This document shows, piece after piece, positions 1-64,000 of a stretch of 64,000 nucleotides of DNA. The notes under the pieces are model-generated. The model saw only the letters and a program-made list of their open reading frames with translations, had not been told where the DNA came from and searched no databases. Location: the sequence record LT960552.1; one strand, written 5' to 3'. The position numbers and the translations under genes were made by a program. How positions within the stretch are numbered: the stretch's first letter is position 1; every line of letters starts with the position of its first letter.

Positions 1-181
1 TGCAGATATGAAAAAATTATCAGTACTATATCCTGGAATTTTATTCACGGTTAACGTTAGTATTCCTGATTATGAAGTAAATGAACTGCATTACTTCTAT
101 GAAGGCAAAACTCACGAAGCTGTGATCACATTCTCACCATTCGATGAAGAACTTTTGAAATAAATAAAGTACCACAAAAGA

Positions 182-210
182 TGAAACAGTATATTTTTTT
201 GTGGTATAAT
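182..210 (+). promoter_or_regulatory. TGAAAC-N17-TATAAT promoter (RNA-gene class), upstream of tRNA-Arg
   Basis: TGAAAC 182-187, TGG-TATAAT ending 210; same spacing in 8 copies. Confidence 0.8.
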
Positions 211-219
211 ATTAGTATT

Positions 220-293
220 CTCCTGTTAGCTCAATTGGATAGAGCAACAAACTTCTAATTTGTAGGTTACTGGTTCGAATCCAGTATGGGAGA
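220..293 (+). tRNA. tRNA-Arg(TCT)
   Basis: Acceptor CTCCTGT/ATGGGAG, anticodon arm ACAAA-CTTCTAA-TTTGT, T-loop TTCGAAT; CCA not encoded. Confidence 0.93.
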
Positions 294-331
294 CAAACAA
301 TATAGCCTAAGCATATGCTTAGGTTTTTTTA

Positions 332-736
332 TTGGTAAAATATATGAAAGAATTAACATATCCAGAAGAAATTTTTAAAGCACTTGAAGATATACATACA
401 AAGTTCATTATACCTAATGGTAAAGTTGATAGATTTGTATCTTGGTATGATTTGGACCGTGATTTAACCGATTATGGATTTGAAATATATCCATATAAAA
501 ATGATGAATCACCAGATCAAATATGTTTGTATGGAAGTATAGGTACTACATATATAACAAATCACACTCTTATTTTTTTTATACATGGTGGCGGAATTCC
601 TCCTTCATATATTGATGATTATATAAATCTTACCGAAGAACAACATTTTCAACTTGGAACAACTACCTTCCTTGCTGGAGTTTTTGAATTTAATGATTTT
701 AAGAAAATACACGAATACTTTAAGAAGATTACATAA
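332..736 (+). CDS. hypothetical protein, EEQHFQ-motif family
   Basis: ORF track; C-terminal TEEQHFQL motif. Confidence 0.7.
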   Translation: MVKYMKELTYPEEIFKALEDIHTKFIIPNGKVDRFVSWYDLDRDLTDYGFEIYPYKNDESPDQICLYGSIGTTYITNHTLIFFIHGGGIPPSYIDDYINLTEEQHFQLGTTTFLAGVFEFNDFKKIHEYFKKIT

Positions 737-1212
737 TGGAAAGAATATTAGTTTTTAATTATGAATATGAAACTCATGTTGAATACCCAGGTGGTCCTGG
801 TTGTCTTGGAAAAATTGAATGGAACGAAATTAGTGAAACGATATTTGAAATATTCGAATTACAAACTGATGGTACATATAGATTAATAACTCAATTTGAC
901 CAAACAGCATATACATTTGATGAAATATGTAACTATCAATACGATTTATATTTGTTAGTACTAACAAATGAGGCATATCATTTTAATAATATTCATGAAG
1001 AAAGAGTTGATCTGTTTGAAGAATTGTGTAAGAATGAACTTAACACTTTAAACAACCGAATGTGGATTGAGTACTGGATACAGTACCATCATACTAGATG
1101 GATAAATGATTATGAAGAAAAACAAGCCAGAAAAGCCGCTGAAGAAGCCGAAAGCCAATCCATTACCGTGGCTTCAACAATGGTTGAAAACGCCTCAGAT
1201 GCCTGTCAGTGA
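736..1212 (+). CDS. hypothetical protein
   Basis: ORF track, coupled to previous stop. Confidence 0.7.
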   Translation: MERILVFNYEYETHVEYPGGPGCLGKIEWNEISETIFEIFELQTDGTYRLITQFDQTAYTFDEICNYQYDLYLLVLTNEAYHFNNIHEERVDLFEELCKNELNTLNNRMWIEYWIQYHHTRWINDYEEKQARKAAEEAESQSITVASTMVENASDACQ

Positions 1213-1372
1213 GCTTCCTGAAGTTAATAAAAATAAAGGGGTTGACAATGAATCCAAACAGTAGTATAGTACATAAATCAACAAGACTTAGTGATGAAAC
1301 AAAATCTCGGCTGAAAGAAATGTTAAATCCATTAAGTAATGTGGTATTTGTCAACTTCAATAGGAAGTGATT

Positions 1373-1567
1373 ATGTCTCATTTTACAAATATTGTTAAAT
1401 TAGATGTTCAGAATGGTTATTGGTACGATGTTTATATGGAAGCAATTAATATTGCTAAAATGCTTGACAAGAACGTTGAATTCTTGTTTAATGGTGTTCA
1501 AATTACATTGAATAAAAATTCAAGTCCTGAATGTTTCGTTAAACAGTATGGAAAAGCGGTAATTTGA
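1373..1567 (+). CDS. hypothetical protein
   Basis: ORF with AGGAAG SD before ATG. Confidence 0.6.
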   Translation: MSHFTNIVKLDVQNGYWYDVYMEAINIAKMLDKNVEFLFNGVQITLNKNSSPECFVKQYGKAVI

Positions 1568-1598
1568 ATTCCAACTGTTTGAAAGTACTAAAAAAACT

Positions 1599-1627
1599 TG
1601 AAACAGTTTCTGAAAGTGTGGTATAAT
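1599..1627 (+). promoter_or_regulatory. TGAAAC-N17-TATAAT promoter upstream of CUA tRNA
   Basis: TGAAAC 1599-1604, TATAAT 1622-1627. Confidence 0.8.
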
Positions 1628-1644
1628 ATACGTATTGAAAGAAT

Positions 1645-1720
1645 GCCTTTGTAGCTCAGTGGTTAGAGCGGGAATCTCTAAAATTCTTTGTCGTCGGTTC
1701 GAGTCCGACCATCGGCACCA
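1645..1720 (+). tRNA. tRNA with CTA anticodon (amber-suppressor type)
   Basis: Anticodon arm GGAAT-CTCTAAA-ATTCT, canonical D and T arms, encoded CCA; two mismatches in acceptor stem. Confidence 0.85.
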
Positions 1721-1757
1721 AAATATAAGTGAGCTTTAGTGGTTCATTGGAAACAAT

Positions 1758-1847
1758 GCGGGTATGAGGATGGCGTACCTCAAACAGACAAAATACGTTC
1801 TGTTGCTGAAAGATGCTAAGATGGTTCAATTCCATCTACCCGCCGCA
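1758..1847 (+). ncRNA. tRNA-like RNA without a canonical anticodon loop
   Basis: Perfect 7-bp acceptor GCGGGTA/TACCCGC, T arm GATGG-TTCAATT-CCATC, stem AACAGA/TCTGTT with 10-nt loop. Confidence 0.6.
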
Positions 1848-1921
1848 CTAAAGGTAGCATCGAAAGATGAGAAAATAACACGAGGCGTCGGAATACGCCT
1901 ACACTTATAATCGTACAATGG

Positions 1922-1989
1922 GGCATATAGCCGATAACACCCTTTGGCTTCCAACGCGGTGTAGGGTGCGGAATATCCCCGCCATGCCA
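1922..1989 (+). pseudogene. possible decayed tRNA
   Basis: GGCAT/ATGCC ends, GCGG/CCGC arm with aberrant loop, CTTCCAA loop without a good stem. Confidence 0.3.
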
Positions 1990-2032
1990 ACTTTAATGTT
2001 GCGTAAGCTAATGCGTCGTAATGGGAGTTAAG

Positions 2033-2182
2033 ATGAAACCTGATTATATTGAATGTTTAGCAAGTGGTGCTGGACATAATTATCAAAAGCAGTCTATACC
2101 ATCAGAGTATATCTGTGGTACTGAAGGTTTAGAACCAACTAAAGTAGTACAATGTCAGTACTGCGGTGAAGAAAAGAAATAA
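2033..2182 (+). CDS. small Cys-containing protein (49 aa), not in ORF track
   Basis: GGAG SD, MKPDYIEC...QCQYCGEEKK. Confidence 0.55.
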   Translation: MKPDYIECLASGAGHNYQKQSIPSEYICGTEGLEPTKVVQCQYCGEEKK

Positions 2183-2188
2183 TTAAAC

Positions 2189-2266
2189 GGCCCTTTACAC
2201 ACTCGCGTGAATGTGCTCTCCTCATAAGAGATGATAAGCTGGGTTAGACTCCCAGAAGGGCCACCA
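2189..2266 (+). tRNA. tRNA(CAT), Ile2-like acceptor, atypical D and T loops
   Basis: GGCCCTT/AAGGGCC-A-CCA, loop CTCATAA, T-loop TTAGACT. Confidence 0.75.
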
Positions 2267-2284
2267 TATTTTAAATGTATTTAA

Positions 2285-2686
2285 ATGAAAATTGAATTAG
2301 AATATCCATATAATCAAGATTGGAAAAGTGGATACCTTGTGGTAAATCCAGAAGGAAGAAAAACCGTAATACTATTCAATAGTGATAAAAATAGATCTTC
2401 AACTGCATATGCAAGATATTTGCTTGCAGTAAAAGAAGGTCGATATTTAACTGAAAATGAACAAGCGGATCACAAAGATACCGATAAAACAAATGATTCT
2501 ATTGATAATCTTCAAATTCTAAGTATTGAAGAACACAAAGAAAAAACTATTTTTGAATTTTCTGGTAAAACATATATTGACTTTATATGTGAAACATGTA
2601 ATAATCCTTTTAAGCGTGAAATTAGGCAAGTAAAGACCTATACAAAATATTGTAGTAGAGAATGCTCATACAAACGAACCAAATAA
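2285..2686 (+). CDS. HNH endonuclease with C-terminal Zn finger
   Basis: DHKDTDKTNDSIDNL HNH motif; CETC...YCSREC. Confidence 0.85.
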   Translation: MKIELEYPYNQDWKSGYLVVNPEGRKTVILFNSDKNRSSTAYARYLLAVKEGRYLTENEQADHKDTDKTNDSIDNLQILSIEEHKEKTIFEFSGKTYIDFICETCNNPFKREIRQVKTYTKYCSRECSYKRTK

Positions 2687-2701
2687 TCGGAGTACTGAAA
2701 C

Positions 2702-3022
2702 ATGAACCAGAACTACATGATGCCGTATCAAGGCAAAACCATCGCTGAAGAATCAATCGAATTGGCACAAACTTTCGTTGATCACTTCAAAGATAAGTTT
2801 GATTTCACTCCGCACATCAATGCGATTGCTGAAGATATTGAAAACTACGTGTTCAGCGGCAATTGGGATCATACCATTGAAGTTGAAGTTGACGGTGTTC
2901 CGTGGATTCGTGTTATTCAAGAAGATGAATACGACCAGCATATGGACGAAGACGACGAAGAAACACCATCTAATGATGATGTTGATTATGTCGGCGGCTA
3001 TTACGTCATGCTGGTGAATTAA
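2702..3022 (+). CDS. acidic hypothetical protein
   Basis: ORF track. Confidence 0.7.
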   Translation: MNQNYMMPYQGKTIAEESIELAQTFVDHFKDKFDFTPHINAIAEDIENYVFSGNWDHTIEVEVDGVPWIRVIQEDEYDQHMDEDDEETPSNDDVDYVGGYYVMLVN

Positions 3023-3024
3023 GA

Positions 3025-3186
3025 TACACGCTACTTGATCGTAGCTAGGGGAATTGTTATCCTCGAATGTAGCCAGTTAATCGCGGTAAAATAAACTCTA
3101 ATGTAAGAGTACTTACATCTTGACGTGGCAAGAATGGGATGGGGCTGGAGAGGAAACTCTGTGAAGGTCACGACCCCCAACCATTA
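3025..3186 (+). ncRNA. structured intergenic region, candidate small ncRNA
   Basis: Hairpins GCTAC/GTAGC, ATGTAAG/CTTACAT, AGAG-GAAA-CTCT, TGGGG/CCCCA. Confidence 0.35.
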
Positions 3187-3358
3187 ACTATTAATTGAGG
3201 TTATATGAATTACTTAAAACATAAGTTACATTTAATATTATTTTCAATATTAGTACTATCAGTATTGGGTATTATTACCAATTCTATTGCAGAAGGTATA
3301 GATCGTATAATTTCTCAAGAAATGGTAGATAATACTTATAAAATTAACAGGTGATAAA

Positions 3359-3604
3359 ATGACACTTGAAGAAATACAAAAAAAGCTTGACAATTCTTTT
3401 CAAAATGGTTATTATATTCGTCGCCCTCACTTTAATGCGGTTGATAATAATTTCGGAAATGTCAATGCTAAAATTGAATGTTATATTTCTCGTACAGGAA
3501 ATGTGTATGACATCCGTTATGAAAATAACAAGATTACATCAGTTGTTAGTACGGTTTTCACATTAATTGAAAAACAAACTGATGATTGGGAGATTGTAAT
3601 ATGA
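3359..3604 (+). CDS. hypothetical protein
   Basis: ORF track. Confidence 0.65.
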   Translation: MTLEEIQKKLDNSFQNGYYIRRPHFNAVDNNFGNVNAKIECYISRTGNVYDIRYENNKITSVVSTVFTLIEKQTDDWEIVI

Positions 3605-3791
3605 TATTAACCCTAATTTTTTTGTGGAGTCTATTAAACGGTATTTCATGTTGGACTATGGCTATTATGGCTATATTAACATCAGAATATCAAATATTTT
3701 GCAATAAGGCTGGGAATGGATTTTTATATACACTAATATGTATTGATTCATATCTACGAATTTTTTCTAATACCCATACAGGACTGTGGTA

Positions 3792-4226
3792 ATGAAAACA
3801 TTAACTACTTCAGATTTTAAAATTCAAGAACTTTCTAAAATGTGTATAGATTCACATCTATTTCATTCATATACATGGACAATGTTTCAATGTTTCAATG
3901 ATGTAATTGATGATGATGAAATAGCAAAAAATTCTGAAATAATCATTTTACAAGATGATTTTGGAAAAAATATTGGTGCTATATTTCATAACGATGAAAA
4001 TCATTATTTTGGTACTAATATTCAAGTATTTGTGTTAGAATCAAAACGTGGTAATGGTTATGGAAAATTTTTGTACAAAGAAATGAATAAATTTCTTATT
4101 AAACAAAAATTTGATGGGACATTGTATGCAGGATCAGGGATCGTTGGATCAATGGATTTTTGGGATAAAATGTCAAAATTACATGAAAGTACTGAATGCT
4201 TAGAACTACATGCTGAGTACTTTTAA
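3792..4226 (+). CDS. GNAT-family acetyltransferase
   Basis: Motif A VFVLESKRGNGYGKFLY. Confidence 0.75.
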   Translation: MKTLTTSDFKIQELSKMCIDSHLFHSYTWTMFQCFNDVIDDDEIAKNSEIIILQDDFGKNIGAIFHNDENHYFGTNIQVFVLESKRGNGYGKFLYKEMNKFLIKQKFDGTLYAGSGIVGSMDFWDKMSKLHESTECLELHAEYF

Positions 4227-4237
4227 TATATAATATT

Positions 4238-4322
4238 GCGTTTGTGGTGAAATTGGTAACCACAGGGGACTTAAAATCCCCCGCCCGTATAGGGCTTGTC
4301 GGTTCGAGTCCGACCAGACGCA
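4238..4322 (+). tRNA. tRNA-Leu(TAA)
   Basis: GGGGA-CTTAAAA-TCCCC, long variable arm, T-loop TTCGAGT. Confidence 0.95.
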
Positions 4323-4454
4323 CAAAAATTTTCAAGGCGATATGAGCTATCCACATAATATAATTAATGTATATGGTACTGAATAACCGTATTAAAAACT
4401 GCATAGTAATAATATTAAAGTTACGTATTATCGAAATGATGAAAAGGAACAATT

Positions 4455-4757
4455 ATGAAAAAGATCTTTGTAGTACCAAATGGTGAAAGTAATTTTGGTG
4501 TTAGTATGGTAGCACTTACCGAAGATGGTGATTGTATCGCTGGTCATCTAAGTAGTAATACTACATGGGGCCGCCATGACATGGGCATTGGTTCTGATTG
4601 GAAGCACGATCTTTATGATAAAGAATATGGTGCTGGTGAATGGGAACTGTTGTATGCTGATGATATCGTTATGAATTCACCTGAATTTTTACTCGCAGTT
4701 CAGCGTAATCATGAAAAAGCAGAACTCGCAGAAACTGAAGATGAAGAAACTGAGTAA
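4455..4757 (+). CDS. hypothetical protein
   Basis: ORF with AAGGA SD. Confidence 0.7.
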   Translation: MKKIFVVPNGESNFGVSMVALTEDGDCIAGHLSSNTTWGRHDMGIGSDWKHDLYDKEYGAGEWELLYADDIVMNSPEFLLAVQRNHEKAELAETEDEETE

Positions 4758-4814
4758 GTGTTCTGTTAACGGAATCTAATCTTTTATGTAATCAATAAAT
4801 TATAAAGGTAAAAT

Positions 4815-5048
4815 ATGAAAATTATCGAAGATGCAGTACTTGCAAAAATGAACCTACAGCGTTTGAAAACTCATCGTACTTCAGTACTGGCTAGCATCAA
4901 CAAAGAGTTTTTTGATTATACTAAAGATGACGACCAAATTCGTTTTCCGGTAAATCATGATACTCAAGAATATTTCGATGCAATTGAGTATCGTAATAAG
5001 GTTAATAAACATTACAATGCTGCTCGTACAGCAGTTAAGGTGAAATAA
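4815..5048 (+). CDS. hypothetical protein
   Basis: ORF track. Confidence 0.65.
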   Translation: MKIIEDAVLAKMNLQRLKTHRTSVLASINKEFFDYTKDDDQIRFPVNHDTQEYFDAIEYRNKVNKHYNAARTAVKVK

Positions 5049-5266
5049 TGTGGATTATATGTGATTCATTTGATAAAATACCAGTAGGTACTTGGCTTGG
5101 AACTGCATTAGAAACAGATCAAGATAACAATAAAGTACTGGTAAAGATTGAAGTGATCACAGCATCTACATTTACTTTATGTGTTGTCGATGGTGCTAAC
5201 GCATCTGACCGTGATTACTTGAAGCTTCTTGCATATTGCGAACCTCCTAAATTATTCGGAGAATAA
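5048..5266 (+). CDS. hypothetical protein
   Basis: ORF track, coupled. Confidence 0.65.
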   Translation: MWIICDSFDKIPVGTWLGTALETDQDNNKVLVKIEVITASTFTLCVVDGANASDRDYLKLLAYCEPPKLFGE

Positions 5267-5267
5267 T

Positions 5268-5732
5268 ATGATTGGTAGTACTGTAATATTTGAATATCAT
5301 GAAATGTGTTATCCTTACCATATTGCATGTTTTCATACCCATAAACAACTGACCAATGAAGAACTTGAAGCAGAGATGTGTAAAGTACTTGGTTGGGATG
5401 AAATGGATGATTGGCACCGCCATTCTTTAACTTTTATTGATCATAACCGTCTACGGGGATTATCAATTTTGGGTGAAGAAATTGATCCTGATGTTCATCG
5501 TGTGTTGAAACGATTCTTTCCTGAATCGTTAAAAGGTATAGCTGATGATGAATCATTCGGTAATTTTAGTTATCAGTACTATGATGCTAAAGCTAATGAA
5601 GTAGTTTGGATGAATTTGTATCAAGATGAACTAACTGAACGTTTACGTGAATTACAAAAAGCATCTGCTGCTGCATTTCAAGAACGCCGTGCACGTGAAA
5701 AAGAGGATATGAGAAATGTCAATAAAAGTTGA
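5268..5732 (+). CDS. hypothetical protein
   Basis: ATG after GGAG SD. Confidence 0.65.
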   Translation: MIGSTVIFEYHEMCYPYHIACFHTHKQLTNEELEAEMCKVLGWDEMDDWHRHSLTFIDHNRLRGLSILGEEIDPDVHRVLKRFFPESLKGIADDESFGNFSYQYYDAKANEVVWMNLYQDELTERLRELQKASAAAFQERRAREKEDMRNVNKS

Positions 5733-5912
5733 TCCAGAAACACAAAAAGCTGTAGATCCTGAGAGTATTGGTAAAGATTCATGGAAACGCTTTTTGTTAG
5801 CAGTACTTATAGTTTCTGCTGCAATCATCACTTATAAGATTTTGTAAAAAGTACTTGACATATAGAAAATTTTATAGTACTATATGTCGAGTTGAATTAA
5901 TTCATAGGTATT

Positions 5913-6143
5913 TTGATGAAAATTTTATTTTGTTGGTTAATTGGTGCAATGTCTGTTATTTTAGGTATGATGTTTACGGCTTGGAGAACGGCAACATTGC
6001 CACAAGGTAATTTGTATTTTTTATCTCCAGATGACCGGTTGTTAGTTAGTTTATGGACTGGTGGATTGTACTGTATGTGGTTTATAATTGTATCATTTTG
6101 TTTATGGTTAGTTTTTAAAGGTATTGATTATGCATATGAATAA
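5913..6143 (+). CDS. small membrane protein
   Basis: Two hydrophobic segments; sigma70-like promoter TTGACA-N17-TACTAT upstream. Confidence 0.6.
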   Translation: MMKILFCWLIGAMSVILGMMFTAWRTATLPQGNLYFLSPDDRLLVSLWTGGLYCMWFIIVSFCLWLVFKGIDYAYE

Positions 6144-6543
6144 AGTTCTTAATACTTGGATCGAAAATGTAAAAACTTATCCACCATCTGAAATCTTTTT
6201 TGAAAAGTACGGAAAAGATGCCAAAGCAGAAGAACGATTAAAAGTAATTTGCGAAGAGATGTATCGCTTTGTATTTCCAGAAGGAAAACCTAATTTATTG
6301 AGTAATCTTGGTTCTTCATATCGTGATTTTGAAGTTGCTTATATCATGGGTTTTGATGGTATGAAGCCTGAATATATTACCAAAGTTAAAGACCAATTTT
6401 TGATTGATGTTAAAGAAACAATCAAAGCGATGGATGATATGTGTAAAAAGGATCAAATCTTACAGCAATATTATACGCAATGGAAACTGAAATTTTCAGA
6501 TATTAATTCAATTGTTTATGATATGACTAAGGACTATGTATGA
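6136..6543 (+). CDS. hypothetical protein
   Basis: ORF track. Confidence 0.65.
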   Translation: MNKVLNTWIENVKTYPPSEIFFEKYGKDAKAEERLKVICEEMYRFVFPEGKPNLLSNLGSSYRDFEVAYIMGFDGMKPEYITKVKDQFLIDVKETIKAMDDMCKKDQILQQYYTQWKLKFSDINSIVYDMTKDYV

Positions 6544-6722
6544 AAATTTTCACCTTAGAGATGTCATATTATGGTTGCGTAGTGGTAATAGATGAAACAA
6601 TTGAATCAGCATGGATTCGTATTAAAAATGAACATCCAGTTGCTGTAAATTATAAAATATCTGATGTTAAAGAAAATGATATTGGAATTGATTTTATTTT
6701 CTCAAATTTTGGAGATTTATAA
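6540..6722 (+). CDS. hypothetical protein
   Basis: ORF track, coupled. Confidence 0.6.
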   Translation: MKIFTLEMSYYGCVVVIDETIESAWIRIKNEHPVAVNYKISDVKENDIGIDFIFSNFGDL

Positions 6723-7036
6723 TGAAAAAGTTTAATTATACAACTAAAAATATTTTAGTATCACCGATAATTGAATTAGTTGATCGTGCGATAGATTATG
6801 ATTATAATAATATCAGTTATTGGAATGAAGTTCGTGAAAGAATTGTCGATAATATACTAGAGGGTGTTTCATTAATTTGGGTGGAATATTTAACATTTGT
6901 ATTGACAATTGAAATATTAGATCCAGAATTAAATTATTCAGATAAACTTGATAAAGCTATTGACGATTTAGCTGGATACTGTTATGATTACGAATGTAAT
7001 ATTCGTATCGGTGGTGAAATAGTAAAGAGTGATTAA
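6722..7036 (+). CDS. hypothetical protein
   Basis: ORF track, coupled. Confidence 0.65.
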   Translation: MKKFNYTTKNILVSPIIELVDRAIDYDYNNISYWNEVRERIVDNILEGVSLIWVEYLTFVLTIEILDPELNYSDKLDKAIDDLAGYCYDYECNIRIGGEIVKSD

Positions 7037-7042
7037 AAATAC

Positions 7043-7156
7043 GCAGTGATCGTCTAGAGGCTTAGGACACGAAAAGCGATTCTTGATTAAGAATCTTACG
7101 GCATCCACAACTTTCATTCAACGAACGTAACGCAGGTTCGAATCCTGCTCACTGCA
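7043..7156 (+). ncRNA. CAGCA-module element 1: Glu-type tRNA body with anticodon arm replaced by module
   Basis: GCAGTGA/TCACTGC acceptor, D arm GTCTAGAGGCTTAGGAC, T arm GCAGG-TTCGAAT-CCTGC; insert GATTCTT..AAGAATC-TTACGGCAT. Confidence 0.8.
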
Positions 7157-7177
7157 CAAAAATTAAAAAGGTATTAT

Positions 7178-7552
7178 ATGAAACTTGAATATACTCCAGT
7201 ACCACATAAAATCGGTCCATTATTTGAAATTACGGTTGCACATGAACATGGTGATAGTGATAAATTAAACTACCATACATTGAAACTTGAAACTGCATCT
7301 GAAGATGAATTATTGACAGTACTAAAATATATAAATGAAACTTCAGACCAGATTAACGAAAAACGCTGGTATGATAAAAAACTTCCATTGAATTTTAGTT
7401 ATGACCATGATGTTCAATACGCTGAGGGTAAAACCTTGTATTTTGCATTACAACCAGATTCTATCTATAGTGAACCATATGCGGCGATTTCAATAAAAGA
7501 AGTTCGTTTTATTGATGCAAATGGTGTTGAATCAATAGTTCAAGGTTGGTAA
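7178..7552 (+). CDS. hypothetical protein, paralog of 9893..10498 (EHGD motif)
   Basis: HEHGDSD vs YEHGDAD N-terminal motif. Confidence 0.65.
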   Translation: MKLEYTPVPHKIGPLFEITVAHEHGDSDKLNYHTLKLETASEDELLTVLKYINETSDQINEKRWYDKKLPLNFSYDHDVQYAEGKTLYFALQPDSIYSEPYAAISIKEVRFIDANGVESIVQGW

Positions 7553-7553
7553 T

Positions 7554-7856
7554 ATGAAAAGTATTTTGATTTTTGAATATGCAGCAACTGGTGAAGGTTG
7601 TCGTACTGTAATTCGTTTTCATAATCAAAGCCGTATTACAGATGAAGCAGCGATTGAAACATTAAAAACAGAATTTGATCCGTATTTTCATGTAGGTTTT
7701 GAATTACATGATATCAGTACTGTAAAAGATAATGAATCAGTTATGCGAACTTTGAAAGAACATGTACCAATTTTATACAATTATGTTATGTTGCCGCCTG
7801 ATAGTTATCATCCGGTAATTCATGTAAAATATGAAGGTTATGTAAACTATTCATAA
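7554..7856 (+). CDS. hypothetical protein
   Basis: ORF track. Confidence 0.65.
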   Translation: MKSILIFEYAATGEGCRTVIRFHNQSRITDEAAIETLKTEFDPYFHVGFELHDISTVKDNESVMRTLKEHVPILYNYVMLPPDSYHPVIHVKYEGYVNYS

Positions 7857-7865
7857 AAGTAATTT

Positions 7866-7991
7866 GTGGGGTTAGCTCAGTTTGGTAGAGCAGCGAAAGA
7901 AACCAAAATGGAATCTTGAAAAGGATTCTAACAGCATTATATCTTCTACTGTAAATTCGCGGGTCGGTGTGTTCAAATCCACCACCCCACA
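7866..7991 (+). ncRNA. CAGCA-module element 2: tRNA interrupted by 51-nt module insert (GTA loop retained)
   Basis: GTGGGGT/ACCCCAC acceptor; GCGAA-[insert 7898-7948]-CTGTAAA-TTCGC; insert has GAATC..GATTC stem then TAACAGCAT. Confidence 0.85.
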
Positions 7992-8146
7992 CAAAATTGG
8001 TAAAAAAGCTCTGCGGTGGGACATTATATTCATCCACATGTTATTAGTTATTTTAAACAATCTGGTGAATATTTCAATGAATTGGATAAAACCGAACCAA
8101 GTAAATCAGATGTTAGTGGTGAACCAACAATAACTGGAAAATAAAA

Positions 8147-8509
8147 ATGAAAGTATATATTGATGACATTCGCGATCCAAAAAAGTACTTGACACCAGAA
8201 CAGGCCGATGGTATTGTATGGATTAAAGAAGCATGGAATGCACGTAACTTTTTAGTTGAACATGAATCCGTGATTGAAGTACTTCATCTTGATAATTACC
8301 TTGATGATGAATTCATTACCGGAACAGATATATTCTTTATGGTTGCAGGTGAAACCATATGGGGTGATCGGTCAGAATGGGCTAATCTTAAAACAATTTA
8401 TTTGCATTCATCAGATACTGATGTAATTGAAAAGTTGATGAAATATAAAGATGAGCTTCAAACAGCAGGGGTTGAATTAATTGACAACCACCAAGAAAGG
8501 AACTACTAA
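8147..8509 (+). CDS. cyclic-phosphate-processing receiver (cREC)-like domain protein
   Basis: KVYIDDIR..W..LHLDNYL..GTDI pattern of this receiver-fold family (recalled, not searched). Confidence 0.7.
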   Translation: MKVYIDDIRDPKKYLTPEQADGIVWIKEAWNARNFLVEHESVIEVLHLDNYLDDEFITGTDIFFMVAGETIWGDRSEWANLKTIYLHSSDTDVIEKLMKYKDELQTAGVELIDNHQERNY

Positions 8510-8869
8510 ATGAAAGTTTACGTAGATGATATTCGTAATCCAGCTAACCATCTCAGTACTGAACAGGCTGAAGGTATTATTTGGATTAAAGAGTGGTGGG
8601 AAGCACGTAACTTCATTTTGAAGAATGGATTAGATATTGAAGTATTGCACTTTGATAATTTTTTAGGTGATCCAAATCGTCGAACTGGTGGTGATATTCT
8701 AAGTTCAGTAATGTATCGTTTAAAACGTGGTAAATTTCCTAATTTGAAACAAATTTATTTACATAGTTCAGATAAAGAAGTAATTGATAAATTATATGAT
8801 TCATTTATTGAACATTGTAATGAATATGGAATTGAGTTAATAAAAAATTCACGTCCAAATCGTAGTTAA
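8510..8869 (+). CDS. cREC-like domain protein, tandem paralog
   Basis: KVYVDDIR..W..LHFDNFLG..GGDI; obvious paralog of upstream ORF. Confidence 0.7.
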   Translation: MKVYVDDIRNPANHLSTEQAEGIIWIKEWWEARNFILKNGLDIEVLHFDNFLGDPNRRTGGDILSSVMYRLKRGKFPNLKQIYLHSSDKEVIDKLYDSFIEHCNEYGIELIKNSRPNRS

Positions 8870-8875
8870 ACAAAT

Positions 8876-8996
8876 GGCGAGTTAGCTCAGTGGTAGAGCA
8901 CGTAGAAACCAAGGATTCTAGTACTAGATTCCCGCAGCAACAATAACTCATACTATGATAAAGTCGTGGTCGGGGGTTCAAATCCCTCACTCGCCG
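8876..8996 (+). ncRNA. CAGCA-module element 3: tRNA body with anticodon arm replaced by module
   Basis: GGCGAGT/ACTCGCC acceptor, canonical D and T arms; insert GGATTCTAG..CTAGATTCC-CGCAGCAA. Confidence 0.85.
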
Positions 8997-9061
8997 CAAA
9001 TAAATATCATTTTTCGAACCAACTGTGATAAATAAAAATAAATCATAGAGGGTTCGAAAAA

Positions 9062-9694
9062 ATGAAACAATGTTTAAATTGTAATAATGAAATTGATGAT
9101 AAGAAAAAGTTTTGCAATAGTTCGTGTGCTGCAAAGTACAATAATTCTCACAGGATATTATCGGAAGAAACAAAATCTAAAATTTCTAAATCTTTAAAAG
9201 GTCGAGAAGTTAAATTTATTGAAACTGAAAATGTTAAGTCTGGAAGACTTCGAGCGGGTGCTAAACGGAGAGAGGCAGCATTGGAACAATTGATGAAACG
9301 TGATTTTAATGATTTAAGTTTGGTAAGAAAAAAGAAACGTGTTAGAATAGAGCAAGAAAATAAATGTTTCAGGTGTGGATTGAATGAATGGATGAATGAA
9401 CCATTAATATTAGAAGTTGATCATATAGATGGTGATAATACTAATAATATAAGAGAAAATTTACGTGCATTATGTCCAAATTGTCACTCACAAACTGACA
9501 CATGGAGAGGTACGAATTCACGAAAAGTAAAAATTTCTGATGATGATTTAGTATCTATATTAAAAGAATCTAAATCCATACGAGATGCAATTTTAAAGGC
9601 TGGTATGTCAATTACCAGTCATAGTTATAAAAGAATAAACTTATTAATTGAGAAATATCATATTAATTTTTTACTAAGGGTAAAGGAGGTATAA
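9062..9694 (+). CDS. HNH homing endonuclease
   Basis: LEVDHIDGDNTNN..NLRALCPNCH; N-terminal CxxC/FCxxxC and NUMOD3-like HILSEETKSKIS. Confidence 0.9.
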   Translation: MKQCLNCNNEIDDKKKFCNSSCAAKYNNSHRILSEETKSKISKSLKGREVKFIETENVKSGRLRAGAKRREAALEQLMKRDFNDLSLVRKKKRVRIEQENKCFRCGLNEWMNEPLILEVDHIDGDNTNNIRENLRALCPNCHSQTDTWRGTNSRKVKISDDDLVSILKESKSIRDAILKAGMSITSHSYKRINLLIEKYHINFLLRVKEV

Positions 9695-9696
9695 TT

Positions 9697-9903
9697 ATGT
9701 TCCTTGATGAAATTAAACACGTTCCGTTTCCTAGTTATAAATCATTAGAAAAGGCACGTACTGAATCATCTAAATCAATTAATCCAACAACATATGATCG
9801 TTATAAAAAATATCATTATCCAGTAGGTACTGAATTTCGTTTAGCAAAAGCTATTGATTCTTTAATTGTTAAAATTAAAAAGGTAATTAAATATGTCAGT
9901 TAA
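9697..9903 (+). CDS. hypothetical protein
   Basis: GGAGG SD. Confidence 0.65.
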   Translation: MFLDEIKHVPFPSYKSLEKARTESSKSINPTTYDRYKKYHYPVGTEFRLAKAIDSLIVKIKKVIKYVS

Positions 9904-10498
9904 ATTTACTCCAGTAGTAACGTCGTTAACAAATACACTTGTTGTTGAATTAGAATACGAACATGGTGATGCAGATGCAACTACATATGACTATGCATCA
10001 ATCTCAGTACTTCCTGAACAGAAACAAACTATTGGGGGATTGCTTTCAATTATTGAGCATGGTTTAGAATGCCAGAATGCCGAACGATATGATGACACTA
10101 TTGATCCATTTTTTGTTGATGAAACAGTAACCTATGACAATGACCAAGGTATTCCATTAGTTGGAGTTGAAATTCGTTTTGGTTTTGATTATAATGCTCC
10201 GAAAGAGAAAGGAACTGTAATTGAAGTTGATAATGACCAGCAATATATTATTGTTCGTTCAGCAACGGGTGAAGTACACCAATTAGAATTTGATGAACTT
10301 GAAGATTGTATTACTTCATCGATTGGTATTATGGTAATGGATGGTAGTGAAATCAGCTTTACATATAATGGTATTAGTGTTAACATTGGTAGTGTTGGTG
10401 ATTGCACAGTTGACCAGCAATATAATGCATCAGGTGGTATTAACGCAGTTTATTACTATGATGAAAATGGTATTAAATACATTGTAACTGATTATTAA
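9893..10498 (+). CDS. hypothetical protein (EHGD motif)
   Basis: ORF track. Confidence 0.7.
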   Translation: MSVKFTPVVTSLTNTLVVELEYEHGDADATTYDYASISVLPEQKQTIGGLLSIIEHGLECQNAERYDDTIDPFFVDETVTYDNDQGIPLVGVEIRFGFDYNAPKEKGTVIEVDNDQQYIIVRSATGEVHQLEFDELEDCITSSIGIMVMDGSEISFTYNGISVNIGSVGDCTVDQQYNASGGINAVYYYDENGIKYIVTDY

Positions 10499-10704
10499 AA
10501 TTTGCGGGAACGCTTGACAAACTGCCAAACACCCCGTTAACATAGGGGGTTGTTTATGAAGTACTTTTATGAAGTATTAATTGTATTAGTAATTTTGGTT
10601 GGTCTTATTGCTTTCTGGTTAAAAAGTTTATTAATTTCAATACTAGGAATATTAATATTCTTAGTTGGATGTTTAATTGAATACGTTGTTAATAGGATAA
10701 AAAC

Positions 10705-11064
10705 ATGAAACATTTTCTTGAAGTATTATTTGTTGCTATTGCAGTAGTTGCTATGATGTTAGGTTATACAGTAATTTCAATTTGGTCAGCAATGTTTGCT
10801 ATTATCTTTTGGGCTGCTCCTAATTCATCAGTTAAAAAAACTCCCGAAGATTATCTTAATGAATCTCGTAAATTAAACGTATCAGGAGCAGAGGTTGAGT
10901 TTGAATTTTTATCGGATAAAGGTAAAACTTTTACAGTTAAATTAGAACCTCATTTGTATATTAATGATGATATGCTTATGGATAGTTTGGTAGAATATAT
11001 CGTTAAACACACTGGAATTCAAACCAGTTCTGAACGTTTAAATATCATTTCTATAAAAAAATAA
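10705..11064 (+). CDS. membrane-anchored hypothetical protein
   Basis: N-terminal hydrophobic segment. Confidence 0.65.
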   Translation: MKHFLEVLFVAIAVVAMMLGYTVISIWSAMFAIIFWAAPNSSVKKTPEDYLNESRKLNVSGAEVEFEFLSDKGKTFTVKLEPHLYINDDMLMDSLVEYIVKHTGIQTSSERLNIISIKK

Positions 11065-11070
11065 TTATTA

Positions 11071-11094
11071 AAAACCCTTTTTTAAGGGTTTTTT
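11071..11094 (+). terminator. intrinsic terminator
   Basis: AAAACCCTT-TTTT-AAGGGTTTT followed by T run. Confidence 0.6.
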
Positions 11095-11098
11095 AATT

Positions 11099-11184
11099 GG
11101 GGATATGGTGTAATGGTAGACGCAGGGGATTCAAAATCCCCCGCCCTTAGTGGCGTGTCAGTTCGAGTCTGACTATCCCCACCA
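11099..11184 (+). tRNA. tRNA-Leu(CAA)
   Basis: GGGGA-TTCAAAA-TCCCC, long variable arm, encoded CCA. Confidence 0.95.
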
Positions 11185-11304
11185 AATATTTTAATTAAAC
11201 TCATTTTTGTACTTGACATAAATCAAGAAATGTCTTACAATGTGTATATGTTCAGTAATGAACTAAACCGTTGTTAAACTATAAATTACCTTTTGGGTGA
11301 AAAA

Positions 11305-12918
11305 ATGAAAAAAACTTTATTAGCGTTATCTATTGTAGTAGCATCAATGACTGCATTTAACGCAACCGCAGCAGTCTCTTTAAAATCATCAGGCGACCAA
11401 TTTGGTCCGGCTATGTCTGATTTACTGAATTCAAATGAAAACGGTAACTGGAATCAGCAACGATTCATGAACACGTTCAATAATCGCTTTAATGGTACTG
11501 AAGCAGAAGCATTAGCATTGTTTAATGCTGTAAAAGGTGGTAATGTTCCAACATCACTTGATAGCTTTAATAGTACTTTACCATCTTCAGGTGGCACTGT
11601 CACTAAAGGTGATAAGGGCGACAAAGGTGACAAAGGCGAAAATGGTGCAGATGGTGCAGATGGTGCAGATGGTGCAGATGGTACAAAAGTATCATTAACT
11701 CCAGATGGTACTATTACATTGGATGATGGTAAAGGTGGAACCGTTCAACAAGATTTGGCTACACAAGCTGAATTAAATCAAGAACGTTATAAACTTGAAC
11801 AAAAAGATAAAGAACACGATGTTACTCTTACTGATCATGAAACTCGTTTAGATACAGTCGAAAATATGACGAATGGTTTAAATGTCGTTGTAGGGACTAA
11901 TAAACAAGATATCGAAGAATTAAAAGACGGTAAAGCAGACAAAAAAGATCTGGATAAAGAAGTTGCAGATCGTGATGCTGGTGATAAAGTACTAGATTCT
12001 AAAATTGATAATGTAGTATCAAATCAATCAAGTACTGATGCTGCACAAAATGCCGCCATTGATAGTAAAGTAGATAAAACTACACAAGCAGCGAAAGATT
12101 CAGCTCAAGATACTGCTATTGGTAATAAAGTTGACAAAAGTCAATATAATACTGATAAAGTAATTCAGGGTATTCATGATGCTGCACAAGACAATGCAAT
12201 TATCGGACTGGCAGTAACAAAAGCAGACAAAAAAGATCTGGATAAAGAAGTAGCTGACCGTAAAACCGCAGATAATAAATTGCAATCAAATATTGACAAT
12301 GAAGCAAATGTGCGTAATAATGCAGATGTTGCATTGAAAAACAATATTGATAAAAATAAAGCTGACCAACTTGGTGTTGATACTGCACAAAATGCCGTTA
12401 TTGATACTAAAGCAAGTAAGCAAGATTTAAACACTGAAGTTGATGAACGTAAAGTAGCTGATAAAAAGTTGCAGAAAAACATTGACAATGAAGCAAATGT
12501 ACGTAATAATGCAGACCAAGTTCTTAGTTCTCGCATTGATACAAATAGTACTACTTTAGTACAACACGACCAACGTATTACAAGTAACACACAACGTGTT
12601 GGTGTAGTTGAAAATCGTGTAACTAATTTAGAACAAAGTACTAATCGTCGGTTTACAGAATTAAAAAGTACTGTAGATGATAACCGTAAAGTTGCAAGTG
12701 CTGGTATTGCTGGTGCAGGTGCAATGGCAAATATTCCACAAGTATCGCAAAATAGTACTTTCTCTGTCGGTGCTGGTATTGGTGGTTATGATAGTGAGCA
12801 AGCAGTTGCTGTAGGATTCTCTGCTCGTATTAACAACAACATTGTAACTAAGGTTGCTGTAAGTACAAATACACAATCCGAGTTGTTATGGGGTGCTGGT
12901 GTAGGCGTAGAATGGTAA
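11305..12918 (+). CDS. YadA-like trimeric autotransporter adhesin with collagen-like repeat
   Basis: Signal peptide, (GDK)3/(GAD)4 Gly-X-Y repeat, coiled-coil stalk repeats, C-terminal anchor AGIAGAGAMANIPQ..GAGVGVEW. Confidence 0.9.
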   Translation: MKKTLLALSIVVASMTAFNATAAVSLKSSGDQFGPAMSDLLNSNENGNWNQQRFMNTFNNRFNGTEAEALALFNAVKGGNVPTSLDSFNSTLPSSGGTVTKGDKGDKGDKGENGADGADGADGADGTKVSLTPDGTITLDDGKGGTVQQDLATQAELNQERYKLEQKDKEHDVTLTDHETRLDTVENMTNGLNVVVGTNKQDIEELKDGKADKKDLDKEVADRDAGDKVLDSKIDNVVSNQSSTDAAQNAAIDSKVDKTTQAAKDSAQDTAIGNKVDKSQYNTDKVIQGIHDAAQDNAIIGLAVTKADKKDLDKEVADRKTADNKLQSNIDNEANVRNNADVALKNNIDKNKADQLGVDTAQNAVIDTKASKQDLNTEVDERKVADKKLQKNIDNEANVRNNADQVLSSRIDTNSTTLVQHDQRITSNTQRVGVVENRVTNLEQSTNRRFTELKSTVDDNRKVASAGIAGAGAMANIPQVSQNSTFSVGAGIGGYDSEQAVAVGFSARINNNIVTKVAVSTNTQSELLWGAGVGVEW

Positions 12919-12983
12919 TTGGTTGAATACGTTAGGGGTACACTGTACCCCTAAAATTTTAAGTTAGATAGCAGGAGAATTCA

Positions 12984-13493
12984 ATGTATACAGAAGAATA
13001 TTGTGAAAACAATTTGATAAACATTGGAAAAGGTGCTTCCCGAACAGTTTTTGCAATAAATCTTGATTATGTAGTTAAAGTTGCACATAATAAATTTGGT
13101 ATAGACCAAAATATTCAAGAGATAAAATTGTTTCAAAAATATGGAAAGATATTACCTCTTTGTAAAATAGATCTTTACCATAGTAATGAAAACTATATAA
13201 TAATGGAACGTATTAATACTTTTAATGTAGAGTATAATGCATTTGATATCACCCAAATAGATATGATATCACATTTGGTTTGTGTTGAACAAATTGATAA
13301 TGATTATATTAGCACATTACCTCCAGTACTGGCAGAATTTGCAAATAATTTACTCAGTAATGAATTAAGTAATGACGAAATTAGAAATGTATTGTATGAT
13401 GTTGTACATTATAATGTTGGTATAAAAGATGGTAAGATATTAATTCTTGATTATGGATTTACTGAAGAATTAGATTCTGAATATTGGGAATAA
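12984..13493 (+). CDS. minimal protein-kinase-like protein
   Basis: IGKGASRTVF Gly loop, VVKV lysine, DVVHYN catalytic loop, LDYG. Confidence 0.7.
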   Translation: MYTEEYCENNLINIGKGASRTVFAINLDYVVKVAHNKFGIDQNIQEIKLFQKYGKILPLCKIDLYHSNENYIIMERINTFNVEYNAFDITQIDMISHLVCVEQIDNDYISTLPPVLAEFANNLLSNELSNDEIRNVLYDVVHYNVGIKDGKILILDYGFTEELDSEYWE

Positions 13494-13615
13494 AAAATAG
13501 CTTGACATGATGATTTGAATTTGATATAATGTATATCACATCGACGGATGATAAACGTAACTCTGGTACTTATGATTAAGTACTTTTTTGAAAATAAAAT
13601 ATAAGGGCTTTATAA

Positions 13616-13840
13616 ATGGCTAAGAACACAATTACTGATATTGGCGAAGTTGAACGTACTGTGAATTATATCAAGTTCCAGATCTCTCAAGCTGACGAGC
13701 AGCTTGCACCATTCGCTAACAGCGATAAGCCAAAGATTTGCTATGCACATCTGTTGGAGTGGAAAAAGCAGTTGCAATCTGAACTGTATGAAATCCGTCA
13801 GGCTCAGCAGAAAGCACGTCATAACAATCCACACAAGTAA
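13616..13840 (+). CDS. hypothetical protein
   Basis: ORF downstream of TTGACA-N17-TATAAT (13502-13530). Confidence 0.7.
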   Translation: MAKNTITDIGEVERTVNYIKFQISQADEQLAPFANSDKPKICYAHLLEWKKQLQSELYEIRQAQQKARHNNPHK

Positions 13841-13900
13841 TAAGCCATGCCGCCAGCATTGTTGGCGGCGTCTTTTAAGTGATAACAAGAGTATATTATA

Positions 13901-14143
13901 ATGAAAAGTGCAACAGCGTTAAAAAATATGAATCAGCGTATTCAAACATTACGTTCTCAACTGGATTTAGCTTGGTCAGATTGGAGTAAGTTAAATAGTA
14001 TTGAGACTAAAACCAAAGATGAATCAAAAGATCTATCTAAAATTTCAGGTTTTATTAGTAAATTAAATTATGAAATTCGCGGTTTGGAATTGTCTTTTAA
14101 TGAATTGAAAAAACAAGTCATTGATGAAATCATTTTGTCTTAA
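13901..14143 (+). CDS. coiled-coil hypothetical protein
   Basis: ORF track. Confidence 0.6.
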   Translation: MKSATALKNMNQRIQTLRSQLDLAWSDWSKLNSIETKTKDESKDLSKISGFISKLNYEIRGLELSFNELKKQVIDEIILS

Positions 14144-14149
14144 TAAAAA

Positions 14150-14620
14150 ATGGGGTTAGTTATGGGTGTGATAGTTATTTACTGTATATTAGGTTCCCTT
14201 GGTTTATTCACATTGTATATGTTTGTAGTAACATCTGCAATGGGGACAGAACGACTTAAAACTTCTCAGTACTTTATGTCTTCATTGAGTTATTGTGAAG
14301 AAGCAACAACTAAAATTAATTTGTTGATTGATAAGTATGAAGCAGGGCTTATTAAAGCAAAATTAAAAAATAATGTAATTGAATTTACTGAAATGGAAAA
14401 AAATATTCCAGCAGGTGAAATCTGGATAGCAAATAAATATTTTTCATATGGTCAGTTACATCGTTATGGTGCGAATGGAAATATCTCTTGGCAATGTAAT
14501 AAACCAAGTTTAAAAACTTTTAAACGAATTATTAAACTTGAAAAACAGCTAAACGTTGCTCATCAAGAACCAGTACCGAAAAGTGCAAAATCAACAGATG
14601 AGCCTGTAATTTTGGACTAA
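14150..14620 (+). CDS. membrane-anchored hypothetical protein
   Basis: N-terminal TM segment. Confidence 0.65.
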   Translation: MGLVMGVIVIYCILGSLGLFTLYMFVVTSAMGTERLKTSQYFMSSLSYCEEATTKINLLIDKYEAGLIKAKLKNNVIEFTEMEKNIPAGEIWIANKYFSYGQLHRYGANGNISWQCNKPSLKTFKRIIKLEKQLNVAHQEPVPKSAKSTDEPVILD

Positions 14621-14724
14621 GGGCGTAATTGCCCTATTTTAATTAAGAGATTTAAAATATACATTTGAGAACTTCATGGTATGGGAAAAGTAGTGAATTT
14701 CTTTCAAATGTTATCGTAAATATT

Positions 14725-14753
14725 TGAAACAACTAAAAAAATTGTGGTATAAT
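14725..14753 (+). promoter_or_regulatory. TGAAAC-N17-TATAAT promoter upstream of module element 4
   Basis: TGAAAC 14725-14730, TATAAT 14748-14753. Confidence 0.8.
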
Positions 14754-14760
14754 ATAGTAC

Positions 14761-14886
14761 ATAAGGCAACGGAATCTTACAGCAAAAATACTAATTTTGA
14801 TGAAAACGAAACGACGAGGTTCGAATCCTCACCCACGAATTGCCTTATTATTAGTGGGAGCATGGTGCTGGATAAACAAAGATTCC
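14761..14886 (+). ncRNA. CAGCA-module element 4: minimal permuted tRNA-like cargo
   Basis: GGAATCT-TACAGCAA ... GAGG-TTCGAAT-CCTC, CCCAC/GTGGG closed acceptor, short D-like hairpin ... AGATTCC. Confidence 0.8.
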
Positions 14887-14907
14887 AAAATTTAAGTTAG
14901 AAAAATA

Positions 14908-14936
14908 TGAAACAAATCAAAAATTTGTGGTATAAT
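14908..14936 (+). promoter_or_regulatory. TGAAAC-N17-TATAAT promoter
   Basis: TGAAAC 14908-14913, TATAAT 14931-14936. Confidence 0.8.
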
Positions 14937-14945
14937 ATAAGAAGT

Positions 14946-15056
14946 AAAGCGGGATGGTGATTGATGAAAGCTGTTATTTGATTCTAGACAATCATAATAA
15001 GCGAGTAATAGAACAGGGTTCTTAATATCACATGGGTTCAAATCCCTGTCGCTGCA
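14946..15056 (+). pseudogene. degenerate class II (Ser-like) tRNA-like RNA with elongated anticodon arm
   Basis: T-loop TTCAAAT, weak acceptor AGCG/CGCT, long stem TTATTTGATT/AATCATAATAA with 6-nt loop CTAGAC. Confidence 0.5.
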
Positions 15057-15057
15057 C

Positions 15058-15188
15058 AAAAGCAACAAATGAAATCTTACAGCAAACACAACATTTTTTC
15101 CTTGCATAGAAAAACGGTGGGGTTCGATTCCCCAACATCCAAGTTGCTTTTTAGGATGTGTCTGGACGACCGTATGACACAGATTTCA
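15058..15188 (+). ncRNA. CAGCA-module element 5: minimal permuted tRNA-like cargo with TGC loop hairpin
   Basis: TGAAATCT-TACAGCAA ... TGGGG-TTCGATT-CCCCA, ACATCC/GGATGT closed acceptor ... AGATTTCA. Confidence 0.8.
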
Positions 15189-15193
15189 GTACT

Positions 15194-15268
15194 GTTCCGT
15201 TAGACAAATTGGTATAGTCACCACACTTTCAATGTGGATTTCTGAGGGTTCAAGTCCCTCACGGAACG
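15194..15268 (+). tRNA. tRNA-Glu(TTC)
   Basis: CCACA-CTTTCAA-TGTGG; GTTCCGT/ACGGAAC. Confidence 0.93.
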
Positions 15269-15272
15269 CTAA

Positions 15273-15387
15273 AGGATTCGTACAGCAACAATAAACTCTT
15301 AAAATTCAATTGGTGAAAACAACCTTGCAGTTCGATTCTGCTTCCACAATGCGTGGATCTGGTGGTGGATAGAAAAAACCGAATCCT
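15273..15387 (+). ncRNA. CAGCA-module element 6: minimal permuted tRNA-like cargo
   Basis: AGGATTCG-TACAGCAA ... GCAG-TTCGATT-CTGC, TCCAC/GTGGA ... CGAATCCT. Confidence 0.8.
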
Positions 15388-15416
15388 GATTTTAATTAAG
15401 AAGTACTAAAGAATTT

Positions 15417-15578
15417 GATACACACGGATTTATACAGCAAACATAATCCTAAAATAAAACATACGATAATGTTATTAACTCGGAATTCGTTCCTTTCGTT
15501 AGTACTTGGCAACTTGGGTACTTAAATAAGTTGTATCACCTCATGTGTATCGGATTAGTGGTGATTATAAATAAATCC
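15417..15578 (+). ncRNA. CAGCA-module element 7: multi-hairpin cargo
   Basis: GGATTTAT-ACAGCAA ... ATAAATCC; internal hairpins CAACTT/AAGTTG and ATCACC/GGTGAT. Confidence 0.7.
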
Positions 15579-15614
15579 AGTAAATCAAAAGTACCTTTAT
15601 CGGTACTTTTTTAT

Positions 15615-15707
15615 GGAAGATTGGCAGAGTTTGGTTTATTGCACAGGTCTTGAGTACCTGCGGGGGTTAATAGCCCTCCGTGAGTTCGAATCTCACATCT
15701 TCCTCCA
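15615..15707 (+). tRNA. tRNA-Ser(TGA), loop CTTGAGT
   Basis: CAGGT-CTTGAGT-ACCTG, long variable arm, encoded CCA. Confidence 0.9.
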
Positions 15708-15726
15708 AATTTTATGTAGTACAATG

Positions 15727-15800
15727 GGGTACGTAGCTCAGTCTGGTAGAGCAGCCATGCGAAAACGGTGTGTCGGTGGTTCGAATCCACTCGCTCCCCA
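15727..15800 (+). pseudogene. degenerate tRNA (Phe-like, loop GCGAAAA, poorly paired anticodon stem)
   Basis: Canonical D and T arms; mismatched acceptor and anticodon stems. Confidence 0.55.
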
Positions 15801-15804
15801 CTAA

Positions 15805-15861
15805 GGAATCTAGCAGCAACCATAACCCAATCAAACTTTTAATTTGACAATTATGGATTCC
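15805..15861 (+). ncRNA. CAGCA-module element 8: isolated Lys(TTT) anticodon stem-loop cargo
   Basis: GGAATC-TAGCAGCAA-CCATAA..TCAAA-CTTTTAA-TTTGA..TTATGG-ATTCC. Confidence 0.85.
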
Positions 15862-15884
15862 AGTTATTTTAAGTTGAGAATAGC

Positions 15885-16289
15885 ATGACGGATAACGAAA
15901 AACTTGAAAATATATTAATTGAAGCATTGACAATAATTAATACTTCAACATATAATTTTGAATCGTCCAAAGACGATTCAAAATCTAGATTTGTCTTATG
16001 CGGTAAAAGAGCACAACTTAAGTTGTACTTTTCTGCCAAATATGGTGAATTAAGTATAGAATTTATTCATCACTTGATTGGAGATACCCTATCATTTCAG
16101 ATTAATTATTATGATGATTCGGACGAAGATGATGATTACCATAATTTATATGGTGAAATACGTATTCCAAGAACTGAAGAACAATACTTTCAGTACTACA
16201 CAATTCAAGATCATGTTTTCTCTTTAGAGTTTTATAAATTATTAGAAAACATAATGAACGAATTATTGGTAAAGTGGCAGAGCGGCTGA
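15885..16289 (+). CDS. hypothetical protein, EEQHFQ-motif family
   Basis: TEEQYFQ motif; 3' end overlaps tRNA-Ser. Confidence 0.7.
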   Translation: MTDNEKLENILIEALTIINTSTYNFESSKDDSKSRFVLCGKRAQLKLYFSAKYGELSIEFIHHLIGDTLSFQINYYDDSDEDDDYHNLYGEIRIPRTEEQYFQYYTIQDHVFSLEFYKLLENIMNELLVKWQSG

Positions 16290-16358
16290 ATGCAACCGCT
16301 TGGAAAGCGGTCAGGTTAGGTGATACTAGCCTCGTAGGTTCAAATCCTATCTTTACCG
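16268..16358 (+). tRNA. tRNA-Ser(GGA)
   Basis: ACCGC-TTGGAAA-GCGGT, long variable arm, G73. Confidence 0.93.
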
Positions 16359-16408
16359 CAAAAGTAATAACCTCCTTATTAAAGAATACATACCCATAGG
16401 AGAATATT

Positions 16409-16765
16409 ATGTACGAGAAAGATGATGGTCCATTAACAGATGAACAATTGTGTATTATTCGTGAAATGAATAGTCATTTAGAACAATCTAATTTAAGTAT
16501 AGACTTGGATTGGTTAAATAGTGAAAAACAAGGAAATGCAATGTATTACGACTACTATTACAAAATTGATGGTGAACTTCGTCGTCATACCAGTAATCAA
16601 GAGTTAACTGATGCGGAAATCAATAATATTTTTGGTGCAAGCAAACATGTGGTAATGCTTACTCCAATTGTTTTTGAACGTGAGATTAGTACGGAAGATA
16701 AGTCTGGTAATAAAATTAAAAGTACTGAAAAAGTACACGTAGGATTTTTAGGTTACGTGGAATAA
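16409..16765 (+). CDS. hypothetical protein
   Basis: GGGAG SD. Confidence 0.65.
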   Translation: MYEKDDGPLTDEQLCIIREMNSHLEQSNLSIDLDWLNSEKQGNAMYYDYYYKIDGELRRHTSNQELTDAEINNIFGASKHVVMLTPIVFEREISTEDKSGNKIKSTEKVHVGFLGYVE

Positions 16766-16810
16766 TATAATTTATTGGATTCGAAAGAATCCTTTTTAAG
16801 TGAGATGATT

Positions 16811-17035
16811 ATGGATAATCAACATAAAAAGATTAAAGGGTATCGTGACCTTTCTCAAAAAGAAATCGATGCAATGAATGAAATTAAACAACTAGCAGCT
16901 ACTGTTGAAGAGTTAATTGAAAAACTTGAAGGAACTGACTCTATTGATAAACGCTGGCTTGCTATTGCAAAAACAGATTTACAAAAAGGGTTCATGTCAG
17001 CAGTGCGAAGCGTGGCTAAACCAGATTCCTTTTGA
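16811..17035 (+). CDS. acb2: anti-CBASS cyclic-oligonucleotide sponge Acb2
   Basis: [17 protein letters not shown]-terminus and [23 protein letters not shown]-terminus match the Acb2 family. Confidence 0.9.
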
Positions 17036-17043
17036 GGAAAATA

Positions 17044-17424
17044 ATGCATACAATTGATAACCATGCTGATATAATTGATGATGTTATAACTGAAATACTT
17101 GAAATTTATACGTGTAAAGTTGAAGTTTATAATTATGGTAATTTGTTTTCACAGCACGGCTATAGTACTAAACATAATATAAATTATCATATAAATGCAA
17201 AGTACTATAATAATAATTCAAAAAATGGTAGACGAGCTAATAGTCTTGTGATAGAATTTAAATTCACTAACAGAGTTCCTAAAGGACTAAAAGATTATTA
17301 TAGATTATCAATACCTGAAATACAAAGTATTACAGAAGAACGACATTTTCAATTAATGTTAGTTACTGATGATATGTACTTGGATTATGAAGTTATAAAT
17401 AAATTACGTACACATATTATGTAA
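17044..17424 (+). CDS. hypothetical protein, EEQHFQ-motif family
   Basis: TEERHFQL motif. Confidence 0.7.
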   Translation: MHTIDNHADIIDDVITEILEIYTCKVEVYNYGNLFSQHGYSTKHNINYHINAKYYNNNSKNGRRANSLVIEFKFTNRVPKGLKDYYRLSIPEIQSITEERHFQLMLVTDDMYLDYEVINKLRTHIM

Positions 17425-17433
17425 AAAAGTTTT

Positions 17434-17487
17434 TAGAATCTAACAGCAATCAAAACTCATTGGATATATGAAAAAAAATAGATTCTA
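17434..17487 (+). ncRNA. CAGCA-module element 9: small hairpin cargo with GAT-centred 7-nt loop
   Basis: TAGAATCTA-ACAGCAA..TCAT-TGGATAT-ATGA..TAGATTCTA; 5 nt upstream of tRNA-Ile(GAT). Confidence 0.75.
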
Positions 17488-17492
17488 GTATT

Positions 17493-17564
17493 TGGGAATT
17501 ATCTCAGCGGTAGAGAGCACAACTGATAATTGTGAGGTCACTGGTTCAAATCCAGTATTCCCAA
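17493..17564 (+). tRNA. tRNA-Ile(GAT)
   Basis: CACAA-CTGATAA-TTGTG; TGGGAAT/ATTCCCA. Confidence 0.92.
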
Positions 17565-17663
17565 CTAAGTAGTTCAGTACTGAAATATGTACAGTGAAAT
17601 TATTCAACACTATAGGTAGAACTTTGAATGAATCAGTAAGCCTATAAGTAACTATATTAAATT

Positions 17664-17794
17664 TGGAATTCAACAGCAATCTTCACTTACTAAAAACAGC
17701 TACCTCACGGTTTGTAGGTTCGAGTCCTACCTTGTACTTTCGAGTACATGTGGTGAAATCGGTAAACACGGCTGTCCAAAAGAAATGAATTCCA
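17664..17794 (+). ncRNA. CAGCA-module element 10: circularly permuted Leu-type tRNA
   Basis: TGGAATTCA-ACAGCAA, 3' half (ACAGC, variable arm, GTAGG-TTCGAGT-CCTAC, TGTACT), TTCG, 5' half (AGTACA, TGGTGAAATCGGTAAACAC, GCTGT), TGAATTCCA. Confidence 0.9.
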
Positions 17795-17847
17795 GTATTA
17801 ATTAAGACATAAATATTCTTATACATTATTTTTGTAGGAATATAGAT

Positions 17848-18447
17848 ATGGAAATGAAAAAGTTGATGGAAGAGATATCTTCCATAATGGAAGGACAATT
17901 ACCAGGATATTATTATCACGGTAGCTCTAGACCAATATCAAATTTCAGTGATGAGTTTGTGGGTAGAGGTAATGATGAATATGGTCCAGGTATATATTTT
18001 AGTTCTGCACCAAATACTTCAATAGGTTATGCAAAAGATGGTGGTTCTAATGGAATGGTATATCAATGCGAACTGAATTTAAGAAAAGAACTATCTAAAA
18101 AAACTAAAATTAATAAAGCAGTACTATTTAAATTAATACAAAATACACCTGATGAAGATGCTTATACTAACTGGAATGAAAATAAAAATGTTGCTTATAG
18201 AACAGCATTACAGGGTTACATCGATGAAGGAAATATGTACGATGCATTAATGGGTGTTTGGTACGATTGGTATCGGGAGTATCCTGTTCAATTCGTAAGA
18301 TCATTAGTACAATTAGGATATGACGGATACATATATACTTTTGGAAGCGGTGAACGTTTTATAATAGTATATAATCCAGCAAGTATTAAAGTTATAAACA
18401 CTTTCAATCCAGAAGAAGCTAAGCAGAAACTACTTGGAAGTGATTAA
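17848..18447 (+). CDS. ADP-ribosyltransferase-like protein
   Basis: YYHGS and YGPGIYFSS motifs typical of H-Y-type ART folds; inference. Confidence 0.6.
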   Translation: MEMKKLMEEISSIMEGQLPGYYYHGSSRPISNFSDEFVGRGNDEYGPGIYFSSAPNTSIGYAKDGGSNGMVYQCELNLRKELSKKTKINKAVLFKLIQNTPDEDAYTNWNENKNVAYRTALQGYIDEGNMYDALMGVWYDWYREYPVQFVRSLVQLGYDGYIYTFGSGERFIIVYNPASIKVINTFNPEEAKQKLLGSD

Positions 18448-18453
18448 AAAATT

Positions 18454-18573
18454 TGGAATTCAACAGCAAATCATTCAAAACACGTAGCATGTCGTAGGTT
18501 CAAGTCCTACCAGTACTTAATTGTACTGTAGCTCAGTCGGGAGAGCAGCCACCTTAAAAAGAAATGAATTCCA
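18454..18573 (+). ncRNA. CAGCA-module element 11: circularly permuted Val-type tRNA
   Basis: TGGAATTCA-ACAGCAA, 3' half (ACAC-GTAGC, GTAGG-TTCAAGT-CCTAC, CAGTAC), TTAATT, 5' half (GTACTG, TAGCTCAGTCGGGAGAGC, GCCAC-CTT), TGAATTCCA. Confidence 0.9.
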
Positions 18574-18730
18574 GTATTAATTACAAAGAGAACCAATAAT
18601 GTACACTAATATTTTTGATATATTAAAAGATTTAACAGTGTTTGGAAAAGTAACATATCCAGTAAAATAAAATAATTAGGTTATTTCGAAGTTCTAAAAC
18701 AACGAAACATTTACTAACGTAAAAAGAATT

Positions 18731-18789
18731 TGGAATCTATCAGCAACCATAACCCAATCAAACATTTAATTTGACAATTATGGATTCCA
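18731..18789 (+). ncRNA. CAGCA-module element 12: Lys-type anticodon stem-loop cargo with variant loop CATTTAA
   Basis: Near-identical copy of element 8; loop differs at position 33. Confidence 0.85.
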
Positions 18790-18811
18790 GCCTATTTTTT
18801 GGAGTACAAAA

Positions 18812-19078
18812 ATGTATTATGCTCGGTTAGAACATCCTGATAATGGATATGAAATTGAAAGAATACATCTTAAAACCTTAGATTGTGAAAAGTACTATCC
18901 AGTATATTCAATTAATATTGGAAGTTGGAGTACCAGTGTATATCTTAGAGATGATGAGTATGAATATAATAGTGTAAACTTTGAGTTCTACATCAAAAAT
19001 GGAGATGAATATATTCTCGAAGATATTTTCTCAGACCCTGATTTAAATCCGTACTTGATAGAAGACGATGAAGAATAA
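18812..19078 (+). CDS. hypothetical protein
   Basis: GGAG SD. Confidence 0.65.
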   Translation: MYYARLEHPDNGYEIERIHLKTLDCEKYYPVYSINIGSWSTSVYLRDDEYEYNSVNFEFYIKNGDEYILEDIFSDPDLNPYLIEDDEE

Positions 19079-19092
19079 ATATCACAAATAAA

Positions 19093-19121
19093 TGAAACGA
19101 TTAAAAAATTTGTGGTATAAT
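19093..19121 (+). promoter_or_regulatory. TGAAAC-N17-TATAAT promoter upstream of tRNA-Asn
   Basis: TGAAAC 19093-19098, TATAAT 19116-19121. Confidence 0.8.
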
Positions 19122-19144
19122 ATAAGTAAGAAAAACAACAAGAT

Positions 19145-19217
19145 GGTTACGTAGCTCAGTGGTTAGAGCGTTCGCCTGTTAAGCGAGTGGTCGCTGGTTC
19201 AAATCCAGCCGTGATCG
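19145..19217 (+). tRNA. tRNA-Asn(GTT)
   Basis: TTCGC-CTGTTAA-GCGAG, G73. Confidence 0.93.
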
Positions 19218-19265
19218 CAAATTGATGTTTGGTATGGTTTAAAAATATAATAACCAAACATTATA

Positions 19266-19308
19266 AAGAATCTTTCAGCATTAACACGGTGAAAATATAT
19301 AGATTCTT
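19266..19308 (+). ncRNA. CAGCA-module element 13: minimal module
   Basis: AAGAATCT-TTCAGCAT..GTGAAAA..AGATTCTT. Confidence 0.65.
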
Positions 19309-19312
19309 GATT

Positions 19313-19389
19313 AGGAGATTAGCATAGATGGCCTAATGCACCGGTCTTTGAAATCGGTATCGGTGGTTCGAATCCACCATCTCCTGCCA
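19313..19389 (+). tRNA. tRNA-Gln(TTG)
   Basis: CCGGT-CTTTGAA-ATCGG; AGGAGAT/ATCTCCT-G-CCA. Confidence 0.92.
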
Positions 19390-19408
19390 ATTTAAGTAGA
19401 ATAATAGT

Positions 19409-19831
19409 ATGAAGTTATGTAAGAGATGTAATCAGAATAAGCCATTAGAAGCTTTTTCAAAAAATAAATCCAAAAAAGACGGATTACAAGTGAGTTGTAA
19501 GGAATGTTTTAAAACAATAAACAACAATTCATATAAAAATGAATCTGGTGAACGTCGAAGAAAAGTTGGCGAGACTCGTGATAGAATTAAAGCTATTAAT
19601 AGATCGATTATATCAGAACATCGATCAGTAAATCCATGTCACTTTTGTGGAGAAACCGAACATTGTTGTTTAGACTTTCATCACTTAGACCCTACTGTCA
19701 AAGATAAAGAAATATCTGTGTTGGTACATTATAGTACTGCTAGATTGGTAAAGGAAATAGCTAAATGTATAGTTATTTGCTCAAATTGTCACCGGAAACA
19801 CCATGCTGGTATTGAAGGTTACGAATTATAA
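19409..19831 (+). CDS. HNH endonuclease
   Basis: CKRC..CKEC N-terminus; CHFC..LDFHHLDP..KCIVICSNCHRKHH. Confidence 0.85.
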   Translation: MKLCKRCNQNKPLEAFSKNKSKKDGLQVSCKECFKTINNNSYKNESGERRRKVGETRDRIKAINRSIISEHRSVNPCHFCGETEHCCLDFHHLDPTVKDKEISVLVHYSTARLVKEIAKCIVICSNCHRKHHAGIEGYEL

Positions 19832-19839
19832 AGTTTTCA

Positions 19840-19966
19840 TTTCCTTGGTGAAAACAAGCTGGCATGATTCCCCCTGCTTGTAAAATTATCGAACGGGAAC
19901 CGCGTAGCACCGGTACAGGTCAGATTGTAAAGATCAAGTATGTACAGTACTGAGAGCGGCAGTACA
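19840..19966 (+). ncRNA. structured intergenic region, candidate ncRNA
   Basis: CTTG-GTGAAAA-CAAG, TTCCC/GGGAA, GTACTG/CAGTAC hairpins. Confidence 0.4.
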
Positions 19967-19972
19967 AAAAAT

Positions 19973-20054
19973 GCGGGATTAGCTCAGTGGTAGAGCACTT
20001 GCCTTCCAAGCAAGAGGCGAATAGGTTCCATCGGTTCGAATCCGATATTCCGCT
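19973..20054 (+). tRNA. tRNA-Gly(TCC) with enlarged variable region
   Basis: CTTGC-CTTCCAA-GCAAG, U73, 15-nt variable region. Confidence 0.85.
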
Positions 20055-20173
20055 CAAATTAAACAAACAATAAGGTAAATCCTATGATGCTATAGAAAAA
20101 CAGTACTGGTCCTCCTGATAACTTTAATTCAGAACAAAACACTAAATTAAATATTATCCAAAAGGAACATACT

Positions 20174-20500
20174 ATGTTAAACAAAGAAAAATATATTACT
20201 GTAAAAAATACTTGGAAATTAGAAAAAGAGCATAACATTTTCGACCATGTGGTTTATAATGTTATTCGTGGCCTACCATCAGATAATGGGTTTGCACCAA
20301 TTACTGATAAAGGAAAACTTCAAGCAAATAATAACGACCCGTATAATATGTACAACTATGCAGTTCTTGAATTGCATTATGAGTTGAATGAAAAACGATA
20401 CAATTATGAAAAAACAGTACAACATTATTCTAAACTATTTGGCATTGAATTTACACCTGAACTTATCGAAGTAGTACTTACTTTGATTAAAGTTAAATAA
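20174..20500 (+). CDS. hypothetical protein
   Basis: AAGGA SD. Confidence 0.7.
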   Translation: MLNKEKYITVKNTWKLEKEHNIFDHVVYNVIRGLPSDNGFAPITDKGKLQANNNDPYNMYNYAVLELHYELNEKRYNYEKTVQHYSKLFGIEFTPELIEVVLTLIKVK

Positions 20501-20508
20501 CAGAATTA

Positions 20509-20572
20509 AAGAATCCAACAGCACCCATAAATGAAATCAACTGTTAATTGAAAAATTCAAAAATGGATTCTT
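20509..20572 (+). ncRNA. CAGCA-module element 14: isolated Asn(GTT) anticodon stem-loop cargo
   Basis: AAGAATCC-AACAGCAC..TGAA..TCAA-CTGTTAA-TTGA..TTCA..GGATTCTT. Confidence 0.85.
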
Positions 20573-20646
20573 GTTTTTATTTGGAAGTCTCATGAAAGAT
20601 AATTTTTATGAAGATTTAAGATTTAGATATATTGAAGTACATGAAT

Positions 20647-20676
20647 TTGACGTTATAGCACTGAACGTGCTATAAT
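20647..20676 (+). promoter_or_regulatory. sigma70-like promoter with internal 9-bp inverted repeat
   Basis: TTGACG-N17-TATAAT; TTATAGCAC-N5-GTGCTATAA. Confidence 0.7.
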
Positions 20677-20680
20677 AGCT

Positions 20681-20754
20681 GGAGCCGTAGTTCAGTTGGT
20701 TAGAACGCTTGCCTGTCACGCAAGAGGCCGTGGGTTCAAGTCCCATCGGTTCCG
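20681..20754 (+). tRNA. tRNA-Asp(GTC)
   Basis: CTTGC-CTGTCAC-GCAAG, G73. Confidence 0.95.
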
Positions 20755-20771
20755 CAAAAATAAGGAAAATT

Positions 20772-21035
20772 ATGAACAAGAAAGCAAAAACACGTATTTT
20801 TAATACTGTTATAGAAACGTCACCAGACCATTGTAAATACAATTTTTGGTATCATAATATGCTTAGAAAAACAATTTTACTTATGTCTAAGGGTAAGTAT
20901 CGTAAAACTGAAAAAGAAATTATACAAATACTTACTCGAAATCATGGTAAAAAACGATATAATCCTACACCAGAAGAACATGATGAAATGGTTCGTTTAG
21001 AACAAAGTGTTGGTCTAATGTGTGGTGTTAAATAA
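20772..21035 (+). CDS. hypothetical basic protein
   Basis: AAGGA SD before ATG. Confidence 0.65.
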   Translation: MNKKAKTRIFNTVIETSPDHCKYNFWYHNMLRKTILLMSKGKYRKTEKEIIQILTRNHGKKRYNPTPEEHDEMVRLEQSVGLMCGVK

Positions 21036-21038
21036 ATT

Positions 21039-21390
21039 GGTAATAAAGAGTGTAAGGGTTAGTACTTAGTATCATATTCCCCCTCTACCTTCTTCCCCCA
21101 TTATTTGGGTTCTAGTCGTAGACACAATGTAGTACTTTATTACCCGCGAATTAATATTTTATTGTGGGGTGGTAAGAGTAAGATACCGATTCAAACAAGG
21201 GTCAGAAAGATCCACTTAACCCGTTTTGAAACAATAAAATATCCCGAAAGGGTGACGATGTGAATAGTGCATATCCTTGTAGTATGGGACAGTACTACAT
21301 TTTTATAAATAAATTGGAATAGAGCATGAGACTGCCCTCACTATTCGACGCTTTAAGTAGCTTTCTAGAGAGTACTTTCGGGTACTCACC
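21039..21390 (+). ncRNA. large structured non-coding region (one or two RNAs), unknown family
   Basis: 10-bp, 12-bp and 8-bp long-range stems, GAAA and TTCG tetraloop hairpins, no ORF. Confidence 0.7.
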
Positions 21391-21407
21391 CAAATAAAAT
21401 AAAACAT

Positions 21408-21480
21408 GTTCTTATAGCTCAATTGGATAGAGTTGCCGCCTACGAAGCGGTCGATATAGGTTCAAATCCTTTTAGGAACA
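21408..21480 (+). tRNA. tRNA-Arg(ACG)
   Basis: GCCGC-CTACGAA-GCGGT. Confidence 0.9.
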
Positions 21481-21500
21481 CAAAATTAAGGTAATTAAAG

Positions 21501-21731
21501 ATGAAATCACTAGTAGCTATGGTAAAAGACAAAAAAGTCTATTTTAGCCATTATCAAAACAATGAACTATGGTACAGTACTGAATGCGGATTTATGTTTC
21601 CGGTTCCGGTATCTGATACTGGTAATGCAGAATTTAAAAATGAAGATAAAGCTACGTTCTTTATGCGTTGGATTCGGAAACATCTTGAAATGATTGCTGA
21701 TGAAAGTCAATCACAATCAGTTAATGGATGA
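21501..21731 (+). CDS. hypothetical protein
   Basis: ORF track. Confidence 0.7.
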   Translation: MKSLVAMVKDKKVYFSHYQNNELWYSTECGFMFPVPVSDTGNAEFKNEDKATFFMRWIRKHLEMIADESQSQSVNG

Positions 21732-22029
21732 TTTGAAAATTATACATGATGTATTAAATGTGTACTACACCACTGGTGAAGATGCTCTACATTATGGCAA
21801 CGTATATTATGAGTACTGGATGCGACAATGCACCTTTATGGGAACTGGCTTTAACTTTACGGATGAATACATTCAGTTTGGTGAAACACGTTCCGATATA
21901 GATAAAGTACTTGATGAAGAATCACATTTTCAATTAAGTACTGTGTATAATTTCTACGACCTAACGTTCGAAGATATTACAGCACTTAAAGAAATCTATA
22001 TATTCAAACGCGGGGAACCTACACCATAG
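21724..22029 (+). CDS. hypothetical protein, EEQHFQ-motif family
   Basis: DEESHFQL motif; TAG stop inside a terminator hairpin. Confidence 0.65.
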   Translation: MDDLKIIHDVLNVYYTTGEDALHYGNVYYEYWMRQCTFMGTGFNFTDEYIQFGETRSDIDKVLDEESHFQLSTVYNFYDLTFEDITALKEIYIFKRGEPTP

Positions 22030-22058
22030 GTTCCCTTTTTTATATCTGGAGTTTATGA

Positions 22059-22418
22059 ATGGAAGATATTAATTCGACTATAGTAAAAAATACAAAGATA
22101 GTTAGAACATTTGAACAAATATCTTTTGACGATATTAAAACATACTTACCACATCTTAATGTAGTTAGTGGTACTAAAGAGTCAATGACAGGAAGTACAA
22201 AATTGTTTAGTATTTTCTTTTCAGATAGTGAATCTGTATTAGTCTCACGTGATGTTATCATGTATATATTTGATAAAACTTTTGTTAAATTTAATACTAA
22301 TATTACTGAAGAACAAATGTTCCAAGATAGTACAAGAGTTAATTATGGTAATCTTGCACCAGAAACTTTACCGTACTTGAGAGAGTTAATACAACTACTT
22401 GACCATTTATGGAAATAA
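22059..22418 (+). CDS. hypothetical protein, EEQHFQ-motif family
   Basis: TEEQMFQ motif. Confidence 0.65.
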   Translation: MEDINSTIVKNTKIVRTFEQISFDDIKTYLPHLNVVSGTKESMTGSTKLFSIFFSDSESVLVSRDVIMYIFDKTFVKFNTNITEEQMFQDSTRVNYGNLAPETLPYLRELIQLLDHLWK

Positions 22419-22421
22419 ATT

Positions 22422-22847
22422 ATGAATGTATTTGAAACGTGTTTTTTATATGCAAGTAAGGGTGATTCAAATAAAACTATTAGAAGTACAAATGACGATA
22501 AAATTCTTTTCTCTTATAAAATACTAACTGAGTTTGATTCTGTAATAGAGCAAAATGTATGTATATTCATGATTGTAGTATATGTTGAAGATGATACTTT
22601 TATTTTTTCATTTGGTATATCTGAAGACTATCCTGATATTGGTATTTCAATTATGAAAGTACAAGGTAATATATCATTGCATTCCAGTGATGTATGCAAC
22701 GTAGAAGATTTGGAAGCACGTTTATTCCAAATAGAAACTATTGTAGATGTACATGATTTAGATACTACGATGATAGATAAAATGTATAAGCTTCGTGAAA
22801 TATATTTGAAGAAAAAAGATGAAACGGTGCTGAATAATCTGGTATAA
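22422..22847 (+). CDS. hypothetical protein, divergent EEQHFQ-motif family
   Basis: EARLFQIETI. Confidence 0.6.
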   Translation: MNVFETCFLYASKGDSNKTIRSTNDDKILFSYKILTEFDSVIEQNVCIFMIVVYVEDDTFIFSFGISEDYPDIGISIMKVQGNISLHSSDVCNVEDLEARLFQIETIVDVHDLDTTMIDKMYKLREIYLKKKDETVLNNLV

Positions 22848-22848
22848 T
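22820..22848 (+). promoter_or_regulatory. TGAAAC-N17-TATAAT promoter upstream of tRNA-Pro
   Basis: TGAAAC 22820-22825, TATAAT 22843-22848. Confidence 0.8.
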
Positions 22849-22860
22849 ATCAGTACCTTA

Positions 22861-22934
22861 CAGGGTGTAGGCAAATTGGTTTGTCACCTGCTTTGGGAGT
22901 AGGATTAATGCTGGTTCGAGTCCAGTCACCCTGA
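22861..22934 (+). tRNA. tRNA-Pro(TGG)
   Basis: CCTGC-TTTGGGA-GTAGG; CAGGGTG/CACCCTG. Confidence 0.93.
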
Positions 22935-22943
22935 CAAATATTA

Positions 22944-23018
22944 CGGAGTGTGGGCTAATTGGCTAAGCCGCCTGTTTTGGGAACAGGAAAATTGTAGGTT
23001 CGAGTCCTACCATTCCGA
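22944..23018 (+). tRNA. tRNA-Pro(TGG), second copy
   Basis: CCTGT-TTTGGGA-ACAGG; CGGAGTG/CATTCCG. Confidence 0.93.
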
Positions 23019-23024
23019 CAAATT

Positions 23025-23098
23025 GCTTGTTTAACTCAGTTGGTTAGAGTGCCATCTTTACACGGTGGAAGTCATTAGTTCAAATCTAATAACAAGCA
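23025..23098 (+). tRNA. tRNA-Val(TAC)
   Basis: CCATC-TTTACAC-GGTGG; GCTTGTT/AACAAGC. Confidence 0.93.
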
Positions 23099-23154
23099 CA
23101 AACTGAACTATTAAACTAAATATATTAAATTATAATAGTTTAGGAGTTCAGAAA

Positions 23155-23826
23155 ATGGAATGTTTAAATTGCGGTCATGAAACAAAAAATGTTAAGTTTT
23201 GTAGCAGATCATGTTCAGTGACGTTTAGTAATAAAAATAGAAAATTAAGTCAAGAAACCAAATCCAAAATATCTAAGAAGATGCAAAACAAAGTAAATCC
23301 TGAAGACATTAAACAATGTCATACTGATGGGCTTACTGTTCCAGAAATAGTTGATAAATTGGGTTGTACTAAAACAACAGTGTATAAATGGTTAGAATTT
23401 TATGGTCTTGAAAAACGTCCAGTAAAGTACAAGAATTCCGAAACTGGATATTATTGTAAATGTGGTGAAACTAATCCTGATAATTTTTATGGTAAAAAAC
23501 GAACAGTATGTTCAAAATGTCATAATAAATCAGTCGTTGAAGCTGGTAAAGATAAGCGTGAACATGCCCTATCAATACTAGGAAATAAATGTATTAATTG
23601 TGATTATAATGAATTTTCATGTTCATTAGATATACATCACTCCGACTCTAGCATCAAAGATACTAATTTTTCTTCTATGCGTGGTTGGAGTATTGAACGT
23701 ATAGAAAAAGAAATTAAATCATGTGTTTTATTATGTAGAAATTGTCATTCAGCATATCATTCTGGATTATTGAATATAGATGATAAAATACAAAAAGATA
23801 TTGAGAAAAGAAATGAAACGCAATAG
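23155..23826 (+). CDS. HNH endonuclease with Zn finger and HTH
   Basis: CLNC..FCSRSC, HTH-like TVPEIVDKLGCTKTTVYKWL, LDIHH..CVLLCRNCH. Confidence 0.85.
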   Translation: MECLNCGHETKNVKFCSRSCSVTFSNKNRKLSQETKSKISKKMQNKVNPEDIKQCHTDGLTVPEIVDKLGCTKTTVYKWLEFYGLEKRPVKYKNSETGYYCKCGETNPDNFYGKKRTVCSKCHNKSVVEAGKDKREHALSILGNKCINCDYNEFSCSLDIHHSDSSIKDTNFSSMRGWSIERIEKEIKSCVLLCRNCHSAYHSGLLNIDDKIQKDIEKRNETQ

Positions 23827-24130
23827 ACAAATGATATTAAGTACTGATTCAGTAACTTACGTTAAAGTTACTAAAATCAAAAATAAGTACCATGCACGAC
23901 TATTCGTTAATTGTATCTTATCTGATGAAATGGCATGTTCCTTACGTTCAGATATTGGTTGGATTTGTCGAGAAATGATGCGTTGGTGTGATAAGTTAGG
24001 TGCAGGTAATGCACATACTACATCAGCTAGACGCCGACATAATGAAGACTGTTCTCCACGTGGTAAAGTACTTTATTATAATGAGATTAAAAATAACATT
24101 GAAAAACACAAGGTTAATAAAAATGTTTAA
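23813..24130 (+). CDS. hypothetical protein
   Basis: ORF track. Confidence 0.65.
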   Translation: MKRNRQMILSTDSVTYVKVTKIKNKYHARLFVNCILSDEMACSLRSDIGWICREMMRWCDKLGAGNAHTTSARRRHNEDCSPRGKVLYYNEIKNNIEKHKVNKNV

Positions 24131-24503
24131 AGAGAGTGTTCTAGAAATAGTTCTTAATGATATTATTTCTGAAGTAAAATTGAAAGACTCAATGAAGCAT
24201 GATTATGAAATGCAATATGCCCGTCTAATCACTGAACTAACTACAATGATAGACCCTAATACGGGAATGGAACCTTGTATCACCATTAATGAAAAAATCT
24301 TTGGTGATACACGTGGTAGTGGTTTTAGAATGACTTCATCTAAGATTTATACTTGGAAAGGAATTGCTGACACTTCATCAATAACTGTACATTTCAATAA
24401 AGGTTATAAACAAGAACTTTTAGATTTTGGATATACCGAAGAAGAAGTTATGTACTTAGAGAAGATATTAGAAGTACTTAAAGAACATGAAAGTGAGTTT
24501 TAA
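24123..24503 (+). CDS. hypothetical protein
   Basis: AAGG SD before ATG. Confidence 0.65.
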   Translation: MFKESVLEIVLNDIISEVKLKDSMKHDYEMQYARLITELTTMIDPNTGMEPCITINEKIFGDTRGSGFRMTSSKIYTWKGIADTSSITVHFNKGYKQELLDFGYTEEEVMYLEKILEVLKEHESEF

Positions 24504-24689
24504 ATGCTAACTGACATAGAATTAGATTATCTTCAACGTATGGTTGATGTTGAATTTGATTTTGACTCATGTGGATTGGTAATATGTTTATGTATAATTA
24601 TGGAAATACTGAAAAAGAAGCAAAACATGTTGATGATAGTACTGAAAATTGCTTCATTCCGTACAGAAAAATAGATACTTAAAATCAGT

Positions 24690-24767
24690 GGTGGCTATGA
24701 GCGTAATTGGTTAACGTTCCTTCCTGTGAAGAAGATGATGTGGAATCGTACTCCACTAGCCACACCA
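24690..24767 (+). tRNA. tRNA-His(GTG), atypical T-loop and A73
   Basis: G-1 then GTGGCTA/TAGCCAC, loop CTGTGAA, T-loop ATCGTAC, encoded CCA. Confidence 0.8.
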
Positions 24768-24785
24768 AACAATAGGAGTACTATC

Positions 24786-25052
24786 ATGTGCGTAGAAAAA
24801 ATCCTCAGTAAGATGAGACAAAATAAGAGAGATTGGTCAATGCCGAAATTGCTGACAGTAGCAAACAAACTTAATATACCATATTCGAATTATAAATCAA
24901 GTCATTACATATTCAAGTATGATGGTATAACTGAAAACCTGAGTATCCCCGAAAACAAAAAAGATATTCATCCAGACTATATCACAAAATTCCTTAGATT
25001 TGTTGATAGAGTTCAGGAATTACAAATAGCAAAAGGGTCTGTAGCTCAGTAG
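24786..25052 (+). CDS. HicA-family (dsRBD-fold) mRNA interferase-like protein, no antitoxin nearby
   Basis: ~88 aa, KSSHYIFKY..LSIPENKKDIHPDYITKFL resembles HicA GSH..VP.H.K.l pattern; AGGAG SD. Confidence 0.65.
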   Translation: MCVEKILSKMRQNKRDWSMPKLLTVANKLNIPYSNYKSSHYIFKYDGITENLSIPENKKDIHPDYITKFLRFVDRVQELQIAKGSVAQ

Positions 25053-25112
25053 GTTTAGAGCGTTGGTTTGAAACACCAAAGGTCGAGGGTTCGATTCCCT
25101 CTGGACCCACCA
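25034..25112 (+). tRNA. tRNA-Phe(GAA)
   Basis: TTGGT-TTGAAAC-ACCAA; encoded CCA. Confidence 0.92.
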
Positions 25113-25182
25113 TAAATTTTTTGACAGCAATCGTTTCATGTGATAGAATGTTTACACAATTTATTCAATAGGAATATATTTC

Positions 25183-25617
25183 ATGGCATTACAAATTAAA
25201 GCAACAATTGAGTTTATCAAATCTAATTTAATTGATAATACCCGTACAGTAGAAAGTGTATCAATTACTGGAACTAGTAAAAAAGAATTACAATATGAAA
25301 TTTCAAATATTATTGATTCATGGACTAGTACTGAATTTGATGATTTAGGTAAAATGACATATCAATGTTATCTAAAAACTGTAAATTATTATGATATTAA
25401 TATTGCACCAGTTATTGACAGTAATTTAAGCATGATGACAAGTACTGAAATTCTTAATTACATTTCAACTCATGTTATAAATATTTCAAAAGATGAACGG
25501 TTGTGGGTCAATTCTGAAGGTAATATTCTTGATATTACACATCGCGTCAAAATTGAAAATAAATTTTATGATGGTATGACATTAGCTGATGCTATTGTTA
25601 CTCATATTAATAGTTGA
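25183..25617 (+). CDS. hypothetical protein
   Basis: Downstream of TTGACA-N17-TAGAAT. Confidence 0.7.
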   Translation: MALQIKATIEFIKSNLIDNTRTVESVSITGTSKKELQYEISNIIDSWTSTEFDDLGKMTYQCYLKTVNYYDINIAPVIDSNLSMMTSTEILNYISTHVINISKDERLWVNSEGNILDITHRVKIENKFYDGMTLADAIVTHINS

Positions 25618-25618
25618 T

Positions 25619-25789
25619 ATGAATTTCTTACGAAGACTATTTTGTGGGCATTATATAAGTATGGAAGTATGTAAAATACATTATCATGCTTCCAGTACTG
25701 AATTGGTTTATACTAAAATATGTAAAAAATGTGGTAAAAATCTTGGTGTAACCAAAGTAAAAAACATTGACAACAACAGAAGTGAGTGA
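25619..25789 (+). CDS. small Cys/His-rich phage protein
   Basis: RRLFCGH..CKKCGK pattern. Confidence 0.6.
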   Translation: MNFLRRLFCGHYISMEVCKIHYHASSTELVYTKICKKCGKNLGVTKVKNIDNNRSE

Positions 25790-26075
25790 TATAATGTCAA
25801 TCAATAAATCATTAAGAGACTTTATTCTCTCATCTGGAAATCTCAACGATGGATTTATACAACGTGGTAAAATTCATGGTAAAAATGTTAGAAGTATTTT
25901 AGATGAAGCGGCTAAATCAGGAAGTACTCATTTAAGTGGTTCAAAAGAAGAAAGATTATCTCAGTTAAGAAAACTTCGAAATGATGATCTTAACAACAAC
26001 GGAAATAGCAGATAAACTTTTAAAAATGTTCGAAGATCTTGGTGAAAACAAGATATAAAACAATGGCAATTAGAA

Positions 26076-26150
26076 GGGGTGTTAGCTCAGTAGGTTTAGA
26101 GCAGTTGACTTTTAATCAATTGGTCGTGGGTTCGATTCCCGCACACCTCA
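26076..26150 (+). tRNA. tRNA-Lys(TTT)
   Basis: GTTGA-CTTTTAA-TCAAT. Confidence 0.94.
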
Positions 26151-26202
26151 CAAATATAACAATATAATTGAATGTGGTATTAATTATAAAGGATAATTTA
26201 TT

Positions 26203-26739
26203 ATGTTCAGTACTGAAATGATCTCCACCAGTATAAGTTTCTCTTCACTCGTTGGTATAAGTGGTGAATTTCCACGTGGTCGTGGTAATTATATTAGCAC
26301 ACGTAATGATAGTACTGGTGAAAACTTTTCTATTATTAATCTAAGTTATGAAGATTTGGAAGATGCAAAAAAATTAGGTATCATTGGTGATACTATGCAA
26401 GCTGAAGTATATGGTGAAGGTACTGATAAAGTTGCTTTCATTATTGATGAACGTTTCCCTACAATTTGTCTTACACCAGAATGGTGGTACGGTAGCCGTC
26501 ATCAATACAAAATACAAATACTTCGTCGTAAGTATGGCGTTCCTGATGGAGTATGTTTATGTGAATTTGTTCCTTCACGGAACTCAGCAATTCATATAAA
26601 CCATTATGGATATTCACAAATACCAGGTTTTATTGTTAAAGATGGTACTTGTACTGAATGTGGTAATTCTTCTCGGTCAGTAGATATTGATCGTCGTCCT
26701 TCACTAGTAGGAAAAATTGTTACAGTAAAAGGTGCATAA
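26203..26739 (+). CDS. hypothetical protein
   Basis: ORF track. Confidence 0.7.
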   Translation: MFSTEMISTSISFSSLVGISGEFPRGRGNYISTRNDSTGENFSIINLSYEDLEDAKKLGIIGDTMQAEVYGEGTDKVAFIIDERFPTICLTPEWWYGSRHQYKIQILRRKYGVPDGVCLCEFVPSRNSAIHINHYGYSQIPGFIVKDGTCTECGNSSRSVDIDRRPSLVGKIVTVKGA

Positions 26740-26866
26740 TGAAACCAGAACAATGGGTTATTGATGATATGCGACGAATGCGTTCTATAAAAGAACGTAC
26801 TGAAATAGAACAATCATATTTGGAATTACTTCAATGGTACTGTTCAGTACTTAATGGAAAAGATAA

Positions 26867-27172
26867 ATGAATATAACATTATTAATAGTATCGGGTATGT
26901 TAATGTTAGCAGCTATATTTGTCTATCTAGCAAATAAAGAAATCGCAGCTAAATTATATGAAAACACATATCGTAAGAGTGAAGGGTTAGATACAAAAAG
27001 TCCATATTGTGTAATTAGAGAGAAAAAAAGTCAATACTCAGACGATTATGTGTATTATATCGGAAAAGGAACACAGAAAGTTGATAATAGAAGATTTTTT
27101 AAACTGTCTGAATTAATGCCATACCTTAATGAACTTGAAAAGATAAAAGGTCATGAGTTAACTAAATTTTAA
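26867..27172 (+). CDS. membrane-anchored protein, paralog 1 of 3
   Basis: N-terminal TM, IAAKLY..KSPY motif. Confidence 0.7.
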   Translation: MNITLLIVSGMLMLAAIFVYLANKEIAAKLYENTYRKSEGLDTKSPYCVIREKKSQYSDDYVYYIGKGTQKVDNRRFFKLSELMPYLNELEKIKGHELTKF

Positions 27173-27182
27173 TGAGGTCAAT

Positions 27183-27497
27183 ATGTCACTAACATCATTA
27201 GTACTGTTAATGTTTGTAACTGCATGTATTACATTAATAGCCAATAAATTGATAGCAGCAAACATATACAAAAAAACTGTGTTTGATATTCAAGGTCAAA
27301 AAAGTCCTTATGGAATATCAATTGAACAAGGTAAATCCAAATGGGGATATTGTATTACTAAGAATGGCAAAGTTCAATTTTCAATGAATGGTAGTGCACC
27401 TGTTTATCACACACTGGAAGACGTACTTAAAGCTATTAATATTCTTGAAAAGTTAGAAGGTTATATACTAACTACGATTAGTGTTGAACAGGAATAA
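27183..27497 (+). CDS. membrane-anchored protein, paralog 2 of 3
   Basis: IAANIYK..KSPYG..WGYCITKNGK. Confidence 0.7.
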   Translation: MSLTSLVLLMFVTACITLIANKLIAANIYKKTVFDIQGQKSPYGISIEQGKSKWGYCITKNGKVQFSMNGSAPVYHTLEDVLKAINILEKLEGYILTTISVEQE

Positions 27498-27499
27498 TT

Positions 27500-27811
27500 A
27501 TGAGTATTTTAATCATTTGTAGTACTATTATGTTTATTTCATCATTAATTGCTTTGATGGTAAATCGATCAATTGCAGCTAGCATTTATAAAAGAACGAT
27601 AGATGATATTAATCAATCTGAACTAAAGCCAAGTCCATATGGTGTTTCTCGTGAACCTCGTGGTGATGGATCATGGGGATATTGTATTACTAAGAATGGT
27701 AAAATACAATTCACCAGTGATAAAGCTCAAATATTTTCTAATATTAATTCAATAATTCGTGAAATTAATACATTAGAAAAAATAGAAGGATTTAAATTAA
27801 CTCGTGTTTAA
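27500..27811 (+). CDS. membrane-anchored protein, paralog 3 of 3
   Basis: IAASIYK..SPYG..WGYCITKNGK. Confidence 0.7.
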   Translation: MSILIICSTIMFISSLIALMVNRSIAASIYKRTIDDINQSELKPSPYGVSREPRGDGSWGYCITKNGKIQFTSDKAQIFSNINSIIREINTLEKIEGFKLTRV

Positions 27812-27958
27812 ATTAAAATGCCCATTATGTGGTTGTACTGGTATTCATGCATGTTTAGGTGACACAAAAAACATAAAAAGAGTTGACATGCAATCAATAA
27901 GCAAGTACGATACCTTAGATGAAGCGATTGAACATATTCGACGTGAGGAATCAAAATC

Positions 27959-28174
27959 ATGCAAGAAGAAAAAGAAACGGTAGCTGTAGTTGAATATTTC
28001 GAATCATGCTATGGAGTTGAAGAAAAACGAATATTTAAAGTCTTTAAAAGTACTGCATCATTTGAGCACTACTGTTATCAAAATAAAATTGATATTCGCA
28101 AAACTACATACGGAACATATTATAGTGATTCAACATATACCTATAATGTGAAAGTTATAGAGTTAAACCCGTAG
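27959..28174 (+). CDS. hypothetical protein
   Basis: GAGG SD. Confidence 0.6.
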   Translation: MQEEKETVAVVEYFESCYGVEEKRIFKVFKSTASFEHYCYQNKIDIRKTTYGTYYSDSTYTYNVKVIELNP

Positions 28175-28229
28175 TTATAAAAATAATTGACAGTACTGAT
28201 AGTTTGTAGTACTATCATAATTAAAAATT

Positions 28230-28311
28230 GGCATCATCGCATAGCGGCAATTGCAAAAGACTGTAAATCTTTCGCCTTCGGGCTTCGTTGGTTCGAGTCC
28301 AACCGGTGCCA
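28230..28311 (+). tRNA. tRNA-Tyr(GTA)
   Basis: AAAGA-CTGTAAA-TCTTT, long variable arm. Confidence 0.93.
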
Positions 28312-28334
28312 CCCAATTAAAAAAAAGAGATTAT

Positions 28335-28604
28335 ATGTATAATGAAGAAAATTATAAAAAATTAATAAATTCAAAAATTAATGAAGGACTAATTGAACTT
28401 CAATTACAAATTTCACGACATAAAAACGAAGGTTTTTTATGTTTGCCATTTAATTTTGTCATTGCTAATGATGTACAATTGGTATTTGGTTCAATTATAT
28501 CAATACTTCGTGATGAAGGTTATACTGTAGATATTACTTCACGTGAAGACGTGGTTTATATGAGTAGTAATACTGTAAAGTATACTGCAATTATCACATG
28601 GTAA
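28335..28604 (+). CDS. hypothetical protein
   Basis: ATG after tRNA-Tyr. Confidence 0.65.
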   Translation: MYNEENYKKLINSKINEGLIELQLQISRHKNEGFLCLPFNFVIANDVQLVFGSIISILRDEGYTVDITSREDVVYMSSNTVKYTAIITW

Positions 28605-28641
28605 TATTGTAATCTCTCACTTAATTAAAACTGGAGTCCTA

Positions 28642-28842
28642 ATGGTTCATGTGATAAAATACACCGAATCCGAACGTGGATGGGGTGGTGAAGTTTGGTA
28701 TCGTGAATTCAGTACTGAGCAAGAAGCTAAAGGGGAAGTATTTAACACGAATAAAGATTTACCAAAAGCTGTACCTGATTGGTATATTGCGGCTGAATAT
28801 ATTGGTGAAATGGAAAAATCACCAGAAGGTTATAAATTTTAA
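28642..28842 (+). CDS. hypothetical protein
   Basis: GGAG SD. Confidence 0.65.
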   Translation: MVHVIKYTESERGWGGEVWYREFSTEQEAKGEVFNTNKDLPKAVPDWYIAAEYIGEMEKSPEGYKF

Positions 28843-28998
28843 TAACTATATACAGGTTATGTTGTCATGCCTGTTTTTAATTAAGGTATTCATATATGTT
28901 AACTAAACTTTGGAATTTTTTCATATCATTGTTAGGTAAATTCTGGAATAGTTTAAAAGAAGAACCTGCAAATAATGTATTAGGTACTGATATATCTG

Positions 28999-29562
28999 AT
29001 GAAAGTGAAAGTACTGAAGCCACACCAGAGGAAAATGTACAGGACGATGAGCAACATACTAACTAGTGTTTCTAATTCATTTGAATTTGCAGTTGTTGTA
29101 ATAAACCAGTTGTCAAGATTATTTGAAACTACAATTGAACCTTATAAATTTGAAGTTTGTAATAATGGATTGTTGAAAATTTTAAATGATAAGAATGATA
29201 TAGTATTATCAATAACTTCAGATGAAATAACAATAAAAGATATAATTAAAAATGCACATGATGAAGTATTGTATACTGCTATTATTGAAAATAAAAAAGT
29301 TGTTTATGCTACAGTAATAAATGAATATCAAAAAAATAGTCATGATTTATCAGATCAATTCATTGAAGGTTTATTAATACCAGAAATTGATATGATGAAA
29401 AATATTGATAATGAAATAACATTTAAATACTTTAGTACTGAAGATGTATGGTTTCAACAAATGACTATTCATGATAATGTTTTACCATTTGAAACTGCAC
29501 AAGACCTTATAAAAATTAAAAAAATATTCATTGAAGAATTAAAAAATAAATGGAATTTGTAA
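28999..29562 (+). CDS. hypothetical protein, EEQHFQ-motif family
   Basis: TEDVWFQQMT motif. Confidence 0.65.
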   Translation: MKVKVLKPHQRKMYRTMSNILTSVSNSFEFAVVVINQLSRLFETTIEPYKFEVCNNGLLKILNDKNDIVLSITSDEITIKDIIKNAHDEVLYTAIIENKKVVYATVINEYQKNSHDLSDQFIEGLLIPEIDMMKNIDNEITFKYFSTEDVWFQQMTIHDNVLPFETAQDLIKIKKIFIEELKNKWNL

Positions 29563-30188
29563 ACATGAATGCGTTACAAAATAGAAAAAATATCGTACTA
29601 AACTTTTATAATAGTTTATCATTATTTGAAATAGATGAATTTGATGAATTAAAAATAGTCTTAAAAAAAGATGATGAATTGAAAATTGTCTTGAAAATGG
29701 ATGGTAGAATTGAGTTTTATAAAAAACTTGTAGGTGTATATAACATTGTCAGAAGTGGCATCAATGAACAGTGGAATACAAAAGATAGCGAAACTTCTCA
29801 TCAGATAGAAATGATGGGTTTAGTAATGGTGCTTGATGGTAATAATAAGTTTTCTATGATATCAGCAGGTAATGAAGAATGGGCAAAAGTAGTTAAAAAA
29901 ACAAGAAGTGTATCACATGGCATTACCTTTGATCCAAAGTATCAATTATTTACTGAAACATATTATGATATTGACACAGCACTAAACTTTACTTATAATA
30001 AATTACCATCATCTGAAGAAGAACATTTTCAATCAATGACTAATAATGATTTAGTACTTGATTTTGAAGAATGTATTAATATTGAAAAAATGAGTAAGAT
30101 CATTAGATCTATTGGTGAAGTTGTGGTAGTATCACCACAATTGAAAATTAATTTAATTTTTAAAGAAAATTTACGCAACGGTGCCTGA
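29550..30188 (+). CDS. hypothetical protein, EEQHFQ-motif family
   Basis: SEEEHFQSMT motif; 3' end overlaps tRNA-Cys. Confidence 0.65.
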   Translation: MEFVNMNALQNRKNIVLNFYNSLSLFEIDEFDELKIVLKKDDELKIVLKMDGRIEFYKKLVGVYNIVRSGINEQWNTKDSETSHQIEMMGLVMVLDGNNKFSMISAGNEEWAKVVKKTRSVSHGITFDPKYQLFTETYYDIDTALNFTYNKLPSSEEEHFQSMTNNDLVLDFEECINIEKMSKIIRSIGEVVVVSPQLKINLIFKENLRNGA

Positions 30189-30252
30189 GCTGGCCTAAAG
30201 GTACGGATTGCAAATCCGATATTCGGGGGTTCAAATCCCTCCCGTTGCTCCA
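30175..30252 (+). tRNA. tRNA-Cys(GCA)
   Basis: CGGA-TTGCAAA-TCCG, U73-CCA. Confidence 0.92.
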
Positions 30253-30267
30253 TAAAAAGGGCGGTAT

Positions 30268-30630
30268 ATGCATCACTTTGAATCACTTGATGAAATTGCA
30301 AGTTTCTATTATAATAATTACTATCATTTTTTAAGATACGATGATAATTCTATTAGATATGATGGAATTACCTATAAAATGGAATATGCAAATATTGCAC
30401 CTGTTCCAGTACTTAAATTTTCATACATTGATGATGATAACGAAGAACAAATATTGTTATGTATTGTTGATTTTGGATTAATTGTCAATTCTGAAAATAG
30501 TGTTGATAACCATCCTGATATTTTTGAGTACGTAGATATTATCAAAGAAGAATTATTTGGTTTAAATCTATTTGATATAGCTAGATTTAATTACATATTT
30601 GAAAAATATAAAAAAGACAAGGGCTGTTAA
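30268..30630 (+). CDS. hypothetical protein
   Basis: ORF track. Confidence 0.65.
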   Translation: MHHFESLDEIASFYYNNYYHFLRYDDNSIRYDGITYKMEYANIAPVPVLKFSYIDDDNEEQILLCIVDFGLIVNSENSVDNHPDIFEYVDIIKEELFGLNLFDIARFNYIFEKYKKDKGC

Positions 30631-30697
30631 CTCAGTTGGTTAGAGTAGCCGACTCTTAATCGGTTTGTCCAGGGTTCAACTCCCTGACAGCCCACCA
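30621..30697 (+). tRNA. tRNA-Lys(CTT)
   Basis: GCCGA-CTCTTAA-TCGGT, encoded CCA. Confidence 0.94.
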
Positions 30698-30764
30698 AAT
30701 TTTACTTGACATTTGGGAAATTATGTGCAATAATATTTGCACATTTTAAGTTAGAGGACATTAT

Positions 30765-30959
30765 ATGACTGAAGAACGTTTGAGCGAGATTGCAAAACAG
30801 CTTGAAGCATTAGAAGCAGAAATTAAAAATTCTGTATTCGACAATGTACCTGACTGTTCAGCAAAACATGAATTAGTTCAACATGTTAAAGAATCAGAAT
30901 GTTGGGCAAGATGTTTATTATCTTATGTTAAATTTCATAACAAAAGAGCATCATCATGA
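30765..30959 (+). CDS. hypothetical protein
   Basis: GAGG SD. Confidence 0.6.
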   Translation: MTEERLSEIAKQLEALEAEIKNSVFDNVPDCSAKHELVQHVKESECWARCLLSYVKFHNKRASS

Positions 30960-30971
30960 TTAGTACTCAAA

Positions 30972-31043
30972 GGTCAGTTAGTTCAATTGGTAGAACGCTT
31001 CACTCATGATGAAGCAGTCGCTGATCAAGCCCAGTACTGACCA
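30972..31043 (+). tRNA. tRNA(CAT) with degenerate T arm and loop CTCATGA
   Basis: CTTCA-CTCATGA-TGAAG; GGTCAGT/ACTGACC. Confidence 0.7.
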
Positions 31044-31072
31044 CTAATAAATTTAATTATTGAGGTTATAAA

Positions 31073-31261
31073 ATGTATATATTAATCGCTACACTGTTTA
31101 TGTTGTTATGTTGGGTAGTGGGTGTCTTTATCTTTATCAACCTCGGAATATCGCAACAAGGTAGTACTAAAGTAAAACTAAAACATCATATACTGTTTAT
31201 TTTAACTTTAGCAGTACTGTTCATCGGTCTTCCTTTTATGGGTTTTTATCTAATAGTATAA
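31073..31261 (+). CDS. small membrane protein
   Basis: Two hydrophobic segments, GAGG SD. Confidence 0.6.
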   Translation: MYILIATLFMLLCWVVGVFIFINLGISQQGSTKVKLKHHILFILTLAVLFIGLPFMGFYLIV

Positions 31262-31267
31262 AAAAGT

Positions 31268-31296
31268 TGAAACAGCAGAAAAAAATGTGGTATAAT
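31268..31296 (+). promoter_or_regulatory. TGAAAC-N17-TATAAT promoter upstream of tRNA-Met
   Basis: TGAAAC 31268-31273, TATAAT 31291-31296. Confidence 0.8.
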
Positions 31297-31311
31297 ATAC
31301 ACATAAACAAT

Positions 31312-31386
31312 TGCGGAGTAGAGCAGTGGTAGCTTGCAAGGCTCATAACCTTGAGGTCGTGTTTGGTTCGAATCCCACCTCCGCAT
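31312..31386 (+). tRNA. tRNA-Met(CAT), initiator-like
   Basis: TGCGGAG/CTCCGCA, D arm GAGC..GCTT, CAAGG-CTCATAA-CCTTG. Confidence 0.85.
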
Positions 31387-31409
31387 CAAAGTAGTAAAAT
31401 ATATAATTT

Positions 31410-31485
31410 GGGGAATGGGTCTGCTTGGGGTGGACGCCGCACTTGCACTGCGGAGATCAGATCGGTTCAAATCCGATACTCTCCA
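31410..31485 (+). tRNA. tRNA-Ala(TGC)
   Basis: CCGCA-CTTGCAC-TGCGG; G3:U70 pair present. Confidence 0.88.
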
Positions 31486-31608
31486 CGAATTAATGAAAGG
31501 TATCTGGATATCGATCCATACAGTAAGTGTTCCTCAATAGGAAACACCTTTCAAATTATATAGTAAAAAGTAACTAAGAGTCCTTAACAACCTAATGAGG
31601 TATTATCC

Positions 31609-32307
31609 ATGCAAGTACAATTCCAAACTGTTCTATTCAATTCTGAAGATTTTCGTTTCGCTGTAGTACTAGATGAAACCTTAGTACTGGTAACTGCTAA
31701 AGGTGAAATTGAACTTGAATTTGATTCAAGCGATGAAGCACTAGAAGGTCAGCGTGAGCTAGGTCGCCTACTTGATGCTGCTGGTGCAAAAGATAAAAAT
31801 GCTACATCTATTGTCAAAGACGTTGTGAATACTGTAAGTGAGCTGTTCAGCAATCTTGGTACTGTTAAATCCAAAGTATATGGTAAAGTTCAAGAAACTT
31901 CAGAAACAGTAAATTCTAACTTAGAAGATATTCTTCGTAAACTTGATTCAGCAATTAAAGCTGAAGAAACAAAACAACCTACTACTCAAGCACGAAATAC
32001 AAGTACTGCTGACGCAGAGGATGTTTTTGGTCGTAATCGCCAGTCTTCTTCACGCAATGTAGCAGACGCTAATAGCGTAATTAGTACTTTGTCTGATGCT
32101 GAATTGGAAACTGTTATTAATTCTAAAGTAGAACATCTACTTCTTACTAATACGCAAGTTCAGGGTTTAGTTGCACAACTTCGTCGTTTTCATAATGAAG
32201 ATGAAGTACAAGAAGTAATTTCATCACACAAAGAAATGGTATTCAACGTTTCTCGTGCTAATGATAATCTAACTGTAAATGAAGTAATTACACAACTTCT
32301 ACGTTAA
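31609..32307 (+). CDS. hypothetical protein
   Basis: GAGG SD, long ORF. Confidence 0.75.
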   Translation: MQVQFQTVLFNSEDFRFAVVLDETLVLVTAKGEIELEFDSSDEALEGQRELGRLLDAAGAKDKNATSIVKDVVNTVSELFSNLGTVKSKVYGKVQETSETVNSNLEDILRKLDSAIKAEETKQPTTQARNTSTADAEDVFGRNRQSSSRNVADANSVISTLSDAELETVINSKVEHLLLTNTQVQGLVAQLRRFHNEDEVQEVISSHKEMVFNVSRANDNLTVNEVITQLLR

Positions 32308-32315
32308 TATCAAAT

Positions 32316-32339
32316 AAAGGCAGCCAATGGCTGCCTTTT
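32316..32339 (+). terminator. intrinsic terminator
   Basis: AAAGGCAGCC-AAT-GGCTGCCTTTT. Confidence 0.8.
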
Positions 32340-32354
32340 GTCATTTGAGAGTAT

Positions 32355-32894
32355 ATGAAAATAACAGAACAATATAGAACTATTGGTGTTCAAAACTTTT
32401 ATTCAAATCCTAGTATCCAACAATCATACCTTAACCCACATAGTACTTACATAATTGAATGCCTGAATGATTCATTTTATCAGTACTTTACTGAAAATAC
32501 GTCAGTACTAGATTTGGCATCAGGAAATGGAATCATCAGCCATGCTTTAAAATCTTATGGTGTACATAATATTGAAGGTTCCGATAAGTATATGTATGAA
32601 AGGTATACTGAAGAAACTGGATTTTTATGCTATCCATACTCATTCGAAGATATAGCAGATTTTAATTGTATTTTTGAAAAAGAATATGATGTTATTATTT
32701 GTAGCTATGCTTTTGATTTAGTTCCTGAATCTTATAAAAATAAATTACTATATGCATTAAGTACCTATACAGATACCCTGATATTGATCAGGCCAAATTC
32801 ACATGAATTGTCATCTGATATATGGAAGGTAGTTCATAAAAACAAGATAGAAAAAACAAGATCAATAATTTATCAAAAAGAAAGGCACTCATAA
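32355..32894 (+). CDS. class I SAM-dependent methyltransferase
   Basis: VLDLASGNG motif I; YDVIICSYAF. Confidence 0.8.
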   Translation: MKITEQYRTIGVQNFYSNPSIQQSYLNPHSTYIIECLNDSFYQYFTENTSVLDLASGNGIISHALKSYGVHNIEGSDKYMYERYTEETGFLCYPYSFEDIADFNCIFEKEYDVIICSYAFDLVPESYKNKLLYALSTYTDTLILIRPNSHELSSDIWKVVHKNKIEKTRSIIYQKERHS

Positions 32895-32906
32895 GAGTGC
32901 CTTTTT
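32881..32906. terminator. bidirectional terminator between convergent genes
   Basis: AAAGGCACTC-ATAA-GAGTGCCTTT. Confidence 0.8.
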
Positions 32907-34039
32907 TATTGTATACCAGCGATAACAACTTTACCAGTAAAATTATCATTACTTAATAACGTAATATTATCTAAATTATCTATTTGAACTGTAATTGATA
33001 CTAATTCCGAACCATCGTAAACTGATACTGATACATATTGTTTATTATGAGTACTAAATGGTATTACCATTTGATACATAGAATCTACCAAATTCCACGA
33101 CAATGAAGTACTATATACAGTAGTTTGGTCAGTTGGTCCAATTATTACAATATCCATATCTTGAGCTGAATTTTGTTTAATTGTAAGGTTACCAGTACTA
33201 TCAACATTCACTTCAGGATTATAAATTACACCATTAGCATCTTGAATTTGTAATAATAGTTCAGAACCACGTTGATGAGAACTTTCAGTTAATGTATAAC
33301 TAAATGTGCCATCACCATTATCAGTAAATTGTGCGGCTGCAACTGGAATATTTGAAACAAAATCACTATCAGTTCCTGCTGGTAATACATCAAATGGTAT
33401 AGTAGCAGTATTATAATGAGGGGATGTTATTTCAATACTTCCTGTCCCTACATTTTCGAATACTACATTTTCAAAAATGAACACACGATTAACTACATTA
33501 GTTGTATATATTAATCCTTCTGGTGTAGTAAGTTTAACTATCATACCATCTTCATTTAAAATCCCACTAATAACTGATACTGAACCAGTTACTGTAGTAC
33601 TATCAACTGTAACGGTATTAACAATTATAGTTCCTAAATCTGGAATTGGTATATTGCATTCAGGTGTATACATATCAAATAAGTATGTTCCGTTACTTAG
33701 AACCATTTTATTTGATAAGAACCTTATAACAAATCCATATTCAGACATACTATCATTATACCCTCGCACAAAAAACGAATTCACTGGAATAACATTCAGT
33801 AATTCATCATCGGTAAGATCATAATCTAGTACTTTATTACTTGTATTATAACCAGTCAATTGTATTTTTTGATATACCACTTCAGAAATGGGGTCAATTA
33901 AGTCAAACATGTTTATAGACCTTTGCTTATATATTCTCATATTTTTAAGCTTAGTTCCATTTTTTAGCAATGCTGCATTAACAATAAACCCACAAACTCC
34001 ATATGGATAATCATTTATACCAGCAATAGGTTTAGCCAT
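32906..34039 (-). CDS. beta-rich, probable virion structural protein (minus strand; ORF track labels it +)
   Basis: CAT at 34037-34039 and TTA at 32906-32908 show that MAKPIAG.. reads on the minus strand; GGAGG SD upstream on minus strand. Confidence 0.7.
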   Translation of the reverse strand: MAKPIAGINDYPYGVCGFIVNAALLKNGTKLKNMRIYKQRSINMFDLIDPISEVVYQKIQLTGYNTSNKVLDYDLTDDELLNVIPVNSFFVRGYNDSMSEYGFVIRFLSNKMVLSNGTYLFDMYTPECNIPIPDLGTIIVNTVTVDSTTVTGSVSVISGILNEDGMIVKLTTPEGLIYTTNVVNRVFIFENVVFENVGTGSIEITSPHYNTATIPFDVLPAGTDSDFVSNIPVAAAQFTDNGDGTFSYTLTESSHQRGSELLLQIQDANGVIYNPEVNVDSTGNLTIKQNSAQDMDIVIIGPTDQTTVYSTSLSWNLVDSMYQMVIPFSTHNKQYVSVSVYDGSELVSITVQIDNLDNITLLSNDNFTGKVVIAGIQ

Positions 34040-34215
34040 ATAATACCCTCCTAGTTATTGTACTGTATTTATTTTAAGTACTTTAATTTTCCTTGACATT
34101 TGTCATCAATTTTTGTATAATAGATTTTGAAATGAGAAACCTCCCAATGAAAATTTGAGGGGTTGACAATACATTCATTTGATGTATAATGAATGAAAAT
34201 TAATTGAGGTGATGT

Positions 34216-34794
34216 ATGACACGTTTAATTATCCGTGAAGAAAAAATGAAAATCAGGCTGCATCAAGATGAGGCTGAAGCATTTATGGCTAAAGCCGCAG
34301 CAAAAGCCGAAAAGTACACCAAACTTGCACCGGATGGTAAATCCCCATATGGCTTCAATCATGCACATTCACACTTAGTAGGTATGGCGGCTGAACATGC
34401 CTCATGGATATTGTTTACTGAAATAGAAGAAATGCTTAATATCGATTTAAATATTGATCCAGCATTTCATGATGAACGCCGTGAAGGTGAATGTGATATA
34501 TATGTTGGTGGTAAACGAATTGAAGTAAAAGGTATCAAGTACGGTTCATGGTTACGATTCGGTCCATGTATTAGTGCTCGACAACTACCAAAGATAAAGA
34601 AAAAAGCAGACATTGTATTATGGGCTTTATACAACGAACGTTGCCAAGAATTTACATTTGAAGGATACAATTTAGTATCAGAAATTGATTCAATCCCAAC
34701 TATAATGACTGGTGCTGAAGGTCGTGATAAGATAGAAAACTATCCAGTACTAAGTATCATTAAACCACTACAGGATCTTAAATTTAATGATTAA
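34216..34794 (+). CDS. PD-(D/E)xK restriction-endonuclease-fold protein
   Basis: G..AE..A, CDIYVGGKRIEVKG; two tandem TTGACA/TATAAT promoters upstream. Confidence 0.65.
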   Translation: MTRLIIREEKMKIRLHQDEAEAFMAKAAAKAEKYTKLAPDGKSPYGFNHAHSHLVGMAAEHASWILFTEIEEMLNIDLNIDPAFHDERREGECDIYVGGKRIEVKGIKYGSWLRFGPCISARQLPKIKKKADIVLWALYNERCQEFTFEGYNLVSEIDSIPTIMTGAEGRDKIENYPVLSIIKPLQDLKFND

Positions 34795-34981
34795 AATTAC
34801 AGTAATTAATAAAATTAGTTCAAGTCGAATTAATTATTATTTTAATGAACTACCACGTAAAGACGAGTGGGTATCACTTGATGGTGATTTGTATTCAGTA
34901 CATCAAGTTATTCACTTACCACCTTCAGAATTGGATAATACTGATACTGGTTCTATTGAAATTATTGTTATTCCAGAATAA
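34787..34981 (+). CDS. hypothetical protein
   Basis: ORF track. Confidence 0.6.
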   Translation: MIKITVINKISSSRINYYFNELPRKDEWVSLDGDLYSVHQVIHLPPSELDNTDTGSIEIIVIPE

Positions 34982-34992
34982 GGTGATTTATA

Positions 34993-35298
34993 ATGAAATT
35001 TATTGGTATTATTTTTCTTGGATTAGTTTGTTACATTTTATATGTACAAGATTCTAATGCATCATCACCATCTTATCACAATGCGTATTGTTCTGGATAT
35101 GCATCTAAGATGGCATCTGTTTATCGTTTACAGTACTATCATAAAATGCAAAAGTACTTTGATAATTTAATTGACACAACAGGTAAACCTGAATTTATGT
35201 CTGAATATTATCAATCAGGTGAAGAATCAGTAAAACTTAATGTAGCAGTTTCTCAAAATTTAAATTCAATTTGCGAGAAACAATTTAAAAGGAAATGA
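34993..35298 (+). CDS. hypothetical protein with signal or anchor peptide
   Basis: N-terminal hydrophobic segment. Confidence 0.65.
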   Translation: MKFIGIIFLGLVCYILYVQDSNASSPSYHNAYCSGYASKMASVYRLQYYHKMQKYFDNLIDTTGKPEFMSEYYQSGEESVKLNVAVSQNLNSICEKQFKRK

Positions 35299-35768
35299 TG
35301 ATGTGGCAAATAGTAACCTTTTTTATATTATTTCAAATAATTTTTTCAATGGCTAATAGTTCAATTTTATTACGTTCAATATATGCATTGATATTAGCAA
35401 ACCATTATGGATGGAAATCATTTTTTAAATTTTATGCAGAATCATATTTAATACATGGTCATGCTATTAATAACCATGAACCTTTTCTACCAGAAATTAA
35501 TTCTAAGTTAGAAAGAATTTTATCTGAAGCATTAGCAGGAAAATCTTTTAGTGACATTAAAACAAATTACTATGATAACGATATATATCTCTACCTACAT
35601 AATAATGTAGAAGGTAATAATATAAAATTTTATTATAAATTAGGTAAAATTAACAATCAAGAATATATTCTTACACCTAGTGTATTTTTTATAGCGGATA
35701 AATTAATTAAAAAAATAGAAGAAGAAGAAGAAGCAAAAAAGTTAAAAGAAAAGAAATCTGCAATTTAA
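35295..35768 (+). CDS. membrane-anchored hypothetical protein
   Basis: ORF track. Confidence 0.6.
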   Translation: MMMWQIVTFFILFQIIFSMANSSILLRSIYALILANHYGWKSFFKFYAESYLIHGHAINNHEPFLPEINSKLERILSEALAGKSFSDIKTNYYDNDIYLYLHNNVEGNNIKFYYKLGKINNQEYILTPSVFFIADKLIKKIEEEEEAKKLKEKKSAI

Positions 35769-35830
35769 TATTGACTTTAAAAATTTAGATAGTATAATAA
35801 TTAATATCAACAAATGTGAGGGTTACACTT

Positions 35831-36331
35831 ATGTCAGCAATACTAGCAACCAATATGACCAACAACATGTCAAATCGTGCAGGTTACCTCACTTTCAATC
35901 AAATTATGGATGAAAACTTGATGTACTATACATTTAAAGATTGTATTAAGTACCACCAAGATGGATTTCATAGCTGGATTTGTTATTGGGAAGGTTCACC
36001 AATAGCAGTGAAATGTATTGTTAAAGCGTCAGTACTATCTAATGGCTTTACCAAGATTGCAATTCTATCTAAGGAACTTACCACTATTGATGAGATCGGT
36101 TTGTACCCTTCCAAGAAGTCATGGTGTTTAGGTTATATACTAGATGGAACAACTAAATTCATGACCAACAATGGTGTACAACGTTTTGTTACCACTACAA
36201 TGGTGAATGGATTTCCAGTTGAAACAACCAAAAATGAAATGAAATCATCTGATAATAAAGTACTTTCTGATGCAGAAGTTCAACACTTAAAAGCTGTTAT
36301 TGCAAGCAATTGGGGCTGTACTTTGAAATAA
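35831..36331 (+). CDS. hypothetical protein
   Basis: GAGGG SD; promoter upstream. Confidence 0.65.
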   Translation: MSAILATNMTNNMSNRAGYLTFNQIMDENLMYYTFKDCIKYHQDGFHSWICYWEGSPIAVKCIVKASVLSNGFTKIAILSKELTTIDEIGLYPSKKSWCLGYILDGTTKFMTNNGVQRFVTTTMVNGFPVETTKNEMKSSDNKVLSDAEVQHLKAVIASNWGCTLK

Positions 36332-36370
36332 TATCAATGGGGAGAAATCCCCATATTTTAGGATAATAAA

Positions 36371-36805
36371 ATGAAAAGATCTAACATCAATATCACAATA
36401 TTAATTATAGTAATGGTTGAAATATTTTTAAGTTTAATTAAAGTTAACGATACATACCATTTTGTTAATTATTCAGTAACTAACAAATATATTATGTTAT
36501 TATCAGGTACTTATGTTTTGTTTAATATAATTTCTTCATTTATGTTTTTTAATATTTCAAATGATAAAAAAACGATGCTTCATGTATATGGATATAATAA
36601 GTTCAGCCGATTATACACTTATCATTTTTTAATTTTTTCATTTGTAATGTTTCATTTAGAAAGTTGGGAATTCTGTTTAATGGGTATAAGTTTATTCTTG
36701 ATGTGGAATTATGAACGCAACAAACATAGTGAATACATTAATAAACATAACATCGAAGTACTTAAAGAAGAAGCTAAACATAAACCAGTAGTTACTTTAG
36801 ATTAA
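36371..36805 (+). CDS. membrane protein
   Basis: Multiple hydrophobic segments. Confidence 0.65.
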   Translation: MKRSNINITILIIVMVEIFLSLIKVNDTYHFVNYSVTNKYIMLLSGTYVLFNIISSFMFFNISNDKKTMLHVYGYNKFSRLYTYHFLIFSFVMFHLESWEFCLMGISLFLMWNYERNKHSEYINKHNIEVLKEEAKHKPVVTLD

Positions 36806-36814
36806 GGATATATT

Positions 36815-37243
36815 ATGTTTTCAAATGTAATATCAAAAACATTAGCTTTTTTGTACATAATATTCACTATTACATTGTATGGTCTGCTGGCTAATGTACA
36901 TGGATTACCAACCTTTTTAGCACCACAATGGTTTAAGCTAAGCAACACTTTGTTAGTATCAATTTCATCAATATCAAGTTTTAGTATTATATCAATTTTA
37001 ATGATTCTTTTTGGAATTGATAAACAATCAACCGAAATAAAAGTACAATTATATAATATCATAGGTGATAATGTTTATAGTAAAGGATGGTATATATTAA
37101 TGTTCATATATACTATCATATGTTTTCAGTACGCTTTGTATTGGTATGCATTTGCTTATTTTATGATAGCATTAGGTATATTGTCATTTTATATTTTACA
37201 TAAAAATATCATAAAAAATGCAATGATCACTACATTAAAATAA
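36815..37243 (+). CDS. membrane protein
   Basis: Four hydrophobic segments. Confidence 0.65.
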   Translation: MFSNVISKTLAFLYIIFTITLYGLLANVHGLPTFLAPQWFKLSNTLLVSISSISSFSIISILMILFGIDKQSTEIKVQLYNIIGDNVYSKGWYILMFIYTIICFQYALYWYAFAYFMIALGILSFYILHKNIIKNAMITTLK

Positions 37244-37310
37244 AAAATTGACACGTGTTAAACGGTATGATATAGTACTAGTATAAATTCAATTACAAAT
37301 GGATAATTAA

Positions 37311-37556
37311 ATGGAAATTTCAAAATTAGTTTCTATTATTAAAGAAAAAGAATTAGAGATTCAGGAACAGCGTAATACAATTAAACAACTATATGAGGAT
37401 AACATGGCACGTTTTTCTGTGTCTAAAAATATTATCACTCCAGAAATTAATGAAAATTATAAAAAAATTGATAGTACTTTTAGTGCTAAAGCTAAACTTG
37501 AAGCAGGTGTTCGTAGTTTACAAAAACAAATTCTTTGTAATTTATTGGAGGAATAA
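37311..37556 (+). CDS. coiled-coil hypothetical protein
   Basis: ORF track. Confidence 0.65.
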   Translation: MEISKLVSIIKEKELEIQEQRNTIKQLYEDNMARFSVSKNIITPEINENYKKIDSTFSAKAKLEAGVRSLQKQILCNLLEE

Positions 37557-37558
37557 TC

Positions 37559-38182
37559 ATGCCAAGGTATAGTGCAGCAAAAACAGAAGTAGCCCGTAAG
37601 TTAAGTACTAGTAAGTATCGTTACTCTAGTATCTTTCCTACTGCATTATCACAACTAGACCATATCTTTTTTGTGATTGGCAATGGAATGAGTTTTGAAC
37701 AAAAAGAAGGTGTATATTTCCAAAATTATTGTATTGAAATGGCAAAAAGTGAGAGAAATATCAAGATTGAACGTTGTCATGAACAAATGAGAAAATTGCG
37801 TGATATAGTTGGGGATGCTGGTTCACGCTTTGATAACATATATCTAGAAGAAATTAAAGAACTTGAACAAGATTATGTTCAAATGCCAGTCAGTTATTAT
37901 TTTGATGCAGATGCTATGGCGGCTGAGCAAATTTCTTATAATGAAACTGCACAGTACAAACTTACTCCATACCCTGTTTGTGAGTACTCAATTATTACGC
38001 ATGTTAACCATAAAAGCAATAAAACTACTTTAGCATTAGCAATTGCTTGTACTAAAGGCTGGTTGAAAGTTGTTCAGCATGAACTTAATGTAGAACAAAA
38101 CGAAGAACAGAAAACAATAATTGAGAAATGGATTGTTTTCTTTAATGAAACTATTGAACGTTTGGAGAATAAAAATGCTTAA
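37559..38182 (+). CDS. hypothetical protein
   Basis: GGAGG SD. Confidence 0.7.
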   Translation: MPRYSAAKTEVARKLSTSKYRYSSIFPTALSQLDHIFFVIGNGMSFEQKEGVYFQNYCIEMAKSERNIKIERCHEQMRKLRDIVGDAGSRFDNIYLEEIKELEQDYVQMPVSYYFDADAMAAEQISYNETAQYKLTPYPVCEYSIITHVNHKSNKTTLALAIACTKGWLKVVQHELNVEQNEEQKTIIEKWIVFFNETIERLENKNA

Positions 38183-38297
38183 ACCATTAATCCTGTTAAT
38201 CGTAGTACTGGCAATCGGTGTTGGTATCGGTTATAATGTTGGACAAAAAGCTCCATCTGCTGGTGATTGCTTAAACTCACTAATTGGGAAATAACAA

Positions 38298-38777
38298 ATG
38301 AAAATCAGTACTAATTCGTGGCATTACAAAATGAATGAGTATGTATATGATATGTTGAATAAAAATATATCAAACTCATTATGTGGTTATTTTTGGCAAA
38401 CAGTGTTTGCTCCTATCATAACATTAACAATTGTTCTTTTAGGGTTAGTTGTTATTTCCATACTAAGTTGGGGAGCATTTTATCTTGTAGGTGCACTATT
38501 CTCCAATTTTTTAGTTTGGATCAACGTTTTACCAGAATCGTTCCAGTTACTAAAAAAAGTATTCAACTGGCGGTTCATTCCAATGTCAATACTTTTTGAT
38601 GTATTAGTAGTTGGTGTATTTTATAGTAAGCACAAATATTCTTCTTATAAAGAACGTAAAATTGAAGAAGCTAAAGAAAAAGGTATACAGATTGATTCTA
38701 AACCATTATTGGTGGTTGAGTATATCAAAGCTAAGAAACGTAAAATTTGTCCATTGATTGAATTTACTAAAGATTAA
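38298..38777 (+). CDS. membrane protein
   Basis: ISTNSWHY..SLCGYFW then TM segments. Confidence 0.7.
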   Translation: MKISTNSWHYKMNEYVYDMLNKNISNSLCGYFWQTVFAPIITLTIVLLGLVVISILSWGAFYLVGALFSNFLVWINVLPESFQLLKKVFNWRFIPMSILFDVLVVGVFYSKHKYSSYKERKIEEAKEKGIQIDSKPLLVVEYIKAKKRKICPLIEFTKD

Positions 38778-38843
38778 TATCAAAATTATAGTACTAGAAA
38801 TTAGTCTAGTACTTTTTAAGTTAATATAAAACAGGGGGTCATT

Positions 38844-39185
38844 ATGGCTCTATATAAAAAAGGTGATGAAGTTTGTTTTTTATATGAAAATAAAATTCTA
38901 ACTGGTATCATTAAAACCACTGGTAAATTGTATGGAATAACCATACCATCCGGTGAAGTACTATACGCTAGCTTAAAATATATAGCAGCCATCGATGCTA
39001 AATTTAGTATCGTTGAATCAGATCCGATTTTTTCAAATCATAAAAATCTAAGAATTGATTTTACTACATATCTATCAAGAAATAAAACATGGGAAAATTG
39101 GGTTAATAAAGAATCTTGGATACAAGAAGCATTTGATCCAATTAATTTATGTCTTAAAGTTACAATATATGGATTGGAGATTTAA
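38844..39185 (+). CDS. hypothetical protein
   Basis: ORF track. Confidence 0.65.
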   Translation: MALYKKGDEVCFLYENKILTGIIKTTGKLYGITIPSGEVLYASLKYIAAIDAKFSIVESDPIFSNHKNLRIDFTTYLSRNKTWENWVNKESWIQEAFDPINLCLKVTIYGLEI

Positions 39186-39186
39186 C

Positions 39187-39735
39187 ATGTTTAAAAAAGG
39201 TGATTGGGTTGAATTAGTAGATGTTGAAGGTTTTAAAAACTCACATAATCAAAACAAAGAACTAATTGAAGCTATGAAAGGATTTCCAATTCAATTAACT
39301 AATTTTACTATAAATGGTGATGTTGACCAACTTAAAACACATGATGGTAACACTTCTCTTATTGGTATATATGAAAGAGAATTGATTAGGTATTTTAAAT
39401 TAATAAAGTCACATAGTGAATTTGGTTCGTTTAAATTAATTATTACTTATATCGAAAATGGTAAAACCATTGAAGAAGAAGGGGTTAATTATATCCAACT
39501 TAGTAATGAACAGGTATCGTATACGTTTAATCGAAAAAAACTTGGATTCATTACATACAAAGGTGAAATTACCTTAAAAATTGACGATCTTAAACAAATT
39601 ACTATAAGTACACCACAATATGAACGAGTGTTTCATATTGAAAATGGTAAAGTTATTCGTGAACATATAATGTATGATAATGAACGTACATTTAGTTCAT
39701 TTTCTTTACAAGGCAACAACGGTAAAATGAACTAA
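39187..39735 (+). CDS. hypothetical protein
   Basis: GGAG SD. Confidence 0.65.
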   Translation: MFKKGDWVELVDVEGFKNSHNQNKELIEAMKGFPIQLTNFTINGDVDQLKTHDGNTSLIGIYERELIRYFKLIKSHSEFGSFKLIITYIENGKTIEEEGVNYIQLSNEQVSYTFNRKKLGFITYKGEITLKIDDLKQITISTPQYERVFHIENGKVIREHIMYDNERTFSSFSLQGNNGKMN

Positions 39736-39747
39736 AAGGTTTATAAT

Positions 39748-40017
39748 ATGGTATTCATAAAAGTACAGAATACATTTGAACATAAGTTTATAAAAATTGA
39801 TAAATGGAATACTCCAGTACTTACAATTAGTATTGATAGTGCATATAAATTTGAATCATTAAATTCTGCTATTGAATTCATTAGTAAATTTAATTTAGTA
39901 AAAACATCATATGTTCATCAAATATATGATTGTAGTACTGATAAATTACTTGCAACTTGTACATTAGTCCGAGATAATACCGGTAAATTTATCGTTGGTG
40001 TTCAATTACAAAAATAA
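39748..40017 (+). CDS. hypothetical protein
   Basis: ORF track. Confidence 0.6.
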   Translation: MVFIKVQNTFEHKFIKIDKWNTPVLTISIDSAYKFESLNSAIEFISKFNLVKTSYVHQIYDCSTDKLLATCTLVRDNTGKFIVGVQLQK

Positions 40018-40234
40018 AAAAAATCACTTGACATGTTTGGTCTAAGCTGGCATAATTAAGTCTCTAAAGAAGAACATTTCGATTAACTAAAATGAGGATT
40101 GAACGAAAATGTAACAGTTCAACTATAACTTTAATAAATCAAGAAATATCAAACTAGTTCATGTCATGTTGCAGTACTGGAAGCATAATTTTGGCGTATC
40201 ATCACATTATATAAGACAAAAAATCTTGTATAAT

Positions 40235-40565
40235 GGGGTCACGAGGGGATTATCAGCAGAACTTTGTATGAATTGAAATTCGACCACTTACAACAGGTGG
40301 ATTAAGCTTCAAGATAGCTTTCCCTAAAAATGATAGGGTTCCAGTAAAAAAATCTAGGCTGGAGAGAATTTCAAACAAATATTTGTGGTACAACGTAGGT
40401 ATCACACTCCTTTCGAGGATGGCTTGAGAAGCGATATTTGTAGAACAATCCAAACATTGTTCATAATATACTTGCACTACTACGAAGTTTAATATTATAA
40501 TCAGTTTGGTGATAAATGATGTTAAGCGAATAATCAACAGGTGGCTGAAATATCAGCCACCAACT
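40235..40565 (+). ncRNA. structured non-coding RNA (~330 nt), unknown family
   Basis: Long-range pairs, multi-hairpin junction, terminal 9-bp hairpin GGTGGCTGA/TCAGCCACC. Confidence 0.65.
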
Positions 40566-40592
40566 TTAAAATTTTAATTTAGAGTAATTTTT

Positions 40593-40973
40593 ATGAATGA
40601 TGAACGATCAGATAAACTTTTTTTGATAGCTTTATTAATTATGGTTTTATCAATGATAGCATTTGCAGGTTACGGAATTTGGACAACTAAAGTTGAACTG
40701 GCTTCCAGAACAAATACTTACCATAGAACTGCAATTGTTGTTGACGTTTACAATCATTTGAGTTATAGTGAACGTCATGGGAAACGGTCAGAGCAGTTTA
40801 CTCCCATCAAGATAAAAGAAGGTAGTGAGTATACAGAATTTGCATTTGAAGGTAAGCCCACAGTCGGAAATCTACTATTTAAAGATTGCTGGACTGATGC
40901 AAAAGGGTTATCATGGTGTAAATCAGAATGGTCATACACATTTGAGTATCAAAATTTAAGTGAGGATAATTAA
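40593..40973 (+). CDS. membrane-anchored hypothetical protein
   Basis: N-terminal TM. Confidence 0.65.
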   Translation: MNDERSDKLFLIALLIMVLSMIAFAGYGIWTTKVELASRTNTYHRTAIVVDVYNHLSYSERHGKRSEQFTPIKIKEGSEYTEFAFEGKPTVGNLLFKDCWTDAKGLSWCKSEWSYTFEYQNLSEDN

Positions 40974-41140
40974 TATGAAAGAATATATTGTTGAATACTT
41001 TATGCCAAAAAGTTCAGTCCCAATGGCAACACGCACATTTGCACATTCAGAAGCCAATGCACGTGCAGCAGCAAAGAAAGAAAAAGGGAATGACATTATT
41101 ATTCGCAGTACTCGCTTAGTATAATAAGCGTTAAAAATTT

Positions 41141-41165
41141 AAAAGCCAGTTCATTCTGGCTTTTT
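41141..41165 (+). terminator. intrinsic terminator
   Basis: AAAAGCCAG-TTCATT-CTGGCTTTTT. Confidence 0.75.
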
Positions 41166-41209
41166 CTATTGGAAAAAATCAATTGTTGCATTTTTGTACG
41201 GAGATAAAT

Positions 41210-42202
41210 GTGAGCATTAAAAAACTAAACTTAGATGAAATTCAGGATGAGATTCTAGACGAGTGCTTTGAAAATGATGATAAAACACTTGACTCATTAG
41301 TAATCGATGAAGATGATTTCGATAATGAAAGTACTGAAGAAGTTATCGATAATGGTTTAACAATGGATAAAATTAAATCTAAAGTTAAATCAGATCAATA
41401 CGTCAGTAATGAAGATTTAGTTCGTAAAGTTCAAAACAATATTGATGTTGAACGTTCTAAAGAACTTCTTATCATGTTTAATAGTGGTTTGGTTTACAAT
41501 GAAGCAAAAAACTGTACTTGTAACATTCCATTTCAAGATAAAGTTCAATACGGTTTCGAAGGTCTAATCAAAGCCATTCATGGTTTTAATACTAATTTTA
41601 AAACACTTTTTAGTACTTATGCTACAACTGCAATCCGTCAGCATATGTATCGTAATGGAAATAACGATGTGCGTATGGTCGCATTACCTGAGCATCTTTC
41701 TATGTTCAATATCCGCATCCAAGGCTTCATAGAGAGGTCAATGAATGATGCTGGTGGCTACCCTACTCATGAGCAAATCGCCGCTGGTACTGGCATTGAC
41801 ATACGTTCAGTTAAGCGTATAATGAACTACAACAGCAACACATTCAGCATTGATACCCCTATGGTACGTGGTGGTGATGAGGGGTCACAGCAGACTCTTA
41901 AAGATATGATTGCAGGGGATAGTGCGGATTACTTTGTTGATGAACGTTGTGTCAGTAAAGATTTTCTAAGTACTATGGATGAAATATTGAATGAACTACT
42001 TGAACATGAGCGAGTACTTATCGGCTTAGTTCATGGATTAGATGGATATCGTACACATACTTTCGATGAAATTATTAGTACGGGATACATTGATAGTAAT
42101 GGTTCATATGTTACTTCAAAGGCTACACTATCCCGCCGTTATAACAATATAATGGATAAAGTGCGTCGAATTGTGGAACGTAAAGAAATAAGTTTTGATT
42201 AA
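41210..42202 (+). CDS. RNA polymerase sigma70-family factor
   Basis: Region 2 (QYGFEGLIKAIHGF..FSTYATTAIRQ), region 3 (PTHEQIA), region 4 HTH; GTG start after GGAG. Confidence 0.88.
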   Translation: MSIKKLNLDEIQDEILDECFENDDKTLDSLVIDEDDFDNESTEEVIDNGLTMDKIKSKVKSDQYVSNEDLVRKVQNNIDVERSKELLIMFNSGLVYNEAKNCTCNIPFQDKVQYGFEGLIKAIHGFNTNFKTLFSTYATTAIRQHMYRNGNNDVRMVALPEHLSMFNIRIQGFIERSMNDAGGYPTHEQIAAGTGIDIRSVKRIMNYNSNTFSIDTPMVRGGDEGSQQTLKDMIAGDSADYFVDERCVSKDFLSTMDEILNELLEHERVLIGLVHGLDGYRTHTFDEIISTGYIDSNGSYVTSKATLSRRYNNIMDKVRRIVERKEISFD

Positions 42203-42213
42203 GAGGGAAAATT

Positions 42214-42705
42214 ATGAGCCGTCGTGGTAAAATCAGTACTATTCTAAATTATACAATTGATGAATTAGTTCAAATGATGATGTCAAATGATATTCTTAAA
42301 GAAAACATTCGGTTATATCAAAAGAACTACAACATGAATGAAATTACCAAACGTCATGCTATGGCGGCATATAAAGCTTTCAAAAAATATAAGAAACAAG
42401 TACGAGATGAAGAAAAAATCAAACGTATAAAATTAAACAAAGAACTACGTATAATGAAATACAACGAGGATAATCCATTATCATTTCGTTATCGTACAGT
42501 TGAAGAAATTTATGTTCTTATTCGTGATAACCAATCATGTTTTAATTTAGCATGGAACTATGTATCACCATGTAAAACAAAAACAAAATTGGAACCGTTG
42601 TTAATAGAGCGTACTCGCAAAGCATTAGTACGCTATTATAAAAAGAAAGACCGTAACAATCCAAAACTTAAAAAATTATTGGATCGAGATCCAGCTAACA
42701 TATAA
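42214..42705 (+). CDS. basic hypothetical protein
   Basis: ORF track. Confidence 0.7.
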   Translation: MSRRGKISTILNYTIDELVQMMMSNDILKENIRLYQKNYNMNEITKRHAMAAYKAFKKYKKQVRDEEKIKRIKLNKELRIMKYNEDNPLSFRYRTVEEIYVLIRDNQSCFNLAWNYVSPCKTKTKLEPLLIERTRKALVRYYKKKDRNNPKLKKLLDRDPANI

Positions 42706-42710
42706 TAAAA

Positions 42711-42743
42711 GGGTTGACTTCGGTCAGCCCTTTTTGCTATACT
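42711..42743 (+). promoter_or_regulatory. terminator hairpin overlapping a sigma70-like promoter
   Basis: GGGTTGAC-TTCG-GTCAGCCC-TTTTT with TTGACT in 5' arm and TGc-TATACT downstream. Confidence 0.7.
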
Positions 42744-42773
42744 CCCTGTACTGACAGCAAAGAGGGTAAGACA

Positions 42774-43013
42774 ATGAATAACGACAATGAAATCACCATT
42801 AAGTTGAAAAAATTTGATGGCACTGAATCATCATGTGACACTTTGTACAGTAATTCTTTGTATGATGATTCATTTAAAGTACGAACAATATATGATGATA
42901 TTGTTAATGTTAATTTTGGATGGGAGCAAGGGCGTGGGAATAACTATCGCTTTTATGTCAACGATACGAAATATTATCTACCAGATGAAATTACGCATAT
43001 AGAAGTAAAATAA
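42774..43013 (+). CDS. hypothetical protein
   Basis: GAGGG SD. Confidence 0.6.
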   Translation: MNNDNEITIKLKKFDGTESSCDTLYSNSLYDDSFKVRTIYDDIVNVNFGWEQGRGNNYRFYVNDTKYYLPDEITHIEVK

Positions 43014-43040
43014 AATGTTCTAATTGGGAGTGCTGGAAGC

Positions 43041-43226
43041 ATGAATTCAAATCGCAAGTTCACAATAGCCTTTTGGGGAGGTCAAGCAATAGGTGCAGTA
43101 GGCGTTGCGATGGGCTGTTATTTCATGATGGAGTTCAACAACTTTTGGTACTTCGTCGGGACAGCACTTGCTGGTTTACTGTGTGCTTTTATTTTCATTA
43201 ACTTTATGTACAGGAAGAAAAAATGA
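43041..43226 (+). CDS. small membrane protein
   Basis: Two TM segments. Confidence 0.6.
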   Translation: MNSNRKFTIAFWGGQAIGAVGVAMGCYFMMEFNNFWYFVGTALAGLLCAFIFINFMYRKKK

Positions 43227-43480
43227 CTATCGTTCATGAGTACGCTGTGGTAGACAATACTACTGAACAAGTGATTGGTAAGTACGTTGGTACAAAACCA
43301 TCAAAGATGCAGAACATTCCTTATACTTTGATGAAAACTACCAGTACTGGTAGTACCACACAACAAGGTACTGCATTCTTAACTAAAGCCCAAAAGTTTT
43401 GGAATGTAGTATCTGATCCACTGTATCTGGTATCACCAGAACAAAATCGCACATCATTAAAGTTGGAAGGGTTCATCTAA
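43223..43480 (+). CDS. hypothetical protein
   Basis: Coupled ORF. Confidence 0.65.
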   Translation: MTIVHEYAVVDNTTEQVIGKYVGTKPSKMQNIPYTLMKTTSTGSTTQQGTAFLTKAQKFWNVVSDPLYLVSPEQNRTSLKLEGFI

Positions 43481-43740
43481 TGGCAATTGGATTTGGTTCT
43501 TGTGATAACTTTCAGGAAACAATTCAGGCTACAGTGGATAATGGCATTGACTTTGCTCGTTCACAATTACCTACTGGTGAATCTGAAAAGTTATGTTTAG
43601 ACTGTGGAAATGAAATACCACAAAAACGTAGGGAAGTACTAAAAGGTGTTAAGTACTGTGTGAACTGTCAAAGTACTAAAGATACTAAGATCAGTTCAAT
43701 GTATAATCGTCGTGGATCTAAAGATTCACAATTGAGGTAA
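43480..43740 (+). CDS. TraR/DksA-family C4 zinc-finger protein (YbiI-like)
   Basis: CLDCGNEIPQKRREVLKGVKYCVNCQ. Confidence 0.88.
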   Translation: MAIGFGSCDNFQETIQATVDNGIDFARSQLPTGESEKLCLDCGNEIPQKRREVLKGVKYCVNCQSTKDTKISSMYNRRGSKDSQLR

Positions 43741-43743
43741 TAA

Positions 43744-44016
43744 ATGACACATTTAAATAAAAGCAATCTTGTTGAAAACCATTCAAATATTTTGGAATTT
43801 GAATATAATGGTTGTACTTTCTACCGTAATTCAAAACTTCGTCGTTTCCTGAATGAACTATTTGGTGCTACATTAGTAGCAGTTTACAGTACTAATAAAG
43901 ATTCAGACACAAATCATGGGTTAGATTGGAGTGGTGAGGATATAGTAACTGTAACTGCAAATGGTGTTGTTTCACATCTTGGTAACTCTGAGTGGGCACA
44001 TTTTACTAAACTTTAA
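43744..44016 (+). CDS. hypothetical protein
   Basis: GAGG SD. Confidence 0.65.
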   Translation: MTHLNKSNLVENHSNILEFEYNGCTFYRNSKLRRFLNELFGATLVAVYSTNKDSDTNHGLDWSGEDIVTVTANGVVSHLGNSEWAHFTKL

Positions 44017-44035
44017 TAAATTTATAGGTTCTTAT

Positions 44036-44347
44036 ATGTTAGAAGGTTTCACTAAAGTTGGTTCTGGTCATAGTCATAATAATGTACTACCAAAAGAAAG
44101 TGGTGCATACAATGTGGTAATTATATCACGTGATGGACTTCCTGTTATTCAAGTAATGTACTTTGATAAAAATGCAGCAGATCGTTTTGAACGTGATCGT
44201 CAATGGATATATTTTAAAATTTCAGAGTATGGCTACTTCGACCATCAGCGTACCAATGGAGAATCCATTGATGCGTGGAAGAAAATTGAAGGTATTAATC
44301 TTAAAATTATTCCTGAAAAAATTGAAATTACATTCAACAGTATTTAA
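44036..44347 (+). CDS. hypothetical protein
   Basis: ORF track. Confidence 0.6.
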   Translation: MLEGFTKVGSGHSHNNVLPKESGAYNVVIISRDGLPVIQVMYFDKNAADRFERDRQWIYFKISEYGYFDHQRTNGESIDAWKKIEGINLKIIPEKIEITFNSI

Positions 44348-44364
44348 ATTACTGATGAATAATA

Positions 44365-44393
44365 TGAAACAGATTTAAAAAATCTGGTATAAT
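44365..44393 (+). promoter_or_regulatory. TGAAAC-N17-TATAAT promoter upstream of large ncRNA
   Basis: TGAAAC 44365-44370, TATAAT 44388-44393. Confidence 0.8.
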
Positions 44394-44399
44394 CAATAT

Positions 44400-44970
44400 G
44401 TAAAATTCTGTTTGATAGGGGCTTAATGCCCCTAAAGTTGTTTTTATCCTGATGTTATCGAAAAGTAGATACCAGTTGAGAAGTTCAAACAGTTCGCAGA
44501 GCAAAAGAAACCCGTTAGAAGTACGTGCAGTCAATCAAATGCGACATAAGACACCGAGATCACGGCAATGCGGCTCTATAAAGAAGTATATCTAATCATT
44601 ACTAATACTTCCTCGATAGACATATAAGATGCATCTTACCATATATGATAAGGGAGATTATGCATCGAATTTGTACAATATAGATCCGTCCAGAATTTGA
44701 TGTTATAATCAAGTACTTGGATTGATTGTATAGTCCAAGTATTAAGTGAGCTAAAACCTCGACCGTTGTTAGAACTGAAATAGGAAGAAATAGAACAACC
44801 CGCTTCCGTACTGTAAAGTAATTTTCAATACAATATTGCCGACGACTATCAGCGTCAGACTTTTCATCTCCCTGCGGGGGGATGAAATTGCCTCAACAAA
44901 TCGCGTCAGTATTATTAGGTCAAGTACAATTAAAAATTGATTTTCTTGCAACGAAGTAAAAGAAAATCCT
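44400..44970 (+). ncRNA. large structured non-coding RNA (~570 nt), unknown family
   Basis: No plus-strand ORF of 60 aa or more; at least six 7-9 bp hairpins; own RNA-gene-class promoter. Confidence 0.7.
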
Positions 44971-45032
44971 TGACTTGCTTTAGCAAGGCGAGTACAATAT
45001 ATTTCATTGAAGAAGTTATCTTTTAACAAAAA

Positions 45033-45842
45033 ATGAGGCATTCCAAAATGGGTGATATCTATTTAAAACTACGTCCAGAAGAACTTACTATGGATGTATT
45101 AAAAAACATGGATTTAAGTTCTTTAAATTCGGATGATCGTAGTCTTTTGTGTTCTATAGATGGTGCTCGTACGGTGTTGACCACCCTTGATATGCCCATT
45201 CGGTTACAAAACAAATTGAATGATATATCAAACCTTACATATGATGAATGTGTTGCTATTATAAACAATAGTACACGTGTCAGTGGTGACATTCAGCAAA
45301 AATATCATAATTATAGTATTAATTTATTATCAAAACATTTCAAAAAATTTGATCTATCTAACATCGAACGTCAAGAAAATATTAATCTTGAATTTGTTAA
45401 TAGTCATTGTAATGATATGGATATATCTGCATTCGTCCGAATTCGTATGAAACGTGGTGATGTTATGGATTTTTATGAAAATAAATCTGTTCGTAACAAA
45501 CTATTGCGTATTGGTGGTATTAAATGGAGTGAAACTAAAGATGAAATGCGTAACTCTATATTAAATTTTGCACCTAATACATTGGATAAAATTAATCCAG
45601 TACTGGATGAAATTTTCAATTTAACACTTAATAAAACTGTCTTTGCCAATTATTACGAGGATGGTAAAGGAAGTCATGGTGTTGATGCTATTGTTAATTT
45701 TTATATTAATAACTTTGATCCAGACGTAACTTATTCATGGTCTGAATTTGTGAAAACATCTATTGATAAAAATCGCGATGCATTAATTGATGTTTTTTGG
45801 CGTGATTATATCCAAGATAAAATCATTAATTGCCTAAAATAA
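45033..45842 (+). CDS. hypothetical helical-repeat protein
   Basis: ORF track; similar repeat character to 45900, 46921, 47466 and 53981. Confidence 0.7.
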   Translation: MRHSKMGDIYLKLRPEELTMDVLKNMDLSSLNSDDRSLLCSIDGARTVLTTLDMPIRLQNKLNDISNLTYDECVAIINNSTRVSGDIQQKYHNYSINLLSKHFKKFDLSNIERQENINLEFVNSHCNDMDISAFVRIRMKRGDVMDFYENKSVRNKLLRIGGIKWSETKDEMRNSILNFAPNTLDKINPVLDEIFNLTLNKTVFANYYEDGKGSHGVDAIVNFYINNFDPDVTYSWSEFVKTSIDKNRDALIDVFWRDYIQDKIINCLK

Positions 45843-45899
45843 TTTTCTTTTACATGGCACATAATGTGTGCCATATAACTAACGGTAGGACATAAAACT

Positions 45900-46853
45900 A
45901 TGTTAGCTGCAAAATCAACAAAAACAAGTTTATTAGATTTAAGTATTGATGAAATTCGCCAAATTGCATGGCTTTATATGAATGTTAATTCTTTTCAAAA
46001 AGATATGAATAATACTGATTTTTTACGCCGTGCTTATCTGGCTGATAAAGAATTACTTGTTAAGTTTTTAACAGATGACGATATGATCAGGTGTTTATCG
46101 TTAGGAACTATTAACTTCATACTTGAAATGTTGGAAGATTCGTTATCTGAATTGTTTGATGATGATAAAATTAGTCGTTATATTGTACTTGAACATCAAT
46201 TACCAATTGAATTTTTAGAACGTTATGCTACAATACTTCCATTGTATCATGCAGAGCACCAATTATCTATTACCCCTGAATTTTATTCTAAATATCATTC
46301 GCTTTTTGATGTTGAAGCATTTTGGGGGCATTTTGCATCTAATCATACATCAGACTTTAATACTTGGGCTACATATAATGATGGTGAATTAGTAGATAAA
46401 GTATTTAATAACTCAGTAACACGTTACTTTACAAAAGCTAAACTCATTGAACACAACATTACGGTTCCTAATTTTTATGATAATGTAGTTAATGAACAAC
46501 GTGTTATGGCTGGAGAACCGTGTTCTGATGGTCAACGTTCATATGCAATTTGGTTACGTAAGTATCGTCGTACTTATAATGATCAAACTGGTTATCCAAC
46601 ATGGGGACAACTTCTTGAATTGTTTGAAAAACATCCTCGTATGAATCATGATGGATATATTGATTGGTTGTTCAATCGTGTTGTACGTGACGAGTTTGAT
46701 GAAGATGATGAACATATAACACTTGAAATTGACGTACAGCAGGTTGATGAAGACGAATATGAATATGAATATGGTGAAAAAGAACGTGATGATGAAGATG
46801 AATCATATGAAGATGAAGAAGAATCATGTGAAGATGAAATGTTGCACGATTAA
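45900..46853 (+). CDS. helical-repeat protein, C-S-D-G motif family, acidic tail
   Basis: AGEPCSDG motif. Confidence 0.7.
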   Translation: MLAAKSTKTSLLDLSIDEIRQIAWLYMNVNSFQKDMNNTDFLRRAYLADKELLVKFLTDDDMIRCLSLGTINFILEMLEDSLSELFDDDKISRYIVLEHQLPIEFLERYATILPLYHAEHQLSITPEFYSKYHSLFDVEAFWGHFASNHTSDFNTWATYNDGELVDKVFNNSVTRYFTKAKLIEHNITVPNFYDNVVNEQRVMAGEPCSDGQRSYAIWLRKYRRTYNDQTGYPTWGQLLELFEKHPRMNHDGYIDWLFNRVVRDEFDEDDEHITLEIDVQQVDEDEYEYEYGEKERDDEDESYEDEEESCEDEMLHD

Positions 46854-46920
46854 TAAAAAACATTAATAAATTATGCCGAACAAAGTGTTCGGCATTTTCT
46901 TTATAAAAAGGCCACTACTA

Positions 46921-47469
46921 ATGAGTAAAGTTAATGCAGTACAAAAAGAACATGTTGAAACGTTAGCTAAACTAATTTCAGCAATTGACACTTATGGAAC
47001 TGAAAATGTTACAATAAGATCAGTAGGTGATCTTAATGCCATATTTAATTCAGATAGTACAATTAACGATTTGTATAATATTCTACTACCTAAGTTAAAT
47101 GATTTTAGTGCTAAAGAACTATTTTCTGATATTATCCGTACCAATACTATAATTACACGTCATAAAGATGTACTTGGTATTTCTAAAAATAAACTTCTTG
47201 ATAATTTATTTAATATGATTATTGAACGACGTATTATGATACATAATCTACCAAATAATACTAGTCTTAAACATTTAAATTTACTAGCAGATCATGAGTT
47301 GGTTAATTTATATAATATTGAAAATGTTAAATCTATTGACTTGGAATTTGTTAAAAAATATGGTAATAAAATGGATTTAAAACGTTTAAATCGATGCACA
47401 AATAAACCAGAAGTACTTGAATACAGTTCAGTATTAGGTACTTCTTTGGAAAGCGAAGGTACAAAATGA
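46921..47469 (+). CDS. hypothetical helical-repeat protein
   Basis: ORF track. Confidence 0.65.
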   Translation: MSKVNAVQKEHVETLAKLISAIDTYGTENVTIRSVGDLNAIFNSDSTINDLYNILLPKLNDFSAKELFSDIIRTNTIITRHKDVLGISKNKLLDNLFNMIIERRIMIHNLPNNTSLKHLNLLADHELVNLYNIENVKSIDLEFVKKYGNKMDLKRLNRCTNKPEVLEYSSVLGTSLESEGTK

Positions 47470-48269
47470 TTATTGAAATTGAATCAGTATGTGATGTAGA
47501 AAAAATTATTAAAAATAGCCATAGTTATACTGTTAAAAATGAAGATATTACCAAAGAAGTATTCATTGAATTCTTTGAAAAATGTTCTCCATCTGAATAT
47601 GAACGTCTATATTACCTTAACGTACTAAAGTACTACGATGAAGTACTAGATGATAATATTGCAAAAGTACTTCTATCTGGAAAATATGCACTAAGTTGGC
47701 TACTTAATGAAGCTAAATTATCACCAACTATGATAACATATATTGTTGATAATCTTGAGGTTCCATTAGATACTATTATAGCAAAACAGCCAATAACTTT
47801 CGACCAAATAATTAAACTTTTATCTAATAAAAGTTTTCATCTTAATTCTGGTGACCTTGGTGAAGCAATTGGGTCAACTGGTAATATTGAAATGGCAAAA
47901 CAGTTCATTACAGAATGGGATAATATTTTACCATTAATGAATAAAAGTTTAAGGAATGTAGATTTATCAGAATTTCGTTACCATATGTTTAATAACTTTG
48001 GAGATATTATAATCGATCCGGTAGATGAATTGACATTATTTGGTGTTAATCGTCCATCAATAAGTACTGAAGAATTGCGAACTTATGAACCATGTTCTGA
48101 TGGTTGGAAACGTGTTCTTAAATGGGCACCACGAAATGATACCCAATATTCATGGAATACATTTGTGGCCTTTCATACAATTGCAAATAAAGATGAATTG
48201 CATAATGTACAATCAGACTTAATTTGGTTAGCATCTACTTATCTAGAAACTCACAATCTTATAAAATAA
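47466..48269 (+). CDS. helical-repeat protein, C-S-D-G motif family
   Basis: YEPCSDGW motif. Confidence 0.7.
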   Translation: MIIEIESVCDVEKIIKNSHSYTVKNEDITKEVFIEFFEKCSPSEYERLYYLNVLKYYDEVLDDNIAKVLLSGKYALSWLLNEAKLSPTMITYIVDNLEVPLDTIIAKQPITFDQIIKLLSNKSFHLNSGDLGEAIGSTGNIEMAKQFITEWDNILPLMNKSLRNVDLSEFRYHMFNNFGDIIIDPVDELTLFGVNRPSISTEELRTYEPCSDGWKRVLKWAPRNDTQYSWNTFVAFHTIANKDELHNVQSDLIWLASTYLETHNLIK

Positions 48270-48330
48270 AACTTGACTTTTATTGATCTGTAATGTAATA
48301 TGGACTCTCATAATATAGAAGGGAGTCCAT

Positions 48331-48831
48331 ATGATTAAGTTAGAGCTGAATAATATTGCACCCAATGCATACCGAAATACATGTTGTATGTGTTGTGGAA
48401 TACCACAAATATCAAGGCAGTTTTTTAAAACACATGATGGAAAACTCGTACAAGCTACAGTTGACCACGTTGTACTACGTTCACTTGGTGGTTCATCAGA
48501 GGCTGAAAACCTCGTGATGATGTGTTACGATTGTAATCAGTTACGTGCAAATTTATTTGCAGAATTAAATCAATTTATTGATTGGTATTGGAGTGACGAC
48601 GAGTTGCCTAGGACTAAAAATTTTAGTTACCTCAAAGATAACCCAAAATATAAACATAAGTTCACATTCAATAAAACATATACTAAACATAAATCACCTA
48701 GTAGTGTTGGAATAGTACTTCCAAGTAAAAATTCATCAGTTGCATTAAATGTTATTGAAATGAATGGTGTTAAATATCAAGAATATAAACATCCATTATT
48801 CGGAAATAGTCTTATTAAGATAGAGGATTGA
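48331..48831 (+). CDS. HNH endonuclease-like protein
   Basis: CCMCCG, TVDHVVLRSLGG..NLVMMCYDCN. Confidence 0.8.
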   Translation: MIKLELNNIAPNAYRNTCCMCCGIPQISRQFFKTHDGKLVQATVDHVVLRSLGGSSEAENLVMMCYDCNQLRANLFAELNQFIDWYWSDDELPRTKNFSYLKDNPKYKHKFTFNKTYTKHKSPSSVGIVLPSKNSSVALNVIEMNGVKYQEYKHPLFGNSLIKIED

Positions 48832-49064
48832 ATATGACTACATTGATTGTTATGATAATTATTTTTTTTCCATCGCTATTATGTTTAGTACGATATCCTA
48901 ATGAAATTGTAAAGATAACATTACTTAATTTTGTATTGGGTTTTTTATGGGTTATGCATCCACCATCATACGGTTGGTTAAATGGTTTATTTCATTTAAT
49001 TGCATGGATATGCTGGTTCATGTTGATTGATGTTGATAACAACTTGAAAAAGGTAACTACATGA
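48828..49064 (+). CDS. small membrane protein
   Basis: Hydrophobic; ITLLNFVLG resembles immunity-type membrane proteins (weak). Confidence 0.55.
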   Translation: MNMTTLIVMIIIFFPSLLCLVRYPNEIVKITLLNFVLGFLWVMHPPSYGWLNGLFHLIAWICWFMLIDVDNNLKKVTT

Positions 49065-49381
49065 CATTGTTCGGATTTATAATTAGTAGTACTTTAGTCA
49101 ATAGTTTATTTTTATTTGACTTGTACGTAACTAAGTATACCCAACGTAGCTCATTATGGGGAGCATCACTTTCTCTTTGTATTAAACAAAGTGGATTATG
49201 TGAACTTATACCTTTTTGCACTATGATAGTACTATGGAGTTCTGGATTGTTTATAGGTAACAATACTTCATATGTTCAATTTTTATTCAGTAGTATATTT
49301 TGGATTTGGTTTAGTTTTGAATTCATTTCTACCACAATATTTTATTATGTTTTCAAAATAGATAAAATACCTAAGAGTTAA
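49061..49381 (+). CDS. membrane protein
   Basis: Three hydrophobic segments. Confidence 0.6.
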   Translation: MTLFGFIISSTLVNSLFLFDLYVTKYTQRSSLWGASLSLCIKQSGLCELIPFCTMIVLWSSGLFIGNNTSYVQFLFSSIFWIWFSFEFISTTIFYYVFKIDKIPKS

Positions 49382-49395
49382 TATATAGGAAAAAT

Positions 49396-50529
49396 ATGCA
49401 AACAAAATCAGTAGATGTAAGAATAAGAGAAACCAGAAAATTAAAACCACCAGGATCAATAATGACTGATACAAATTTAACACCCATTCAGCAACAAATT
49501 AAATCACTATTTTCTGATGCTATGGAATATTCTGCAAATCTTCGTATTACCGATATTGTAAATTATAACATGGCATCTAATTTTATTAATACAGTACAAG
49601 ATATAATTTATTATGTATCGAATGATGAGCCTATGGGTAAAAATACTTACAATAAAATTATTGAAATGTTTTGTGATAAACATGAATTTGAAAAAATCAA
49701 TTTCGGTAATTATTGTATAATTTATGATAATGTTAATATTCATGGTGCATTTTCTTATCATGAATATACAGAAAAAACATATGGATTGTACTATATCATT
49801 AACCAATCATATGTAGAAAGTCTTAACGATGTTGCGGATAATCGTCCCGATAAAAATGATACGCCTATAATTTCACGTATTAGTGTGGATAATCGTGGTT
49901 GCCTTGAAATGAATAATATTTTGTTTAATGCACCTAAAATTGACATTCCCTCTAATATTATGTATCCTTGGTTTGAATATACACCAGAAGAATATGCATT
50001 GAAATTCATAGAATCAAATGCTAATATTCTTCTATTGTATGGTGATCCAGGAACAGGTAAAACTACATTCATTAAGAAAATGCTACAAGGTATTGGATTT
50101 ACTGAAGCACGTAAAATTAATGTAGTTGATACCCCTGATGTTATGAATTCACCTGAACTAGTGAATAGAATATATATCTCTAAACATAAAGATATTTTTA
50201 TATTTGAAGATGTTGATAAACATCTATATTCACGTTCAGATGGTAATGAAATCATGGCGGGTTTATTAAATGCTGCTGAAGGTTTAGCATCACCTGATGT
50301 AAAAATTATTATCAGTACTAACATAAAACGTTTATCTGATATTGATAGTGCATTAATCCGTCCAGGTCGTTGTTATAAAACACTTGAATTCCATACACTA
50401 GATCAAGAACAACAAATTGGTATTCGTAATTTCTTAGATCTTGATACCGAAGTATGCAGTGGTAAACAATCTCTTGCTGAAGTTATGAATGAAAAATCAG
50501 CAAAAATTCAAGCATTTGGGTTTAACTAA
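49396..50529 (+). CDS. AAA+ ATPase
   Basis: Walker A GDPGTGKT, Walker B FIFEDVD, SRH ALIRPGR. Confidence 0.9.
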   Translation: MQTKSVDVRIRETRKLKPPGSIMTDTNLTPIQQQIKSLFSDAMEYSANLRITDIVNYNMASNFINTVQDIIYYVSNDEPMGKNTYNKIIEMFCDKHEFEKINFGNYCIIYDNVNIHGAFSYHEYTEKTYGLYYIINQSYVESLNDVADNRPDKNDTPIISRISVDNRGCLEMNNILFNAPKIDIPSNIMYPWFEYTPEEYALKFIESNANILLLYGDPGTGKTTFIKKMLQGIGFTEARKINVVDTPDVMNSPELVNRIYISKHKDIFIFEDVDKHLYSRSDGNEIMAGLLNAAEGLASPDVKIIISTNIKRLSDIDSALIRPGRCYKTLEFHTLDQEQQIGIRNFLDLDTEVCSGKQSLAEVMNEKSAKIQAFGFN

Positions 50530-50575
50530 TAATATAGAGAAGGGTTAATTCCCTTCTCTTTTTAAGGATAAAACA

Positions 50576-50887
50576 ATGGATTTAATATCATCAGTACTTA
50601 TATTTGTTTCATTAATTGGATTAATTTTGTTTATGTATGCTAACCTATCATCATTTATTCAAATATCATTCAATAAAAATTTTGATATAGATAAACATGA
50701 AGATAAATGGCAAATGAAAACATCTCCATTTTATGTAATATTAATCATAGGTTTTATTAATTTGGTTAATTTTTTTGTGCAATCACCAACATTGAAATTT
50801 ATTACTGATGTGGCATTTATCGCAGGAAGTTTAGCATATACAGTAGCACTTTGTGTTAATTTTTATAAAATGTACAAAATTTCTTGA
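50576..50887 (+). CDS. membrane protein
   Basis: Three hydrophobic segments. Confidence 0.6.
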   Translation: MDLISSVLIFVSLIGLILFMYANLSSFIQISFNKNFDIDKHEDKWQMKTSPFYVILIIGFINLVNFFVQSPTLKFITDVAFIAGSLAYTVALCVNFYKMYKIS

Positions 50888-50913
50888 TATTTTTTGATAA
50901 GTAAGGTACAATA

Positions 50914-51138
50914 ATGTTAAGGTATAAAATCACTCTAAAAGGTCTTAAACCTAATGCTGAAGAGTACATAACTGAAATATTGATTGTATGTGCTAGTACT
51001 GAATTTGAAATTGAAGCATTCATAAATGATGCTATATATGAATTGCGAAATCGTAATAAGTACTATCAAATGAAATATATATCTAAGGAATTGTATAATG
51101 GAAATGAAGAGTGTACATGCGGAATTAAACAAGTATAA
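50914..51138 (+). CDS. hypothetical protein
   Basis: ORF track. Confidence 0.6.
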   Translation: MLRYKITLKGLKPNAEEYITEILIVCASTEFEIEAFINDAIYELRNRNKYYQMKYISKELYNGNEECTCGIKQV

Positions 51139-51358
51139 ATCCAATTGGCGTACTCAAGCTGATGTAAATTCTACAATATCCAATTTAGTTAAAAAAATAA
51201 AACATTTAAAAAAACTTCGTGATAAAGAATTAAAAACAGCAAATACATTAGATGAAGTTAAATCTATTAGAACAAATCGTGGCAATGAAATAAAATTTTA
51301 TGATTTTCTATTGTACTCTATAAAACTTGATTACTATGAAATTATTGGGAACTTATGA
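51098..51358 (+). CDS. hypothetical protein
   Basis: ORF track. Confidence 0.55.
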   Translation: MEMKSVHAELNKYKSNWRTQADVNSTISNLVKKIKHLKKLRDKELKTANTLDEVKSIRTNRGNEIKFYDFLLYSIKLDYYEIIGNL

Positions 51359-51554
51359 TATATCAAATGTTGATACATGAACTAAATCAAATTAAAAATG
51401 AAGGTACTGATATTGGTAATTCAATTAAGTACTGTACTGAAAACGCATTTGATTTAGTTCAAAAATACAATGATGGATCAACTGTTAACGAATTGGTACA
51501 AGTATGTTTAGCACATAAATAAACTAAAGGAAATCATACTATAAGGATATTAAA

Positions 51555-51827
51555 ATGATTCATCCAAATATGAATGTTATACAACACTGGCAAGGTGTTA
51601 AAATCTCAGAACTCGGTGATCTTTTAAAATCACAAGGATTCCATTTTGTCAAATCATTTAGTACTGACGAAATGCGAATTTTTGTCAGTGAAGACCATAC
51701 ATTGATGATTATTTTTGAACGAAATGTTGGTAAAGTATATAATACTAAAGATAAGAAAAATACATTACACTCATTTAGTGTAGTTCCTGATGATGGACCT
51801 AAACTAAATCAAGTGAAACGTGCATAA
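51555..51827 (+). CDS. hypothetical protein
   Basis: AAGGA SD. Confidence 0.65.
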   Translation: MIHPNMNVIQHWQGVKISELGDLLKSQGFHFVKSFSTDEMRIFVSEDHTLMIIFERNVGKVYNTKDKKNTLHSFSVVPDDGPKLNQVKRA

Positions 51828-51832
51828 AAAAA

Positions 51833-51864
51833 GGGTTGACTTAGGTCAGCCCTTTTGCTATTAT
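51833..51864 (+). promoter_or_regulatory. terminator hairpin overlapping a sigma70-like promoter
   Basis: GGGTTGAC-TTAG-GTCAGCCC-TTTT; TTGACT-N17-TATTAT. Confidence 0.7.
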
Positions 51865-51913
51865 AACTGTACTGAAACTGATACCAATACCAATTTTAAG
51901 TGAGATTCTTCCC

Positions 51914-52774
51914 ATGATTAATGTTAAAAATGTTAAATTTAAACCTTCATATGTAATGAATTTTGACACTAATGTTAATGGTGTTAAAATGTCAAAAAAT
52001 GTACAAAAAGTTGTTGCAGTTATGAAGCGTGATGGCGTTAAATGTCATTGCTGTGAAAATGAGTCAGTATTTTTTGAAATTATTGATAAAAATCAGATGG
52101 CAGCATTTATTGACAAAAATGGTAAAAAAATTCGTCTTACATTAGACCATGATAAATTGGATTCATTGGGCGGTCAAAATATTATAAAAAATTTTCATGT
52201 ACTATGCGAAGAATGTAATATGATTCGTGGAGATTCCTTTGCAGAGTATGGTGCTTTCAAAGAATGGTATGATGAAAAGAAAAAATCTGGAAAGAAAATC
52301 AATAAATCAAAACACTATAATTATAATAGGATTGATTTTGATCATAATGTAAAATACCACTTTGATACTATTTTGTTTGAAAATGGTATTCCTAATCCAA
52401 TGAAACAAAAAATTATTAATGTATTCAAAACTAAAAATACATTATCAGGAATCTATGCATTGAAAGTAATGAGGAAAGTTGGTAAAGAACATCTTAATAA
52501 ATTCTTATCTGAACTGATTTATAGTACTGTAGCTGAACGTTTGAATATTAAACCTATTACTAATCAAAAAGTATTCAACCTTTTTCCAAAAAATGAGTCG
52601 TTAATATCAACTCAATTTTTTGCTAATTTAAACAGTAATATGAAAAATCAGTTAGCTCAAGTTACTAAAGAATATCAAAATAATTCAGTACAAAAAGAAG
52701 TTATTGAAATACATAATAACAGTACTTCCTTGTGGACACGTCTTTATACTGCATTACGTTCAATAATTTCATAA
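51914..52774 (+). CDS. HNH endonuclease-like protein, paralog of 48331
   Basis: CHCC, TLDHDKLDSLGG..NFHVLCEECN. Confidence 0.75.
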   Translation: MINVKNVKFKPSYVMNFDTNVNGVKMSKNVQKVVAVMKRDGVKCHCCENESVFFEIIDKNQMAAFIDKNGKKIRLTLDHDKLDSLGGQNIIKNFHVLCEECNMIRGDSFAEYGAFKEWYDEKKKSGKKINKSKHYNYNRIDFDHNVKYHFDTILFENGIPNPMKQKIINVFKTKNTLSGIYALKVMRKVGKEHLNKFLSELIYSTVAERLNIKPITNQKVFNLFPKNESLISTQFFANLNSNMKNQLAQVTKEYQNNSVQKEVIEIHNNSTSLWTRLYTALRSIIS

Positions 52775-52837
52775 AAACACTTGACTACCTTCGGGGAGTC
52801 TGTTATACTATCTTCATTAAGTGAGAGGGAGTATAAA

Positions 52838-53620
52838 ATGATTGATCGCCGTGAAGTACTAAAACTACGTATCGCTGAGAATTTTGATGCTATGATGGAT
52901 ACACTTGAGTGTGTCTTGAATCCATTGAATCCTATTAAATCCATGACTATTACTGGAGCGAGTGGTATTGGTAAATCATATAACGTTATTAAACGTTTAA
53001 AAGAAGCTGATGAATCAGGTTTTTGTAATTATCACTACCTTAACAGTAAATGTACTACCCTTGGCCTATACCAAGCACTGTGGAATGCACGTGAAATTGG
53101 TTCAGTACTGTTACTTGATGACGTTGATGTATTCGATACTGAAGATAAGTTGAACTTATTAAAAGCTTCATTGGAAACTGATGAAGAACGTATTATTACA
53201 TATATGAGTACTTCTCGTCATTTAGCTGATAATGATATCCCAACACAATTTGATTTTCGTGGTAAGATTGTATTCATTACTAACAAAGATTTAGTCAAAA
53301 TTTCAGAATCTAATTCAGCACTCTCACCACATGTGGATGCGTTGATGACTCGTGGTGTGTTTATTGATTTGGAAATTCATGATAATGAAAGTATTATGGT
53401 TCATATTGAAAACATCATGAATAGTACTAATATTGTCGCTAAATTTGGTATTAATAGCGAAGGAGCAAAAAGTATACTCAACTTCATGTTGAAGAATTCT
53501 GCTAATCTTCGTAAACCATCTTTACGTATGCCAGTACAATTGGCAGGATTGTTTTTGCAATATCCTGATAAATGGGAAGTACATGCAACTAAAATGTATG
53601 TAAAATCTAAGAAGGTATAA
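52838..53620 (+). CDS. P-loop/AAA-type ATPase
   Basis: GASGIGKS Walker A, LLLDDVD Walker B. Confidence 0.85.
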   Translation: MIDRREVLKLRIAENFDAMMDTLECVLNPLNPIKSMTITGASGIGKSYNVIKRLKEADESGFCNYHYLNSKCTTLGLYQALWNAREIGSVLLLDDVDVFDTEDKLNLLKASLETDEERIITYMSTSRHLADNDIPTQFDFRGKIVFITNKDLVKISESNSALSPHVDALMTRGVFIDLEIHDNESIMVHIENIMNSTNIVAKFGINSEGAKSILNFMLKNSANLRKPSLRMPVQLAGLFLQYPDKWEVHATKMYVKSKKV

Positions 53621-53621
53621 A

Positions 53622-53969
53622 ATGAACGAAATATTTTTAATTGCATCTTATGTAAATGTTTCTATATGGTTAATAGTATTAATAGTTATGTTCATTGGAT
53701 TTTGGACGTATGCAGACTATTATACTAATATGGATAAATTTACAAGTTTATTTATTTTAGTAGCAGGAGCACTTAAATTTATATTTGGAGCTATTATATT
53801 CAGTGCTGCATATAGCATTGATAATGATCTTAAGCATTCAATTGATGTTACTGTATACTTGGTTAGTATTATAAGTTCAGTTATATATGCATTTATTCTT
53901 TTTGTTATAATTATTCTTTTCTTCATACACTCACGCCAATACTTTGGTCGTAAACGTAATAAACTTTAA
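53622..53969 (+). CDS. membrane protein, W-x-F-x-x-D family paralog
   Basis: GFWTYADYY, basic C-tail. Confidence 0.65.
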   Translation: MNEIFLIASYVNVSIWLIVLIVMFIGFWTYADYYTNMDKFTSLFILVAGALKFIFGAIIFSAAYSIDNDLKHSIDVTVYLVSIISSVIYAFILFVIIILFFIHSRQYFGRKRNKL

Positions 53970-53980
53970 AGGTAATATAA

Positions 53981-54760
53981 ATGATTAAATTATTAATGGA
54001 TGTACCATTGTCAGCATTGAGTACTGAACAATTAAAGTTGTTAGATTGGAAATCATTAAATCGTACCGATATTGAATCTGTCGATGATGAATTCATTTCT
54101 GCTAATTTTAATAAATTTAGTACTAATCTTGTAAAACATCTTATTATAAATGGTCGTGTTACTCCAAATGTAATGCAACATGACCAATGGATTGAATTCA
54201 TTAATACACAACATGAAATTAATGTATTTAAATATATCCAATTTCCTTACAGTATTATTAATGAACTTCTTGAAAATAACAAAAGTACTCAGTTTCAACG
54301 AAAAATTATTGACACACAACATTCCGTTCCAATTGAAACGATTATTAATAACATTTCACCATCTTCACTAAATGATATGTTGCTAAGTAATTCAAATCCA
54401 GCGGTAATTGATTATATTCAAACTCCTGAAGGTTCTGAATTATTAAAAAAACGCGGTACTGGAATGATGAATAACTTGAATTTTTTAACGAGTACTGAAG
54501 CAAACAACATGGGATTTGTTATTAAAAATCATACAATCAGTGTTGAAGTACTTCGCCGTGCTGGTGCGTGTAGTGATGGCTGTAACTATGCTCGTCGTAT
54601 CCTTAAAGAACTTAATGTGAGCCATATTAAATGGGATGATGCGATTTTACTTATTCGTAATAGCCCAAAATTACAAAATCGTACATCTATTCGTAACTAT
54701 TTGTCATGGATAATTGAATCACGTTCTCGTGTAGTACGTGCTTCATCTGAATTGTTTTAA
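53981..54760 (+). CDS. helical-repeat protein, C-S-D-G motif family
   Basis: RAGACSDGC motif. Confidence 0.7.
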   Translation: MIKLLMDVPLSALSTEQLKLLDWKSLNRTDIESVDDEFISANFNKFSTNLVKHLIINGRVTPNVMQHDQWIEFINTQHEINVFKYIQFPYSIINELLENNKSTQFQRKIIDTQHSVPIETIINNISPSSLNDMLLSNSNPAVIDYIQTPEGSELLKKRGTGMMNNLNFLTSTEANNMGFVIKNHTISVEVLRRAGACSDGCNYARRILKELNVSHIKWDDAILLIRNSPKLQNRTSIRNYLSWIIESRSRVVRASSELF

Positions 54761-54801
54761 AACTAAACTCTCTTCGGGGAGTTTTTAATAGGTATTAATT
54801 T

Positions 54802-55152
54802 ATGATATTATCTGAAAATATATTTTATATGCTTCTATCTGGATTTACATTTGGAATTACTTTTACAGTACTGTTAGTAATAGGATGGTTCTTCTGTGCA
54901 GACTATTACTATAAAGTATATAATATTCTTGATGAAGTTGGTTTGTTTGTAATTTACTTTATGAGCATATTAGTGTCCATCATTTTTACTGTCTTTTATA
55001 TAGAAGGTGATTATAAGGCAATGACTATGATACTCGTAATGTATAATATTACTATAGCATGTGCATTGTTATTGGTATTCTTTAATTTTATTATACCTCA
55101 TGTCCATAATATGCGAAAACATTTTGCCACTAAACGTGGACGAACATTATGA
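54802..55152 (+). CDS. membrane protein, W-x-F-x-x-D family paralog
   Basis: GWFFCADYY, C-tail KRGR. Confidence 0.65.
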   Translation: MILSENIFYMLLSGFTFGITFTVLLVIGWFFCADYYYKVYNILDEVGLFVIYFMSILVSIIFTVFYIEGDYKAMTMILVMYNITIACALLLVFFNFIIPHVHNMRKHFATKRGRTL

Positions 55153-55502
55153 TTGAGTTAATTACTAATTCATATAAGGTACTCACTGAGTATCCAAATA
55201 TTGTTAGCATCCCATTGTATCTCAGTACTCTATTTGTAGGATTGGTTATTATTGGCTGGTATTTCAGTACTGACTATTATGATGAGATAGAAAATTTCAT
55301 TGAGTGTGATGGTGTCGAATTTATAATCTTTAATGTAATAATACTAGCTACTAACTATATTATAATTTATAATCATGGTCTTTCTAATATTGTTAATATT
55401 ATATTTAATTTTATATTGTTCATAGCAGTAGTACTACCATTAATAATTAGTTGGCTAAATTGTTATCGTTTGTGTATTCGTAATAAACGAGGTAAACTAT
55501 GA
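55149..55502 (+). CDS. membrane protein, W-x-F-x-x-D family paralog
   Basis: GWYFSTDYY, C-tail KRGK. Confidence 0.65.
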   Translation: MIELITNSYKVLTEYPNIVSIPLYLSTLFVGLVIIGWYFSTDYYDEIENFIECDGVEFIIFNVIILATNYIIIYNHGLSNIVNIIFNFILFIAVVLPLIISWLNCYRLCIRNKRGKL

Positions 55503-55846
55503 GTGGTATGCAATGGTTAGAATCTAATCAAATTGTTTTCGGAGTCCCGACTTTTATTTTCATGACATTGTATATGTATATTTTTATAACATGGGTATTT
55601 GCAACCGATTTTTATGATAAGTTTCATGTAAATCATAAAGATGATTTAACAATGTTTAATATCTTGTTTTTCTTTAGTGTAATTAACTTCGTAATAGGAT
55701 TATTTTATTCATGGTTTAACCCAATTTCGTGTATAATAAATGGATTCATTTTTTTAGTTTTATTATTGTTCTTTGTTGATTTTTTGTATAATATTTTAAA
55801 AAAAATCAATAACCATTTTCTCATTAAACGAGGTAAGAAATGTTAA
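55499..55846 (+). CDS. membrane protein, W-x-F-x-x-D family paralog
   Basis: TWVFATDFY, C-tail KRGK. Confidence 0.65.
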   Translation: MSGMQWLESNQIVFGVPTFIFMTLYMYIFITWVFATDFYDKFHVNHKDDLTMFNILFFFSVINFVIGLFYSWFNPISCIINGFIFLVLLLFFVDFLYNILKKINNHFLIKRGKKC

Positions 55847-56175
55847 CATTTATTATTGATGCATATAACACACTTTTCATCGCAGCATTATTTTTCATTT
55901 TATTAGACTGGATGTTCGCATTGGATAAAATTAATCCTGTACTTGATCGTACTATCATGTCTGGTGATGATTACTTAGTTCCAGTTATTGGTTCTGAATT
56001 TATTGCATTGTTTACACTCTTCGTTGCCGTAATTACAAAAATCGAATTCTTCGTGATTGTAAGTTCAGGATTAACTATAATGTCTATGGGTTTGCTAGTG
56101 TTGGGATTGTTTTTTTACAGTATATTTGTTGTGCTGTCTAAAGTTAGGAAATATTTTATTACACGGAAAGTATAA
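55840..56175 (+). CDS. membrane protein, W-x-F-x-x-D family paralog
   Basis: DWMFALD, basic C-tail. Confidence 0.65.
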   Translation: MLTFIIDAYNTLFIAALFFILLDWMFALDKINPVLDRTIMSGDDYLVPVIGSEFIALFTLFVAVITKIEFFVIVSSGLTIMSMGLLVLGLFFYSIFVVLSKVRKYFITRKV

Positions 56176-56242
56176 ATGTACTTGACTTAAAATAAATTGT
56201 ATAGTATAATTTTACCTATCAACTGATAAAGAGGAATTTCCT

Positions 56243-56527
56243 ATGAAAGAAGAAATTATGTTAGAAGTAGCTAAACGTACCCTTAATGAAGTAAAAGAAC
56301 AAGTTCTTTCTACACCATTTATTGTATCCCCATTTGCATTTCTTGGTGTTATCGTTAGTCCATTGTGGGCTACTCTTGTAGTTGCATTAGTGGCGATGGC
56401 TTATATTGCTTATGAAGAATATAAGTACTATATTGATGAGTTGTATACTACTAAGTATGAAGACCCAAATAAAGTAGACCCCATCGAAAAAGAAGTTCAA
56501 AAACAAAAAGATTCTGAACAGAAATAA
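56243..56527 (+). CDS. membrane protein
   Basis: GAGG SD, central hydrophobic hairpin. Confidence 0.65.
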   Translation: MKEEIMLEVAKRTLNEVKEQVLSTPFIVSPFAFLGVIVSPLWATLVVALVAMAYIAYEEYKYYIDELYTTKYEDPNKVDPIEKEVQKQKDSEQK

Positions 56528-56577
56528 TAAAAAATCCCCCTGAATAGGGGATTATTAATTAAGATTAAAGGTGAAAA

Positions 56578-57201
56578 ATGAAACGTACTAAGAATATCAA
56601 TCATACTCGCTTTCGTAAAGTACATTCTTTTTGGAAGTACTCTGCGTTATTTTTAGCTATTGGAAGTACTTTCTTTCTAACAGCGTGTGATGATTTTCAA
56701 GAAGAAAATGTTTCAGTTTATAAAACAATTCAGGATTGTGAGAACAGTGCAAGTACTCAATCAGATAAAGACCGTTGTGCTTTGGATTATCAAAATGCAT
56801 TAGGGCAAGCTGAAAAGGTTGCACCTAAGTACGATTCTAAAGTATCATGTGAAGAAGAATTCGGTACTTCACAATGTACACAAAAAAGTACTAATACAAG
56901 TTCAGGTATTATGTGGTTCCCAATTATGAGCGGCTTTAGTTCTTCTAATGCTAATTATTCTAGTCAACCTTTATATTCCAGTTCCCGTTATTCATCTGCA
57001 ATGCATAATAAATTTGTTGATGCAAATGGAAATTCTTTTGGTGACTATAAAAATTCAGGTAAAGTATCAGTATCTAAATCTTCATTAGAACCAAAACGTA
57101 CAGTAACAAATACTATTACTCGTGCAGGTTTTGGAAGTACTGTAAAAGCAAAGGCTTCTTCAGTCTCGCATTCATCCAGTAGTCGTAGCTTCGGCGGGTA
57201 A
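56578..57201 (+). CDS. DUF1190 (YgiB-like) lipoprotein
   Basis: MKRTKNINH.RFRK N-terminus, LTAC lipobox, C..C..APKY.S...CEEEFG..QC, Ser/Gly tail. Confidence 0.85.
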   Translation: MKRTKNINHTRFRKVHSFWKYSALFLAIGSTFFLTACDDFQEENVSVYKTIQDCENSASTQSDKDRCALDYQNALGQAEKVAPKYDSKVSCEEEFGTSQCTQKSTNTSSGIMWFPIMSGFSSSNANYSSQPLYSSSRYSSAMHNKFVDANGNSFGDYKNSGKVSVSKSSLEPKRTVTNTITRAGFGSTVKAKASSVSHSSSSRSFGG

Positions 57202-57215
57202 CTCCTTAACCAAAA

Positions 57216-57233
57216 AAGCCCCAAATGGGGCTT
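57216..57233. terminator. terminator between convergent genes
   Basis: AAGCCCC-AAAT-GGGGCTT. Confidence 0.7.
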
Positions 57234-57238
57234 CTATG

Positions 57239-58387
57239 TTATACTACTATAATAATTTCTTCAAATATTAATACATTTGAACTGTGTGTAGTACTGTATC
57301 CACCATCAACTGCACCACATGCATATAACTTATTATTATCGGTTAATATATAAGTATTTTGATTACTACCAATAATTAATTTTATTATTGAACTTCCCCA
57401 AACAGGAGTAATTGAACTAAATGTTAACACATTAGTAGTATTTCCCCTACCTAACTGACCACTCACATTATAACCCGTATTCATGTAAATTCCATTATTA
57501 ACTAAATGTGTATTGATTGAATTAAGACCTACGAATAATTTTGAAATTGATGAACCGGCAGTTGTTATTTCAGTTAAAGTTTGATACACTGTTATTGTAC
57601 CACCATTTCCAAATTCACCATATATATTTGAACCACCTAATGTTGTACCTGTTATATATAATTTATTGTCCTTTATTACAAAGGTTGAAGTACCACCACT
57701 ACCAGCATCAAATGTGCTAATATTAGTCATTACCGAAATAAATGTTGTAGTACTTGTTGTGTTTCCGGTTCCTAACTGATATGAACCGTTAATACCACAA
57801 CCCAATAAGTTGTTTGATGAATCCTTTATGAAATTACCTCTAGCCTCTTTTACATCTGAACGAATAAATCTTAAAACATTCACTGAATTAGTATTGGTTC
57901 CATCACCAAAAGACGATATTGTAGTTACATTATTTTTCCCTGAACAATAATATGAACCATCTTTTAGTACTACTTGCATTTTTGCACCGTAATGGAAATA
58001 TATATCAGAAATTTGTGCGTCAGTTGTGATACCTACTGGACTGAATAAATCAGTTCTATTGACAAATGTAGTATTAAAATTTAAAGTGTCTGAACCAGAT
58101 AGTACTCTTGTATCTCCAGCGAACCAAAATTGATTACTAATGTCAATGTATAGTACTACTTGTGTACTTCCAGATGCCCATACGTCTTTAACACTAGAAC
58201 GTATAAAAATAAATTTAGGTACTGGATTAGTATGCCCTAATCCTAATTCACCATTTCTATTTGAACCAGCACCATATAAGTCACCACCAGTGGTTAAGTA
58301 TAATACCGCATTGGCTGAAGTGACAAGTTTCTTTATTCCTGGTATCGGTAATATATTAGTATTGCTTATTATTGGAAAAGGTAACAT
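57239..58387 (-). CDS. RCC1/BLIP-II-like beta-propeller protein (MLPF family)
   Basis: MLPFPII start; repeated LYGAGSN..GELGLG motifs. Confidence 0.8.
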   Translation of the reverse strand: MLPFPIISNTNILPIPGIKKLVTSANAVLYLTTGGDLYGAGSNRNGELGLGHTNPVPKFIFIRSSVKDVWASGSTQVVLYIDISNQFWFAGDTRVLSGSDTLNFNTTFVNRTDLFSPVGITTDAQISDIYFHYGAKMQVVLKDGSYYCSGKNNVTTISSFGDGTNTNSVNVLRFIRSDVKEARGNFIKDSSNNLLGCGINGSYQLGTGNTTSTTTFISVMTNISTFDAGSGGTSTFVIKDNKLYITGTTLGGSNIYGEFGNGGTITVYQTLTEITTAGSSISKLFVGLNSINTHLVNNGIYMNTGYNVSGQLGRGNTTNVLTFSSITPVWGSSIIKLIIGSNQNTYILTDNNKLYACGAVDGGYSTTHSSNVLIFEEIIIVV

Positions 58388-58397
58388 TTTATTCTCC

Positions 58398-59528
58398 TTA
58401 TACTGTTACTAATGTTATTGGTTGGAATGTTAGTACATTGGAACTAGGAGTTACGTTAAATCCACCATTTACCCCACCACACGCAACTAAACTGTTATCT
58501 TCGTATACTATATATGTATTTAAGTTACATGAGAAAATAGTAGCAGTACTAGGTACTGTAATATTCGGTACTAATCCAAATGTATAAACTACTCCTGAAC
58601 TTCCTCGTCCTAACTGACCGTTAGTACCATTACCAGTATTCATATACCCACCAGAATTGTGTACATGAGTTAATACATTACCAACGTTTTGTACTAATTG
58701 TGTTATCCCACTCCCAGCTTGTACTATATTGGTTAATGTACTATAAGTAACAGCAGAAGTACTTCCATCACCAAATTCACCGTATATACCTAATGATGAA
58801 CCCATTATATATAATAATCCATCCTTAACGCAAAATATTGACCTAAGTCCAGACCGGATTAATGATACTCCTGTACTCAATTGCACGTATGTCGTACTCC
58901 CTGAACTCACTACCGATGACCCCAACTGCATATAAGTGTTTGTTCCACATCCATGTAAATTATTATCAAAATCCAATATGTAATTACCATTAACCGATAA
59001 TACATTATTTCTAATAAATCTAAATGCATTGAATGAATCAACGTTAGTACCATCACCAAAAGATGTACTAGTACTTATATTGTTCTTACCCGTGCAATAC
59101 AATCTACCATCATTAAGCAACACACTCATCTTCGCATTAGAATAGAAATCTATATCCTTTATGTCCAATATGGATATGTTCGCAACAGAAAACATTGTGG
59201 TTATATTCACAAAACCATTAGTTGATCCAGCCGATCCAGTGTATATATAGGGATTGCCAGAAAACATTACTTTACCATCAGTGTCCATAACTATTATAGC
59301 TGCACTCGATAAACTAGCATAAATATCCCTTACTCCTGTCCTTATTAATATAAATTGTGGCTTTGCCCCTGTACTACCCAACTCACCTTGTACGTTTGCT
59401 CCCGCTCCGTATAAATTACCTGTAGCAGTTAAATATAATAATGCAGTACTACTAGAAACAAATTTCTTTATGTTCTTTGGATATACAGGTGATGACTTTG
59501 TATTACTTATTATCGGAAATGGTAACAT
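58398..59528 (-). CDS. RCC1/BLIP-II-like beta-propeller protein (MLPF family)
   Basis: Close paralog of adjacent gene. Confidence 0.8.
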   Translation of the reverse strand: MLPFPIISNTKSSPVYPKNIKKFVSSSTALLYLTATGNLYGAGANVQGELGSTGAKPQFILIRTGVRDIYASLSSAAIIVMDTDGKVMFSGNPYIYTGSAGSTNGFVNITTMFSVANISILDIKDIDFYSNAKMSVLLNDGRLYCTGKNNISTSTSFGDGTNVDSFNAFRFIRNNVLSVNGNYILDFDNNLHGCGTNTYMQLGSSVVSSGSTTYVQLSTGVSLIRSGLRSIFCVKDGLLYIMGSSLGIYGEFGDGSTSAVTYSTLTNIVQAGSGITQLVQNVGNVLTHVHNSGGYMNTGNGTNGQLGRGSSGVVYTFGLVPNITVPSTATIFSCNLNTYIVYEDNSLVACGGVNGGFNVTPSSNVLTFQPITLVTV

Positions 59529-59537
59529 AATTCCTCC

Positions 59538-60638
59538 TTATAATGGTAATGTTATTTGTGCGAATTTTCCTGAAGCAGATGTCGTTCCAGGTAATAATCC
59601 CGCTGTACCACCTGTGCCATATACTTTCCCATTCTTAACGTAATATACACAATTGTTAGTACTCACTAATTGACTTATACCTATGTCTGTACCAGTAGCT
59701 GTACTGTCGATATTACACTTAGTATATACAAATACCTGACTTTGGGTTAATCCTATATATGAACCCTGACCTGTACCATATATCCCAGCAGCCGTTCCTA
59801 GTACTGAACCATACGTAACACATGCACTCATTAATGGCTGAACTCCTGCACTCGGTACTACTACTGTACTCAATGCAGTCTTGTTACTCGTACCACCATT
59901 ACCTAATACTCCTAATGCACCATTACCTACAGTGTACCAACCATTACTCTTTAATACATATAATGTTAAATTACCTGCCTGTACACCTATAACACTACTC
60001 CCATTAGTCACTGCTACCCATTGCATCTGATTAGCCGCCGATGTGTTTACTATCTGATAATAATTGTTTACCCCTGTACCATATAATACATTACTGGTAT
60101 CTAAATAATATGAAGTACTTATCCCTAAACTTATCGATAAACAAAGGCTACTCCTTAATACAGGTAATGCATAATTACCACCTACATATCCTACCCATGA
60201 ACCACTCATGTATAATGCATTGTTACTCAGTACAAAACTTAATGTATTACTATTGCACTGCAAATCACGTACTGAATGAGTAGTCCCTGAAATCGTTAAA
60301 TCAAATAATATAGTACTTGTACTAGTGAAACTTGTACCTGAACCTGATAACCATTCAGTCTTCCCACTGTAATATAACTTGTTATCCTGCTGTACTACCA
60401 TCGTGTAACTAAATTGTCCTCCACACCATACATCCTGTACGTTACTCTTTATCTTAAACCAACTGCTTAATGAACCAGTATTACCTAAACCAAACTGACC
60501 ATATGCATTAGTACCTAAACCGTATAAATCTCCATTAGTATATAGTACTACTATGAAATTATACCCAGTACTTATCTTCTTTATTGTCCCTGTAGGTATT
60601 ATATTACCGTACTTTACTATCACCGGAAATGGTAACAT
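59538..60638 (-). CDS. RCC1/BLIP-II-like beta-propeller protein (MLPF family)
   Basis: LYGLGTNAYGQFGLG repeats. Confidence 0.8.
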   Translation of the reverse strand: MLPFPVIVKYGNIIPTGTIKKISTGYNFIVVLYTNGDLYGLGTNAYGQFGLGNTGSLSSWFKIKSNVQDVWCGGQFSYTMVVQQDNKLYYSGKTEWLSGSGTSFTSTSTILFDLTISGTTHSVRDLQCNSNTLSFVLSNNALYMSGSWVGYVGGNYALPVLRSSLCLSISLGISTSYYLDTSNVLYGTGVNNYYQIVNTSAANQMQWVAVTNGSSVIGVQAGNLTLYVLKSNGWYTVGNGALGVLGNGGTSNKTALSTVVVPSAGVQPLMSACVTYGSVLGTAAGIYGTGQGSYIGLTQSQVFVYTKCNIDSTATGTDIGISQLVSTNNCVYYVKNGKVYGTGGTAGLLPGTTSASGKFAQITLPL

Positions 60639-60649
60639 CTCTTCTCTCC

Positions 60650-61816
60650 TTAAAATGGTAATGTTAATTCTATAAATGATGTGCCTAATGTATTAGACGT
60701 TATACCCAATGAAGTACTACCACACCCCAATATTATATTATTCATCCTTCCTATATAACTCGTGTATGTCCCTATCCTTATTATATCTGTACTAGATATT
60801 AATACAGGTACTATCGTATAACTTCCTATTACTGATGTACTTACTCCTAATCCCAATGCACCACCATTGTTATTACCACCACATACATGTAATTTGTCAT
60901 CTATTCCAATGTAACTCGATGTCGGCGGAGATGATATGAATACCATATCTTTACTAGGAGAACTCTTGTATTGAACTGGCAACTGTACCTGTATCATTAA
61001 TCCAGTACTGTTCGTATTCGTGAAACTCGTATTACCATCACCAAATGTACCAGAATCATTAGAACCTAAACAATATCCAGTACCAGATGTATAGGCTATT
61101 ACCTTTGACTCACTTACCCTTACCCCTAATATCGGATCTGTAACTGTACTGAACATACGTGTTAATGATAATATACTCGCATTTAATACCCCTCCCTCTG
61201 TACTACTCTGTAAACAATATGTCGCGTTCCTTCCCGCTCCCCATACAGTTCCATCAGTTAACATCAGTACAGTACTGTTCCCTGTACTCGTTACATCTAA
61301 TACATTACTGCGTATGAATGTTAATGCCTTATAACCTACCGCAACTCCTGTACCTAACTCCCCGTACCTGTTTAATCCTATACCGTATAAATCATTATTG
61401 TTCATCAATACCATCGTGGTGAAACCAAAACTTATCTTCTTTATCTGTGATATGTCTATAGTACTAAAATATGAACTTACATCAGTAAACACCGTTACTT
61501 CATTCGATGTACCACCTAAATTAAATACATCCCTAGCACCACTTATATATACTTTGTTAGTATTCGTTACTATCATTGTACTCGAAGCATTACATGACAT
61601 CAATCGTACATCATTCCTTATGTATGTCAGTACGTTAAATCTGTTTACCTTATTACCTACACCTAATTGTCCACTCGTGTTATATCCACTCGTGTAAAAT
61701 AATCCAGTATTCAATAATACTATAGTCTGAAATAAATTACTGTATCCAGTTTGTATATCCTTGATGAACGCAGGTTCAGGTATATTTGTGTTGCTTATTA
61801 TCGGAAATGGTAACAT
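60650..61816 (-). CDS. RCC1/BLIP-II-like beta-propeller protein (MLPF family)
   Basis: GYNTSGQLGVG, GLNRYGELGTG repeats. Confidence 0.8.
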   Translation of the reverse strand: MLPFPIISNTNIPEPAFIKDIQTGYSNLFQTIVLLNTGLFYTSGYNTSGQLGVGNKVNRFNVLTYIRNDVRLMSCNASSTMIVTNTNKVYISGARDVFNLGGTSNEVTVFTDVSSYFSTIDISQIKKISFGFTTMVLMNNNDLYGIGLNRYGELGTGVAVGYKALTFIRSNVLDVTSTGNSTVLMLTDGTVWGAGRNATYCLQSSTEGGVLNASILSLTRMFSTVTDPILGVRVSESKVIAYTSGTGYCLGSNDSGTFGDGNTSFTNTNSTGLMIQVQLPVQYKSSPSKDMVFISSPPTSSYIGIDDKLHVCGGNNNGGALGLGVSTSVIGSYTIVPVLISSTDIIRIGTYTSYIGRMNNIILGCGSTSLGITSNTLGTSFIELTLPF

Positions 61817-61827
61817 CTCTTCTCTCC

Positions 61828-62976
61828 TTATTCTGGTGTGCTTACTATAATGAAATCATATGTGTTTATTCCTAACCATGTGCTAGTACCACATCCATAT
61901 ACTGTGTTATTGCTTAATATAAATGTACAACCATTTACTACATGGGCTGAACTTATTGAACCTATTTCTGTTCCTAAATTGAATGTACTAAATCCAGTAC
62001 TCCTATCAGTACTACTACCCATCTGATATCCAGCCAGCCCCGCACCATATAAAGAACTGTTGTTATAGTAAAAAGATTTTAATGTCTGTGATACAGTCTG
62101 AACTATACCTGTCGCAAAATCTTGTACTGAACCATTTTGACCACCATTACCTATGGTGAAAACAAATACTGTGTTATTAGGCCATGCAGGAATTCTTCCC
62201 CCAGGATTCGCACTAGTATTGCCACAAAATAATATCCTTGTATCCTGCATCGTACTGTCAGTACTAGCATATAGTAAACTATGTGTAGGATGCTCCTTAG
62301 CTTGTATAGGATATGTATAAGGAGATGGTAATGCTATCTGTGTCCAGCCTTGTTGTATAGTATTCGTATTCGTCCCTAACTTACCATTATTACTGTTCCC
62401 TGTACCATATAACTTATTGTCATTCGTTATAGCAAATGATGCGTTCGTATTATGTTGTACTGACCGTACATTACTTAATGATTGTGTGTATGTAGTCCTA
62501 TAGGTAGAATCAGCTCCTAACCAGTACTGATTGTTAAACCCTATTCCATATAATATACCATTAGTTAATAATATAAATGTTGAATTCGTCCCACAACATA
62601 TCTGCTTTACCGTAGTCTCAGGTGTACTCGTTAATGTATATAACTTATCATACCTAACCCATAACTTTCCTTGTGGACTATCATCATATCCTAATGGCCT
62701 AAAATATCCTGCACATTGATATTCTCCTGTACTTGTCCTTATTATTGTATGTGTAGGACCAACCCATACATCATCTACTCCTGTCTTGACTAATACCCAA
62801 TTCAAACTGTCAGATGCATGATCTATTCCAAATGCCCTCAGTTGATTCGTTCCCCTCATGTATAAATTACCATTACTGTATAATAATGCTATCGTCTGAT
62901 ATGAAGATACTATCTTCTTTATCTGTGACTTTATTATTATATTACCATAATGATTAATAATTGAAAATGGTAACAT
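61828..62976 (-). CDS. RCC1/BLIP-II-like beta-propeller protein (MLPF family)
   Basis: MLPFSII start; LYGTGNSNNGKLG repeats. Confidence 0.8.
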   Translation of the reverse strand: MLPFSIINHYGNIIIKSQIKKIVSSYQTIALLYSNGNLYMRGTNQLRAFGIDHASDSLNWVLVKTGVDDVWVGPTHTIIRTSTGEYQCAGYFRPLGYDDSPQGKLWVRYDKLYTLTSTPETTVKQICCGTNSTFILLTNGILYGIGFNNQYWLGADSTYRTTYTQSLSNVRSVQHNTNASFAITNDNKLYGTGNSNNGKLGTNTNTIQQGWTQIALPSPYTYPIQAKEHPTHSLLYASTDSTMQDTRILFCGNTSANPGGRIPAWPNNTVFVFTIGNGGQNGSVQDFATGIVQTVSQTLKSFYYNNSSLYGAGLAGYQMGSSTDRSTGFSTFNLGTEIGSISSAHVVNGCTFILSNNTVYGCGTSTWLGINTYDFIIVSTPE

Positions 62977-63259
62977 ATGTTTCTCCATACAAATCTAGTA
63001 CTCTATTGTACTTGTAATCATATTTACCCACTTTATACCCCTCTTGTACCTTTTTAATACTATAACATGTACCACAATATACCCCCTAAAACCTCTCCAG
63101 TACTTCATAGCAAGCACGTGTTTGCTTCCTGTAGTATCGCTTCGCGATATCGAAAGGATTCAAACAAGACAAAACTACGTTTCTTAAAAGTTATGTATAT
63201 ATTAACAGTACTATATGTTTGTACATATATATTGAAATATCTAACCTTGGACTATAAAG

Positions 63260-63281
63260 TACTTGATAGTACTATCAAGTA
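63260..63281. repeat. 22-bp perfect palindrome centred on AGTACT
   Basis: TACTTGATAGT-ACTATCAAGTA. Confidence 0.85.
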
Positions 63282-64000
63282 TAATTGAGTACTGTTGAGA
63301 ATAGTTCAGTACTATTGTAAACTGTTCAGTACTACCCCCTGCCGCTATATCTTCTCCTGAAGTCGAATAGTACTTCGCACTTTTTGCTACATAACCTTTT
63401 TTCCAAAATGTTAACATGAGGTTCAGGAAAATCTCGAAGGTGCGTGAAATCAAATACGAATCCTATAAAATTTGGAGCACCCTCTAGACTTTTTTCCAGT
63501 ACTCAAAAGTTCAAAAAACATTTAAGGATTCTTTAAAATTAATTTAAAAGTATATAGTACTGTTCATTTATACAGTACTAAAAATAATTAAAGAAAAATG
63601 AATAAAAGTACAAAAAAGGGTTGACGAGATAAGCTGGTGATGATAAGATGTATCCAAGATGAAGAACACAGTTAGACACCTCTCTCGTTGAAGCTGAAGA
63701 AATCATCTAGTACTAGTAAATTGCCGAACATGTTGCCGCATGTTATTACTGGTACGAAATGGGAAACAATCTTTCCCCACCTCTCTTTCTCGCTATTGTT
63801 CAGGAAAGATTTAGTACTGAACGTATGGAAGTAATATTGATAAAATTAGGATAGTACTTTATAATAAGTTCTCATAAAGCACACGCTGGAGAGTATATTA
63901 TAAAGTACTATCCTTTTTATATTGAAGGATTGTTAAGTACTATACTTAGATTTATATTGTGGGTTCTTTGAATTTTGATTGTACTATCCCTATCTGCTAT

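Follow-up and report, generated by a model that had tools for sequence, protein, structure and literature searches.

A modular, structured RNA region with a conserved three-way junction in the tRNA array of the Yersinia jumbo phage fHe-Yen9-03

The spacer between gene g458 and tRNA-Arg(ACG) in the tRNA array of the Yersinia jumbo phage fHe-Yen9-03 is a structured RNA region that is real, under selection and not yet catalogued; its build is modular and its distribution narrow. Comparison with related phages shows that two of its parts, here called domains A and C, contain conserved helices that are read in the + strand sense, and that the spacer as a whole is made up of modules. No other part of the locus, the flanking tRNAs and the coding genes included, is as well conserved as domains A and C.

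We analysed a window of 64 kb, the terminal part of the genome of fHe-Yen9-03 (LT960552.1, 352.6 kb, genus Eneladusvirus). The spacer is 372 nt long (21036-21407 of the window, corresponding to 309632-310003 of the record), is unannotated and lies within a 31-kb array of 23-27 tRNA genes and small hypothetical genes, which is on the + strand throughout. Upstream, a predicted sigma-70-type promoter (20647-20676, + strand; TTGACG, 18 nt and TATAAT with TG; 11 of 12 consensus matches) directly precedes tRNA-Asp(GTC) (20681-20754, + strand), the first gene of the presumed transcription unit, and is the nearest promoter predicted ahead of the spacer. This tRNA is followed by g458 (20772-21035, + strand), which according to its annotation and to sequence and model analyses encodes a basic, helical protein of 87 aa. 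No Pfam family covers this protein, which falls into a PHROG without assigned function and gave no atlas lead; its model (pLDDT 75) had no Foldseek match at E<=0.001. The stop codon of g458 ends 3 nt ahead of helix P1 of domain A; in Pectobacterium phage CBB and in the metagenome locus L021 it overlaps P1. At its other end, the spacer runs out into an A/U-rich, G-free and single-stranded leader of 20 nt (21388-21407, + strand), which leads into tRNA-Arg(ACG) (21408-21481, + strand). This tRNA has no promoter of its own and is without the extended -10 promoter found at many other tRNAs of the array. Distant homologues of g459 in RsoM2USA and XacN1 have no adjoining tRNAs. After g457, a long hairpin formed by AAGAATCCA ... 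TGGATTCTT with an ACAGCAC word (20510-20600) precedes a T run and probably represents the final member of an ACAGCAA-type family; it looks like the terminator of the preceding unit. Elsewhere in the window, three tRNA-like genes of 114-126 nt (7043-7156, 7866-7991 and 8876-8996) are annotated as pseudo or undetermined.

A sequence-only reading of this DNA had described 21039-21390 as a densely structured non-coding region. Its non-coding nature is borne out: the sole ORF of at least 40 aa that touches the spacer (21105-21263, TTG start) spans an insertion missing in relatives, and neither the ORF list nor the alignments contain a conserved reading frame across the spacer. All six complementary pairs on which the description was based are present. 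GGTAATAAAG (21039-48) and CTTTATTACC (21135-44) are complementary at 10 of 10 positions, ATATTTTATTGT (21154-65) and ACAATAAAATAT (21231-42) at 12 of 12, and GAATAGTG (21262-69) and CACTATTC (21339-46) at 8 of 8; CCC-GAAA-GGG forms a hairpin at 21243-52, TGTAGTA (21278-84) pairs with TACTACA (21293-99), and GAGTACT-TTCG-GGTACTC is found at 21370-87. Two perfect stems of at least 10 nt within 130 nt were observed, compared with a mean of 0.05 in 1000 dinucleotide shuffles, one of which reached two. The folding energy of the whole stretch was weakly unusual (+ strand, z = -1.76; - strand, z = -2.03), and single domains gave z values of -1.2 to -2.5 against shuffles. Because folding energy is weakly unusual, the real support for structure is comparative. 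No hexamer of the window is more over-represented than AGTACT, which occurs 205 times where base composition predicts 21.6 (9.5-fold); it is often extended to CAGTACTG, and four copies lie in the spacer (21061, 21131, 21291 and 21371). Since this hexamer is palindromic, it supplies ready-made stems and inflates apparent hairpin richness.

We compared the slot between the g458 homologue and tRNA-Arg in Yen9-04, Serratia BF, six Erwinia pEa_SNUABM phages, Pectobacterium CBB and Cronobacter GAP32, and added the metagenome contig L021, a new diverged relative. Spacer length ranged from 78 nt in GAP32 and 184 nt in CBB to 372 nt in Yen9-03, 411 nt in the BF group and 499 nt in Yen9-04. In the alignments, blocks were either present and nearly identical or wholly absent. 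Block C (21243 to about 21318) occurs in all relatives and is the sole universal domain. Block A (21036-21153) is absent from GAP32, block B (21154-21242) is limited to Yen9-03, Yen9-04 and one wastewater relative, and blocks D (about 21317-21362) and F (21370-21387) are confined to Eneladusvirus. Block E, of 127 nt, is found in every Eneladusvirus compared except Yen9-03. Contigs from two wastewater runs represent one relative that skips 21149-21242, and thus B, but has E, and another with both B and E. Every block is closed by its own terminal stem, and since each is present or absent as a unit, the spacer is a chain of domains rather than a single 350-nt fold. Where the sequence-only reading had expected one or two ncRNAs, we thus find five to six separately closed domains that come and go among near-identical phages.

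The lineage-specific domains differ in how much the alignments say about them. Domain B is an 89-nt, single-copy insertion with a perfect 12-bp closing stem (21154-21242, + strand); it shows no sequence variation, and its fold is a predicted one. Domain D (21317-21362, + strand) is delimited by fold and alignments and consists of a hairpin (21317-22/21341-46) with inner pairs (21327-30/21337-40), in which an A-to-G change in SNU47 retains the stem as G·U. It ends with the 17-nt word CGACGCTTTAAGTAGCT (21346-62), a second copy of which follows E in relatives (L002 1437-1453). As E is flanked by these two copies, the sequence indicates that Yen9-03 probably lost E by deletion between direct repeats. 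A 53-aa ORF of Yen9-04, g454 (L002 1291-1452), lies inside domains D and E, is deleted in Yen9-03 and is unannotated in the BF group; it is probably not a real gene. Domain F (21370-21387, + strand), a 7-bp hairpin with a UUCG loop, is the final stable hairpin ahead of the tRNA. An 11-nt word, AAATAAATTGG, stands both before A (21030-21040) and before D (21307-21317), and D and the final hairpin of E share their flanks, with TTGG before and CGACGC after. These shared flanks suggest that the spacer grew as stem-closed units were duplicated in tandem.

All eight lineages examined have a stable hairpin 15-21 nt ahead of tRNA-Arg +1, with an A/U-rich tail behind it. The hairpin comes in three unrelated kinds: F in Yen9-03, H3 of domain C in Mimasvirus and another one in Xanthomonas XbC2 and Erwinia Kaldavass. 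We also considered a hairpin about 20 nt before the tRNA as an array-wide rule and rejected it, as it holds for the tRNA-Arg slot only. XbC2 (L007 990-1147) and Kaldavass (L008 880-1129) carry a different set of tetraloop hairpins in this slot, which the two share and whose last hairpin shows a compensated change; the CCCGAAAGGGTG start of domain C is present in Kaldavass as well. The slot ahead of tRNA-Arg thus seems to attract structured RNA of several kinds.

The spacer domains are known from about a dozen genomes, namely Yersinia, Serratia, Erwinia and Pectobacterium phages and wastewater relatives. A metagenome scan for relatives yielded one true new one, L021; a pattern search of IMG/VR returned only the reference phages and chance matches within unrelated genes, and all seven matches in a GTDB genome search were due to chance. 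Copy number was assessed by blastn-short against the window, by BLAST of B and of the D-E-F stretch of Yen9-04 against five phage genomes, and with the domain A CM against five genomes. Each domain was single in every genome searched, with otherwise chance-level hits. A miniature, MITE-like mobile element was rejected on the basis of this single copy of each domain per genome.

The evidence for selection on structure is concentrated in domains A and C. Domain A is an RNA of about 106 nt with a three-way junction (21039-21144, + strand), for which a consensus structure was derived from seven distinct sequences. It is closed by P1 (21039-48/21135-44) and contains P2 (21084-88/21118-22), P3 (21097-100/21106-09) and P4 (21056-58/21079-81), the last with an inner hairpin (21062-65/21069-72). 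All 26 pairs are kept in all seven sequences, so that 182 of 182 pair cells are standard, and five of the 26 pairs show double compensatory changes. None of 500 shuffles matched this result, and sliding the partners by 1-3 columns gave 0-1 such pairs. In P2, for example, UCUAC/GUAGA is replaced by UCUGC/GCAGA or UCUGU/ACAGA. P4 and its inner hairpin are invariant among the seven sequences, and covariation is silent on both. Little or no change is seen at positions 21049-21083, in the junction CC or at the 3' junction ends; the terminal loops and the internal loop between P2 and P3 are variable. The domain A CM had one match per genome in Yen9-03 and CBB and also matched the metagenome locus L021.

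Domain C (21243-21299, + strand) was delimited by alignments and by pairing across relatives, in which 97% of its cells are paired. It comprises three hairpins: H1, CCC-GAAA-GGG (21243-52); H2 (21257-62/21270-75), with the invariant loop AAUAGUG; and H3 (21278-85/21292-99), in which two pairs show double changes. In H1 and H2, the changes preserve pairing as G·U or G-C on the + strand; in one Erwinia phage, a single closing pair is broken. The G·U pairs of A and C arise only when the + strand is read, implying an RNA read in the direction of the tRNA genes. The compensatory changes in the helices of A and C bear out the earlier description of the region as structured RNA; they come from three diverged lineages (Eneladusvirus, CBB and L021), the remaining sequences being near-identical.

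The complementarity between GAATAGTG and CACTATTC is real, but it competes with two local hairpins, H2 (21257-75) and that of domain D (21317-46). The full-length fold prefers the local hairpins, and single-base changes in relatives fit them. The GAATAGTG arm is the loop of H2 and is conserved even where D is absent; the CACTATTC arm is the 3' strand of hairpin D. Three further perfect long-range complements join the 3' edge of domain A to the 3' strand of H3 (21126-21136/21291-21301, 11 nt), the P3 loop to the tRNA leader (21101-21110/21388-21397, 10 nt) and H1 to the loop of F (21243-21250/21375-21382, 8 nt). We did not accept these three as helices, since changes in the BF group weaken them and are not compensated.

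The conservation of the core was set against that of its neighbours. Relative to the BF group, A is 94% and C 99-100% identical, compared with 90-95% for the coding genes and 66-69% for tRNA-Asp and tRNA-Arg. Relative to CBB, identity is 89% for A, 80% for C, 76% for g459 and 66% for tRNA-Arg, and the g458 protein is about 30% identical between genera. In one wastewater relative, g458 carries 24 substitutions and 21036-21363 is free of them. Blocks of 100% identity stand side by side with blocks of 64-88% in this mosaic locus, and recent exchange rather than constraint could explain part of the high identity of the spacer. The tRNA genes differ by many compensated stem changes, indicating lineages old enough for stem turnover, and the 5' half of A is unchanged although the tRNA stems have turned over. 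In the loci compared (L004, L005, L006 and L021), tRNA-Asp and tRNA-Arg of the Yersinia phages are 66-69% identical to those of the BF group, with flanks at 90-100%; these two tRNAs have either been replaced in place or are evolving very fast.

The mosaic raises the question whether the spacer has a function of its own. It might be a recombination-prone stretch that gathers duplicated hairpins, selfish cassettes or decayed RNA relics and looks conserved through recent exchange, a reading that we regard as improbable. Apart from the mosaic itself, it would account for indels bounded by direct repeats (the 17-nt word around E, and AAATAAATTGG at 21030 and 21307), for the resemblance of D and the last E hairpin to duplicates and for the different hairpin sets that XbC2 and Kaldavass carry in the tRNA-Arg slot, and the genome-wide excess of the AGTACT palindrome would provide stems ready-made. 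However, double compensatory changes in five pairs of A and two of C, with no pair of A broken, require selection on pairing. Moreover, A and C are 80-89% identical across genera, compared with about 30% for the g458 protein and 66% for the tRNAs at the DNA level. The domains are not repeated in the genomes searched and hence are not multi-copy mobile elements, and no tRNA remnant was found at E<=10.

The explanation that we favour, and to which we give somewhat better than even chances, is that the + strand transcript of the tRNA operon includes the spacer as a string of RNA domains, each folding on its own, which tRNA processing sets free, with a core that is recognised by its shape. A scan of the + strand of 21036-21407 found no promoter-like site, so the spacer is most likely transcribed from the strong promoter predicted before tRNA-Asp. 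A single transcript would then comprise tRNA-Asp, g458, A-B-C-D-F, tRNA-Arg and g459 onward. RNase P cleaves at tRNA +1, and a cut at the 5' end of tRNA-Arg would free the spacer with a 20-nt A/U tail, which exonucleases could trim back to the last hairpin. The occurrence of a hairpin 15-21 nt ahead of tRNA-Arg in all eight lineages fits a 3' protective hairpin. The spacer would persist either as the structured 372-nt 3' end of a short g458 message or as excised small RNAs. Contigs from a single run labelled RNA-Seq cover only parts of tRNAs and 21345-21471, and this run is probably DNA.

The selected core would consist of domain A, with its three-way junction, and the three hairpins of domain C, and B, D, E and F would be dispensable additions that arose by insertion or duplication of stem-closed units; for B and E, dispensability is already evident from the natural variants that lack them. 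In domain A, junction and internal loops are invariant and terminal loops and helices change with compensation, which points to recognition of its shape by a protein or a small ligand; an invariant junction with compensating helices is not the pattern of a base-pairing regulator. We infer from these patterns that the spacer RNA is co-transcribed, processed and stable and has a partner that recognises its shape. A bolder version is possible but speculative: domain A may be the RNA half of an undescribed, aptamer-like phage RNA-protein or RNA-ligand pair, kept near letter for letter across two genera, and the spacer may be a cassette array of stem-closed small RNAs cut from the tRNA operon by the tRNA-processing enzymes of the host.

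We find it unlikely that the spacer is instead a cis-regulatory switch, in which domain A would sense a ligand, a protein or the terminating ribosome and domain C, by means of H3 and its U run, would gate the RNA of tRNA-Arg and g459-g462 by termination or processing. Domain A is aptamer-like in its closing P1, invariant three-way-junction bases and variable loops, and a ribosome terminating on g458 should open P1, given the 0-3 nt between this helix and the stop codon. In Yen9-03, TTTTT comes after H3, whose 3' strand (21291-301) has a perfect 11-nt complement (21126-36) at the 3' edge of A. Yet a scan for intrinsic terminators found no site in 20400-21900 and no canonical terminator in the spacer, H3 is short and A/U-rich, the U run after it is missing in GAP32 and L021, and the complementarity between A and H3 has two uncompensated mismatches in the BF group. 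The spacing also argues against such a switch: the 89-nt domain B lies between A and C in Yen9-03, 90-220 nt (D, E and F) separate C from the tRNA, and GAP32 has C without A. None of the Rfam riboswitch classes matched the spacer or its counterparts in five relatives at E<=10. Nor is an expression platform conserved, with no terminator found, a variable U run after H3 and B standing between A and C.

An element that acts as DNA, for example one that binds a protein, serves replication or recombination or works as a phage-specific promoter, is still harder to reconcile with the data, and we consider it very unlikely. The invariant runs (21049-21083 and most of 21243-21275) do exceed the needs of simple hairpins, and our promoter scan is blind to phage-specific polymerases or sigma factors. 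The helices, however, covary over long distances and contain G·U on the + strand only, which on the opposite strand become A·C mismatches. GAAA and UUCG loops are RNA motifs, and the region is oriented like all of the genes that flank it.

The sequence-only reading had also pointed to an exposed C/U-rich tract that could pair with Shine-Dalgarno sequences. Most of this tract (21077-21099) is in helices: C21079-81 form the 3' strand of P4, TCTAC (21084-88) the 5' strand of P2 and CCCA (21097-100) the 5' strand of P3. It is exposed only at C21082-83 and in the 8-nt internal-loop strand CTTCTTCC (21089-96), and this unpaired linker differs by lineage (CUUCUU, UUUCAU, CAUCUU and UAUCUU). The tract is pyrimidine-rich, its 8-nt part is predicted to be unpaired, and UACCUU of Yen9-03 can pair with AAGGUA of the g459 ribosome site. 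However, duplexes of the linker with the ribosome sites of g458 and g459 were weak (-2.6 to -7.1 kcal/mol) and no better with the phage's own sites than with swapped partners, and antisense pairing of the spacer with E. coli rRNAs showed no excess. With the conserved C runs and UCUAC taken up by helices P4, P2 and P3 of the covarying domain A, a linker that is different in every lineage and no cognate preference, we rejected a C/U-rich anti-Shine-Dalgarno small RNA, for which there is no conserved unpaired seed and, among the neighbouring genes, pairing with ribosome sites only at chance level, and a trans-acting RNA that blocks translation in this way has hardly any credibility left.

Our favoured reading of a chain of processed RNA domains with a shape-recognised core bears on how such arrays are viewed. 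The tRNA arrays of jumbo phages are usually annotated as tRNAs and small hypothetical genes, and here the most conserved sequence of the locus belongs to neither class: it is an RNA that folds around a fixed junction. Provided that this RNA is expressed and has a binding partner, the structured RNAs encoded by phages, still few in number, would gain a new family. Stable structured RNAs in phage tRNA operons are of a kind already known, and the family in this spacer is uncatalogued. The spacer also illustrates an evolution in which stem-closed units are gained and are deleted between direct repeats, and if the cassette array is true, phage small RNAs could be made without promoters or terminators of their own. 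The reach of these conclusions is that of a narrow family of about a dozen genomes.

The region was compared with known RNA families and with systems that resemble it in part. At the Rfam 15 gathering score, only tRNAs passed in the window, and at E<=10 nothing was found inside 21036-21407 or in the homologous spacers of five relatives. ARAGORN detected no tRNA or tmRNA in the spacer, and RF00005 had no match there at E<=10. The earlier inference that any RNA encoded here would be novel has held up in these searches. An rRNA mimic was rejected, as local alignment to E. coli 16S, 23S and 5S stayed within the range of shuffles (z <= 1.7) in this sequence-level test.

Y-RNA-like tRNA mimics (YrlA and the ACAGCAA module) share some traits with the spacer: the ACAGCAA units lie in the same array on the + strand, and A/U-rich terminal helices close their units as well. 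Unlike these, the spacer has no ACAGCAA, no T-arm-like element, no YrlA match (E<=10) and no similarity elsewhere in the window. An RNA of this type was rejected, since the word occurs 16 times in the window and never in 21036-21407, which has no tRNA-like part. Arbiol et al. in 2010 reportedly described the promoter-early stem-loops (PeSLs) of T4-type phages, cassettes through which genes are shuffled. The spacer resembles PeSLs as a mosaic region of conserved intergenic hairpins with fast-changing small genes on its flanks; unlike PeSLs, which have many near-identical copies per genome and carry a promoter, its domains are single-copy and contain no promoter-like site. Tuerk et al. in 1988 are said to have described stable tetraloop hairpins in T4 intercistronic regions. 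Like these and like the 3'-protective hairpins of bacteria, the spacer has UUCG and GAAA hairpins in a presumably transcribed position, the last one 15-21 nt before the RNase P site; such a model covers F, H1 and H3 at most and leaves the unvarying A junction and H2 loop unexplained.

Further parallels are to rnaC and rnaD of T4 (species 1 and 2 RNAs) and to riboswitch aptamers. The T4 RNAs are small and stable and lie beside tRNA-Arg in a phage tRNA cluster on the same strand; their function is likewise not assigned, and the genes around them are of other kinds. Unlike the spacer domains, rnaC and rnaD are downstream of tRNA-Arg, and rnaC has a tRNA-like T arm, whereas the spacer domains are without any tRNA-like part. 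A direct relationship was rejected, as the domain A model had no match to the T4 locus at E<=10. Although domain A follows a coding gene and precedes a tRNA instead of forming a 5' leader, matches no Rfam family and has no conserved expression platform, it resembles three-way-junction riboswitch aptamers, for example that for purine, in its comparable size, its closing P1, its conserved junction, its variable loops and its covarying stems.

Follow-up and report, generated by a model that had tools for sequence, protein, structure and literature searches.

A large structured non-coding RNA with dispersed paralogs in Rak2-like jumbo phages

A transcription unit between two hypothetical genes

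What is produced from a stretch of phage DNA that follows a promoter and carries no sizeable open reading frame, and what would the product be for? This question is raised by positions 44379-45032 of the window, the 64,000-nt stretch of DNA analysed here. The window corresponds, at 100% identity, to the final 64 kb of record LT960552.1 (window position = record position - 288596), the 352,596-bp genome of Yersinia phage fHe-Yen9-03, a jumbo phage of the genus Eneladusvirus that resembles Rak2, GAP32 and 121Q. Positions 44379-45032 contain no plus-strand ORF of 60 aa or more, and according to the ORF list and the GenBank annotation the flanking plus-strand genes, g510 upstream (43961-44347) and g511 downstream (45033-45842), are hypothetical, the latter without Pfam match. 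An earlier reading made without database searches (the sequence-only reading) had described the stretch as the largest plus-strand ORF-free gap. This is true between ~33 and 57 kb of the window, but in the window as a whole the gap ranks sixth. The main proposal of that reading, namely a structured non-coding RNA of large size under a promoter of its own, is backed by strong strand-specific covariation and by the lack of conservation of the ORFs, and we regard a real large structured RNA gene at this locus as established with high confidence. The data show that 44365-44968 forms a transcription unit complete in itself, which specifies a large non-coding RNA containing at least 14 helices and three pseudoknots.

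The promoter that had been claimed just before the RNA is present at 44365-44393 (+) as TGAAAC, a 14-nt spacer and the extended -10 element TGGTATAAT, with a predicted transcription start at ~44398-44400. The same promoter precedes all 26 aligned copies of the unit, and the window copy fits the consensus found directly upstream of the copies, TGRRAY-N14-TGnTATAAT. Inside the window the motif occurs eight times, always on the plus strand. In five cases a tRNA gene follows after 10-24 nt, in two the motif precedes a small RNA, and the remaining instance belongs to the large RNA unit. The earlier designation as an RNA-gene promoter class therefore fits all instances in the window, but it does not hold genome-wide. 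In the fHe-Yen9-04 genome, TGRRAY-N13-15-TGnTATAAT was found 37 times on the plus strand and never on the minus strand, in front of tRNA and protein genes, small RNAs and all five copies of the large RNA. Since a ribosome-binding site and an ORF come within 15-60 nt after ~23 of these 37 instances, the motif is a general phage promoter class and not specific to RNA genes. Two promoters of this class, at 14725-14753 and 14908-14936 of the window, each precede a small RNA. The window contains 27 Rfam tRNA matches and 23 tRNAs predicted by ARAGORN; one of the latter (1645-1720, anticodon CUA, labelled tRNA-Pyl) is a potential amber suppressor tRNA and lies directly 3' of a TGAAAC-N14-TGGTATAAT promoter. 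At the downstream end of the unit, a sigma-70-like promoter match (TTGACT, 17 nt, TACAAT; 44970-44998, +), the spacer of which is a hairpin covarying between classes of copies, may serve the downstream gene or belong to the RNA.

ORFs of 34-90 aa on both strands, together with GenBank records that annotate hypothetical proteins across copies of the unit, could suggest that the region encodes small proteins, the explanation that the sequence-only reading had named as its possible refutation. Ortholog comparison spoke against it: each of the five small ORFs is interrupted by stops or frameshifts in orthologs that are 74-92% identical, including orthologs diverged by only 8-21%, and conservation tracks base-pairing, not codons. 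Small ORFs were rejected as an explanation of the region because they are not conserved, and we give this possibility hardly any credence. Annotated short genes across copies include GAP32_503A in GAP32, ORF014w in RaK2 and g054, g162 and g163 in fHe-Yen9-03, and several Salmonella and Escherichia jumbo phage records likewise place short genes over RNA copies. As the ORFs are not conserved, the "hypothetical proteins" that many GenBank records carry over these loci are probably spurious.

Catalogued RNAs did not account for the region either. With Rfam 15, no family reached its gathering score and none was found at E <= 10 on the region, and no family recurred at E <= 5 over 18 copies. The covariance models of ROOL (RF03087), GOLLD (RF01998) and OLE (RF01071) matched neither the window copy nor the 18 copies, in line with the earlier statement that the RNA could not be assigned to any of the three. 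RNase P RNA, group I intron and tmRNA models of Rfam also gave no match, and ARAGORN detected no tmRNA at the locus; short motif resemblances to RNase P, noticed by eye, were dropped for lack of any model score. Furthermore, no conserved neighbouring protein gene was found: the OLE partner genes oapA, oapB and oapC are not among the neighbours, which are unrelated hypothetical genes. A literature search retrieved no description of the jumbo-phage RNA, so that the family is undescribed as far as could be found.

Evidence for expression is weak. In three wastewater RNA-seq libraries, contigs near-identical to a 3-kb stretch around the unit were restricted to 44500-44583, 44641-44822 and 44798-44915, and a DNA library covers the flanks of the unit evenly. 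The RNA runs had been chosen using the unit's own sequence, and DNA carry-over cannot be excluded. A 121Q-type copy is present in four wastewater metatranscriptomes. A data set search found no DNA or RNA data from cells infected with these phages.

Paralogs in jumbo phages and in an E. coli island

The element noticed by the sequence-only reading is one of five dispersed paralogs in the genome, which changes the functional question. In fHe-Yen9-03 the five copies, all on the plus strand, are located at record positions 27.7, 93.7, 174.6, 259.1 and 332.9 kb, the last being the window copy, and fHe-Yen9-04 carries the same five. A profile search identified full-length copies in the Yersinia phage (5), BF (5), CBB (4), GAP32 (4), XbC2 (4) and 121Q (4), all of them on the plus strand and in syntenic places. 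A covariance model of the 3' domain, applied to further genomes, detected copies in Salmonella phage Munch (5), Klebsiella phage RaK2 (3) and an E. coli chromosome (1), and none in the genome of Pseudomonas phage PA5oct. Every Rak2-like enterobacterial jumbo phage tested had three to five full-length copies. By BLAST, the family was found in 68-70 phage records, all from enterobacterial or Xanthomonas jumbo phages of 310-386 kb, and pattern scans of viral and metagenome collections returned such jumbo phages only, with phage-like low-GC flanks in 48 of 48 metagenome matches. Plasmids gave no match; the single match among species-representative genomes, in Terriglobus, was discarded as a chance match.

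The paralogs are 70-75% identical to each other. In a maximum-likelihood tree, copies group by genomic position across genera, which implies that five classes have been kept separately; the window copy falls into the 335k class together with copies of BF, CBB, GAP32 and XbC2. These data show that the five same-strand paralogs are ancient and that the family, the island copy described below aside, has been found only in Rak2-like enterobacterial jumbo phages. In the five-copy genomes the copies are 44-86 kb apart, an evenness of spacing on the circle that corresponds to P = 0.002-0.02; these values are not independent across genomes, because the genomes are collinear. The 175k copy retains plus orientation between minus-strand genes, next to the recombination genes gp46/gp47, and has no co-oriented gene downstream, being followed by convergent minus-strand genes and a bidirectional terminator. 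The tRNA genes of the same genome are clustered, not dispersed. Part of one copy is annotated as repeat_region in the UE-S1 record.

Outside phages, the full unit with promoter, core, terminator, G6 hairpin and box 2 was found in 2 of 5,426 complete E. coli genomes, which carry identical islands. The island, of 10 kb and integrase-bearing, adjoins ffs and holds the candidate defence system PDC-M45. Its minus strand encodes DUF4326, DUF488 and dual-OB proteins, two of which match PADLOC PDC-M45 (A and C components). The copy is 80.6% identical to its nearest phage relative, forms 54 of 56 pairs and groups with the 175k class in the tree. The island backbone, a GATC-rich non-coding region of 0.7-1 kb plus two genes, occurs in 91 of the 5,426 E. 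coli genomes, only two of which contain the RNA, and at the RNA slot sister islands carry a type III restriction subunit in one case and a helicase fragment in another. This implies that the RNA unit is variable cargo and not part of the backbone. The two genes flanking the RNA encode no protein shared with the phages, and the non-coding backbone has no phage match. In that non-coding region GATC/ATCGATCG repeats are clustered upstream of the two conserved genes of unknown function, with variable defence cargo on both sides; this region could be an origin for the island itself or specify a regulatory RNA. The island copy looks like a decoy captured in a single event, for which no protection data exist.

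Covariation and architecture of the RNA

The 606-nt stretch has a predicted minimum free energy of -145.7 kcal/mol (z = -5.2 versus dinucleotide shuffles). Independently of any energy model, 56 distinct copies were aligned and searched for stacked covarying column pairs. Conservation of the stems across homologs, on which the sequence-only reading had made its proposal depend, was borne out: 62 base pairs in 14 helices are 97.6% canonical with 108 extra pair types, and compensatory double changes occur in 46 of the 62 pairs. Sliding the partner strand by 1-3 columns reduced pairing to 40-45%. Over the helices, G-U pairs outnumber A-C mismatches by 263 to 19, which implies selection on the plus-strand RNA. 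In the 3' domain (55 distinct rows), 99.2% of cells were paired and 167 cells carried double changes, compared to 83.3% and 37 in shuffles, none of 500 shuffles scoring as high. Moreover, copies that had no part in defining the helices (RaK2, n = 3; Munch, n = 5; E. coli island, n = 1) keep the helices with new variants, for example P1 as AUGUUGGA/ACCAACAU. The window copy forms all 62 pairs. The six hairpins originally listed were all found at their positions, four of them with comparative support in the counts; column counts failed for P2, PKb and the 3' hairpin owing to length variation in the alignment.

The same counts bear on the possibility that the conserved blocks are protein-binding or recombination sites in the DNA and that the RNA structure is incidental. 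Box 1, box 2 and several other blocks are invariant, so that pairing is untestable there, and the UE-S1 annotation could be taken the same way. However, tolerance of G-U with avoidance of A-C is the mark of a single RNA strand and not of duplex DNA or a cruciform, compensatory changes are found in 46 of 62 pairs, and paralogs of 70-75% identity are poor substrates for homologous recombination. We consider a purely DNA-level repeat very improbable.

The folded core of ~460 nt, delimited by profile matches to all copies and by covariation, runs from the predicted start to the first CGTCAG box (44398-44858, +), and a conserved 3' extension continues beyond it; the window copy matches the paralog profile over its full length (E = 3.6e-176). 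All elements below lie on the plus strand. The 5' domain (44408-44492) is closed by P1 (44408-44415 with 44485-44492; 98% canonical, 15 extra pair types), which encloses P2 and P3. P2 (44416-44434; TAGGGGC/GCCCCTA, arms at 44416 and 44428) is a variable hairpin with support by eye only: its column count failed (54% canonical, an alignment artefact), and each paralog class appears to have a different self-complementary hairpin at the site. P3 (44449-44475) carries the conserved loop GAAAAGUA and is 95% (P3a) and 86% (P3c) canonical. GAA at 44480-44482 is predicted to pair with UUC at 44493-44495, bracketing the P1 3' strand, in a pseudoknot (PKa, 44480-44495) that is 100% canonical and reads GAA/UUC, GUA/UAC, GCA/UGC or GUG/CAC in held-out copies. 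P4 (44498-44502 with 44573-44577; 100% canonical) encloses P5 (44512-44515 with 44562-44565; 100% canonical) and an exchangeable insert (44498-44577 in all), which the alignments show replaced in other copies by a short hairpin with a conserved 11-nt loop. P7 (44583-44611; GAAGUAU/AUACUUC, arms at 44583 and 44605) is 92-98% canonical, with 14 extra pair types and double changes in 83-115 cells. The listed GATGCAT/ATGCATC (44628/44660) is not a simple hairpin: the loop of the small helix P8, AUGCAU at 44629-44634, pairs with the downstream strand at 44660-44665 as pseudoknot PKb (P8 and PKb, 44625-44666). A per-sequence test found at least seven different matching versions of loop and partner across copies, and both are jointly absent in the 259k class.

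Downstream, the alignments delimit a module (44668-44705) with the conserved loop UACAAUAUAGAUCCGUCC (44674-44691), which lies 3' of the pseudoknot domain in two paralog classes and at both places in the E. coli island copy. P10 (44714-44741; UACUUGGA/UCCAAGUA, first listed as TACTTGGA/TCCAAGTA at 44714/44734) is 86% canonical, with 3-5 pair types per position and G-U 34 versus A-C 6. The 3' pseudoknot domain (44747-44827), resting on covariation and the shuffle count, comprises P11 to P15, with P11 at 44747-50/44758-61 and P15 at 44810-12/44817-19. P12 (44765-69/44795-99) crosses P13 (44776-80/44823-27) and P14 (44783-87/44803-07); pairing in each of the three is 100% canonical, with 7-8 extra pair types per helix. 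Judged from these sequence comparisons, the three predicted pseudoknots, PKa, PKb and P12 crossing P13/P14, are supported. The alignments then show the nearly invariant box 1, GACGACUAUCAGCGUCAG (44841-44858); CGTCAG occurs at 0.1 per kb in the genome and twice per copy, except in 121Q-type copies (CGTCAA). P16 (44862-44887; 97% canonical), listed earlier as TTTCATC/GATGAAA (44862/44881), joins a variable C/U-rich strand to the invariant strand GGGGGGAUGA with G6 at 44876-44881. Its G6 part has 98 G-U and no A-C combinations, which indicates RNA-level selection there. The likewise nearly invariant box 2, CCUCAACAAAUCGCGUCAG (44891-44909, from the alignments), has an AT-rich segment behind it: the 40-nt interval of lowest GC begins directly 3' of box 2 in 15 of 26 copies. 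Measured against the genome background, the segment reaches no further than the 5th-25th percentile. The last hairpin, GAUUUUCUU/AAGAAAAUC (44939-44968; listed as GATTTTCTT/AAGAAAATC at 44939/44960), is conserved only within the paralog class of the window copy and has no informative variation.

Invariant blocks common to all paralogs lie between the helices, and some peripheral modules have been exchanged or moved between classes. In three paralog classes the core is separated from the 3' part by a hairpin-plus-U7 terminator; a terminator and promoter scan found no internal terminator in the window copy. In the 27k class and its orthologs in BF, CBB, GAP32 and XbC2, a terminator-like GC-rich hairpin with U7 directly follows the promoter and precedes the core. 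The GC content of the core is 37-42%, compared to 31.6% for the genome. The motif GTAC/AGUAC shows a 1.6-fold excess in copies, which was set aside as a signal because GTAC is over-represented genome-wide. In fHe-Yen9-04, base composition predicts 2.9 GTAC sites per kb, about half the observed 6.55 per kb, and GUAC forms the basis of many hairpin stems and terminators.

Possible roles and relation to known systems

For the function of the unit we tentatively favour an RNA-primed, position-dependent replication origin, a role that is inferred and not demonstrated, over a trans-acting ribonucleoprotein (RNP) or scaffold RNA, which is nearly as likely. As an origin, the unit would act in place where it lies. 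Transcription from its own promoter would make the folded RNA, the conserved unpaired motifs of which may recruit a phage factor, and the 3' part (G6 tract, box 2, then the AT-rich segment) would stay hybridised to the template as an R-loop and prime leading-strand DNA synthesis that proceeds the way transcription runs. The replication origins of the 350-kb genome would then be the five copies, evenly spaced and in one orientation, and the copy in the host defence island would be an origin decoy. A further-reaching version, in which a new kind of origin uses a ribozyme-sized pseudoknotted RNA to assemble the replisome or form the primer and bacteria reuse the unit as an anti-phage decoy, appears rather unlikely to us at present.

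An origin would agree with the spacing in five-copy genomes, which is more even than random (a circumstantial argument, weakened by the collinearity of the genomes), with the plus orientation of all copies, even of the 175k copy, with the separate retention of five classes orthologous across genera and with a copy number of 3-5, as expected of redundant origins. The invariant G6 tract followed by the AT-rich segment, and the reach of promoter and RNA-level selection through box 2, fit as well; yet the G6 tract is paired in an RNA hairpin and the AT-richness is modest. The presence of the whole unit, without a phage protein, in a variable cargo slot of the E. coli island can be read as an origin decoy, but it is a single capture, with which a decoy for a trans-acting RNA would agree just as well. 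Data on the replication of these phages do not exist. GC skew does not change course at the copies; it only follows gene orientation and was dismissed as an uninformative origin signal. The T4 gp59 helicase-loader domain was not detected, and neither was it in the control, so that this result is uninformative too. A further objection is that the fold is ornate and pseudoknotted and its single-stranded motifs are invariant, which known origin RNAs do not require and which is a pattern typical of ribozymes and RNP RNAs. The fold is also an argument for a stable RNA acting in trans, be it a ribozyme, an RNP component or a scaffold that assembles itself in the manner of ROOL, GOLLD or OLE, with the copies providing dosage or differing subunits: three pseudoknots and the same invariant unpaired motifs in all paralogs point to one shared partner or active site. 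The promoter class shared with tRNAs and small RNAs, the elevated GC content of the core, the presence of the RNA in RNA libraries and the abundant large ncRNAs made throughout infection by the related phage PA5oct (PMC7318152) are in keeping with such an RNA. It leaves unexplained, however, the even spacing and the plus orientation inside a minus-strand block, as well as the separate conservation of five diverged classes across genera; tRNA genes of the same genome are not dispersed in this way, no catalogued RNA matches, and the PA5oct RNAs are not detectably homologous. A trans-acting RNA remains a serious, if somewhat less probable, possibility.

The terminators between the core and the conserved 3' part in three of the five classes suggest yet another role, that of a cis-regulatory leader controlling read-through at an internal terminator, either by processive antitermination, as in HK022 put or Bacillus EAR, or as a giant riboswitch. 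That P16, which lies 3' of the terminator, is selected at the RNA level implies read-through, and in the GenBank annotation no further promoter separates the 259k and 332k copies from their downstream genes. On the other hand, the 175k class has nothing to regulate, and its lack of a co-oriented downstream gene speaks against a leader; an internal terminator is missing from the window copy, which has a sigma-70-like promoter before the next gene, and downstream genes differ between classes. The co-oriented operon with terminators that put- or EAR-type RNAs require is thus not present in the 175k class or at the window copy, and we consider a leader improbable. The replication origin remains our provisional preference.

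To our knowledge, large intricately folded RNAs of bacteria and phages are rare, and nearly every class that we know to have been studied (ribosomal RNA, RNase P, self-splicing introns, OLE, ROOL, GOLLD) has revealed new biochemistry. For the present family the comparative evidence usual before bench work is in place, with dozens of diverged copies and three supported pseudoknots, and its layout, ancient paralogs ~55-85 kb apart in one orientation, has not been seen in known classes. As origins, the copies would reveal how replication begins on phage genomes of 350 kb and would tie the function of an origin to the tertiary structure of an RNA; if the RNA acts in trans, it would be a new abundant phage RNP or scaffold.

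Among known origins, ColE1 starts replication from a promoter-made R-loop, as do T4 oriF and oriG. In ColE1 the folding of RNA II decides whether a persistent 3' template hybrid forms and primes replication, a process that involves a G-rich tract. The jumbo-phage unit resembles RNA II in producing an RNA of similar size (~550 nt for RNA II) from its own promoter and in its G-rich tract. It differs in a far more conserved and pseudoknotted fold, in several copies per replicon and in the lack of hybrid or RNase H data, and a promoter scan of the unit revealed no conserved RNA I-like antisense promoter. With the T4 origins it shares a phage promoter transcript that would prime synthesis, redundancy over a large T4-like genome and the presence of gp46/gp47. 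T4 origins, by contrast, consist of a promoter and a short unwinding element without a large folded RNA and are not such close paralogs, and the AT-rich element of the jumbo-phage unit is only modest. Cloned phage origins protect lactococci ("Per"). In a similar way a host-borne phage cis element could titrate replication factors, and the E. coli copy lies in a defence-cargo slot; unlike Per, it is not backed by protection data and represents one capture in 2 of 5,426 E. coli genomes.

Among large RNAs, a comparison can be made with those of the Rak2-related jumbo phage PA5oct, for which RNA-seq revealed four ORF-free transcripts (ncRNA001-004, 236-619 nt), two of them very abundant throughout infection (PMC7318152). 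The likeness lies in their being large ORF-free transcripts of a related phage; neither profile HMM, BLAST nor the 3'-domain covariance model detected homology at the ncRNA002 locus or in the PA5oct genome. OLE, too, is large, folded and highly conserved, and in both RNAs the invariant single-stranded motifs suggest protein partners, but OLE is a single-copy RNA of Firmicutes with partner genes nearby, whereas the jumbo-phage RNA has no conserved neighbour gene. ROOL and GOLLD are large ornate RNAs, often located near tRNAs in phages and prophages. The jumbo-phage RNA is like them in size (~500-800 nt), in its many helices and pseudoknots, in its location in a tRNA-rich phage genome and in a biochemical function that is still unknown, but matches neither of them in sequence or structure. 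ROOL and GOLLD have not been reported as 3-5 evenly spaced co-oriented paralogs per genome, the arrangement in which the jumbo-phage RNA occurs within one clade.
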